Assembly: GCF_037042905.1 (NCBI RefSeq)
Contig: NC_087251.1
Span: forward strand, 7,566,001 to 7,630,000
Length of the DNA: 64,000 nt
From: Lytechinus pictus
Taxonomy: Eukaryota
Direction: 5' to 3'
Shown: in pieces, positions 1 through 64,000 of the stretch
Position numbering within the stretch: the stretch's first letter is position 1
How the letters are laid out: the number at the start of each line of letters is the position of its first letter
Translations under genes and position numbers: made by a program
Notes under the pieces: model-generated
What the model saw: the letters and a program-made list of their open reading frames with translations, nothing else
Databases searched by the model: none
Told to the model about the DNA's origin: nothing

Positions 1-3000
1 CAGAATACGGGCCAACAAATTTTACATCATTGAATATCTCCAATATTGTGACAAAATCTTCAGTATATTTAGCATAACAAAAAGTAACCAACCGGTTTAA
101 GTCAATTATACATGCTTTACAAACGTAAATAGTCAGATGTTTTCACTATTCTTAAATTTACAAAACTTAATAATCATTTGGGTTTTTTCAGTATAATTAC
201 TAAATATCATAAACACTTTCATTATCAGTTCAAACATGTTGGTAAACCTTTATATCATATGGTGATTTTCAACATCAGTCACCTGATGTAGTCAATTGTT
301 TTATAACCACCAGTTGTCTTCATCAATAAACAAGTAAACCTTTATAACAATCATATTTCTTTGATATCAATATCAGTAAGATACCTTGTAGAAAGTCTTT
401 GCCACATCTTTTAGCAAGAATCCTGTTATAAAGGCATTATGTGTCTTCCTAGCATCTTTTCTGCATTCCCCATTGTTTTGTATATGATGAAGTATGCGAA
501 CTGGTAAGGAGTGGCCACATGTGTGTTTCCTGCATAAAAGATGCAGTTCTAAGGTACCTAACATAGTAAACCTTTGTAACCACCTGATTTCTTCAACTTC
601 AATAACCCAACTTTTTTTCAAAATCAACTTCAGTAACTCTAGTGAACCCTAATCCATGTCTTTAACATCGGTTACCCAGTAAGCCTTCACAACCATCATT
701 TGTTTTCCACACAAAAAAGTAAACATATAAACCATCAGTTGTCTTCAAAATCTATCACTTGGTTAACCTATATCAGTTGTCTTTAGCACCAATCACCAAG
801 TAACCTTCATAACCAATACCAAGATCAGTAGTAGTAACTTAATAAACTGTCATACTCATTATACAGCATCACTTTCCTAGTTAAGCTTTATCTACTATCA
901 GTAACTCATTGTACCTACATTGTCATGCAGCAAGAATCACACTCTAAACCTGCATAATGCTTCAAATATCTACAAACAATCAATATGTCTCTAGCTAGTA
1001 TGACTAACTTTTTAAATCCCCATAGCCTTTAGTTGCGTTCAGCATCACTAAACTAGGTAGTTAAAATTTACAACCGCAAGTTATTATTATTATTATTATT
1101 TATTATTATCTTATTTGGCAGAATATCAAACAAGTCAAATACAATGATACAAATTAATTGTTACAATAACACAACAATAATACAGTAACACAAAACTAAT
1201 TAAACACTGGATTCACCTTGATGACCAGGCAAATCTATACAACTACTAATTCACTTTAACATCTCCATCTCTACATGATAAATATTATCCCAATCATACC
1301 ATGAACTCATATGCCAATATTTTGCACTTATCGCAAAACTATTGATGGTAAGTTTTGATGGCCTCAAATGCTAACACTATATATTTAACTCCTTTATAAC
1401 ATATTAGAGAAAAATCCTTATTTTTAATGGTTGTTGTTATTTGTTTTGTTTGTTTCTTTTGCTTGATTTATTCTCCTTTTCAAGGGGGGGGGGTGTCAAG
1501 AAAACTATTCCATTTTTTAAAGTCAACTACTGAAGTTTTGAATAGCAGAAAATGAATTTAAATCATGTAATATTTTAATTAAAGAGACATGTCCTTCATT
1601 TCATTTCATAAACTACAGATCTGTAAACTAGTCAAGCTACACTCAAGGTCTATGACCTCAAGTGATGCCCAATCTTCCCCTATAAACCCATAATTTCAAT
1701 CTAATTTTGGGGGAGTTCCAAAATATTTTGGAAGAATTGGTCACATATATTGCTTAAAATAAATAAATGAAAATGCCCTTGGTGAGGAAAATGTATATTA
1801 GAGGATATTGTCTAGACAAAGAGCTAGGATGTCTACATGTCATGGGTGACTGCTATTCTACATGATCATAATCTTGTCAATATTGAATTAAATTGAAATA
1901 CATGTAACTCTTGTAACTATTATCAAGGTGATGCAAAAAATCAAGTGGGACTTTATGGAATATAAATTTTCAGAATAACTGGATTATTAGATGAATCCTT
2001 TTAAAGATTTGTCTAAGGATTCAGGAAAGATTATTATTATTATCATTATTTATTTGGCATTTCAAACAACACACAGAACCATAGAATGATGACATTACAA
2101 AGTATGACAGAATTTTAAAAAGGACTCCCCCACTTTAGTCTTGGAGTTGCCTGGAAGAAAAAAAGAAATGTAAAATTCCTGTAACCCACAAGCCATTCCT
2201 TCAGACTCCAGGTAAGGCAGCGAGGGATGTATCTTACATACATATATACAAATGTTATATACAAATACAGATGTTACAGAACAATTACATTGTATTTCCT
2301 TTGAAAGTGTCACAAAGATTGACCATGGACAAGACATTTAGATTATCACTAAGTTTAAGATTAGAAAGGTCACTAAATCCAAATTGGGCAAAACTTGAGT
2401 GACTGTGCAATTGGACAATAAAATATATAGACCAGAGGTTAATTGGTGAGGCTATTGTGTTAGAAATCGCCATAACTGTTAACTCCAAACAAATTTAGCT
2501 GATAAAAATAGTTTGACTTCAGAATATAGAAAGGATATGCAATTGGAATTAAAAAAGATTATTTGTAATAATTCACATTTCCATAAAGAATATTAAAACA
2601 ATATCAAATATCAAAGCACATTTTATGTGTTGGAATAATTGGAAAAAAAAAATCAGCATACAACAATGATTTGAGCCACTTTTTGAAATATAAATTGATT
2701 TTGTATTTTAATTTCATATTTGCCAAGCCCAAATGATATTGGTCTCTGAATTGAAGTAATTAAAGTATGTAACAATATCAATATATTGATAACATGGTAA
2801 TTAAGAATGCAGTAAAATGTTATATTCTGCCTTGTTGAGTATTTCAAGGCCAACTGATGGTCATAATTGAAATTTCTAAAAGCTGTTGACAGACTTGTCA
2901 CATTTGACTATTGTTATATTGGTATACCATATCCATTCAGTTTAATAATGCAAATGTTAAGGCCGGTTGAATTAACAGGGAAGGTATCATTCAATAATGC

Positions 3001-3604
3001 CATGGTCGATGCTTGAAATTGCTACAAGTATCATATCATGCCATCATTGATATTACTTTCATCTTCACTACAGAGATAATTTTAGGCTAGATTAAAAAAA
3101 AAACAATGTGTTTTTGCCATTTGAAATAATATCACAAGAGAACTAGGCACAATTCTATTCTTGTTTTAACTCTGGATGAAGGCAAAATTTGCCAGTTGAT
3201 GCATTAATGTTCAAGATCATAATATTTTTTTTCACAGTAAAAGTGTGAAGCACAGCTGTTCAAGTATAATCTATTGATTTGATTTTGTATTTAAACAACC
3301 TGTGAATGATGGAATAATTGGTTTTCATATGACATGACAATTAGCACAGGCTGAGAACTTTCTTTGAAAAAGGAGAAGATTGAAAATATTAGTAGCACTT
3401 TGTGCATCTGATAATTGACACAAGTGAATATTTCAGTGTTAAGAAGGTCTAATTTATGTTTGTATCTGATTTTAACAAAAAATTGTTAGCTTCATCAGTT
3501 TATGAATGAAATGAATTGGATTGAATTCCTGTATTTTCTTTTTTTCCTATATAATTTGTCATTGTTAAGAAGAAATGAATTACAATCAAGTTTCCATTAC
3601 TTAA

Positions 3605-4187
3605 AGGAGAATGAAACCCTTGAAACTAGCTGAATCCATATCAAAAAGAAAAATCAAAGAAACATATTGTTGAAAGTTTGAGGAAGATTGAATGAATAAT
3701 AAGAAAGTTATGAGCATTTGAATATTGAGATCACTAGTGCCATGTAGATCCTCCCATCGGCAATGCGACCAAGATCTGTGATATCACACACGTACAACTC
3801 CCTCATTACTTTAGTACTTATTTCACTTATATTCTCACTTTTATAGAGTCTATCACAAGGTGAGGTGTTTTCTTTATGAGATGACAAGTACAGAGGTTTC
3901 ACAACATTATATCATTGATGAATCGTTTGTCATATGATTAGAATGAGCAAAAAGAGATGTTTTGGGGTATATTATCAGTGTCCGAATGGGAGAGTTGTAC
4001 GTGTGTGACATCACAGATATTGGTCGCATTGCCAATGGGAGGATCTCCATAGCATTAGTGATCTCGACATTCAAATGCTCATAACTCTTTTATTGCTAGT
4101 CCTATTTTACTCAAAGTTTTGTTGATCTTATTCTTTGATTTTTCTGCTTTCACAAAAGCTAACTTGCTCCAAGAGTTTCATTCTCCT
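3605..4187. mobile_element. TTAA-flanked MITE, Kolobok-like
   Basis: TTAA|AGGAGAATGAAAC...GTTTCATTCTCCT|TTAA; long imperfect inverted arms. A TTAA target duplication with purine-purine termini is typical of Kolobok. Confidence 0.8.
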
Positions 4188-4799
4188 TTAAATACTTTTC
4201 ATAAACCATTGGAAGCTATATGAAATGTTTCCCATATTCAGCTATACATATTTGCAACGTATCACATATTCAGTTTATTTTGAGTTTAAATTATGCTTTT
4301 GATAATAGATTTGGATTCTTGAATTTCATTCATTTGACTTCATTCATTTGACTTCCACTGACATGTGAATCGTGGAGCAGATAATTAATTTTTATATTAA
4401 CAAGAGAATTTTGCACTATTTCATGTGTGTTAATTTCTGAAATTCAGGACCGTTTTCATTAAAATGTTTTTTTTTTTTAATCAATTCATATAAATTGTAT
4501 TTCTATTCATTTCATATTGATAATAACCGTTTGTACAATGATGTAACTTTGAAAATTATAAGTGCAAATGGAAAAATAGACATGTGAGAAAGCAATTTTG
4601 GAATTATTTCAAAGGTTATAGAAAAATTACTTTCCTAAAATTTTAAAGTGCCAAAATTAGAAGATCATTAATGAATAGGTGGTTACACTTTCACATTGAT
4701 TATTTGCAAAATGAAATAAACTTTTATCAGAATAATGTAAGTTAACAATAAAGTGCTGTATCTGTGCAGTGAAGGTGAGAGAAGGAAAGGGATATTTAT

Positions 4800-4961
4800 T
4801 ACAAATATATCGATAGTGGAGAATAACTTTGGAGCTAGACAGACTCCTGAAGGTATTACAAAAAACATGTTTACAACTTTTACAAATATCTAGATAGTGG
4901 AGAATAACTTTGGTGGAGCTAGACAGACTCCTGAAGGTATTACAAAAAACATGTTTACAAC
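4800..4961 (+). repeat. Tandem duplication of an ~80-bp unit
   Basis: GATAGTGGAGAATAACTTTGG...GGAGCTAGACAGACTCCTGAAGGTATTACAAAAAACATGTTTACAAC occurs twice. Confidence 0.9.
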
Positions 4962-6086
4962 CAGGAAGGACAGAGACATAGGAAGGTTGATACATTCAGA
5001 GAGAGGGTGAGAAAGAGAAAAGAAAGAGATAAGAGAAAAAGAAGGGGCAAAGAAAAAATGCAATGTAGGAGTCGAAAATGGCAGTGTAATCAATGCAGTG
5101 ACGCACATAGGCAAATTTGTATCACAAAGCCACAGCACCAGCAAGAGAAGAAGCCTGGTATACTGTATGCAGTGACAAGCAAATGATGTATTTAGTCTGA
5201 ATGCGGGCTATGTGCGTACAGACTCTACTCATATTTCAGCAGCTCAGACACAGTGCTCTACAAGAGGTGTGTGTGTGTTGTGTGGGTGTACTGCTGCTCC
5301 ATGGTGGTGGAGGGTGTGTGTTTGTGTGTGTCGCTATAGAGCTAAGGGGACCATCTTGTGCATATGTGTATTGTCATAATAGCGTATGGGGTGTGCGCTT
5401 GTTACTGTAATTGTATGTATGCATGTTATTGGAAGTATCACTCAGTGTGTTATTGAAGAAGCAGTAGTGTTACCATTTTCAAGCATGCAGAAAATGAAGT
5501 ATGCAATGTCATGTCTCAGTATAAGTACCCTCATTCTTTTTGAAAGAAATGAAATTAATTGGAATATATTAGATTCACTTCTCATGTAGATGAAAAGTTT
5601 CCTTTCTTCTCTTTTGTATGAGGATGCACTTTTTCAGCTTTATATAGTGACTCACATATAATACAAATAGGCAATTCCTATTAAGACTGTGCTTGACTTG
5701 CATTTGAAGGTATTGTCAGATGTGATTTGATTCTCTTTGTAACTACTATCTCATGAAGATGTAGAATCATCAATCTGTAATTCATTACTGATATTACATC
5801 TTTAAGGTTCAGTGACTCAAAGTGACCTGTACACATGCTTTCCTGGCACACATTTATACATATATACCCACACAGTCATTCAAACACCCACACCCTTGCA
5901 CACATACCCACACCCACCCTCACACACTCACTGACCTCACCCCTACAACAATGGAATATCCTGTATGCAAAATACATACATCTATAATGTACATTTAATA
6001 AAGGACAATGGGGGTACATCTGATAGCCTGGCAAGTCCTGCTTTAACATGGATAATGAAATAACACTAATGAAATGATAGTATACA

Positions 6087-6549
6087 AATAGCAAATAGGC
6101 ATGAGTGCGATGGTGCAAGATTTCGCATGAGGTGAAAGAAAGATGCTCTAGTCAACGAGGCGTTAGCCGAGTTGAATAGTGTTCCTTTCACCAAATGCGA
6201 AATCTTGCAGCATCGCACGAATAAGAATATTCGCTGTATGTGTTGTACAACGCCTCAGAGTTTAGCGAAAATATAAAAAAAAGGAAAAGTTTTTCCCTGC
6301 AATATTCTATGAATAGGGAGCAAAAATATTGAAAGCAAAAAGCAAAATCTCACAAGCGCACATCACATGACCTGGAGCGGCATTGCGCATGTAGCCAGCA
6401 AGCTATACGCGTATTTCACCGTCATTTTTTACTGAGCGAAATGAATCATATTGTGACGTCACCTCCTAAAGCCGTGCAACGGTACAAATGTTTGACATTC
6501 AGCCTCCCATTTGCTCGCATACAACAAGCTAAGTAGGCGTTGTACAATA
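6087..6549. mobile_element. Interspersed repeat with internal hairpins, possibly a Crypton-like non-autonomous element
   Basis: CpG-rich relative to flanks; hairpin CAACGAGGCG-TTA-GCCGAGTTG; inverted pairs TGCAAGATTTCGCAT/ATGCGAAATCTTGCA and TTGTACAACGCCT/AGGCGTTGTACAA. Family assignment is from pattern recall only. Confidence 0.4.
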
Positions 6550-6687
6550 TGAAATAGGTGATTACTTCTTGAAACTCAGACTAGATTTCACACATTTGAC
6601 AGTTTTTCTTTAAAGGATGCCAATTTATATGCCAATACATAAACATTCACTATATTCATTGTCTCCATACTGTATTACTTTTTGCAG

Positions 6688-6784
6688 ATTGAAAAATTGA
6701 TTCAGCGAATGCAAGATGAGAAGAATGGCGTACCTGTCCGGACTGTTAAAAGTTTCATGTCTAAAGTTCCTAGTGTTTTTACAG
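6688..6784 (+). CDS. RGS7: RGS6/7-like (R7 RGS) coding exon, first visible; start of DEP domain
   Basis: tttgcag|ATT...ACAG|gtaaga; translates [32 protein letters not shown](G), matching the RGS7 N-terminal DEP sequence as I recall it ([25 protein letters not shown]). Phase 0 in, phase 1 out. Confidence 0.95.
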
Positions 6785-6994
6785 GTAAGATAATATGAGG
6801 CGCCGAATGTACCAATATTATATAGAACAATTATTTGTTATATAATCATTATTTATTAAATAATAACTATTATTTATATATAATTTACATTTTATTTGTA
6901 AATAACTACTATTATATAAAATATCATTTCTAATTATTTATATATAATTCCAAGTAATACTTCATTATTTGTAAATAATAATAGTTCGACATTC

Positions 6995-7350
6995 CATTAT
7001 TTATAAATAATGATTATTTGTTTTTCATTATTTATAAATAATGATTATTTGTTTTTCATTATTTATAAATAATGATTATTTGTTTTTCATTATTTACAAA
7101 TAATGATTATTTGTTTTTCATTATTTATAAATAATGATTATTTGTTTTTCATTATTTATAAATAATGATTATTTGTTTTTCATTATTTACAAATAATGAT
7201 TATTTGTTTTTCATTATTTATAAATAATGATTATTTGTTTTTCATTATTTATAAATAATGATAATTGGTTTTTCATTATTTATAAATAATGATTATTTGT
7301 TTTTCATTATTTACAAATAATGATTATTTGTTTTTCATTATTTATAAATA
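6995..7350 (+). repeat. 31-bp tandem array, left arm (about 11 units)
   Basis: Unit CATTATTTATAAATAATGATTATTTGTTTTT. Confidence 0.9.
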
Positions 7351-7651
7351 ATTTGTTGAGTTTTCCATTATTTATAAATAATGATTATTTGTTAAATAAT
7401 GAAAACGTCTACTTCATTATTTATAAATAATTTTTTCGAGTGCACCATTATTCTCATTATTTATAAATAATCATTATTTAATGTTCGAGTTTTCCATTAT
7501 TTATAAATAAAGATTATTTGTTAAATAATGAAATATCTACTTCATTATTTATAAATAATAATTTTGTTTCAATATCCCATTAATCATTATTTATAAACAA
7601 TTTTTACAGTTTGCCATTATATACAAATAATCATTATTTATATACAAATAA

Positions 7652-7731
7652 CCATTATTTATTAAATAATGCCATTATTTATTAAATAATGCCATTATTT
7701 ATTAAATAATGCCATTATTTATTAAATAATG
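7652..7731 (+). repeat. 20-bp tandem array, left arm (4 units; 6 units in the right arm at ~9708-9828)
   Basis: Unit GCCATTATTTATTAAATAAT. Confidence 0.9.
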
Positions 7732-10127
7732 GAAAACTCGCTATAACATGCAAATGTGGGACCGCCCATGATATGAATATTCATGATGCGATTTCCTTTT
7801 TCGTGATTTTTCTTCACAAATTTTTGTCCATTTCCTCTTCATAATGACATTTCTTGAAGCAATTTTCTAGGGATATGGTCTGATTGTAATATTCTTCATT
7901 TTCTATATAACTTCGTCTTCGTAGAAATATCAAAAAGTGTAATTTTATACGATTTTTCCTACAGTTCACAATCCCCATAGGCGCGCGTGTACGGTAGGGA
8001 CAACCGGTGAATCGACGGAGTGCTCTTCATCGAAATACTACGTTGGTTGGTCCCCGGAAGTGGCGGGCGGAATTTAGCCCGAATCCTCGATGGAAGTCGA
8101 TCAAGTGCATTTGAGCTGAGAGAGTGAAATATCAGTGTACTTGTACAGGCCCTTCTACTTTTTATAAATATTTCTTGTTGCTTTTTTTGTTAAGTTAATT
8201 TTTCCTGGTGTAGAGATAAGTTTCAGTTCTAATAATGCACTTCAAATACATTTTGGAGTGTCTGTTTGAGGCGTTTGGGGCGATTTCACCCTGGCCCCAA
8301 AATGCTCGCAACGACAATACGGGGGCATGATGACCCCTAAATTTTAAAAAACTTATTTTTCTATTGAAAATTATCACAAAATTCACCAAAAGTGTGCACG
8401 AAAGCCTTCGTATTTCACTTTTAAAACTCCAAAAAGTGCCCAAATGACAAGCTTGGTCGCTTCGCTGTGTCGCTTTCAACTTGAGAAAGTTTACGCGTCT
8501 GCTTCCCCCCCCCTCCTCCGAAAGAAATTATGTATACGGCCATGCTCTAAAGAGCCTGGCACATTGATTTATGTATACTTTCATTTTCATTATTTTTATC
8601 TCATTATCAACATGGCCTTACGCAGAATTTTTTCCAGGGGGGCCGGGGCCGGAGCATGACGCGCGTAAAGTTTCTCAAAAAAATCTTGAAAGCGAGACAG
8701 CGACGCGACCAAGCTCAAATGACAAGCTTGGTCGCTTCGCTTTTTCAAGATTTTTATGAGAAAGTTTACGCGCGTCCTGCTCCCCCCACCCCCCCCCCCC
8801 GGAAAAAATTATGCGTAAGGCCATGATGATAATGAGATAAAAATAATGAAAATGAAGTATACATAAATCAATGTGCCAGGCTCTTTAGAGCATGGCCGTA
8901 TACATAATTTCTTTCGGAGGAGGGGGGGGGGGGGGAAGCAGACGCGTAAACTTTCTCAAGTTGAAAACGACACAGCGAAGCGACCAAGCTTGTCATTTGG
9001 GCACTTTTTGGAGTTTTAAAAGTGAAATACGAAGGCTTTCGTGCACACTTTTGGTGAATTTTGTGATAATTTTCAATAGAAAAATAAGTTTTTAAAAATT
9101 TAGGGGTCATCATGCCCCCGTATTGTCGTTGCGAGCATTTTGGGGCCAGGGTGAAATCGCCCCAAACGCCTCAAACAGACACTCCAAAATGTATTTGAAG
9201 TGCATTATTAGAACTGAAACTTATCTCTACACCAGGAAAAATTAACTTAACAAAAAAAGCAACAAGAAATATTTATAAAAAGTAGAAGGGCCTGTACAAG
9301 TACACTGATATTTCACTCTCTCAGCTCATATGCACTTGATCGACTTCCATCGAGGATTCGGGCTAAATTCCGCCCGCCACTTCCGGGGACCAACCAACGT
9401 AGTATTTCGATGAAGAGCACTCCGTCGATTCACCGGTTGTCCCTACCGTACACGCGCGCCTATGGGGATTGTGAACTGTAGGAAAAATTGTATAAAATTA
9501 CACTTTTTGATATTTCTACGAAGACGAAGTTATATAGAAAATGAAGAATATTACAATCAGACCATATCCCTAGAAAATTGCTTCAAGAAATGTCATTATG
9601 AAGAGGAAATGGACAAAAATTTGTGAAGAAAAATCACGAAAAAGGAAATCGCATCATGAATATTCATATCATGGGCGGTCCCACATTTGCATGTTATAGC
9701 GAGTTTTCCATTATTTAATAAATAATGGCATTATTTAATAAATAATGGCATTATTTAATAAATAATGGCATTATTTAATAAATAATGGCATTATTTAATA
9801 AATAATGGCATTATTTAATAAATAATGGTTATTTGTATATAAATAATGATTATTTGTATATAATGGCAAACTGTAAAAATTGTTTATAAATAATGATTAA
9901 TGGGATATTGAAACAAAATTATTATTTATAAATAATGAAGTAGATATTTCATTATTTAACAAATAATCTTTATTTATAAATAATGGAAAACTCGAACATT
10001 AAATAATGATTATTTATAAATAATGAGAATAATGGTGCACTCGAAAAAATTATTTATAAATAATGAAGTAGACGTTTTCATTATTTAACAAATAATCATT
10101 ATTTATAAATAATGGAAAACTCAACAA

Positions 10128-10516
10128 ATTATTTATAAATAATGAAAAACAAATAATCATTATTTATAAATAATGAAAAACAAATAATCATTATTTGTAA
10201 ATAATGAAAAACAAATAATCATTATTTATAAATAATGAAAAACCAATTATCATTATTTATAAATAATGAAAAACAAATAATCATTATTTATAAATAATGA
10301 AAAACAAATAATCATTATTTGTAAATAATGAAAAACAAATAATCATTATTTATAAATAATGAAAAACAAATAATCATTATTTATAAATAATGAAAAACAA
10401 ATAATCATTATTTGTAAATAATGAAAAACAAATAATCATTATTTATAAATAATGAAAAACAAATAATCATTATTTATAAATAATGAAAAACAAATAATCA
10501 TTATTTATAAATAATG
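10128..10516 (-). repeat. 31-bp tandem array, right arm (about 12 units)
   Basis: Reverse complement of the left-arm array with one extra unit. Confidence 0.9.
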
Positions 10517-12068
10517 GAATGTCGAACTATTATTATTTACAAATAATGAAGTATTACTTGGAATTATATATAAATAATTAGAAATGATATTTTATATAAT
10601 AGTAGTTATTTACAAATAAAATGTAAATTATATATAAATAATAGTTATTATTTAATAAATAATGATTATATAACAAATAATTGTTCTATATAATATTGGT
10701 ACATTCGGCGCCTCATAAGATAACCCCAAATTTATAACTATCAATTTCATTTAACCACTGTATGTAGTATCATTGAGTGCAATAATCTGATACAGAATGT
10801 AATTTTGTAGTAGCAATGCTTCTTGATCTATTCCAATGAGCTTGTCTCATAGAAACCAAGTCATGTACATCCTATCCCAAATCCTGATAATTTACAAGAG
10901 TGAAATATTCATATTCACTCTCTATTTTAAGTTCCTTTATTTCTACAAGATGTTTGTATTAATTTTTTATAAAGATTTATTATGTATGTATGAATTTACA
11001 TTACAAGACTGGAAGGGGTGAACAGGAAAAGAAAGGAAAGGGAATTGGGACTTTTACCAATATTTCCTTTTACAAAGTCTTTTTAGGTTCAAATTAAACT
11101 TGGTCATAAATAAAGAAAAACAAGTATTTTGATGGTTTCCTACATCTAGAAATAATCTAAGGCATTTTATTATTTCAACACAATGGGTTAATCCTCATGT
11201 TAACACTTGCAAAATATGTTGATTGTTTTATTAGATACCTGGGTCAGTTTATTCTTGGATAGCTCCTTGGAAATTTAATTGTGTAAATCATATTAAAGAG
11301 TTAAGCATTGTAATCATGAGATAATGAGTTTGCCGCATGTAATGCCATCTTGCTTGCTTTGTTCATATTTCACAATCTGTCTAAGTTGATTAAACAGCAA
11401 AAGTGAATTATTATCCTTATCTCTTATCTCTATGATGGTGATGATGAAGAAAATATATGGTGGTGATAGTAATAATTGTGATGATGATGATAACAATACC
11501 AAACTGATTACTCACATTGAATAAAATACTTGATAAAGTTTGTTATAAGCTGCATATAGCTATATTTTGTAAATCAATCTTTGAAGTTTTTTATTGTTAA
11601 AGACATCACCCCCCAAACGTATTTATAACCCCAAAATAATATTAAAAAAACAGCATGTGCATGCTTACAAATAAATTAGGGTGATATTTAATGGCTATTA
11701 GATGCCTTTTCTTCTATTGCCTCCCAATTCTGAATCTTTCTTGCCACCTTTCCTCATTTTATCTATCACATCTTCTATTGGATCATTCCCTTTCTTCTCT
11801 CGCATACACCAAATAAACCCTCTCACTAACACCCATTATTTCCCACTCTCTTATTATTTACATTTTGTACCTTCCAAAAAAATATATCCCTCACACATAT
11901 ATTTATTCCTAAATCCCCTCTACGTCTTTCTCCATCTTTTTTTTTTCTCTCTCTCCTATTTCCCTGTTTGATTCTCTTTTGCCCTCCACATCTCTGTCTC
12001 CCTCGTCCCCATCCTATTTTTCCCCTGTCTCTTTCATCCATATCTCTGTCTTTGTCTCTCTTGTGCAG

Positions 12069-12116
12069 GAGCTGATCTGGTTCAATGGTTGATGAAGACG
12101 TTAGATATTGATCAAG
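12069..12116 (+). CDS. RGS7: RGS6/7-like exon (DEP domain)
   Basis: tgtgcag|GA...CAAG|gtaata; (G)ADLVQWLMKTLDIDQ, homologous to GSDIVQWL; 48 nt, phase 1/1. Confidence 0.92.
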
Positions 12117-12627
12117 GTAATACCACAGGTTTGTCAAGTAAAATACATTTAAATAGATTGCAAGATACATGCCACATCTATCAGATGCTAATTGCATTTA
12201 TTGCCAAAGTAATTAGTAGAGGCTACCTGTTTTGCACTACTATAAATCTGTTATTGTTAATGGAAAAAACCTCTTTTAGTTTTGAAACATTAAGTACTGG
12301 TCATTCTGGGCATTTGCCTAATTTCAACCTCCATTTGAACTACTTTCATTTTAATTCATATTTCAAATATAAAACTTTCAGTGTTAGGAGTAGGATGTTT
12401 TTCTAAATTATGATTGTATTGATACTTGCCAGTGAAGTGGAGTTTGTCCCATTATTTAATTATGAAATGTAAATGAATTGTATATATTTCGTTGATATAA
12501 TCATGATATTCATTTGACAAATATATATGTATATGTATCATAGTTTTGCATGAAAGATGATAATGTTGCATACATTTTTATATAAAAATTAAAAGAACTG
12601 TATATTTTCTGTTTGTTTTTGTTCTAG

Positions 12628-12786
12628 CGAACTCAATACATTTAGGGTCATTGCTAGCAGCTCATGGCTATTTCTTCCCCATTACGGATCATGTGCTTAC
12701 ACTGAAGGATGACAACACATTCTATAGGTTTCAAACACCTTACTTCTGGCCCTCAAATTGTTGGGAACCGGAAAACACAGATTATG
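12628..12786 (+). CDS. RGS7: RGS6/7-like exon (DEP domain C-terminal part)
   Basis: gttctag|CG...TATG|gtaagt; (A)[52 protein letters not shown], near-identical to RGS6/7. Confidence 0.97.
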
Positions 12787-15700
12787 GTAAGTTCATAGTC
12801 CCCCTATTCCAGTCAGAATTATAGACATGACAAGTTACATGAATAAAGGCATGTTTGTAATATTGATTAATATCACCTCTGATGTCCTGCACCTTGTAAC
12901 TGGAAGATAAAAAAACAGAAGTAGCATATCCGTTTTAAATGAGATAAAAGGAAGATGTTTCAAAATCACCATGGAAATCTAACATGATATTTCCTGATAA
13001 CATCCTATGACCCAATCAGACCTTTTTCTTTCCACTATAACGTGAGAGGTTTGTTTCTGTGTTAAGTTGGGTCAAAGAGATTTCCTTAATGCATTTGTAA
13101 ATTATTGAGTTTCTATTATCATACTGGTATATTCATGTTCTTTTTTTAATGGTGTGTTTTATACATTGGGGTTTAAAAAAAAAGCCCCAAACCCATGGGT
13201 TATCAATAATTTATGATAACTTAATCATAAATATAAGAGATGAATGACCTATTGTTGTAGAGGTTACGGTCTCTTTTATATGGTGTAAATCCGAGGATTC
13301 TTTATTCACAAATGAGTAAAGCAAATTTGAAGGAAGGATACATCAAACATGCATGAAGTCTCTGTTAACCATGTGATAGCTATTGTATGGAATCTGTGAA
13401 AATGCATTTATGAAATTATGGAAATAAAAGCAATATTTTCAACAAAAACAATTTTGTTAGTTCTTGACCATTCACTTTTGTTGAAGAATCAAATTGAAGA
13501 TCCTATATTAAACTTTTTAGACATGTGATTATTATTTTGAAATTCAGATACAGTCTTCCAAGTGACTGTTTTTGTCTCCTTTCTTCAAATTGTTTGTACT
13601 CACTCAATGAGGCATCATCAAATCTATTAAAGAACAGAGTCTAAGCTTTACAATTGTGGGTCATTTGTCTGTTGTGATTAAGTTCTGATAAATCATCAAT
13701 AGTTCTCTAGTTTAGTTTTCTCTGTGAAACACTTTAATACTTTATATTGACACAGTTGTGATGAATCCAAGATGCCTTGGGTTTCTGTTTTACATATATT
13801 TTTTATTTATTGAATGATGGGGCCCTTTATCAGCAAAATGCTCTTTTTGTAGGGGTTTCTGACATGTTTTAGCTTCATGCAATCTTCAAATATAAACTGT
13901 TTTTCTGCATATTTACTGCCAATGTATGAGATGTTTGTCATGGTTAGAGATACACTTCTCTGTATATTTCTGCTGGTACTGACTGTAGCTAATACTGTCA
14001 GTCAAGCAGATTACTCTGTTTGATTTGAGAGATTATACAGGTAAAGTAGCCTCGTGCTCTATGATGGACAGCCCATGCATAAAGGGTGGGGGAAGAACCT
14101 CAAGATCTTTTGCTTGGTGTCTATTGTATGCACAAGCTACAGTATTCAGTATTCCTTTAGTAGTGGTAGACTGAAATTTAGAGCATGTTTTTAGAGATAT
14201 CTCCTACAACTAAATATTTTATCTAGATATATGCTTTCGTTCATACCCCCAAACTTCTGACTGCTTGTTATAGCCTGATACAACACCATGATGCTGAGTG
14301 ATCCTCTATCTGATGAAAAACCTATTATAGATTAGTTATCTGATGATAGGTATAGTTAGTAGTATTGGGAAAAGGTATTTGTACTTATCTTCTGATGACT
14401 ATCGGGTTGATTGCACATCATTAATAATGCATTATTGGCCTCAACCACTCATCAAAATACTCTACACATGAACATTGAGCCAATTATACCATGTATAATG
14501 GCTCACTTTCTTTCACACTAGGGCATACTTACATCCAACAGAAAGTCTTGACTTACAGTTGATACAAGACCCCGGCTCTTTCTCAAAATTATTTTTATTT
14601 AATTTGATAAACAAATAAATTTAAAGAATATTGTAGTACCAGTAAACTTACAAAAGGAAGATGATGTAATATTTGCATTGGATAAACAGCTTCTCATGCT
14701 AATGTGTTATGAAGGTAGAAGTCAGATATTTACCTTTAACCTGCTTATAAATGTTAATACTTCATTTATTTAGTAATTACTGATGTACACCACTAAGCGC
14801 ATATGTGCAATAAATGTGGAATATTAGGGTTATACATGGTGGTACACAGCGGGGGGGGGGGTGCAGGGGGCAGTTCCTCCCATATATTTTCAGAACTTAC
14901 CTTTTTTAAACTGAAAAGACCAGGGTAATGATAATTACAATGTAAATCATAGGAAGCGCTATATAAAATAATGTAACTATTATTATTATTTATTATTATA
15001 AATGGAAGCTGAGAGGGGGAGTAGAAGAAATACGCATTGAAAAAAATGGATCTTCAGGTTGCTATATTCCAGAGTTTGCCTTCATACCACACTACTTTGA
15101 AGATATATGCTTTGTTTTGATGTACATGTCACTAATAAAGCACACTCTCCACAGCATTTCATGAACTCTTTGCATTGTCACTATATCCATACTGTGTACA
15201 TGCAAATCTATTTTTTGCATCATTATATGGCCATTAAATCATAAAGCTGCTCAGGAGGTGGGTTAAATGAAATAATGTATGTAAGCATGCCTGGAATGTC
15301 ATGTATGTCAGACAGCCACATCCCTGTGGTTTGTTTTATTTGTTTGAAGCCCTTATCCTAACAGGTGCACAACTGTTACACACAAAGTTATATCTTGTTA
15401 TATGAAGGAGTAACTGCCTGCGGGCTTATGATTCAAGGGATGTTCATCATGCTATTTCTAGTTGTGAATTGGGCTTTCATAAAACATTTTCTCTTTACAT
15501 GCAGACTTTACATTGAAAAAAAAGATATTGTGTGGTAATGGTCAAATACGAATATTGAATTTTATGATCATGTAGTTATTAGTGGAGAGCAAGTTTTCAA
15601 ATATACGCTGTTAAGGTTAGGCAAAAAATCTGGACCTTGCAAAAATGAAAAATGATAGAACAGGGATAAGGAGGTTATGGGGTTAATAGTCCGGGGTTAA

Positions 15701-16420
15701 GAAAACGTGAGAAAAGGGTAATTGAGAGGAAAGGGTGTATCATTGGATATGACATGTTTATCAATGACAAGCTGAATTGCATAAGAATAAAGCTACAGAT
15801 GCGGTGCTTGTTTGTAGAGCAGAGCTATTAAGTATACTGTTTATTTTGTCCTACACCTGCTACCCTAGAAATCTGGTTAAAGTTTGGCTATCATGCTATC
15901 CCTTTTTTACCAATTAAATTGGGAAAGAATATACTCACACAAAGAGTTAGATCTGAAACTGAGCACTTTACATCACATCTCACAATCCGCTTGCAACCAA
16001 TTATCTCTAAAGAGCAAATACATGGTTTAAGCGCCTTTGGGGAAAAAAGAACATGCTGAGATAGGTGAAGTGGTGTAAAGACACATTAAGCATTGATAAT
16101 TTTTGTATTACTGATTTAGTTGAGTATGATAAATGGTATATGAGGATGTCATGATCGAAGCATCAATGTCAACATACTTGAAAGATGAACATTGAAATAT
16201 ATTGCATTTTTGGATATGAATGATAGGATTTGCTTTTAATACAGACCATTAAAAAACAACACACTGACATTTGAAGGAAAATGCTGTATCAAGGAGGAAA
16301 CTTATGATTTTCTCTATGTTCATTTCATATTTGTGTTTCATTCTAAGTTAAACCTTTGTATGGTGAAAATATAAGTTCAATGAAGAGTTTTTTTTCTCAA
16401 CTTGCCAGAGTTACATATAT

Positions 16421-16710
16421 ATGGACAAATATTGTATAGTTTGTTTTACAGAACACTGTTTCTTTCTAGGGCAAATGTTGGTCCTTAAAAGGACTATCCA
16501 AACTCAACGTTTCGACGAGTGTGTTCTTGTCGTCTCTGAAGACGACAAGAACACACTTTCACTCACACTTACACTCTATCAGTGTAAGTTTTATTTTACG
16601 TCAAGTTTGGGTTGTCCTTTTCAGGACCAACATTTGCCCTAGAAAGATACATGGTGTTCCATGAAACCTACTACACTATTCTTCTTTGCCATGGAAACCT
16701 TCAGAAGTTA
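16421..16710. mobile_element. Palindromic Penelope-like terminal-repeat remnant
   Basis: Inverted arms TCTTTCTAGGGCAAATGTTGGTCCT / AGGACCAACATTTGCCCTAGAAAGA around a core with AACGTTTCGAC and CTGAAGACGAC motifs. Confidence 0.55.
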
Positions 16711-17089
16711 AAAATATTGTGCTTTACCCCCTTTAAAGACCCATACCGGACCTAACAGTGAATTTAACAAATGGGATATACATACAAACTACATACTTCA
16801 TCAGTGTAAGTTTTATGCATATTGACTGCTTGACAGCTTAGTATTTTGCTTAAGAATAATAATTTTAAACAGCTTTCAACATTTGGCTTTCTTGTGCTTT
16901 TCACAGGCCTCAGGACCATGATATCAGGTTGTGTTAGAAGCTTTGTGATGGTCTAGGTTTTACACAGAAAAAACTGGGGGATTTTTCTGCTTTTCACATA
17001 TGAATTCATTTTTTTTATTTCCAGTAGAAAATGACACTGACAATTATTCAGATCTCAAAAGGATTGAAACCTTCAACTTTTCATTAGGT

Positions 17090-17520
17090 TTTTAGTGATT
17101 TAATTGTTTTACTCTTATTGGGCCTAAATTGCTATGATGTAAGGGAAAATTGTTATACATAATCTGAATGCAGATAGAATAGGAAAGCTGCGCAAAATAA
17201 GTGAGAAATAAAATATGGCATGAAGTATTCCTAAGTTGTAGATTTCAAAAATTCATGCTTGCAGGAATAGATATTTGTGATATCTTTAAGTGATTGAAGT
17301 TAACAAAATAAAATGCATAATTTATAAAGAGGAAAATTAATTCAATTTTCATGTGTACTAAGCTATGGAATCACAGTGCTTCTAATTCAACAAGACGTTG
17401 TGGTCTTGATGCTGGTGAAAAGCACAAGATATCCAATCCTGATAATTGGGGATATTCTTAAGCAATAACTCAGCTGTTAGGTGGTGAAAATGCACAAAGC
17501 TTGTAATTATGTGTTAAGTA
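17090..17520 (+). repeat. Old dispersed repeat, copy 1 (copy 2 at ~23120-23550)
   Basis: Colinear similarity, e.g. ATTGGGCCTAAATTGCTATG vs ATTGGGCCAAATTTGCTATG; both end CACAAAGCTTG...GTGTTAAGTAGT. Confidence 0.6.
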
Positions 17521-20342
17521 GTTTATAAGCTTTTGTCACTTTCAATTTTGATCATAGTGAAATTTCCATGCTTCATTTTACAAAAATGATACACAGAAAT
17601 AAAGGCATAGTGTGAAAGCCTATTATAAGTTTTGGTAAATCCTCCTACACTGCAGGTCATTGCTCTAAAACATTTATGATACAAGTGGATGATTTGAAAA
17701 ACTTAGTGTTTTATCGGATAAATCTTGTGATGTTACATGAATATTTAATTTGATTGGATGCCCAATGAAAATAAAAATTTCTTCATTTTTTTTCTTTTAG
17801 ACCTCTCTCAATGTATGTAATATGCTGCAAATTTAATCAGGGTATAATATATAACTTTCTGATGTTCAATCACTAAATTTGGAAGATGAGTGCTCAAATT
17901 GCCCTATTTTGAAAGAAAATAAAGCATAGTAGTGCTAGATATCTCAGAATGGAATATTTAATTTTTACAGATGAAAAAAAAATTAACAGCTACTACACTT
18001 CTGTAAGACTGGCATATTAGTGTACTTGAGTATATATTTCAATGATATCTTAGACAAAGCTTTAGCCAACTTGACTTTTGGATAACATTGGGTTCATTGT
18101 AAATTGGTTCATTAGATATATAACGTTGCATTTTTTGTTGACAGGATGTTGTGTCATTTTGTTCATGGTGACTTTAATGACGCAAAACACACATTCAAAA
18201 CAAAATTATTCATTGCACAGGGTGTTGACTTTTTATTTCATGATCAAATATGTGAATAGCATTGACCACACCCTTATCATGAAATACAGGGAATTGAAAA
18301 AATAAATAAATATCAAACTCAAGCTTTACAGATGCCATAACAATATTTGGTATGAATATGTATCTGAATATAATGGTATATTTCCATATGATCTAATATC
18401 ACTGGAATAATATGCTTTATCAAGAATGTCAGTGTCCAAAATTGGAGCTAAGTTCAACATCAGCCTAAGCTAGGATGTCAGTCGACTTGACTTCAGTTTA
18501 AAACCAGAGACCTTTGCTTTCATGACTAAATTCATGCATGCAGGAAGTGATCATGCTAGCAGAAGAACCTCAAGGCATTTTTGTTTTTATGACAGTCGGG
18601 TATAATGCATGCATGCTGATTAGACTACACTAGGGCTTAGATGAAACTAGTAACAAGCATCTAGCTATTATCCTTACTCTCCTCTTCATCTCCAGTTTTC
18701 ATATACACCTTGTATTGTAGGTGATTGAATTCATCACCCTATGAAAGCTATTTGGAGCTCTGTGTACATGCAGGTCTGTACAGTCACCATGTATCCTAAC
18801 AAAGTCAGCAGGCAAACTGACTGATAAATATATTTCCCTGTATGGCTGGTACAAACTAAGAGCAATCCATTGAAAATAGGTTCTATTTTTTAGGAAGAAT
18901 GTTATAAAATGCAGCATTTTGAATGTAATACCAGAATGATAACTAGAAGTATTGTTCAAGAATCGATAAAAAAAAATTCTTTGTAAAAATCATAGATACA
19001 GTCATTAAGACATTTAGTTATTTCTTTTGGTCCCTCATAAAATGCTGCTCGAACTTTTAAGGTGGTTTATATTTGAGCGTCAAAACCATTTTGTTGAAAT
19101 ATCAGAAATTTAGCAAACAATGAATATTAATATTTCATAGTTACAAGTTCTGTATTTAATATATAGGGCTTTCAGTTTATGGGAATTGCACTCCTTTTAA
19201 AAGAAATAATTAAAAGCCTATTGGACAGTACAGGTTTCATACAGGCCTATAAAATGGTCAGCTTTCAGATACACTGGTATATCATTGAACGATACAATAT
19301 ATAGTATACAATAAGTGAAAATGGAAACCATTTCAGATGCAACTGCCCTACAATATATTATGTCATATATCAAAACAACCACTCTATAGGAAAATTCAGA
19401 TGTAAAAGTCCTATACTTATTCTTCATTTAAAACCAGAGTTTTAACAAATCCCAGCATTTTCACAAATTAAGTAAATGGGTATTGAATCATGTGTAGAGT
19501 GTACACCTTTGTGTACATGCTTGAATAGAATATTTCTAGATACTACGAATACCTATTATTATTATAGATATGTCAGATTTTTTTAAATAATGGCATATGA
19601 GAGGCATTCTTAAGTAAATTGCATGCATGGTTCACTTAATGATTTCACAATGAGAAAGTGTAATCTTTTTAAGATTATGTTTATGATAAAATATAACATT
19701 TGAGGAATGAATATAAATGTTTGAGATTTTTTTTCTGGTTTGATGAGTAAAAAATGTCGTTGTTACTGGTCTCTGTAGGAGATCCACAGCATTAATTTAA
19801 TAAAACTATGTCAAAATCCTCCTAGGGAAAACTTGCTTTTATATATAACATTGAGAGAAAGCCCTAAACCTATATATCTCTCCCATGGGCAAACTAAAGT
19901 AGCAAATTAATTTCTGCCACCTTCCAAGCTCCCTTATAGGGTAACACAGTGCTGCATTTTAATTAATTTTCAATTCAAGCTCCACGTCATCTTAGGCTAG
20001 TTTAATAAATCGTTAGCACAGTTATCATCTGTACAGTTGTTAAATTCTCATTCTGTATCAACCCAATGTTCATCATGTAAAAGACACACACATCAATTTT
20101 CTCAGTACAAGGTTGTAATTTATGTAAGGTTTTACAAATACAGTGGCTGTCTAGGCTTAATTCAGAGGCTTTCTCTTCAGTGTATAGGTTGAAGGAATAT
20201 AGTGCTTAGGAATGGTATTAGTAATAGTAGACAAGGTTTATACTAGCTATATCAGGAGAATAAGTAGATGTAAAAACAGAAAATGAATAAGAGGAAGTAT
20301 TAGATGGAGTATAAATAGGAATAGAAGTGGTAATAGAATCAA

Positions 20343-20389
20343 GAAGTAGCAGTAGTAGTAGTAATAGTAGTAGTAGTAGTAGTGGAAGC

Positions 20390-20433
<44 letters not shown>

Positions 20434-20590
20434 AAGAAGTAGTAGCAGTAGCAGTAGCAGTAGTAGTAGTAGTAGTTGTAGTAGAAGTAGTAGCAATAGT
20501 AGAAGTAGATGTAAAAGTAGAATTAGAAGTAGTAGTAGTAATAGCGTTGTTGTATTAGTAGTAGTAGTATTAGTAGCAGAGTAGTAGTTG
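20343..20590 (+). repeat. Imperfect (AGT)n microsatellite
   Basis: Visible directly; it produces the poly-Ser and poly-Leu ORFs. Confidence 0.95.
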
Positions 20591-22775
20591 TTGTTATATT
20601 TATATAGCAGTATTACACTTTTTGTGAACTACAATACAAAAAAAAAGTTTTTTTATTCTGTTTGATAACTGTATGAAATAAAATAGCATATTATTAAGCA
20701 AAAGTGATTGTCATTAGTAGTGGTAGTAGTTTTCTCTGGATCAGTTAAGAAGTACTTATCAGTAAAGTAACAGTTACAAATGGGTTAACTTTTAGAGATC
20801 AAGGACAATTTAAGGGAGAAAAAACCCTGTGTAATTATGAACATGATTTCCAATGCTTGCATTTCAAAGGTTTATTCTGAAAGAAGATGCTAATTGGTAC
20901 TGTCATAAATGACTCATAATAATGGCATATATATAATTTTTAATTTTCATACATGTACATCCATTTCTTTTGCTAGTTAGATTTTTAAATCATATTAGAC
21001 CATTTCATTTTCTGATGTTCTTATGTCCTTAAGGACAGTCTTGATCCTTTGCAGATGAAAAACATAACGTTAAAATAACCTTAGGGGTTCATTCACAAAT
21101 GAAAATAAGCTAGAATATGAAGTTTACTACCAATTTATGTTATATTTACTAGTATTTTGTGTCACAAATGTTGAAATGATGTTTTACATGAATTTTCTAT
21201 CTCACCATGTGTATTGACTATTTCACACCCCACACCTACACACACATGCACACACAAAGAAAACCACCACTCTCTATCATCATTTGTGTAAATTAGTATT
21301 TGGTTTGAGGGAGGGGGGGGCATAAGGTAACCAATTAAATGAGCAGATTCTTCTCAAAGAAATAATTTGATACCATTGTACAGGATTTTAAACCATGCAT
21401 ACATATTTCTTGAAACTTTTTGAAATCGAAAGAGTCAAGCTGTTTTATTGTAAACATTACTTGGTTAAAATTACAATTAATCTGTCTATAACATACATAC
21501 CATTAACAGAATACATGGTAGTGTGCAATAATATACACTTGGGGTGTAGATACACATGCAGTTGATATTTGAATACGGTATAGAATATTTTAAAGAATTA
21601 AAAGAAAGTAAGATATTTTTCATTCTTACAGGAACGCTGCAAACTGAAGACTAATAATGCAATCAATATTGTATATAATTTAACGTCTTTTAGTAAGCTT
21701 CATGGAATTTTCCCCAAAATGCAAATGGTTCAGGTGACCTCAAGTTTAAAGATATATCAGATTTTAGACATGAAATGTAAACTTCATTCTGAGATGGATA
21801 GAGTGGTACATGAAATGTTTATATTGAATGTATTTGAATTAGAATGGCAAGGTTATTATTTTACATGACTATAATCATGAAATCATTGCATTTGTTGTGT
21901 TTTCAAAGTAACATTAATTTTGCTGGCAAAGTCATGTCACATTGTGAACAAATAGGATAAAAGTGTATCATTGAATTTTTGTGTTTTCATGTCAAAAGTT
22001 ACTCATTGGTTTTCCTTCAAATCTTAAAAAAAAATAAACATAGAAAATAAGCTTTAAAAAATGATCTTTCTCAGTAAATGAAAATTCATTCATTTTTCCT
22101 GTTTTAATGAGGTAATAACTAATATTCTGCTATGAATATGCTATTCAAAGCTAGATTTTTTTTTTAGATGTGGGCTCATCCATAGCTTTGCAAAATGTGA
22201 ATGTGTGGGTGTGTATGGGATTTGTCTTGATATATTTCGTTTACTTTCATACTTTAATTCAACAAATGAAACATACAATTAAGACTTTAATACCAATATG
22301 ATTACTAACACAACATGAATATAGACAATGTTGAAATATTTTATCAAAATATGCAAATATGAATATGGATGGATTATCTATTGCTTTGTCAAACATCTAT
22401 TAACAGCTAGAGGCTTATCAGGGGCAATGCATAAAAACAAAATAAAACACAATAACAACAAGAACTCATAACAATTAGATGGCAGAGAAAGAGAGATGGA
22501 AAAGAGAAAAGTATGTGTTTGTCATGCCCAAAGCTACTTAGAACTTATCTGTATAAATTATATTTAATTTTTGTATTGCAGAGGTGGTAATAAAAGAAAT
22601 TGGTAATAATAATACACAGCTCTTTAAACGTTTCTATGTAGTCATGCTTTGTAATCAGTGTGTATATCATTTCTCTGCCATAGTTCTATCATTGCATGTT
22701 TATCTAAGTCTTTTAATGAAAGTTCAATTATTATTTGTAAATGTGATTATTAATTTGTTTTCTTCATTATTACAG

Positions 22776-22840
22776 CGGTATACTTGTGCAAACGAACTAT
22801 GCAAAACAAATCAAGGCTAGAACTGGCAGATTATGAAGCA
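22776..22840 (+). CDS. RGS7: RGS6/7-like exon (DHEX domain)
   Basis: ttacag|CG...GCA|gtaagt; (A)[21 protein letters not shown]. Confidence 0.96.
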
Positions 22841-23674
22841 GTAAGTATAGTATACAAGTATTTGATAGTACAATTTTTTCATTTATTTCTAAGCCATTTT
22901 AATGGAACAAGTAGATACACTGCTGTTTTTTATAACATGAAAACTGTCTGAAATTTTCTTGATTTAGTTTTACTATTACCATAATCAAGACCAGTAAAAG
23001 TGAAATTAATAAATGGGAAATACATAAGCTATATAGTGCAACAAAAGTTTTATACATATTCACCGGGAGACAGCTAGTATTTTTCATAAGAAAAACGGCA
23101 ATACTTCATTATTTTTTGTGTGATTTTATTGTTAGGCTCTCATTGGGCCAAATTTGCTATGTCAGGAAAGATTGTTGCATATAATCTTAAAGCAGAAAGA
23201 ATTGTAAGCTGCAACAAATAAGCAGGTAAAGAAATATAACAAAAACTGGTCTAATGCTGTAATGATTTCATCAATTCAGAGTTTTCAGGAAAAGTTATTT
23301 ATAATATCTCTATCTGATAGAAGTGAAGAAAATAAGATGCGTAATCTGAAAAGCAGAAATATCACCCTGTTTATCTGTGTGCAATCCTATGAAATCACAA
23401 CACTTTTGACACAACATGGCATTGCAGTCTTAAGGCCGGTGAAAATCCGCAAGAAAGCAACTTTTCAAAGCTTGATAATTGGAGCTTTTCTTCAAATTTC
23501 TCAGCTGGAAAGCGATAAAAATTCACAAAGCTTGCATTGCGGTGTTAAGTAGTAGTGTAACAATAATTCATGTTAGTATTTATTCACATTGTGTTTATCT
23601 TCTTTTACAGATTAACATTTTATTTTGTAACTACAATTAGTTATTACAGTCCTGTTTTTTCTTTCCTCACTAAG

Positions 23675-23751
23675 GAAAATCTGGCCAAACTGCAGCGAAT
23701 GTTTTCCAGAAAATGGGAATTCATTTTCATGCAAGCAGAAGCACAAGCAAA
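23675..23751 (+). CDS. RGS7: RGS6/7-like exon (DHEX domain)
   Basis: cactaag|GAA...GCAAA|gtaagt; [25 protein letters not shown](K); AAG acceptor; phase 0 in, phase 2 out. Confidence 0.96.
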
Positions 23752-26700
23752 GTAAGTGTTACTGTCATTAAATTCCTCATTACTTAAATTTTTTTTCTAT
23801 AACAATTTGTATCAAGCATGAATTAAATAACTGCTGTTTTCTTATTCTGTTTCACATGCATTGAGATAAATAACAACCTTGTGTTTATTGTAGCCTTGCA
23901 AATTTTCAGCAAAACATTGACATAGGCAGAGTAGATAGTACACTGATTGAAATACTTTGAGTATCATAAACATGAAATTTGCACCTTGTTTTTCTGCTTC
24001 TCTTCCTGTACATGTTTGTCATGAATAATCATGATAATAACGTAATTCTTATTTTGTGCATATCACAATGTGTGCTTCCAAACAACTTTACCATTATTTT
24101 AGACATCCTTATTTATTGTACTACAGAGTTTGTCGTTTTTGAAACCTTACAGTGTTTTTCCAAAAAGAGATCAATGCAAAGTATTATTTCATGCGTTAAA
24201 ATGCTTATCAATATCAAAATAGTTTAAAGTGCGTAATAAATCCATCTTAAAAATAAATCTGTCATTAACTGATGGAAAACATAAAAAGGTTTATTCAACA
24301 AGGATACTGTGAATGTCTTTTGATTGTACTTTCTTGTTTTTCTCTATAGCAGCTTGTTTACAAGTCTAAAAGAAGAATCATGTCAACAATAAACAAACAA
24401 GAGGGTTAGTTTTATGGGGTAAACAAGCTACTAAAGTTATACAAGAAGGGACGCTTAAAGACGTTTTCAATTCATCAATGTAGTTTCATTTATTGGAGAA
24501 AATACCTTTGGAAGGTTCGTCATCGGGGGTTTATCTTTACTCAATTTACCTATATTATGGGAGCATTTAAGAGTGAAGTACTAACTTTATAGTGGCTCCT
24601 GAAGTAGTTCAATAGTTTTGTGGCAATCAATCCAAATTTCCTTTATAAAAGAGAACACAACAGTTCATTAATATATGAATAGGGTGAATTTCTCTAAAAA
24701 GATGCCATGGTAATGAACTATGAGATTCAACATCAGAAGCAAGACCATCTCTTATCTTCATACAAGACAACTACGTCACATGACCCTACGCCATTGCTGC
24801 GGCTTCTCGTCTTCATAATGGAAATGCTTGGCAAGAGCTTGGGGGCATCACACGCTTACATGTAGACTACAGCACACACACAGATAAACACACGCAATGT
24901 ATGAGACACTCGCATTTATACACTTACTCATTCCCACTTGCATGCTAATGCTAACACACACTCACACTCTCTCTATCTCTCTCTCCCACACACACACACA
25001 CACTCAAAGCAGACCAGACCTGGTAGATGATAAGGCATAGTGTAGTTCAGTACACAGACATACATTCTGTCTACCAAAGCTTGCTTGGCCAGCCGCAAGG
25101 AGGCTCTGAATGTCATTTTAAATGCGTGAGACACATGCTACTGAATGCAATGCAAAACTATACTTGCTAACCTTCCCTCCTTCTCTATACACCCTTGTTG
25201 AATTTAAGATCAAATCTTACATCTCTAATGGTGGATGTCTGATAACATGAAACTACAAATTGCTGATTATAAAGGGAAAAGAGAGATATTTAGGAGACAT
25301 GAAAAGTGGATCTGTCAGCTAAACCAACATAAATTGAAATTTATAGTAAATAGCTCATATTATTGAACTGGAGTATAATAGCATAGACAGGGCAAGCTCT
25401 TATTGAATTCATGAAACTTAACTATCAACTGTCATTGAATGTTGCCTCAAAAGCCATTTCCTCATGTAAAATTAAATAGAAATGAGATGAATGTAATTTT
25501 TTTTTTAATTGTGCGTTGCAGACTTAATATAAGCTGCTATTTTACTCATTTCCCATGAAGCTTGATGTTACTATCAAATATCTATTTCATGTAATCAGGT
25601 TTGGGATGTTCAGAAGAAAAGGCCACTTTACAATCTTATACCTCTATGGAGATGCATATATTTTTTAATACATGCTATGATTCTGGGACTCAAATCATTA
25701 TGTGAGCCATAAACATAACACATGGTGTGATGAATTGAATATAAATATGGGTGACTTTAACTGAACATGACCTCTGTATAAACTGACAATATTTCAGTTA
25801 AAAGTTTCAATTTAGATTAAAATGTTTTGGTAAAAACCTTTGTATTACAGTAGTTACGCTATTGATATACCCTGAAAATAACTTCATAAATAATGTCTTA
25901 TTATTTTGTCAAAATCTGTAAATGTTGCATTTCTATTGTAAATGACATTCTTATGAGGTTGAAATTATATGTGAATATTAGGGGAAACAGACATTAAAGG
26001 AACTATTGGTCTGCACCCCCCCCCTTCTACTAAAGATGTACACTGACAATGATCTGGATGTCATTGACAGTAAAGTTAGACCCTTATTCTGCATAGTTCA
26101 AGAATTGGAAACCTTTTATAATTGGTACAATCATTTTTTAATAAAAAAATAAAAGAATACCCTGTAATAATGTTTAGTGTGCGATGGATTTACACCAAAA
26201 TAATCGTCTGAAGTTACACAACATCATGATTGCATCTGAATAGGAATAGATCTACTTTTTTCTGAATCACCATGTACATTTTCTACAACATTTGTCAGTT
26301 TATAGATATTTCTGAATATTATGATATCATAATTATGATAAATCATTATTGCTGTAAAGAGCAGTAGTAGTAGAAATTAGTATTTGTATTATTATTATCA
26401 TTATCATTATTACATAATTAATAATTCAATATATGAAATCTAATAAAGATATGAACATTGTTCAGAAAAGAATGTTCATTCTTGAACACAACACTAATAA
26501 ACAAATAACACAATTCTCAACACATTATTAAATATTCAAAGAGCAGAGTACTTAAATAATGGACAAGTCAATAAAATGAAAGTACCCATGATACATTGCA
26601 TTTGGTGGATTATTTTTAGGAAAACGCTAGCAAAAATGAAGAAATATTTGAAGCAATTTGAGACTGTGTAATACATTCATAGACTGAGGCATGTGCCTAT

Positions 26701-27663
26701 TCAGCTTTAGACATTGCTTTAAGCATCACAGCTTGACACAATTGGTAGGTAAACAAAATTGATGGAAATAGCACTGATTATTGCAAAATAGAATTTACTA
26801 GTTTGATACTGTTGTCAATACTTCCTAATATTTGGCAAAAATTTAAAAAAAAAGTGCTAGAAAATATATATTATAACAAGAATGATTTCATCTGAAAGGA
26901 AGGCAATAGGATATCTAAATTAAAAGGAAAATATTGTATAGCTTGCGGGTAATGATTGAATAATAAATAAAATTCTGAATAGTATTTCTTCCAAATAAGA
27001 AAGTGCCAGACCATTCATATTATTGAGGAAAAGAAAATGAATTACCTTTTTAGTGCAATAATGACTCCTTTTGGACAAGACAGTAGAGTACATTTATGAA
27101 TTTGTTGTTGAGGTACTGATATCATTTCTCCCGGTGTTTATAGTATTTCCCAAGTATTGTTTACCATACGACCTTGCAAAATGAAAATTTCACCTTTTAT
27201 TGAAACGTTTGACACATTGTGCAAAAATGACCATTGGGAGGGATTTTATGTGTTCATTCAATCATGTAGTTACATCATTTGACTTGAGATGTTTTCATAA
27301 TGAAGAATTAAGTCTTTGAGGGTTGGAAGATTATAAGTCTAATATTATAGAGAAGGAATATTTAATAACACCCAGAGACCATTTTTCTCAATATAATGTG
27401 TGAAAGAAGTCCCATACATCTTTATATGAAAATATAAAATGCATACACTAGTGATATGATGAAGTACTCATTATTCAATGTCTTTCTACTAAATACCATC
27501 ATGGATGCATTAATTTGCATGGTAGATTTATCATTCAAGTAAGCTTGGTGAACTACATTAGATACCATTCACCAGTTTATAATTGTTCCCATGTATGATC
27601 AATGATATGACTGACATGAAATTGAACTTCCCTAATACTTATCTTGTGGTAATCCTTTTCCAG

Positions 27664-27820
27664 GGTGGATAAAAAGAGGGATAAGATGGAAAGGAAAGTG
27701 TTGGATAGTCAAGAAAGAGCATTCTGGGATGTCCATAGGCCTGTACCAGGGTGTGTCAACACTACTGAAATGGACATCAAGAAACTCAGCAGAATCAACA
27801 GAACGTTCAAGAAGAAAAAG
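27664..27820 (+). CDS. RGS7: RGS6/7-like exon (DHEX end and linker)
   Basis: ttccag|G...AAG|gtaatt; (K)[52 protein letters not shown]. Confidence 0.97.
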
Positions 27821-28193
27821 GTAATTTTGTTACACATGTGCAAGAACACAATTAGTACCACATACATTCATTGTTTCAAAATGATAATGGTCTGTAGCGC
27901 CATACATTTCAGCATTGCATAAGTGTTTTTAAGACGATGCACGGATGTGTGGTTCTGAGCATGTTAATCATAATTATAATAATAATAAATAAGATTTAAG
28001 AAGTACATTTTCCATCTTAATACCATGCTTTTGCACATGTTTGATGACTTTGTATTAGAAAATTAAATGTTTAGTTAATCAACATTATCTTGAGCACCAT
28101 CAAGATAAGTTGATAAAGTCTATGCCCAGTGTGACACTGACTGTACTGATTAGTAGTGATGACAGTTATACCGTACCATATACAGTACATTAT

Positions 28194-28725
28194 GGGGGGA
28201 TACCAGGCACGACCAAAGCAATGTGTAAAAGGATCTCTTTTTCAAGATTGGGCACGTTAGGTACGTAACGTAATAAGGGTGTCAAAAACACTCAAATACT
28301 GAATATACGTATATTTGGCTAGGAAAGCTACATGTTTACTGTCAAATTTGCAAGGGTATAAAAAATACTAAAATGCTTTATAAAGGATGTACTTTTTGCC
28401 TCAACACTACTTATTTATAGTCCGATTTGAGCGAGGTGTAGGAGGTGGGGTGGTACTAAACCCAACGTGAAGCCAACGTCCTTGATCACGTCCATGACAT
28501 AAGAATTAGAATATCGCTGTACACTACTTGTTTAGGGGATCAATTCAGGGAATACTTGTCACAAGTACTGTTTTGTTTCCAATAGTTGTTAAGGGTAGGA
28601 TTTCACAAGCCAATACTTGTTAAGGGGTGGATTTTCAGAATGTGGAAAATACTTGTTTAGGGTGTTTTTCAAAACCCCATGGTGGCGCCTGGTATCCACT
28701 AGTCAATGGAAGTGGCCCCCATGGG
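28194..28725 (+). mobile_element. MITE, 5'-degraded copy of the 47860-48441 family
   Basis: Shares GTACGTAACGTAATAAGGGTGTCAAAAACACT, TATAAAGGATGTACTTTTTGCC and repeated AATACTTGTT motifs with 47860-48441; flanked by ACATTAT on both sides. Confidence 0.8.
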
Positions 28726-28740
28726 ACATTATACCATATA

Positions 28741-29310
28741 CCGTACATGTAGTATTCAACCCGTTTGGAGAAATTTCTCAAATATATAGAAATAGCGAAT
28801 CTACCTTTTTTTCAGACCTTTCTCATTTCCAAGAGGAAATTCAGAGTTGTCTGTTGTCAGTATTGTTTTATCAATCTGTCGACCGTATGCGCGGGCAATC
28901 AAATAATGTGGCAATGGCTTTTTGCACTAGTATTCAACCTACCAACACTTGTATTTAACCTAGTAATGAAAGATGGCACTGTCTTGCAAACTGCCCTTGC
29001 CCCATCAGACTAAAGACTTGACCATTTTGGGATGAGACCAAATGGGGAATTAGTCAAAGCAAGAAATTGACATAGATCCGGTTGAGCAATCATTTGAGAT
29101 GCATACAATCACTAGGTTGAATCTGATCTAGTGCAAAATACCATTGCTGTTTAATTCAATCCTCCATGCATACAGTGAACAGATTGATACAGAAAATACT
29201 GACAACAGACTACCCTGAAAAATGAGAAAGGTCTGAAATTACGATAAATTCCCTTTTTCTAAATATTTGGGGAAGTTCTCCAAATGGGTTGAATACTAGT
29301 GCATGTACGG
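28741..29310. mobile_element. TA-flanked MITE (Tc1/mariner-pogo-like)
   Basis: TA|CCGTACATG..TAGTATTCAACCCGTTTGGAGAA ... TTCTCCAAATGGGTTGAATACTA..CATGTACGG|TA; inverted arms of about 120 bp. Confidence 0.75.
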
Positions 29311-29777
29311 TATTCTTAATGTCTACATTCAAATTTATAGTGTCTAATAATAAAAATCAACATGCTCTTAAGCATTCACAACCTGAAGTTCTAAATGCTT
29401 AATCAAATCAAGTCAGTAAAGGATATATATCCATGTGATGCAGACTGAATATCCACACTGATGACTTTAATGACAATTGAAGCCAAACATTCCTAGCACC
29501 TACAGTAAATCTATAATTATGACTTGTCAAAAAGGAAAGAATCTTGATTTAATGAAAGAAAGTGATTTGAATTTATAGACATTTTGCTTGATTTGAAGAA
29601 GCCAGTGTAAATAGATAATCATTCATATCAGCAGTGATGACAAATAAAGCCACATATTGTGTGTCTACAGTTATACATTTGGCCGCATTTTAATTTCATG
29701 CAGAACTATAATACGGGAATGATGGAAATGAAACGAAAAGCCCAAATAGGAAATTTATTGCGTTGCTACGATTTCTG

Positions 29778-29875
29778 CTACTACTACTACTACCACTACT
29801 ACTACTACTACTACTACTGTGGTGCTACTACTTCTACTACTTCTACTACTACTTCTACTACTTCTACTACTACTT

Positions 29876-29916
<41 letters not shown>

Positions 29917-30008
29917 GCTACTACTACTTCTACTGCAACTACTGCAACTTCTGCTTCTTTTCTTACCGGTACGACTATTGATTAATACTATTACTACTAT
30001 TACTACTT

Positions 30009-30055
<47 letters not shown>
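29778..30055 (+). repeat. Imperfect (CTA)n microsatellite
   Basis: Visible directly; it produces the poly-Thr/Tyr/Leu ORFs. Confidence 0.95.
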
Positions 30056-30056
<1 letters not shown>

Positions 30057-30313
30057 ATTACGAACAGAATAGACTATCTCCAGGATTTTGCTATGTTATA
30101 TGTATTTATTATCACATGACAACAAGAAAGTACATAATTATAGAACATGTGTGATGGTGTGTAGCTTTAATGAAATATTTGTTATTCACCTAAAGTTAAT
30201 ATTGGTAACTTACAATATAAAATATTTTATTGTAGGTGTCATGAAATTGTACAGAAACCATAGGTAGGATCATCTAAGTTCTTTTTGTTTATTTTTGGAA
30301 ATTCAACATTTAG

Positions 30314-30397
30314 ATCAACTCTCCAAGTGAAGATGGTGATAGCAGATGTCCGTCAGATTCAGACATACAATCAGCTTCAGAAGAAAGCAAAAGACAG
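30314..30397 (+). CDS. RGS7: RGS6/7-like exon (variable DHEX-GGL linker)
   Basis: catttag|ATC...CAG|gtaaaa; INSPSEDGDSRCPSDSDIQSASEESKRQ; 84 nt, phase 0/0, open frame, higher GC than flanks; poorly conserved sequence, as expected for the linker. Confidence 0.75.
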
Positions 30398-32682
30398 GTA
30401 AAATCTTCTCTAATTATAAGTCATCAGAATTACCGTTTATAATAATTTTCAAGCATTACACTATTATTTTTTGATGTCATGTTCAATTTCAAAACAACAA
30501 ATGATTGATTCTTTTGCCTGTGATCATGTTATTTAATATTCTCATTTTTTCTTTTCTAATTGGAATCATCCTTTCATTAAACTTCAAATTTAATTATATG
30601 AAACTTAATGAAATTGATTGCACATATTTTTCAGTTATTAGTTGGGGAGGTCCATTTTGTACTATTTAGATTATAAGAAATTTCCTCACATTTCTTATTA
30701 TTTCTTTACGAAAGGGTAGAACTTCGCAATAAATGTAGAGCTTGATAAATATAGGCCTAAGGAATTTAACATTATCCCTAAAACTTGATGAAGTAATTAT
30801 TTTCTTTGTGATGCTCCCAAATAAAAATCACTATATACCACATTTTCATTTAAAATAAAATGCTGTGGTGATGACCCTTTGAAAGAGATTTAAATATTAC
30901 AATTGGTTCAGTAAGGCAGTCCTTTCCTTGGACTGCAGCTAATCTTATCCTCCACCAGTAAGAAAGAAAGTTGTTATGAAAGATCAAATGATGATTGCAT
31001 AAAATGAGAATGGGCTTCACATAATTTATTTTTGTTTAAATGAAAACATAATCATTTTGAAAGGTTTAGAGTTATGTCTGTGACATTATGTGATTTTCCA
31101 TGTTGCAGAGGAGTAATATAATCCATTAAAGCTTGATATGGTAACTCTACTCTGCATGGTTCTTTATCAATATACATAATGTCTCTCAAGACATGTAAAC
31201 ATGAGAAGAGATTTGATTTTTTTGTTTGCATCCAGATTATGTATGGCTACAGCTTTGTGCTATTTTATGTTTCTGAATTTGCTATATTCAAATGCCCAGC
31301 AAACAAAATAAAAACTGCACTTGTGCTTGATATACATATAGCCATACTGAAAAAAAATGATTTTAGGTTAAGGAGAGAGAAAGAAAGGCAATTGAAGGAA
31401 CAGCTTGATAAGCATGCTTGGGCACTGATTATTGTGACATTGGTGATGGTTGTAATAATGGCTTCTGTTCAATATAACAAATATACATATACTTAAGATA
31501 GCATTATTGGCAGCAAAAAGGGGAAGAAAATATTTCACTCCACCCTGATTTGTAAGATGTATTTCTATTAACAAAATTTTCCTTCAATTCAAAATTGCTT
31601 CAGTTGCTTTGAAAATTACCTATTTCTTGTTTGGATTATTCAACTTGTTAATTACTTGATGAAATATGCAAATCAAATACTTTGCTCATCTTACTATTTC
31701 TGAATGCATCTTTATAGATGAGAAGACCATAATGCATTTTTAATGGTTTCAGTTACTTAGTTTATTGAAGAGATGAGTATGACTCAAGAGAATGTAAATT
31801 TTCAAATTTTATGCAAATTTCATCAAGATTGTATTTTCAATACTATTCCCAGCATACAGATTACAATGATCTTATTCAATCATTTATGTATTTCATTATA
31901 TATAAAGATTAGAACTCCCTAAACACTTGGTTTGAATCAACGGTTTACTTAATTTCTGGTGCATTGATCTTCGTTTTTCTCTCTGTTTCACCCTTTCTTC
32001 TATTTTCTCAACTGTATGTCCATGTTGGTGTAAATCCTCATTGTATTCTTTCACATTCTTCATTGCCTTAACTCCCTTCCACTAACTCACTCTACTTCAT
32101 CATGTGTCAATGTTTATCTGTTATTTATCTCAATTACCCTCATTTATCTCCTTCATAATACTTCATTGAATCTTTCATTACTTTTAATCTGATTATCATT
32201 CAAATACTTGAAATAATCCATGTTTTCATTCATTTGTTTGTCTGGATATGTTTTCTTGTGGTTTTGTGTTACATGTCGAGTCATTCACTCCCTTTCATTG
32301 TATATAACACATATTGTGTCTCTCTATGTTCCTCTATTTTCATTTGATTTCTATTTTGTCCTTTTATTTTGTCATACATTTTAAATATATTTATGTATGT
32401 GTCTCCACACTTTCCTATTTTTCTTTATTAAACTAAACTGTCCATTACTCATTCTGTGAATCTTGATTTTCTTCTTTATTTCTGTGGCCTTCGATGCTTC
32501 ACTCCATTGTCATTTATCTGTTCTTACTGTTGTCATTTTGGTCATCCCCTTTTCTTTTAGTATGCTGCTCTGTCTGTCTCTACCTCTCTCCTCCCTAATC
32601 TCTATCTATCTCTCACCCATTGTTGTCTGACCTCTCTTGTTCTGTTCATCAACTATTCCATCCTTCCATTGGTCTCCAACAG

Positions 32683-32748
32683 GAGTCTTCTCATCATCAT
32701 CATCTGCACTTTGCATGTTGTTCACCAATTCTCTTCCTCACTCGTAAG
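32683..32748 (+). CDS. Candidate alternative cassette exon in the linker
   Basis: ccaacag|GAG...AAG|gtatgt; ESSHHHHLHFACCSPILFLTRK; 66 nt, phase 0/0; preceded by a ~770-nt AG-depleted pyrimidine tract. No homology support. Confidence 0.5.
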
Positions 32749-34390
32749 GTATGTATAATTGATTCATCAAGGGTGGCATGCAGGCACCTCAAGGTAGTAA
32801 AATGCATGTTTACCATTGGAAATGCTCCACTTTACATGAATTCCATATCCATATCACTTTATTTCAGCAACAGACATTTTCACGAAAAATCCAATAACTA
32901 GCATATGCATTATGGTCAGTGGTTTGTACTCTTTCATACAGCAGGTTGTGGGTTTGAGTACCAGTCATGGCATTAATATTTCTTTTGGAAAGAAAACTGT
33001 CAGCATTGTATGGCATTCATTCCAGGTGATGTGAATGGGTACTTGGCAGGATTGATTGCTTAAATGCACTGATCATTCAAAATTTTAGATTTTGCCTTGG
33101 TCCTATCTACTCTCAGCGATTGGATGTTTCCTGAAAATGTTTGTGCCTACTTCCATTCTGCTCACAAATAAGATTCAATTTCATGAATCAACAAAGCATG
33201 TAATTTCCAGTGATTTTGATGTGCTCTGTAATGAAATGATTACACTCATAAGATAGTGATTTGTAGATAGTTCTGAAGTTAAATCTCATAATATACTAAC
33301 ACTTTTTAATGATACTCGTAATAAAGTATGATTGTATGTAGGAACTTACAAGTGGAAAAATTAACTTTCCTTTTAGTTTACACCAGAATTGTGTTAAATT
33401 GTAATTAAATTTGTGTTGTGGTTCAAGATTTTGACTACCAAATAGACCCTAACATATGATTTCAAGGCACCTGTATTTATAATTTTGGTAAATTCAGTAT
33501 GTCAAATACGACAACTCCATGCACTATGTAGTCCCTTCTTATTCTGTGTCAGTAATAACTACAGTTTCCCTTCAACATACTCATTTTCATTTGCTCTTGT
33601 TAACTCAGTCAATAACATACTATTGTTATTAAACTATTGTGTCTTGACTCTCATTTCTGTATTCATAAGTAGAGTAGTTACTTTATTGTGGAAAATAATT
33701 GAAAAACGTGATTTTGTTCTGCAGATGAAGTTTCACAGAAAAAAATATTGAACTTCCAAGCAAAACTGTGCTGTAACATATATGTAACATCTATGTACAT
33801 GTTCATGCTAACAATGAACATATATTTTCCTTTGATAATTTTATATCTATATGACTTGTAGTATTTCCTTTCAAGGAAATTGTTACATAATATAATTGCA
33901 TAAGCAAAAGTACTAATGTATATAGATTGAAACATTGGTGGCTGATTATGGAGAGAGCAAAAGAGCTACTTTAGGAATTTATTAAACAAAATTATAGAAA
34001 AATTATTCGGAATCGTGAGTTTTGTTCACTCTATATAAGCTCTGAACAGAAAATAGTTTCATCCAAAGTTAAAAGAGAATTAATTTGAATTGGGAAAGTG
34101 ATGTGAACATTGTAGAATGTGTTAATTTTTTTTTAAATTTTAGTTTTAAAAAATATCGGTGCCAATGTGAAGAAAAATTGTGCTTCATTAAACCATGTAA
34201 AAACTAGACTGCTTAAAAAGTAGACTTATGATCAACTAAAGAATTTCAAGTTTCTTCTTCTGATCCATCCCCCCAAAAAATAAGAGATTGTTGATGATAA
34301 TGAATGAACAATAAATATAAACAAATAGAACAAATAGAATGATAATTGAATTAAGATATAATGGTATCTCATACTCTAATATGGGATTAC

Positions 34391-35019
34391 CAATATATCG
34401 TTATCAATTAAACGAACCAGCCTAAACCTCAGCTGGTCTAAAAAACATCATTTTGAGATAATCGCGTTCAAAGTTTTGATGTTTTTCTGAAGTAACTTTG
34501 TGCCTTGAAAGAAAACCAGAGCAATTATTTTTACCAATTTAAAGCATAAATTCTATCCTTTTTTTAATTTGCAATATTTTGTTCAAAATTAGAATCTATT
34601 TTATATTCAATATTTGAAATAAAGCAAAGGTAAGCATTTTTTCATAAAATTTTTGATGAAAATCAGGGTTTTTTGGCACTTCGTAAAATCACTTTGTTAA
34701 ATTACATGTATCATGGTCATCATCTTTAGCTACATTAACCATCACTTATGCTAGTTCGCAAAATTCACTCAATGCGTATGCTCAACATCTAGTTCAGGTT
34801 TATTACCTCTGCACACAATTTCAGAGACTGGTATAGTACAGAAACAATGGTTAAGGATGCTTCGTAAAATCAAATGAGGGGGGATATACCAGTTCCTGTG
34901 AAATTTCAATTTTCTCCTATGTGTTTATGGCAGGGTTTCTAAATATGCAAGTCTCATTTTCATAAAGTTGACAAAAAATTAGGTTTGTGCTGGTTCATTA
35001 AATCACTGATGATATATTG
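34391..35019. mobile_element. Degenerate TIR element (MITE)
   Basis: CAATATATCGTTATCAATTAAACGAACCAGCCTAAACCT ... AGGTTTGTGCTGGTTCATTAAATCACTGATGATATATTG form imperfect ~39-bp terminal inverted repeats. Confidence 0.6.
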
Positions 35020-36092
35020 AACATACAAGGAATTGGCAGTCTCATTAGTTTTTTTGTTGTTGTTGCTATATGGCTCTAATTTCATCTCAATAAATTTTGT
35101 AGTGAATCTCATGCTTTTTCGTCTGATTCATTGTATACATTGTTTCATCCATATGTATTTCCCCTAGAGAGGAAATTGAAATGAGTACTTTTTAGACAAT
35201 GCAATATTTCCTTTCAAAATTTACATCAAACAGTCATAACCCCCATTCAAATGCATTAGCCCTTTGACATTTTCCTTCTGTATCACACTTAATATAAAAA
35301 AAAAATATTTCATCTAATTTGTGTGTGTTGTGTATACAGTTTATACAATAGTATGTAGAAAGCATGTACAAAATTAATCAGCTTTGTAGTTAGTTATAAC
35401 ATTAGTGTCATATTTGGCTACTTCCACACCAATTTACTGCTCTGATTTAGATTTGTGTTCATTTAATTATATTCAGATTATCACTTATCAGAAATCCTCT
35501 TAATACTTTACACAGAACTCTCTTTGAGTTTTCTTATTCAAACTATATTAAAAGTAATAATTTTTTTTTTCAGATTATAACTTTGGTCTAGATATAAGTA
35601 AAAACACATGAGTAAATTCCAGTGTGAAAAATTCCTAAAAGATGGAAATGGAATTAAACAGTTTTTTTAACAATTTGCTAACCCATCCACCTGCAATATA
35701 CGTGTTGGAAAAAAATATTGGTAATGATAATCGCTAAAAATGGAATACTAGACATTCTAAAATATTATTTCTTCTGCTACTTCTACATACCACTTAAGTA
35801 GTGAAATAGTAGTAATGCATCCATAATCATTAACTAAATTTTACTAGTGATATTACTTTTTATGATATTACTCATAAATATACATCCTATTTCACTTACA
35901 TACCAAATTATCTGAACTTTAACCCAAAAAAAATCAATATTTGATGTGAAAAACACCCATGAATTCTTATATCTCATGTGACAACATTACATTACAATAA
36001 ACAAACACCCATGAAATCTACACATTAGAATCATTGAAATGAAGACATTGAAATCTATTCTAATACTAGTCTTGAAATATTGTTGACTTTAG

Positions 36093-36154
36093 GTGGAGAT
36101 GTTGAAAGCAAGATTAGAAAAGAGGCAGTACAAGACATCTAAGGTCGCAGAACT
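36093..36154 (+). CDS. RGS7: RGS6/7-like exon (GGL domain N-terminal helix)
   Basis: gactttag|GTG...CT|gtaagt; VEMLKARLEKRQYKTSKVAE(L), matching the G-gamma-like motif (R.K.SKVA). Confidence 0.92.
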
Positions 36155-36465
36155 GTAAGTATACTACTTTCCTCTTCATACTCTATAAAAAGTATATCGA
36201 TTTAGCTTCTATACACAGTATCATTCATATCACTATGTTTCTATATGCCAAAATCTTTGTGGTTGTTTAGTCATAAAGTACATGATTAATCATAGAACCA
36301 CTGTTATTGCTAACACAACTGACAGTATGTGTGTTCATTAATTTTTTGCAAATTAAGCCTTATTTGTAAATGGGCTTTTTACAATAAATTTGGAATAATT
36401 CTGTGCTTAAAATTCATACTGAATACACTCATATTTATATATCTTTGGATGAAAAGTAATAGTCT

Positions 36466-36868
36466 GGGGGAGGGGGGGGGGGGCTACTTGAATTATAACA
36501 TTAAAACCTATGTGCCACACCAAAGTCGAAAATAGGGGGCTCTGGAACTAAATCTTGGTCTTAAAAATGGGGGTCTCCGGAATGGCTCTTGAATCAACGA
36601 TTGCTTTGGAACTGACCACATAAAAAATGGGGGTCCCAGAACTCATATGACTGCGCACTGTTCAAGCTCACCTCCCCGACCGGCTGAGTAGTTCATGATG
36701 GGCGCGTACTGGCAAGAAACCACAAATTTGAGGGTCTCTGGAAAGGTGAAAAATATGAATTTCTATGGCATTCTAAATTGGTGATGCTCTGGAACGTAAA
36801 TTTAGGCTAAAAATGGGTGTCTCAACCACGGCACATACGTATCATACATTTATACTAAGAACCCCCTG
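36466..36868 (+). mobile_element. Diverged poly-G-ended MITE related to 43331-43780
   Basis: Poly-G start, repeated AAAATGGGGGTCTCCGGAA motifs, end CGGCACATAC...TTATACT...CCCCC. Confidence 0.55.
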
Positions 36869-39800
36869 AGAATAATCTATGAAACAATGTAGAATTAGCA
36901 TAATGTGTGGAAGGTACTGCATGTGTTGTAGTTCATTAAGATGCTTTCTAAAAGTATATATAAATGAGTTTACCTCTGTAAAACTCTTTTACAATTTCTA
37001 GGTGAAATTTTAGCTATCATGAACCATTACAAAATGGGCATATATTGGATTTATATTGGATTTACATAACATAAGTGGTAGCTGCTTGCATGTGACATCA
37101 CAAAATCAAAACTTAAAAACTGTATCATTCTGTTAAACTTTTATGAATGAGTCAGAAAAAAATTTACTCATAAAAAATCGCCAATGAAAGAAAACATGAA
37201 ATAAATACTTGAGAAATAATATCCCTAAAGAATAATTATCCTATATAATTTCATGGCAAATTTAACATGATGTATGTTTATACTTGGATAATCAAGGTAT
37301 TCTTTGAAGTGATGTAAAAATTTGATTTATGTCAAAGTAAGGCATGGCTGCCATGAATGAACCTATCTGTTAATAAAGTCATAATCATACATGAATTGCA
37401 ATAATCTTCATTGCGACATATGTGATGCAATTTTTAAATAAATTGGTGGGTTTTTTTTTTTAGAATTTTTTTTTTCTAAATCACTTGGTAAATCGATACC
37501 AAGTGCTGTATTTGCTTGTGGTGCATCTACATATATTTTGCCACCTACTTATATTTTCAATTGCTATCACATGATCTTCAAAATACCAGCATATCGAGAT
37601 TAGATCATCTTGTAACTGGACCTTTGGGTTGATGAATGTATAAACAAATCAACCAGAGGGCAGTATGATTGTATGGCTTAGAATAAAGGTCTATGACACT
37701 GGTTTCACTTTATCTATGTTTTTTTTCTTTTTGTAAAGAAATCAATTGATGATTATCAATTTTATACCATCCTGCAGTGGAATGTTTCCACATTTAAGTA
37801 TCACATGATGACTTATAAATACTTTATTAAAAAAGCAATTCTCGTTTCATTTCCGCTGTCTTTCCTCTTGTAGACAACTTAAATGTAAAAGAATTGCAAG
37901 AAAAAAAAAAAACTCGACATAAGTCTGACTCAAGGAAATATATCAAGGAGATAAAAAGATTTTTTAAACCCCCCCCCCAAAAAAAAAAAAAATCAGTATC
38001 ATACAAAGTGAAAGGATTAAAAAATCTGTGAAGATTTTTTATTGCCCTAAAAAATATGTGACATGATATAACAAAAACTTGTCATTGAAATTGAATATTT
38101 ATGTGATGAAAATAATACAGAATCTATACAAATGGAAAGAAAAGAAAAGAAAGGAATACGGAACATGGCACTTAATCACATTGGAAATAAGATGTCGAGA
38201 AAAAGATGAAAAGAAAAAAATAACGGCCAAAGAAACTATAACAATAAGAAAATGAATGGACATGAATATAAAAAGTGTGTAGAACAATATAAGCCTATTT
38301 GGATCATTTCTTACAATTTTATGGGAACATGATGATGGAATAAGAATGTTAGAAAACAATACTATATGATTGAGAAGGGGGAAAAAGGAGAAAGGGAAAG
38401 AGACAACTACAGTATATTTTAAAATAATGCTGTAAGCAAATATAGATTACAGACAGAAAAATTAATATTATACTGGGGGAGAATTAAATGTGACAAGATT
38501 AAGATGAAATGAAAAATGATGAAAAAGAAGAAAAAAGTTTAATTCAGAGGAGCTGAAAGTAAGAATAAGATTAAGAAATTAGCAGAAATAAATTATGAAA
38601 TGGATTATGACACCCCCCCCCCTCCCCTAAATATGTCAAATTTTACACTCACATACTGTCCATTCACATTCTCACTTCCAAATGTAATAAAGCAATATAA
38701 GAATGATTTCTTGATTTCAAAAGAAGGTAAAAATTATCCTTATATAAAGAATTATATTAACAGCTGTGCTGGAAATATTGCATTGCATGTAAACAGTTTA
38801 AAAGCATTTATATTAGTTACAACTTTATTTTCTGTGGAAAATGAGATAGAATTGTGTATGTAGATGATGATAATCATAACTTGGTTCAAAATTATAATGG
38901 TCAACTTCATTGGTTACTTGAGTAAAGGGAAAATCAAACACATGTGATTGTCATTATTTTGTTATAGTAAAAAGCTAGAGGTATAGCTCTTAATAATTAG
39001 GGATGAAGTATTTCAAAGTCGAAACTCAGACAATCTACAGTTAAGTTTGAGAGCACTCAATAACATATGTATTAGTGATACTACAGATAATTTTTATGTT
39101 AACATTACTTGATTAATGTTGTAAGAACCATAGGCAGTTACACCACATGATTATAAATTTATATTGGATATAGCTACTTAAGTCTCTTTACCTGTCATAT
39201 ACATTTCCTGCTATGTGCATTATAAATCAGTATTGTTACATTAAACCTCCTTCATTTGGTATAAATATTATTTCAGTTGGGTGAACGTACTTACAGTTAT
39301 ACTCTAGTTGAGATAGAACTCTGATATAAAAGGGTAAAATAAACATTTGAGGAGCTGTTACATAGAAATAGACTACTCATAGGGTAATTAAAATAAACAG
39401 TGGGGTACTTTACATTCTGAAACCGCATGAAATGTTTTTATAAAACCAGTCGTCCATAACTTTTTGAAAATTACTCATGAAAATGACAAATAATAGAAAC
39501 CAGAGAATATATTTGAGGAAGTGTACAGTTCAAATGTTTTTTCTTTCATAACGAAAATACATTGAATATAATGGAAATACTAAAAATGACTAGCAATTAA
39601 ACAGAGATCACAATGGTAAAACCCTCTTGATCATGGTTCAATGCCCTTTCACAAGAATATTCAAAAGTTGACTATAAAGCACTTAATAGGTAATCTAGTC
39701 ATTCTCCAGATTACATTCACAAAAAGATGGAAATCCGCTTTCTTCAAAAGTGCTGTATGTATTAACAATAACACAATAGTAATAAGCCTTCGTGAGAATA

Positions 39801-42068
39801 GTGTGGTGTGTTTCTAGGTGACCAAAAGTATTAGTCATACTCGTCCAGATGATTGAATTTATAGACACACACAATGCACACACAGACACGTGTACTATAT
39901 TTCCATGGTCGGCAGACTGGAGGTAGAATGGTATAAGAGGAAACAGGAAATAGTTCCAAATAATTCCCTCCCTCTCTCCCTCCCTCTGTCTATCCCTGGT
40001 TGGTAATCTAAGCCATGCGTACATTGTAATATACTGGTCCCATCAAACTTCCTGTGGTTTATTCTTTGTTTGGATTTAGTTTCTATTCACACAGTTTCTA
40101 TTACTCTCCTATCTGACTTGGCATTGGATCACTTGATAGTTTCACAAGTATTACAGAAATACATACATGTATATACTTCTCTGAGTGGAGCTACAATGGT
40201 TGGAGGAGCTTCTTTCTTCATTTCATCTTGTATAAGGATGGATGTTTACAAAGACCATGTGTGATGCCCAGGGTGTGATGTGATCTTTCAGAATCAGAAA
40301 TTGCCATTTGCATGTGTGTGCTATCGGAGGAAAATACTCACACGGAATTCAAGTGAATCAAATAAGTTGAAGATCATGATCTGATGTGGCAAGAATTATT
40401 ACCGAGGTCATTGCGAGGGGTGTTCCTTAATGGATTAAAGATCAACCTTGACTTGGAGTTAGGCTATGGTTGGTAAACTACTCATCTCAATCGATAAAAC
40501 AGATCAACAGCACGACTAGTGCAGTGTCCACAGAGTCAAATTGTGCTTATACTTCACTATTTTCTCTGATAGCATGCATAGTTTGATCGCAATTCAAACA
40601 AGGATATCTACATGTGTTGCTGAATTACTTCTCATATTATATGATGTACAGTATATGTGATTTGATGTCAAAGATTATAATATCATCTTGTATTGCTGAC
40701 TGAAATATGGTAAGAACAATATTTTTACTTAAATAAAAGGGAATGTTCTAACTCATACTCTTGTTTTATATTAAAAAAGATGTAATTTATATCTGAATTA
40801 GGCCTTTTATTTTGCAGATGCTGGATACTTTAGATAGAGAAATAAATGTGATTGAGTACATATTCTAATGGTCTTTCCTAGAAACTGAAATATAGCAGTG
40901 ACTGCTGAAAATACAATAAAAACTTGGGACAGTAGAAATATATTTGTAGAAAGGATTATTCACTGACCAAAATATTTGGGAAAGTGATGGAGATTTTTTT
41001 CAATGGAATATGCAATTTGCTTAAATTATTCTTTTTTTTTTGGGGGGGGGGTTATCCGGTCTTGTTTGCAAAGTGACCATGAAATGATTTTGTGCTTTTC
41101 CCATTTTTTCTTTTCCTGTTTTGGTTTGCTTGTTTCCTGTAACTGTTATTATTTTTGCAAATGTATGTATATCTATTTTTACAAATTCAATTTAGTATTT
41201 TCTGTGGCCTTTCATCTTGGAAGTGCATGGGGAAAATTCGAACACTTTTGGACAGTTGACTGCTCGACTTAAATTTTCTTCATAAACTTGATGGAAAGAA
41301 AAAAGAAAATTGAGAGAGAGAGAGATAGCAACTAAAATAGGAAAATGAGAATAATTAAGTCTTTACAAAGTAGTGCATTTTAATTACTGATTTAATAGAA
41401 CATACTAAACATCAATTTAAAAAATAGAGAGAGAGAAGCGGTGGGGGCCATTCTTTCATGACTAATAGATATATTTGAGTGATTCACAAATATAATATCA
41501 TTCATAGCTTCCTAGGAATTACAAAATTATGATGTGAGCCAAAGTATGTTTCAAAGACCAAGAACAACAAGATATTTAACTCGATACATGGAATAAGAAA
41601 TACTGATCATGTTCAAGAGAGCATTGCTAAATTACCTACATGAAATAAATGTTAATTCACATCTTTACATGATACTTTGAAGATTAAAAGTAAGTGACTA
41701 AGTATTTGAATCTGCAAAGTGGGAAATTATCATTACAAAATGGACAAACTGAATCTTTTCGACATGCACTTCAAAAATGCAAATGTTAACAGCCATGATT
41801 TCCCAGTCCAAAGCATTTAGACTATTACGTTAATGTAATCTTTAAACAACGGGGCATTTTTAGTGAAAGTCCCATAATGAAAGTACTGGTTTAAGAGATG
41901 CTGTGTAAAATGGGCTTAAGTGTACACAATCACATTTGATGATCATCTGTCAAGCACCAATAGTTCTGATCACATAGAATAAAGAGATAAAAAGTAAGAC
42001 AAAAAAGGAAGTCAAATGAATTTAATTCAATGATAAAATTTATAATGAACATTTGAAGGGTAACTTAA

Positions 42069-42671
42069 AGGTCAAGTCCACCCCAGAAAATTGTTGATTT
42101 GACTCGATAGAGAAAAATCAAACAAACATAACGCTGCAAATTTCATCGAAATCGGATGTAAAATAAGAAAGTTATGACATTTTTAAGTTTCGCTTATTTT
42201 CACAAAACAGTTCAATGCACAACTCAGCGATATGCAAATGAGAGAGTCGATGATGTCCATCACTCACTATTTCTTTTGTTTTTTATTGTTTGAATAATAC
42301 AATATCTCAAATTTTACAGATTTGAAAATAAGGACCAACTTAACTTAACCATAAACTGTTGAAATAATGGTAATTACACATGTTCAGGGAGAAAATAAAC
42401 TTTGATTCACTTGACAAGGAGGAGAAAATTATAATATTTCATATTTCAGATAATAAAATACAAAAGAAATAGTGAGTGGGTGACGTCATCAGTCTGCCAA
42501 TTTGCACACCGACCAGGATGTGCATATAACTGTTTTGTGAAATTAAGCAAAACTTTAAAATGTCATAACTTTCTTATTTTACACCCGATTTTGATGAAAC
42601 TTTCAGCGTTTTGCTTGTTGAATTTTTCTCCTTTTTTTCAAATCAACTTTTTGTTGGGGTGGACTTGTCCT
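42069..42671. mobile_element. TTAA-flanked MITE, Kolobok-like (second family)
   Basis: TTAA|AGGTCAAGTCCACCCCA...TGGGGTGGACTTGTCCT|TTAA, with long inverted arms. Confidence 0.85.
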
Positions 42672-43330
42672 TTAAGTAACCAATTGTTCATGATTTGTTG
42701 ATGTAACAATATCACAACCTAATCATGCTTATACTTTGATGCCCTAGCTTCTATTGAATTAAAACCTTTGTTTACATGTACACTGTATATGAGGAATTGG
42801 TTTCAGTTTCTTGTAACTTTTTTGACTTAATTGTATTGAGTTCTTCAGTAGCTATGGTATGTACTAACCTACTAATATCTTAATTTGCGCTTGTGATTGT
42901 TTATAGTATGAACAGAACAGGCCTACCAGCAACATTGGTTTTACCAACGTCTAACTGTTACCAGTATGCCGTGAAATTTGTTTACAGGATATATTGCATA
43001 TAGTGCAAACTACACAATGTAGAGTTGAGTGATATATCCATTACCGGTATACCCTTACTGTAACAGATGTAGTAAGAGCCTTCATTGTGCATATGTGATA
43101 TATTTGTATAAAAATGAAATCATGTTTGAATTTGGTATGAGATCAACAAGAGGTAAGTAATTCAGATACATGGATGTAAGTAAAACAAAGATAGTCAGTC
43201 TGGACTTAAATATTTTTCACAATATTGATCCAATGTCTCTGTTTACCACTCAAGCCAGGACATTTCATAATTATGATTGGATGATCTGTTTAGTTTTTAT
43301 GTGGTATTTATTGATTGTGTGTGTGTGTGT

Positions 43331-43780
43331 CCCGGGGGGGGGGGGGGGGGGGGCACTCGACCAAAAAAGTAGTAGGTGTGTGCCGCGGGCAAGACAAAAA
43401 ACGGGGTCCTTGGAACGGGTCGCCTGCGTTTGAGTGCGTATGTATCCCTATGGAACGTGCATGCAGCTAGCCCGGCGGCACGCACACTAGCGCAGAGGCG
43501 ATGGTCGGACAGCGCTCTGTGGCCGCTTTTCACCAAAATTGCGACCGGAACGGCGTAACAGAAAATATGCGAAGCTTTGGAGCGGATTTCTTTCTTCTTT
43601 TATTCTCGCTATTAAAAAAGCAAAAAATGCTATGCTTTGGAGCGGCTTTCTTTGTTCTTTTTCTCAATGAGACAAAAATGCTATGCCTTGGAACGGAAAT
43701 TTGAGTGCAAAAATGGGGGTCCCCTCCGCGGCACATAACCCACTATGCATTATATACTGAGTGCCCCCCCCCCCCCCGGG
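43331..43780. mobile_element. CCCGGG/poly-G-ended MITE inserted in a (TG)n tract
   Basis: CCCG(n)CACTC...GAGTGC(n)GGG termini; TGTGTGT on both sides; internal TGCTTTGGAGCGG repeats; CpG-rich. Confidence 0.8.
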
Positions 43781-43926
43781 TGTGTGTATGGGGGATGAGA
43801 GATGACATACATGTACAAGTTATGGTCTTTACGTGCCTTCATTGAATTTGTAATAGTTGGCTAATGTTTTATGGAATTAATGTCATTTAATTCATTTTTC
43901 CTACAATATTTTTCATATATTTACAG

Positions 43927-44043
43927 ATTAATAGCATACTGTCAGCAGTATCGAGATTACGACTCGTTTCTCTCAGCGGCAGAGCTGGGTCCAAATCCTT
44001 GGATATCAGACGACACAGCATTGTGGGAAGCTGCCTCAACTAT
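43927..44043 (+). CDS. RGS7: RGS6/7-like exon (GGL domain C-terminal part)
   Basis: ttacag|A...AT|gtgagt; LIAYCQQYRDYDSFLSAAELGPNPWISDDTALWEAAST, with the GGL-diagnostic NPW motif. Confidence 0.95.
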
Positions 44044-44867
44044 GTGAGTGTATATACATATATACCAAAAGTATTCAGGAAATAAAACAGGAGGTTTTTA
44101 TTTTACTGTATGTCAATAAGGATATTTGTTCATAAAAATGCAGTTAAAATAGACAGTGTTACTCAACTATATTATACCTTTGGTGCCAGAAAATTATGTA
44201 AAAAGGAAAACCATTGCAAAAATCTGGAGTTTAAATTAAAAAATATGCTTAGGGGTATAATTCATATGGCGGCATGAGGAAATACTTTTAAAAGGGTAAA
44301 ATAACTTATGCAGTAGGATGATATGATGATGTCCCTCTTCTTGTCTTTGTGGAATATACATGAAAACCTGTTGTTCTGGCAAAAAAAACCTGTGACATAT
44401 ATAAACATATAAATTTGATCAATGTATCTAAATTTTCTAAACAAAAAATGGACATAAATTGAATGTAGAATTTGCAGTCATCTGTACCTCAATCAATGCA
44501 ACAAGTTATGAACTTAGAATACCACATAAAGAGTTTCACCAGCCAGACTACAGTATGATATTTAGGATCAGGACATCAGGTACAAATTGAGTCCTCGTTA
44601 TCATCAATCCTTCAATTATCACCATGTCCTGTCATCTCCATTTGACTTGGTCAGCTGAGCTTTAGATGGCTCAATAAAAAATTCCATGCATACATGTAAG
44701 TTAGTGCATATTCAATGAAAAAAAGTAGCTTTTCAAACAGTCAAATGGAAATATAGGGGACTATGTGATCCAGGATTTACATAAATCCTATTTTAGGAGT
44801 ATACATTTTACAACTGTTTATTTCAATCATCTACCATTTCACTTCTGACACATCTCCAAAAAAAATG

Positions 44868-45020
44868 AACATATCTACAGTTCATCATAAGTTTAATTTT
44901 AACATATCTACAGTTCATCATAAGTTTAATTTTAACATATCTACAGTTCATCATAAGTTTAATTTTAACATATCTACAGTTCATCATAAGTTTAATTTAA
45001 CATATCTACAGTTCATAAGC
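44868..45020 (+). repeat. 33-bp minisatellite, about 4.5 copies
   Basis: Unit AACATATCTACAGTTCATCATAAGTTTAATTTT. Confidence 0.92.
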
Positions 45021-46711
45021 TCCATTCATAAGTTTGTCATTCTTTCCAGACTTTAAAATTAATCCATTTGGTTTTACTGCAAAATTGAATGAACAGAAGA
45101 AGTTTTAGTTCTTACCATGTCAGGGTGAGTGAGCACCTTAAAGGCCCTGTCATGTCTTATCGTGCAAGAAAATAAGGGGAAGCTATGTTTTTTTATTTTG
45201 ATAATACTTCAAGAAATTGTTGACCATTATTGTAATCTAGTGGTATGTATGGTAATGGTAATATATATGTTATTAAGAGGCTGGTGTGATTAAGTAAGAC
45301 ACTATGCTTTTAATAGAATACGTTTCAATATGGCTACCATTTGGAATTGAATATCAAAGAAGATCAGATTAATCAACAAAAGTGGGAAAAAAGAGGCGCT
45401 GAATAATTAAGTTATTGAAATGAGCCTCCCTTAATTTGCTTGATCATATTATTTGGTTACATCTGTTAACAATACAGGTGCTTAGACCAAGTGTATAGCC
45501 CTCCTTCATTGCCCTTTTGGGCCAGACAATTGGTTGATTATGTGATGAGTAAAAAGGAAATGATGTGTCACCTAAAATTAGTGGTGATGATATGTTACGT
45601 GAAGCTGTAGCCAGAATGGCCTCTGAAGGGGTCATCAATGTCCATTCCCTGTACACTTGATTTCAACCCATTCATACCATCTTCTAGACTTGTTGGATAT
45701 GTTCCCATTTTGAAGCTGTGTTCCTATGTCAATGATAATCAGATATTGGCAAAAGTAGGATAACGATCAGGTGCTACTCCAATTCATTCTGAATAAGATT
45801 AATCTACAGTCAATCAACTCTTGCTCCTTTGCATGGATCATTGAGGATGTTAGCTTGTCAGCTCATTTGAAAAATCCTACTATTGTGGAAAGATTAAACT
45901 TTGGTTGTTCAAATTCCTAAAACTCTGCTTTATAATCATTACTCATCATCAGTAAGGTGTTTTGTCCACGGTTGTGTTTTTGTTTTGAATGGATGTGTAG
46001 AGAGGCTCATTTTTCCCTTTTGAAGCTATGAATTGTCGGATTTGATATGAACTTGAGATTCAGAGACATGATTACTACCATTTGAAACAGAAGGATAACG
46101 ATATCACTGTAAACTCTGAACGTGACCAGGAATCCAGGATGCATTATTATTTTTCTTTATTTCATCAAGGTTGTGAAAGCATATTGAAAAAAAAAGTGAA
46201 TGTAGGAGACCAACTCTATGCTTACTAAGCAGTAAGCTTATCAACATCTAAGATCACTTATTATTCATACAATATTGCAGTACAGACCTTAAGTTCTGAT
46301 GGGAATTATAAGGAAAGTTAATTGGTGGATGCAATAATATTTACATTTGTGATGGTGTTTTCATCAGACAGAATGGAAAGGTTTGTAATTTTTTTTATTT
46401 GTGTTTATATGTTGTCAAACTATATTTTACTCTAATAATTTTAATCAATATTTTTCTCCTGTATGGAAGAACATAACAGGTACCTCATTCAGAATTACTG
46501 TAATAAATTTGTATAAAATATTTGTATCAGTTTGGCATCATATGTTACTATAAAATAATGATGCTTAGTTTAGTTCCACCAATACCTATTGTATTATTTT
46601 GCTTTTCTCCACTACAATATCAACTACTACTTTAAGGAGTTCTTACAAATAGAGATAAACTAGAAACGTTTGAAATCACTATCTGATCACATTTCATTTT
46701 CTTTATTTCAG

Positions 46712-46843
46712 GAGTTTGAAGGAAGTACCAGTGTACAGGGTAAAAAAATGGGGTTTCTCCTTCGATGATCTCTTGAAGGATTCCCTAGGAAGAGATCAGC
46801 TATCAAAGTTCCTGGCTAAGGAGTTCAGTGAAGAAAATTTGAG
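46712..46843 (+). CDS. RGS7: RGS6/7-like exon (start of RGS domain)
   Basis: atttcag|G...AG|gtaatt; (M)[43 protein letters not shown](R). Confidence 0.96.
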
Positions 46844-47269
46844 GTAATTCATCAGCAAAATAATTAACCCAGAGTTGGCAAGATTTCCAAATATATGATT
46901 ATAATAATTGTTGTAATATTTTGATGGAGAATCCGGATAATGAATCCCCCATTTCATTGAATGCTCACTGAATATGTACCTATTGGGGGCTTTGCCAGCA
47001 TATTCCTTATTCCCATTACAATCAATTTGAAGGGTCTAGGTGATGCCATATCCCATAAAGCTGAGAAGGCCTTTGTTCAAGTTGTTGATACATGACTTGA
47101 TATTCATGTATAGGCCCTGTCTCATGATGGTATGTGTAAATATTTCATTTAATGAGGGATTATACATGTATATCCGATGTAAATATATATATATTCCCGA
47201 TGAAGCCATATGGGCAAAAATTTGATCTAACTTTTCTCTCTACGGTTGTTTTATTCACCATGTATTTTG

Positions 47270-47302
<33 letters not shown>

Positions 47303-47859
47303 AAGTCAATTGATTTTACATATGTCTCTTAAATCTTTTGAAAAGAAAAGGGGGTCTGTGTTTTTAGCTTTAACAGTCACCAAATTCTTCAAGTACACAT
47401 GAAGTGAATTTATCAAGTGACAGTATGTTTGTTTCTCTAAAATAAGCTCTCAATCACATAAATGTTACTGCATTTTTTGCCAATGTTTTCATGAAGTGTC
47501 CCATGAACCGCCAGTCTATGAAAAATTCTACTTTTTTAATTTGGACCAGATTGTTGAATGTCTATAGTGTCACAAAATTTCAATTTTAGAGAGACTTGAT
47601 TTGTTAGATATTGTAATATCATGGTATCAAAAGTTAAATTCAAACACAGATTATTGTCTCTCCAAAACAAATTTCAAACTTTAAATTCATTTCTGTCCAT
47701 TATTAGTCATTTTATTTTTATGGCGTAGAACTATCCCACCACTGCCACCACATACACTACAGGGACACTTCATTAAAAAAGACTGGTATCATTTCTCCAG
47801 TTAAACAGTTATTTAACAAGATACTTGAATAAGGTGTTGACTCATAGATACATCGAAGC

Positions 47860-48441
47860 CCCGGGAGAGGCCACTTACATTAACGAGTGGATACCATGCG
47901 CGACCCAAAAAACATGTAAAAAGGATGTCTTTTTCAAGATAGGGCATGTTACGTACGTAACGTAATAAGGGTGTCAAAAACACTAAAATAATGAAAAAAG
48001 GGTATCTATTTTTTATAGGAAAGCTACGTGTTTAGGGTCAAACTTGCGAGGGTATAAAAAATTAAGACTAAAATGTTTTATAAAGGATGTACTTTTTGCC
48101 CCAAGAGTCACCACTACATGTGTTTAGAGTACAATTTGCACGAGGTGTTGTGAGGTGGGGCTGTACTAAACCCAATGATGTAGGTAAAACCAACGACCGA
48201 CGTCGTCCGTGGCATAACAATTGAAATATCGCTGTACTTGTTTAGGGGTTCAATTCAGGGAATACTTGCCAAGAGTATCGTTTTGTTTCCAATACTTGGG
48301 TAGGGTTTCACACGGCAATACTTGTGAAGGGGTGCATTTTCAGAATATGGAAAATACGTGTTGGATGCTTTTCGAGACCCCATGGTCGCTCATGGTATCC
48401 ACTCGTCAATAGAAGTGGCCCCCCCCCCCCCCCCCCCCGGG
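47860..48441. mobile_element. CCCGGG-ended MITE with an ~8-bp target duplication
   Basis: TIRs GGCCACTTACATTAACGAGTGGATACCATG / CATGGTATCCACTCGTCAATAGAAGTGGCC; flanks ATCGAAGC and ATCGGAGC. Confidence 0.85.
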
Positions 48442-48765
48442 ATCGGAGCATATTTATATGTATTGCCTCAGAAGAGTTGCTTCTCTTGCTCTCTCAGACT
48501 GTATCTATTATTGGCCTATTAATAGACATACCTGGATGGAAATATTGACTGGGACTAATGCTGAAAGTGTGTTCCTTCCATCTTTTTTTGCATATCAGGG
48601 TGTCAGGGTACCTTTTCTGTTTATCCCTTTAGTGTCCTCTGAAGATAGTGTCTGGGGCATATGCCCCCTAGATACATCATCGACTTGCTCAGTTTGTGTT
48701 TTTTATTGTTTAGTTCCCCTTTTAAAGTAATATGAAAGAATATTAACTCTATCTCATTTATACAG

Positions 48766-48840
48766 GTTTTGGATTGCATGTCAAGACCTCAAAAAGATGA
48801 CTTTCAGTCAAGTACCAGCAAAAGTGCAGCAAATATACAG
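48766..48840 (+). CDS. RGS7: RGS6/7-like exon (RGS domain)
   Basis: tatacag|G...AG|gtaaat; FWIACQDLKKMTFSQVPAKVQQIY(S). Confidence 0.95.
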
Positions 48841-49234
48841 GTAAATTATTCAACATAGTACAGCTACATTTCAAGATTAGTAATTTTCAAAGAAATACAG
48901 CTGTCAACCAAAACTCTTAAATTGTTAAAATAATTGGGAATTGTATTCATTTAATCACTTCATAGCACATATTGAAAATGAATTTCTTTAACAACAATAT
49001 GGTTTTGAGTAATTTTAGGCCTTTAGGATTTTTCTTTTTTTTGGGGGGGGGGCACAAGCAATGATTTGATGTGGTGATCATACTTAAATTTTTTAAAGAA
49101 ATGTATATCAGTTTTTCAATAAGATTAAAGCTTAATTATTTATCTACTTCCCACATGCATTCAAAATATATTCCCTCTTTAAAATTAATGTGTTTTTTTT
49201 TATTGTAATTTGAATCCTCTATTTTTATGAACAG

Positions 49235-49436
49235 TGAATTCTTGTCGGACAGTTCACACAGTCCTATCAACGTGGATTCTAAAATCCTGGACACGACTCG
49301 CAAAAATATGAAGAACCCAAACCGCTACACCTTTGATGCCGCCCAGGAACATATATACACGCTAATGCGCAGCGATAGTTACCCCCGTTTTCTCAGGTCG
49401 GAACAGTACAAGGAGCTGCTTAACCCAAAGAAAAAG
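49235..49436 (+). CDS. RGS7: RGS6/7-like exon (RGS domain C-terminal half)
   Basis: gaacag|T...AAG|gtgggt; [67 protein letters not shown]; retains the PINVD asparagine and the DSYPRF motif. Confidence 0.97.
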
Positions 49437-50754
49437 GTGGGTACCATGGCAACCAAAACATAAGACAATGACAGCATAATGCTTCTAGAATCAATCAGGA
49501 GACTTGTTATGTCTCCTTAAAGTTTAGATTTGGCTGCCATTTCACAGTTATTAGTAAGTCTCAGATTAGTTTGCTCAGCTTTTATGTTCACATACTACAC
49601 ATACTCCAAATTTATGCCTCAATTCATTTGCATTAGATTACTTTAGCAAGTGCAAATCAAATTTATCACTTGAAATTTTAACAAATTTTGTGCTGGCTTT
49701 GTGAATGTTTTTTTTATTCATTGCTGGATATATTATAATTTCAATCAGAAGGCTAAAGAGATTATGATTTCTAAAAAAAGGCAAAAAAGCACTTTAAATA
49801 TTTATCATACATTTCAAATATTGAAATAATTCTTAATCTTTTAAATCTTGTTTTACACAATGTTGTAAAAAAAAAATTTTTACACTTAAATAAATTTCAA
49901 ATATATTTGTATAATTCAAGACACTGTGGAATTGTTTCACCTTTTTTCTGCATTTTAAAAGATATTCATGGAGGTTAAATTATTAATATATGAATTATCA
50001 TTATCGATACTGACGTTTCAGTATGGATGGAAACAAATGTTTCGATGCAAAATTGAAATAGACATTTTAGCAAATATAACAACATTTCAACATTGAAATT
50101 AAATATAAATCCATTTTATTCATTTATAATTACAATAACAATTATACAATTATGAAAATATGTTTCCAATTTTTATTTTTATTATATATATATATATATA
50201 TTTATAATTTCAATTTTCTCCCAAATAGCAAGAGAGGGTTATATGTCATTTATTAGTTATTAGTTTATATTGAGGTTGTTATTTTTGTTTTAGAAGTTAT
50301 CATAACGATTTCGAAATGGAAAAAAATATATATGTCTGAAATAATAATACATTGAAACATAAAAAAGCTTTTAAAATTACAATTTAACCAGCTTTTTTTA
50401 TTGAAGGACAATAATATCAGGTCATATTTTTTTATCATGTGTGTGCAGTCGTATTATGGAATCGGGAAAATATAGTCTAAGGGTTATACTTAAAAATTGT
50501 AATGTTTTGTGTTTATTGATACTAACAATTTTCCTTGCTTTCACTAAAAAAATCCATGTAATTCTATTGATATTTAAAATGTGATGTAATTGAGATAATG
50601 CTTTCATAATAGTGGAAAAGGTTACAAAAAGCTTATGGTGAGTGAAGTGATCCCTGAAATATAAAGACAGAATATGATATTCTAATATTTGTAGCTTAGT
50701 TCATTCAAAATTTCAAAGTAATCACAAAGTTTGTTTTAAATCATTTACATGAAA

Positions 50755-51578
50755 TTTTTGTCTCGCCTGCTTAGCAGAAACAAGAGATAGTCGCTGCAGC
50801 ATTGTAAACCTTGTAAAAATACTTAACCAAGGTTAAGTTTTTTAAATGTCATCATACCTTTAAAAGCATATGAATCTATTTCATGAGAATTGGACATAAA
50901 GGTAGTGTCATTTATAATCATGGGTGAGTTTCAGGTGTGTTTTAGGTTACATGATTGAGGTCAAAGGTCATTTGGGTTCCATGAACTTTGACCATGTTGA
51001 GGTATCAACATCAAAAGCTTAACCATGGTTATGATTTTACAAGATAATGTAGAAAGTATAAATCCTTTAGTGCATAAATCTTACAATGGTTGCTGGATGA
51101 ATCAATTTCAGGTTACTTAGTAATGGTCAAAGATCATTTTGGGGTTAATAAATTGATATCAACTTGAAAAAAATTAAATTACTAAGATAAAGTTGAAATT
51201 ATTAATATGTATTAGGTTAAACTTGAAATTATGATTAATAGGTATTGGAAATTAGACGAGTATAATTTCAGGTTACCAGGTCAAAGTTACAGGTAATTAC
51301 AGAATGATTGATATTTTGTTCATCTTTCAAAAATGACTAATTAAATTAAATGAAACTAGTATGAGATTGTAACTTACTTGATATCACAAATGATATGATT
51401 AAACAAGATTTTCAATCAATGTCGAAGGTCATTAAAAGTCAATGAACTGACATTATCATCAAATGTATTCTTTCTCCCTTTGTGAAAAATGTTTATCTTA
51501 GTTACAGTTTTCAAAGTCTGCACTGCTGCTATTTTGTAATGTAATTCAGGCGAGACTGCCAGAAGTGTTCCACATGTT
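50755..51578 (+). mobile_element. Helentron/HINE (DINE-1-like) non-autonomous rolling-circle element
   Basis: 5' T-run plus GTCTCGCCTG (50760-50769) and subterminal inverted copy CAGGCGAGAC (51547-51556) followed by a short 3' tail ending in TT; internal degenerate tandem units with AGGTCAAAGGTCA. Confidence 0.6.
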
Positions 51579-54017
51579 AAAAACTATTTTGATAGCTTTG
51601 TATCAAATATTTATGGCAACAGTCTCTCATTCAACTAAAAAATATTGTGTATCTTACAAATTAATGAAATCTAAATAGATTATTCCAAAACTGATCAATT
51701 TAGAAGACTGTACAATAGTTGAGACTATTGCAAATACAGTATTAAAGACCAAGTTAGAAAAATTGTTTTTTACAAATGTGAAAGTGTGAGCAAGGAAAAG
51801 TTATATCAAAGTTTTATGTTGTATGCACTATACATTGTTTGGCCATCTGTATAATTTGAATGAAACTAAAGAATTGCTATTGGTTTGCTGTGTCTCTTTC
51901 TCTGCACTGATTTCATTCATAGATTTATGACAATATTCACGCGTGTGGCTCTCACTCACGAATGCCATTATCATTTCACTTTCAACTGTATATGGAGTTC
52001 AAACACACCATTTCCAAGTGTTTGTTTTATTTCCATCTTATAATCATTTTGTTTTCAGAATCTCTTTTCTCTATCATATTGTACACTCTCCTGTAAGGTT
52101 ACATATCTTTTTATGTATATGTATGTTTGTATATATTTATAATATTCTTGTTTTTGTGAACTAGAATATTTCATTTGATTAAAATTGTTCTCTCCTTTTA
52201 CCATTATATATAATGACCAATTGTCAATGTTTTTTGTAAATAAGAAAATGGTATGAAAGACTGACACAAATTATAATTTTTGGATGAACTTTTAAACAAG
52301 GAAGTTAAAAAGGCAGTTTTTTGAAAAATAAATTTTGCATTTAAATTATTTTTAAGAAAAAGCAACTTCTATTTTTAAAAATTGCTTGAAGATGAAAAAT
52401 CACATTAGAAATTTTACCAGTCTATTTAAAGTTAGAAAACAATTACTGATAGTTTCAAAAGCCTTTTTCATTATTTTGCTTTCTTTTGATATTTTTTTAA
52501 GTGAACCACACTCTATTTTAAAAATTAAAGATGATATGAATTTGGGGAGAGATTTGGTGATGAGTTAGTTTAAAATACAGAGTAATTTCTATTTGAAGTA
52601 AATTAATTTCCTGCTAATGTATTTCATTAAGGTAATTTGATCAGAAAACAATTACGCAAAGCATTTGTATAAACATGGGATAAATTTTCATTTAAATTAA
52701 CTGTTCTACTCTGGAATACTGCCTGTAACAACTTCTCTCTTAACAAGAAAAACTATTTAAAAAAGAAAGAAAAACCCTATCTTCTTTTCATTCTTCACAT
52801 TGTTCTCACCCATGTCACTTGTTTTCTTTCCTTTCTGATTCACCCAAATGATTCCCTCTTTTCCATACATACACACATACATAAACACTGACCCATCCTT
52901 ACTTCAAACATCTGCATCCAAATCTGCTTTTGCATGTACCATCATTGGAATGTAATAATGTAAATGAACATCTGGAAATGGTCATACTGCAATTGATTTG
53001 GTTTCATGATCGAGGGCATTATGCATTACTAACATAAAACATCAAACTCCTGGCCTTACACTTGCATTTATCTCATGCACGTATCTTGTTCTTGTCTTGA
53101 TAATTCTTTTTCCTGCCTCTTTTGAGTATTCTCAAACCTTTGAATACTCACTTATCCACAATCTCTATTGGTATTCCTTTTCCTTTTGTCTTTGAATTAT
53201 TCTGCACACTGTAATCTTTTCACAAGGCACGCTTTCTTCTGACATCATTCTCACTTCCCTCAATGTTGTGTCCATTCATTTTGGACTCTCTTTCAAATCT
53301 TTATGACACCATCTGTATCTTGGTATTGAATCTCTACTCCTTACTTTTCTGTTGTCATTCTTAATGTGGTTCATTTCATGATGCTTGCTCTAAGCTCAAT
53401 CTTGACATTTTATCTTGAGAACTGCTTACCATATATATCTTTCTCTATCTGATAACACTCAACATGCACACACTCTACTTTGCATAACGTTTATCTTGCA
53501 TCTTGTAATACTAAAATTAACTATATATTATACCTCTCTCTACAACTATTTCTCTTTCTGTATCACTATTTCTTGTTGTTCTCCTCAAACTTCTTTTTCA
53601 CTGTTTAATATTGCCTGTATTCTTGTGTTGCATCATGATTAAACTATTTCTTCCTTTCCTCTTTGCATGTTAACCTTGTTCTGAGCAATCCATTCCCTCA
53701 AATCTCTCTCTCTTTCATAACTGCATTTACCATTATGTTCTTCATTCCCTACACTCTCCTCTCAATCACATAAGACCCACTCAAATTTGTCCTTCTACCA
53801 TAAACTCCACAATTCAATTCTTGGTAATAAATCACTGTAATATTCAACACCCATTGCTGTTATTGCATTGCTTTATTAATGTTTTGTTTACAAATTACAC
53901 CACTTTCACCACCCATGTTACCACTGAAATCACTACCATTACCACTACCACTTCTACTTCTGCCTCAAATGCCCACCCACTTTTAACCATCTTATGCCAT
54001 GTGTGTTTCCGGCACAG

Positions 54018-54038
54018 TGCCTCAGCAACTGGGAGAAG
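54018..54038 (+). CDS. Candidate 21-nt microexon (CLSNWEK)
   Basis: ggcacag|TGCCTCAGCAACTGGGAGAAG|gtaatt; phase 0/0, at the end of a ~1.25-kb tract in which I found no CAG/TAG. Confidence 0.55.
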
Positions 54039-57000
54039 GTAATTCATCTATTTTCGGAGTCCCCTTTTTCACACTTTCAAGAGACAGTTGCTTTTTTTTC
54101 TCTAATTTTTATGATAAATTTCATCTTTTCACCTAGCTGTTCACTTTGTCTTCATTTCATTCATATTTTCACAGTATTTCAATGTTTCTCCAGTTTACCT
54201 TACTCGTCTTTACATGTACTGTGCTATTAATCATCTAGTTTGCTGCATACACAATGGTTCTCATCTCTCGTTAACCAAGCACCATTATTCATCATATTTT
54301 TAAAAAAGCATCTTCATTCGTCAATATCAGGGTTTAATCAGAATTACTGGAACAATTTTGTCTGTTTTCAGATTTTAATTTCAGTTATTTCATGGAAATC
54401 CTTGTCCTGTTCATTAGGTTTAGGACTGTTTTTGCTTCTTCAGATATTACTGCAGCCCTGGTTTATATGAAATTTGCACTGGATGTTTAGTTAACATTGA
54501 AAACACCCCCCCCCCCCCAAAAAAAGTGATGATTCGAGAAAAATTACATTATGAAAATACCAAAGCACTTTGAGGTAATTGATGCGATGCAACTATCCAA
54601 TACTTGATTCAGGAAGACAACTATCTGGCATTGTGATACATATAATTGGCTTAACCTAAGCAAGACGAAAATAGAGAAAAGAATGTTGAAATAAAAAGTT
54701 TGACTTATAAAAAGAGAGATGCTTGCCTGCATTCTATATCTTGCACATCGCTATTAATAGTTATCGTTCTCACATAGCAGTATCATATCTATCCAGCTCT
54801 TTAGTAGTATTTTTCAAGTTACACTGTCTGCTCATGCCTAAAATGTTTCATTTCAGCATTCCACATTTCTGAGAAAAGTGGCCTTAGATGTTACCTTACA
54901 GCATGACCCATCCATATAGGAGTGCTTTTTCACTCTTAAGATTGATTTGATATTTAGTACTTGTAATGTAGGATAGATCAATCCAGAGATGTGTAGCTTG
55001 AAAATGCTTCAAGAATTTGATTTTTCATTTGTTTTCTTTAAATAATAGGCCATACTGTGAACCGCTTACCAATCAATTATAAATTATTTTGCTTCATTTT
55101 AAGCTTTGATCATGTGATGCTTTAAAGGGTTAAGATTTTCTTTGTTTTAATGAAAAGAATTTAAAAGATTTCATAGGAATGTGATCCTTGGCACTTCAGT
55201 GAAATGAATATTATAAAAAAATATGAAAATATATACATTTGTATAGATGAAGTCTGTAGAAATATCCTCATAATCAAAATATGTTTGCTCTGGGGTGTTT
55301 CATGCAGTAACACACACAAAAAAATACTTTTCATAGAAAAGGTTACAAAAAAAATATTAATGTTCCAACCAATGATCTACTAGTCTCCTACTCCAGACTT
55401 TAAATTATGTTGGATTTTTTTCTCATCTGTCACTGAGCTTCAATTAATCTTTCAAATTATGTAATCCGTGTTTCTTAGATAATGTGATAAGGCATCAATA
55501 AGAAGCTTTAAAGCTACCCCTGCTTTCTTCCTCTTTACCTTCAGCCATGAAAACATCAAACAAGCATACACAAATAGCATGTCATACATCTCAGAGAACT
55601 CCTTTCTTTAGTATTCTTTTCATCATTGTATCATCTATACTAACCATCATCTCATTTATTTAGCCTGTGTTTTTGTTTCATGTGTTTACTTGTGTCATGT
55701 ATAAGGGCAGTCACTGAAACACAGAGTAGCCAAGTCTATTGGGTAGTCTGTCATCATTCATCACAGAACTTAGAATATCTCATACCTCCATTAGATTGTT
55801 AATGAGATTTGTAAACCTAAAGTGCATTGTAATTTAACAAAATTTGTGTCATGTTGTCATTATAACACTTAGCTCATTTTCCCTTAATAGAAACTAATGC
55901 ACTAACAATAACATTTTGTTGTTTTTACATGAAGAACAGCACTGTAATTCGATATGTGTTTGTCTGAAGAGATAAGATAATGTAGGATATTTTTTTCTTA
56001 AGTTCATTGTTTGTAGAGGTGTTTTGTTAGAATCAAGTTAAAACTAGCCTGGAGGTGAAATTATCAGCTCAAAATAATCAAATTTTGATATGATTATCAT
56101 AGTGAATTACACATCTAAATAATTTTAAATAGTTCACAATTACTTTCCAAATTTAATGAAAAGAATCGTTCTATAAATTCATTTTTCCGACACCCAATTT
56201 TCTTAATTCACTTTTTTGTACAGGCAGAATTAACATTATGGGATTGGCCGTTTGGTAATGAATATTCATTCATCACTTTCTAATGTAATTTTCATTAAGA
56301 GAGATGATCAATCACGCTTTTCATTATTGGCAGATTTTATCTGTGGGATAACCATGTTACATTCCTTTTTAAAAATCAATAATCACTTTTAGTTGGAGAA
56401 TTTTTAATTGAGTAAAAAAATTTGTAATCTCTAGAATGTGTACTTTGATTCAGGGATTGAAATGTCATAGAATTTTTATATGGGGGGGGGGGGGTAGCAT
56501 CAAACGTTAAAGAGCAAAGTGACTGAACATCTCTAATTGTATATTCAGTGCAGCTAGCAAACGGAAGATACCTTGTTATGCCGGGGCAGACACCAAACCA
56601 TCTGGCTGGGGTGCAATTTCATTCCATATACAGAAGTAATGAATATTCATGACCAAAAGGCCAATTACAGAATCAAAATTCTGCCTGCACAAAAGTTAAT
56701 GGGAAAATGGGGAGTCAGGAAAATGTGGTCACATAATGGAAACACACATTATTAACTCCCTTAAAGGTCACATTATTATTTATTACATGTTGAAATGAGT
56801 TGAAGTATTAAACATCAGTTTATATTTTAGGCTTAGTTTATTCATCAAAATTTGTTGTCTTTATGATTTGATCACAACCCCCCCTCCCCAAATATCTTTT
56901 GAGATGCGATTAACTGATTTATATTTTCCCAGGTACTTTTTAAAAATTACTTTTGATACATGATGTAACTTTGGGACCAAAGATAAAACTTGTCTTTGTT

Positions 57001-58393
57001 TTGTCAACACCTTATCCCTGCTTTCAAGTTGCTAATTTGACTCTTTATCTATAAGAAAGGTCTACTGATGTAAGCAGAAAAGGAATTTATCCATGACGGG
57101 GTATTTTATCTCATGATAGGGGGAATTTGGTTGGAATGACCGTGGTAAGAGAAAATACATACAAAAGAATGCTGATGGTTCTTTGAGGACTATGGCAATG
57201 CAGTAGTAGTAGTAGTAGTAGTAGTCGGGGAATTTCCTGCACAATAAAATGTAAAGTTATCAGTTTTTGGTTAGCTGAGGGAGCAAAGCATTTGTACCCC
57301 CAACTTGATATACAAAAGGATATTCCAGTGCAAGGGAGTGTAGTGACTGAGCAAGAAAGTTGTATGTTCATCAGCGAAATTTTTCAATTTGAATCTAGAA
57401 GGCGGTACACAAGACAGACAATACATTGACAGATCCTTTACTATGTTCTTCAGTCAAATTTAGGCACTTCAATTTTGCACTTTTAAAATTTAAAAGACAC
57501 ATTGTTCAATGGCAACCATGCTCCCCCCCACAAAAAAAAAGCATTTTCAGAAGTGAAATTCTGAAGCAATATCATATCAAGTGTAGAGTTCCATCTCCTT
57601 TTTTTGCTCATCAATCAAAAGGGGAGGGGGACCCTCTTGTGCCCCCCCCCCCCCCATCACACTAATAGAGTAATCAAAGGAACATGAGTCATATGTTTTG
57701 GGATGGGTGCTCAATGAATTGGTCTCTTTGCATATGAAGAGAAAATGACATAGAACAGAATTGTTTCAGATTTGAGAGTAAAATAAGTAGATGTTTGAGA
57801 AAAAAAAACCTGGCTGAATTACATTAAATCTAAAAGTTAATATTGAATTGTCTGGACAACAAGAGCTTATGTTTATTTTGCAGTCCTTAATAACTCTTTT
57901 AAGTTATATATGATTACATATCTTACGATCTCTGACTTTCTGTGGATGACACATGCTTATTTACAGGGAAGTTAATCTAATTCAATTTCAAATAAAGATC
58001 TATTTTCTATACTTTCATTGCCACCATTTCTTTTCCTTGCACTCAGTGGTTACTATATAAAGCAATGCACAAATACTGTCTAGTTCTTTTTTTCTTTGTT
58101 TTGGGATGTCTTATAGAGACCATGTATGCTCTGAAACCCTTTTTTTTCTCTCAATGGCAAGGTACCATTCACTATTAACAGTGGTCATATATATTAATAT
58201 GCAATTGTTGCATCAAAAGATAAACTGGGTCATCCAACATCTACATACCATCTCTAGAATTTTGAATTTCTTTGACTTTTCATCTAAATCTTTCATTTTT
58301 TTTATATGTTGTACGATGTAATCTTCATCCGTTTCATTTATATGTTCTCTTTTTTTCCCTTCATTTTTATGCATTTGTTTTTACTCATCTCAG

Positions 58394-58456
58394 ACCAAGT
58401 CTCTGATCCCTAAATTGCCCAGTCTGGCAACCAAGGCCGAAGTCTTGGATAAATGA
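58394..58456 (+). CDS. RGS7: Probable terminal coding exon (TKSLIPKLPSLATKAEVLDK*)
   Basis: Strong pyrimidine tract then atctcag|ACC; phase 0, in frame with the preceding exon, coding-like composition, TGA at 58454-58456. No homology support for the tail. Confidence 0.7.
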   Translation, partial: TKSLIPKLPSLATKAEVLDK

Positions 58457-61320
58457 TGCCGCTTGCAGACGCTTCACCTCAACACTAATCATGGTACTAA
58501 AACTTTCTTTTTCTCAAAGGAAAAATGAAAGAGACAGCCTCACCCTATAGCAACTATCTTCTGTAAGGCCTTTACACATCAAATTCTAACCAATTAACCC
58601 CTTCTCAAGTGAAAATAGGGACAGTTTTTTTACTTTTAATTTTCTGATCAGTCATGAATTCTCTTTTTAAAATTTTCTCACTTCTATGCATCAAGAAGTG
58701 AATTAAAACCAAATTTTATATATCTCCTTTCCAAGTTTCACTTATTCATATTATCTCTTAGCACAGGTTTCCACAGTGATTTAAAAAATATTCAGAGATT
58801 CACACAAAATATACCAGAGTATGAAATAAATTGGTATATTTACAAAGTTTTTATCAGTATGTTTTTTTTTCTTTACCTGAGCATTATTGCTTTTGTTCAA
58901 GATAAATCATATAACCTACTAATATTTTGAGTAATACAAAATTTCCAAAGCTTACTAATTAGTCAAAGATAGTTAACTGCCCACAATAGATAAGCTGAAG
59001 TGTGATTTTTTTATGTGCAAAGGCCTAAGAGTGTAGATTTATTCTGATTAAAAAGGAAAGATGAGTTTATGAATAATTGTCCTTTGACCATTCTGTTGAT
59101 TATTTTATCACTTTTTGTGTTAAGTGCAGATCATTTTCATTAAAAAAAAATTATTTTGAAATTGGTGATAAGTTATCAGCTTAAGTATAAATATTTCATT
59201 TATTCATCACAATAGATATATATATATATATATATATAAATTAACATTTTAAAGTTTTTCAGCAAAAATCCTTTATCAGAACTCACTTTGAATAGTTTGG
59301 ATTAATATCCAAATTCTTTTGTTTTTCATGAAGAATATGAGAAACAAGAACATTTCCTATTGACTATCAAATGAAATGGTCTGCACTTTCTCATCTATAC
59401 TTGTTATATGTTGTGTCCCTGTGTAATGTATGTGAAGTATTGTTATTATGTAGCCCATGTTTGCCAAATCCATTGTTAACTTGTTGGCACTATCTTACCC
59501 TATTGCATGTGCACTAATACCTGTGGTTTGCATGTGTTAATAATATGACCTGAATTTGTATCCCTCTTCCACCTGCTTTATACCTGTATGTAATGCAAAA
59601 AAACTGACTGGTTTGGATTGGTTGAAATAATTTTTTATATATGATACTAGACTTAGCACTTCATTTTCAATTAAAAGTTGAAAATTAAATGTCAATTTGA
59701 AACAGCGCTATAGTTGTTGAGGGAACGCACCTTTTTAATTCTTATTTTAGATAGGCCTACAAAGTAAGAGTACGACGTGTAATCGATATAACATCCATTC
59801 ATGCACTATAGTTGTTCATTATTTTCCATTATTTATGTTGTGTTATTTTATTTTCTATATCATGTTATATAAGAAACTGTTTTGCTATGAATTCAATGGT
59901 TGTTAATTGGTTGTCATCTTGTAAAATTGTGATAATACATAAAAAATGTGAAAGACTTTTAGACCCAATGATCTGATATCACCCATTTGTTTGATTTCAT
60001 TTTATTAGAAGAGATTCAGTCTTTTCATTCTCAGCGCTTATGAACCCCTTTTAAAAGTGCTATAAAAATGCAACGTATTATTTTTTTTCTTAAAAAAATA
60101 TGGGGTATCATAGACTATTTGCACAACCATGAGAAAGCCCATCACTTTTCATTTGACTCTAGTCAGAATTGCACCTCTCTTTAGCTGTTTAAAAGTACTG
60201 TAATATACTCAACTTTTGGAACTGAATTTTAGAAATATCTCTGACTTTGTATTTATGAAGTTTGCATCAACTGATAACTGTTAATTTGTAAGAAAGGGGG
60301 TGTAGGAACTTAGTCCTTGAAAACAGATATTCATGGATATATGTTTTAAACTGATTTGTTTTGGACCAATGCAATTTAAGGCAGATGTTAAGATTTAAAA
60401 AAAACAGCCAAATTTCATGTGGAATTGATGATTACAATATTTGTTCACCCATCCCTACCCTTATCCTAGTCCCATTCATTTCATTCCCTGTGTTATGTTG
60501 AATGTAATGTCTCGAATGTTCCCCAAATCCATTTGACTTGTGCAATGTTGACAGTTATTTTGTGAAAGTGGATTGAATATTTGACAATTTTGCTGATTTT
60601 ATTTTACTGGTATACCTATTCATTTCATGATATTGATATTCAGAAGTAGTTTGAATTGACATTTGGGGAATTTTTATGATTCAGTTCTGCAAAATTAATT
60701 AGCTGTTGAATTAATATCAATTGTCTGATGCAATAAAAATATATTATTTCCATGAAAGAAAATTTGCAGGTATTTTTTAATTCATGACGATTAAACAAGC
60801 AGGTCTATTTCAAAGACCTGAAATATGTGTATTAACACATGACCCAAACAAATTCAACAGCCTGCTTCATAGTTTGATTTGATAGGACTTGTCCTTTTTT
60901 AATTAGCCATACAATTAAGGAAATAATGATTCAGAAAATTCACACAATTGTAACAAGTTTGGCAATCAATCACACTTAAAAAGCTTTGATCTTCAAGTTT
61001 TAAAAACTTTTAAAGCTTGTCCAAAATGCAATGTTTGAAAAATGTATGTGTACGTCAATTAATATCATGGTAGCTAAACTGAATGCAGTTTTCATTTTCA
61101 AAGCTTGGAGATTTTTTGGTAAATTTTTTGCATCTTCCACCATTGCAGTTGTGCATTTGGGTGATGAATAATAGATCTTCTGAAATACCAAAAAGGATTG
61201 AATTGCACCTTTTAAATTTTTCTTGAAAGCTTTTATCATTCATACTTCCCTTCATTTCATCTAGAGCTTGGTTTGTTTTTGATTGTGTGTTGTTGTTTTT
61301 TATCTCCTCTTTGTTTTCAG

Positions 61321-61368
61321 CACCCTAACAAGTTAATGCAGCATCTTACCAATCTACACATAGTCTAA
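61321..61368 (+). other. Start of a downstream last exon (3'UTR, or alternative tail HPNKLMQHLTNLHIV*)
   Basis: Strong acceptor ttttttatctcctctttgttttcag at 61320, followed by higher-complexity UTR-like sequence; the phase-0 frame closes at TAA 61366-61368. Confidence 0.4.
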
Positions 61369-63343
61369 CCAAACCTGTTTGAGCATCTCATGAATCTACA
61401 CATAGTCTAAATACCAGACCTGAGCTGAATATGGCTATTTCCCCCCTTGGATCATGGCTCTCATAGAGCATTGTGACCAATGCATGTGTCATTGTGTTGG
61501 ATGATGATTGGTGACTATCTAAATACCATCAAAGTAGTACCAGGATTACCCTACCATCCAACAATCACATACATCCTTTAGAACGGCAATCATGCAACTA
61601 ACATCAGACACCTTGCTACACGCATGGACTACCCGACCTACCCCAGGAACTACCTACCTGAGTGGCTTTTTACTAGCACTGCTTCATGAGAAACAAAACT
61701 ACTTCTAAACACTGACATGTTAAGGCGTGCAATGACATGCTAGGCATTAATAAAGACAAATTAACAGCTCGCAAGAGACTACAGAGACATGATTATGATG
61801 TCTCTCTGTTTCATTAATGTGTGTGTTCTTCAACGGACCATCTTCTACAAAAGAGAAGAGACAAAGATACTCTTGCACAGATTTTTGCATATTCTCTGGT
61901 CCTTCAATTTTTTTTAAAGAACTTTTATATGAGATTGAAGTAGAGTATGAATTGTTTCTTTCCCTTTTTGCCAATCAGAAGCAGAGATTATTCTCTTATA
62001 AGCCCTTGCCTATATAACCTCTCTTCTCTCACTCTTCTCTCTGGATATGCTGATTTGACTTAGATGGGTGTTAACTCGCGATGGCAACGAGCAGCACTGC
62101 TTGTTCGATCTCATCTTCATAATAGGACACCAATGGCTTCAAATGAAGAACCAATGAGTCCTGCACGCAAAGTTCAAACATTATGATCATGTGATGTAGG
62201 AACAGAATACAGCTGGAAGTCATACCCTAATATGTTGTTATCTTGGACCACCAAAGGTTTGACCGGCAGCCATCGTGAGTGCTACTACAATTTTTATTGT
62301 GAGAAGTGATAGCTGTAGTATGCGTCGAAAGAGAAGTCTTTGTGTGTGAAGAAATGAAAGACTAGCTAATGAAGGCAGGAATGTTTTTCTGTGATGGAAC
62401 CGTAGCTGATTCTGCATTCGCTACGTGTATGTAGGATAACAGATCACTTCTGAACTCCCAGCATAGCGGATATCTACAAGCTTCATAATATGCAAGTACA
62501 AGTGTTTAGCAGATATATTAATGTTACGCTTACAGTGTAGGTCAGGGATCAACTCTTCACCTAAATCATGTTCTAATAACTACTCTGATATTCAGTTATC
62601 TAATTGAAATTCACCCTCGGATAACTTTATCATACACAGTGTGGTGAGTCCTTGGTCTACCAGCATAGAAAAGAAAATACACATGTACATGATTTACAAA
62701 GTAGTCTATTTTGCACAAGTTATTAGAATCCATAGTTACCAAAAAGCCAGCATCACAGTCCATTTTCATGAATTATCATGGAGCTAACATGTCTGTAATT
62801 ACACTTAATGACCAAAAAAGATATTAATATCATTTAAGTTTTTGAAATTTGTAGGTGGATTACGAGTATGTAAAATGAATCTTTATTTGAAATAAGCTAT
62901 TGTTATGGAATTCTTCAAACAGAATATTGTCAGGAGACATCTTTGAAATCTAATATGGATGTGTTTGTCAATCAGTATGTTGCTACAGGATACATGAAAA
63001 GTAACCATTTTAATCTCGAAAGGATTTAAAAGTGATCCCAGCAGAATACAAAGTCTGATCCCACAGAAACAAATGAATTATCTTGTAGCATATTTGAGCA
63101 TACATGATCAGGGAAAATTGCTATTAAGTTGAAAAAGTGTGTGTCACAGTTGTGATACAAAACAATTAACCTTTCTAACTACTGAATTTTCTGTTATGTA
63201 TAGACTTATGCAGGGACAATTCAATTCCTTTAGCCAATAAATTCAGTTGGAACAGAAGGCAAGATTGCTTATAAAATGCATCTGTAACGATTGTTGTCTT
63301 TGTTTTGTCATTTCATATATAATATGTCCAAAATCTGACTATA

Positions 63344-63880
63344 CAGTGCATCCCAGAAAAAAACGGAACCGAGAATAATTGATGATTGATAAAAACGCAA
63401 TCACAAATACAATAGACAAATTACCTATCATTGCAAAGCTTAGAATCTCTCCTCTTTCACCTGGTAGAACTCAAAAGAAAATCACATGTCTAAATAGTTC
63501 AATATCTGCTCTTTAATTTGATACCTCAATCACATAAAAAATAATGGTCATCTCAAATAACAAAGTTCTGTTTATTTCAAATAATACTTGAATTTCAATA
63601 ATTTTACAAAATGAAGATGTTTTACTTGCTTGCTGTCCTCAACACCCTGTTTTGTTGACGGTCAGCCATGCATAAATTCTTTTGTTAACCATGCGACAGC
63701 TACTTGAGGGAATCTGTGAAAAAACATTTGTTTTATGAAATTTATGGAGTTACCAGTACAAGCATTATTTCAAAGAGACAACTTTGTTATTTCCTGACCA
63801 TTTTTTGTGATTTGGGTTATCAAACTAACAAGCAGATATCAAATAAATAATTCTCTGTTTTGTTATTTCTGGTTGCACTA
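63344..63880. mobile_element. TA-flanked Tc1/mariner-like MITE
   Basis: TA|CAGTGCATCCCAGAAAAAAACGGAACCGAGAATAATT ... AATAATTCTCTGTTTTGTTATTTCTGGTTGCACTA|TA. Confidence 0.7.
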
Positions 63881-64000
63881 TAATGTTCTTATTTCTTGAA
63901 TACAAACCTGAAAAAGTCAGAAATCATTAGGATTTAAAATCCTGTAGCAACATGCCTAGTGACAATCCAAGTTAAAAAGACAATTATTTGGGGCATGACC

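Follow-up and report, generated by a model that had tools for sequence, protein, structure and literature searches.

A 3.9-kb palindrome, probably a foldback transposon, with IS3EU/GingerRoot-like ends and a nested MITE-like hairpin in an intron of a Lytechinus RGS7-like gene

An intron of the intact RGS7-like gene of Lytechinus contains a 3,924-bp palindrome (6794-10717), beginning 9 bp inside the intron, that is very likely a transposon insertion. Its effective spacer is a separate, imperfect 215-bp MITE-like hairpin and not merely the 9-nt loop at the tip. The overall interpretation, held with somewhat more belief than doubt, is that the palindrome is a non-autonomous cut-and-paste foldback that an IS3EU/GingerRoot-type transposase mobilises in trans, and that it was born when the nested MITE folded back, priming the mirror copying of one end of the element.

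Architecture of the palindrome

Self-BLAST recovered the palindrome as a single inverted match, and alignment of the arms confirmed it as real, with a left arm of 1,922 bp (6794-8715) and a right arm of 1,993 bp (8725-10717); an earlier sequence-only reading had likewise described arms of ~1.92 and ~1.99 kb separated by 9 nt (CAAATGACA). The two arms make up nearly all of the element and have the hallmarks of foldbacks, namely outer tandem repeats, unequal in unit number between the arms, and a non-repetitive inner domain (Table 1). Exact inverted identity extends over 559 bp at its longest, compared with at most 24 bp in 100 shuffles and 13-30 bp in 15 further stretches of equal size from the window (the whole 64,000-nucleotide stretch of DNA that was analysed). 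Outside the centre (8611-8825), the arms are identical at 1,811 of 1,816 aligned bases, with substitutions at 7951, 8111, 8346, 8473 and 8610, three of which had been named in the sequence-only reading, and with two homopolymer indels (8504 and 8579). None of the substitutions falls in the outermost 1,157 bp of either arm, and the gradient of arm differences from tip to centre is weak (P 0.022, four substitutions, post hoc). The right arm has a surplus of one 31-bp unit and two 20-bp units, which had been equated with the 71-nt difference in arm length; the extra units are present, but the sum of 31+40 holds only by the cancelling of four smaller indels (+5, -1, +2, -6).

Table 1. Features of the palindrome and of the adjoining parts of the RGS7-like gene
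Feature	Position	Strand	Remarks
RGS7 coding exon, upstream of insertion	6688..6784	+	donor GTAAGA at 6785 intact
Left target-site duplication AGATAA	6788..6793	+	intron positions +4 to +9
Left terminus	6794..6846	+	starts TATGAGGCGCCG; identical to right terminus
Left outer domain	6847..7731	+	13% GC; CATTATTT half-sites and 16-20 bp palindromes
31-bp array, left outer domain	6961-7393	+	
20-bp array, left outer domain	7612-7731	+	
Left inner domain, non-repetitive	7732..8439	+	
Right end of the central MITE-like family, third and diverged copy	8440..8544	+	includes the 9-nt loop sequence; ends CCATG
Linker S, 66 bp	8545..8610	+	last base 8610 opposite 8826, A:A mismatch
Central MITE-like hairpin CATGG...CCATG, 215 bp	8611..8825	.	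88/99 bases paired, 8 gap columns; holds the mirror axis
9-nt loop CAAATGACA	8716-8724	.	second occurrence at 8440-8448
Right arm, mirror of 6794-8610	8826..10717	-	one 31-bp and two 20-bp units more than the left arm; ends CCTCATA
Right target-site duplication AGATAA	10718..10723	+	exact match to left
Following RGS7 exon	12069..12116	+	reading frame carried on across 5,284-nt intron

The CATTATTT half-sites number 44 in 6794-7731, versus 22 in the remaining window outside the element, and no second copy of the terminus was found in the window. The segment ~8359-8470 is common to a separate, very abundant repeat, as judged from contig depth and loose ends. Linker S marginally resembles 6051-6094 (BLAST E 5e-4; nhmmer E 0.96), an observation left out of the argument. 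As the sequence-only reading had stated, there is no coding frame inside the palindrome: the 12 internal stop-to-stop frames are just 63-110 aa long, and none of the six scanned reached the Pfam cutoff (the one match, DUF6165 with E 0.028, is below it).

The central hairpin and a proposed origin of the second arm

The central 215 bp are MITE-like in being short and non-coding, with terminal inverted repeats and a defined terminus. At the hairpin terminus, arm identity steps abruptly from 5 mismatches in 1,816 bases to 11 in 99 (Fisher P 1.4e-11), and the sequence-only description of the palindrome as near-perfect and loop-less holds outside the centre but not within this imperfect hairpin. The diverged third copy of the MITE end is found in each arm; CCATG is evidently the true terminus of the family, because similarity among the three copies ends there and the next bases differ (C, T and A). 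The inner arm has no left-end partner of the third copy, and beyond the element the rest of the window yielded no further copy of the central hairpin with E below 0.1. Apart from its first base, the right flank of the MITE repeats the left flank in inverted and not in direct orientation, and the chance that one of five substitutions would hit this base is 0.003 (post hoc).

Of the 24 public sequencing runs listed, none of them an RNA run, the contigs of four were compared with the palindrome, over 7735-8890. The inner arm is present with variants in all four (in 312 pieces in run X11, where sequence adjoining the central hairpin is highly repeated), and the contigs of run X2 tile the centre, bridging both of its junctions by at least 31 letters. 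No contig extends across the whole of 7735-8890, and the loop is crossed with just 17 letters on the right. One X2 contig begins at 8580 and another stops at 8856, which are mirror positions 30 bases off 8610/8826, indicating that the contig graph branches at this mismatch, which is common to this copy and X2. The 13 loose ends listed (there are 62 others besides) include none at 8611 or 8825, and no non-palindromic progenitor was seen in the run contigs. Depth, which is not a copy number, is about twofold greater in the arm than in the centre-left in X2 (86-111 versus 42-44) and is 14 versus 7-8 in X1, and the centre-right pieces of X2, unlike the centre-left, have depths of 7-14. Run X4 has zero cover over 8515-8748, as do all four runs in the bin 8866-8890.

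The other four arm substitutions, two per arm, differ from the majority letter in the public contigs. At 8504 and 8530, both arms have T and A, respectively, where an X1 contig linking 8464-8694 has C at both positions and an X2 contig has C at 8530. Because these two letters are common to both arms and absent from most public contigs, they suggest arm-to-arm conversion, and we consider it reasonably likely that such conversion keeps the arms alike and that imperfect pairing at the centre would hold cruciform extrusion in check. Run X2 may come from the source individual itself, this copy's rare letters having dropped out. The sequence-only reading had called the element very young or actively homogenised; homogenisation thus gains some support, whereas arm identity gives no date, since conversion may reset it, and dating the copy in this way was dropped.

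On balance, the evidence favours a MITE-primed origin. An ancestral element end bearing fragments of old repeats and the 215-bp MITE would have been broken on the right side of the MITE and resected; the 3' strand would then have paired with the other inverted repeat of the MITE and copied the left end, in either snap-back synthesis or gap repair with template switching. The nested hairpin element is likely older than the mirror copy and likely its seed, and of the sequence that first lay to the right of the MITE only the A at 8826 would survive, a shared mismatch beside the MITE ends being expected if snap-back priming on the MITE made the second arm. Priming by foldback where inverted repeats lie close to a break is described in accessible passages of PMC10622511, and, for Galileo, so are TIR extension and the transfer of nested elements into both TIRs (PMC3573991, PMC4168063). 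The most specific form of this proposal, a foldback family with a birth scar, in which a MITE of another family within an IS3EU-type element primed the snap-back and made a 3.9-kb mobile palindrome with one old flank base left, is offered only tentatively.

An unlikely alternative is that the palindrome came first, on a short CATG hairpin, and that the MITE, with ends GCC..GGC, was inserted later at its tip, duplicating 4 bp (CATG). CATG is found at each end of the MITE and also closes the third copy, so that a fixed target is one way to read it; foldbacks can indeed be seeded by short inverted repeats that occur naturally, according to accessible text of PMC10622511; the A:A mismatch would belong to the old tip; and interrupted palindromes survive better, which would account for the spread of this type of copy. 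However, this order of events demands insertion precisely at the axis of a 3.7-kb palindrome, and the two halves of the MITE differ from each other far more than the arms do, although MITE ends may be imperfect from birth.

Termini, insertion site and putative mobilising enzyme

The flanking target duplication reported in the sequence-only reading was recovered as an exact 6-bp AGATAA on both sides of an element with ends TATGAGG...CCTCATA (i.e., TAT..ATA). Among the 12 boundary offsets compared, this is the sole symmetric one with an exact duplication of more than 2 bp, and random position pairs gave an exact duplication of 6-11 bp in 0.09% of 200,000 trials. TA..TA termini with a 6-bp duplication, seen here in one copy with its flanks, are the published signature of IS3EU (TSDs mostly 6 bp; PMC10045372) and of GingerRoot (TA..TA in 72 of 77 elements, 6-bp TSD, TIRs of 100-150 bp; PMC6839031), in the accessible parts of these papers, and IS3EU appears in the accessible repeat tables of two other sea urchins. 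The Repbase rule for non-autonomous elements, as excerpted in PMC4455052, combines equal TSD length with terminal 11 bases alignable to a known member; the supplementary files of the publications searched hold no urchin name and no terminal sequence for comparison. Judged by end letters and duplication length against published descriptions, the ends likely fit IS3EU/GingerRoot and not Mutator-type FB or TU. The assignment of the element to the foldback class in the sequence-only reading was therefore sound as regards architecture, duplication and non-coding status, but not in naming FB and TU. The mobilising enzyme is probably of the IS3EU/GingerRoot type, and the CATTATTT arrays would be extra transposase binding sites, by analogy with Galileo, which has transposase sites in its TIR tandem repeats (accessible text of PMC3688188).

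Several other assignments were rejected. A Mutator-type foldback (Tm1, FB) is contradicted by the 12 offsets, none of which gives a 9-bp duplication even when one mismatch is allowed. Sea-urchin TU, which has an 8-bp duplication and 15-bp outer repeats, differs from this element, in which the units are 31 and 20 bp and an 8-bp duplication can be fitted only by allowing a mismatch or ends that are not symmetric. Polinton/Maverick elements have a 6-bp duplication with AG-type termini, and Ginger2/TDD elements a 6-bp duplication with TG..CA termini (both from accessible text of PMC6839031); here the termini are TA..TA, and at the TG..CA boundary the exact duplication is merely 2 bp. A 20-base terminus pattern had one hit in a metagenome contig, with 21-23 bases matched amid unrelated prokaryote-like reading frames, which was attributed to chance, and an 18-base pattern had no hits in viral contigs.

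It is quite improbable that the same foldback belongs to another superfamily, either Tc1/mariner-like (TG..CA ends with a TA duplication) or hAT-like (AT..AT ends with an 8-bp duplication that has one mismatch, presumed to be a mutation). Both sets of boundaries leave the ends symmetric, and an 8-bp direct repeat, TAAGATAA, is present with asymmetric ends. However, the first turns the 6-bp match into a coincidence (about 0.001), and the second requires a mutation in 8 bases when there are none in the arms' outermost 1,157 bp, although conversion could shield the arms yet not the flanks.

The host gene was identified as RGS7-like, in agreement with the sequence-only reading, and its exons lie in order and on one strand on the far side of the palindrome. 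Splicing across the intron is likely to proceed, as predicted from the fact that the insertion leaves the donor site untouched, and for the host this is likely an ordinary, tolerated intronic insertion. The RGS7 pre-mRNA is predicted to form a fold of about 1,900 pairs, including perfect runs of up to 521 bp, and the resulting dsRNA might, as the sequence-only reading proposed, be a substrate of ADAR or Dicer. That such a structure, 9 bp from the donor, is a host-selected regulatory device producing dsRNA or controlling RGS7 splicing is very improbable in view of the transposon ends and duplication, the related variant sequence in several runs and the absence of any Rfam family at its gathering score (the 7 matches in the region are all weak hairpin matches to miRNA models, far under threshold). 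A fold-back read or assembly artefact is scarcely credible, even though no long read or single contig was seen across the element and the run comparison was confined to its inner part, because the inner arm is in contigs of all four runs and those of X2 tile the centre, with both junctions and the 8610/8826 branch, and also given the arms' unequal unit number and five differing sites, the exact target duplication and the RGS7 exons that go on in order, on the same strand, past the element.

Relation to known foldback systems

Foldbacks are a known class, and this palindrome is a modest variation on it that extends the foldback form to IS3EU-type ends, a combination not found described in the literature searched (Repbase, Dfam and most subscription papers lay outside the search). 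The origin of the very long arms of foldbacks is still argued from end products, as for Galileo (TIR extension by repair and conversion). For this palindrome, a specific and testable priming site is indicated by the position of the axis, the abrupt step in identity and the single shared mismatch. If true and general, nested MITEs would explain the repeated birth of foldbacks in unrelated transposon superfamilies.

The following comparisons draw on accessible passages of the papers cited. Most foldbacks, a class that includes FB and sea-urchin TU, are said to be of Mutator type (PMC4079207). Tetris of Drosophila virilis (PMC4079207) and Tm1 of root-knot nematodes (PMC3169594) resemble this element in having long TIRs with a flanking domain, tandem-repeat outer and non-repetitive inner domains, unequal unit number between arms and no coding capacity. 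Unlike Tetris, Tm1, FB and TU, the palindrome has no middle domain besides the nested hairpin, and the 9-bp duplication of Tm1 (PMC3169594) contrasts with the 6 bp and TA..TA ends found here. IS3EU and GingerRoot share these termini and the 6-bp duplication (PMC10045372, PMC6839031), but the TIRs of GingerRoot are 100-150 bp, whereas here the arms are about 1.9 kb and there is no transposase, in keeping with a non-autonomous copy.

Yeast foldback inverted duplications near a double-strand break likewise have a pre-existing inverted repeat at the centre and one flank mirrored. They are not mobile elements, however: they occur on a chromosome scale in nuclease mutants, centre on repeats of 3-15 bp and are healed when a telomere is captured, so that they offer an analogy only (PMC10622511). 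Passages on Galileo, of the P superfamily, mention no nested MITE as mirror axis (PMC3573991, PMC4168063, PMC3688188), and its duplication is 7-8 bp versus 6 bp here. Galileo does have TIRs lengthened by tandem repeats, recruited internal sequence and nested elements copied into both arms, and conversion has been proposed for it (PMC3573991, PMC4168063), as it is here for the arms of the palindrome.

Palindrome structure and setting in RGS7

Self-BLAST gave a single inverted match spanning 6794-10717, bearing out the position of a near-perfect palindrome proposed in a sequence-only reading; the palindrome is real. Its arms, of 1,922 and 1,993 bp, flank a 9-nt loop (CAAATGACA). With 8611-8825 excluded, the arms differ by substitution at only 5 of 1,816 aligned bases, and the further differences outside that segment are two homopolymer indels, one 31-bp unit and two 20-bp units; the sequence-only reading had named the same extra units and a few substitutions. 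The longest exact inverted run in the element is 559 bp, versus at most 24 in shuffles (n = 100), and the predicted RNA duplex would comprise 1,900 pairs with perfect runs of 521, 337 and 299 bp. There are 12 stop-to-stop frames inside the element (63-110 aa), of which the 6 that were scanned had no Pfam match at the cutoff.

Half-sites of CATTATTT make up the outer domain. The left 938 bp contains 44 of them, compared with 22 across all window sequence beyond the element, and the unit variants of the arrays follow the same order in both arms. TIR repeats of Galileo are described as containing extra transposase sites (PMC3688188), and by analogy the half-sites here are putative transposase binding sites. 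Within the inner domain, a CpG-rich patch at 7950-8110 (mirror 9330-9490) carries CCGGAAGT at 8054 adjoining GGGCGG at 8065. We take these to resemble ETS and GC-box promoter words; if active, such patches might point inward, one in each arm.

Among the exons of the window, one matches RGS7 of Lytechinus pictus, L. variegatus and Strongylocentrotus purpuratus at 100% identity. Another two, which are more variable, agree completely with Lytechinus and at 92-93% with S. purpuratus, pointing to Lytechinus as the likely host. The exon blocks found lie in order on the + strand from ~6690 to 58,450. These matches, with a reading frame that runs on across the element-bearing intron, uphold the earlier placement in an RGS7-like intron. 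The element begins at intron position +10, leaving the splice donor intact, and the invaded intron measures 5,284 nt, versus 1,354 without the insertion. On the RGS7 sense strand, AATAAA occurs six times in the right 20-bp array (9717-9817); these words, which pair within the predicted hairpin, are possible signals for early polyadenylation. At the next RGS7 exon (12069-12116), an alternative donor 12 bases downstream (12117-12128) would insert GNTT, which is present in Lytechinus proteins P0004 and P0006 and absent from P0005. Older inverted repeats of MITE size occupy seven other sites in the window.

Coordinates of the palindrome and of other repeats in the window
Feature	Position	Remark
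Target duplication, left	6788-6793	AGATAA
Left arm	6794-8715	
Loop	8716-8724	
Right arm	8725-10717	
Target duplication, right	10718-10723	AGATAA
Older inverted repeat, MITE size	3598-4194	older repeats 73-82% identical
Older inverted repeat, MITE size	6105-6218	
Older inverted repeat, MITE size	16431-16679	
Older inverted repeat, MITE size	28738-29313	
Older inverted repeat, MITE size	42042-42694	
Older inverted repeat, MITE size	56180-56725	
Older inverted repeat, MITE size	63502-63839	
Dispersed ~550-bp repeat, short inverted ends	28186-28720	copies 79% identical
Dispersed ~550-bp repeat, short inverted ends	47863-48426	

Inner arm in public sequencing runs

Contigs of four of the 24 public runs listed, from four studies (X1, X2, X4 and X11), were aligned to 7735-8890, and the inner arm was found in all four. 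In X2, 13 contigs aligned, all over their full length; the 8 of these that were listed together tile 7735-8856. No contig in the four runs spans the whole of 7735-8890; the loop is crossed by a contig with just 17 letters on one side, and X4 lacks cover over 8515-8748. In X1 and X2 the arm is covered about twice as deeply as the centre-left part, depth not being a copy-number measure; the centre-right part has a depth of only 7-14 in X2. One X2 contig begins at 8580 and another stops at the mirror position 8856, both 30 bases from 8610/8826; the graph therefore branches at that A:A mismatch, which is thus common to X2 and the window copy. X2 may come from the same individual as the assembly.

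All four runs have the right-arm letter at 8111 and 8346, and for 7951 and 8473 no alternative letter was listed. These four substitutions, two in each arm, therefore look private to the window copy. Both window arms have T and A at 8504 and 8530; an X1 contig linking 8464-8694 has C at both, X2 has C at 8530, and X11 has C at both in most of its depth. The shared T and A suggest conversion between the arms; the X11 contigs there may stem from a related abundant repeat. The segment 8359-8470 is common to a separate, extremely abundant repeat (X11 depth up to 157,000), and many loose ends fall there in X1 and X11. No progenitor sequence was present among the 13 of 75 loose ends listed; this, like the gaps in contig cover and the low centre-right depth in X2, counts against the origin proposed below. 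At 7741, three X11 contigs link the same inner domain to another AT-rich outer sequence, a hint of subfamilies that carry other arrays.

Central hairpin and proposed origin

The description of the palindrome as near-perfect and essentially loop-less holds outside the centre but not for the central 215 bp (CATGG at 8611 to CCATG at 8825), where just 88 of 99 bases pair, a sharp drop from the arms (P 1.4e-11). A diverged third copy of the right half of this MITE-like hairpin, loop letters included, lies at 8440-8544, one in each arm. Likeness among the three copies ends at CCATG, which therefore marks the MITE terminus. Since the central hairpin is separate, more divergent and has its own terminus, two mirror axes coincide, and the large palindrome and the small element have one common axis. 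The right flank of the MITE is an inverted copy of the left, except at its first base, A 8826 opposite A 8610. The letter at 8826 agrees with the first of the 8 bases preceding the MITE, a one-base match that, with an 8-bp length assumed, hints weakly at a remnant of the MITE target duplication. At 8702 the window copy has G, which pairs with the opposite MITE half, and X1, X2 and most of X11 have C; local repair within the hairpin is possible.

In the most likely scenario, one end of the element would have held the MITE along with old repeat fragments and would have broken on the right side of the MITE; the resected strand would then have annealed to the second inverted repeat of the MITE and synthesised a copy of the left end. 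In yeast, priming by foldback at inverted repeats close to a break is reported as established (PMC10622511). For Galileo, repair-driven TIR extension has been described, as has the copying of nested elements into the TIRs on both sides (PMC3573991, PMC4168063). The main rival is later insertion of the MITE, at CATG, into the tip of a pre-existing palindrome.

Termini and comparison with known elements

Across 12 offsets compared for end symmetry and target duplication, TAT..ATA with AGATAA was the sole symmetric boundary having an exact duplication >2 bp (chance of such a duplication ~0.001), and the flanking duplication noted earlier is thus an exact 6 bp on both sides. Two alternative boundaries survive: one has TG..CA ends and duplicates TA, the other has an 8-bp duplication carrying one mismatch. 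The element shares its TA..TA termini and 6-bp duplication with IS3EU (PMC10045372) and GingerRoot (PMC6839031). The DNA transposons Polinton and Ginger2 have the same duplication length but other termini (PMC6839031), whereas Mutator-type foldbacks such as Tm1 have a 9-bp duplication (PMC3169594). Repbase has a membership rule for non-autonomous elements (PMC4455052); judged by termini and duplication length alone, the element is likely a member of IS3EU/GingerRoot.

No description of an IS3EU-ended or MITE-seeded foldback was found in the openly searchable literature, judged mostly from listings, and IS3EU is merely named in the available text of genome papers of two urchins. The foldback form is defined structurally and may arise independently in several lineages (PMC4079207). 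As the sequence-only reading had proposed, the element has this defining structure, and it works like foldback elements; it is a real, modest variant on a known foldback kind.
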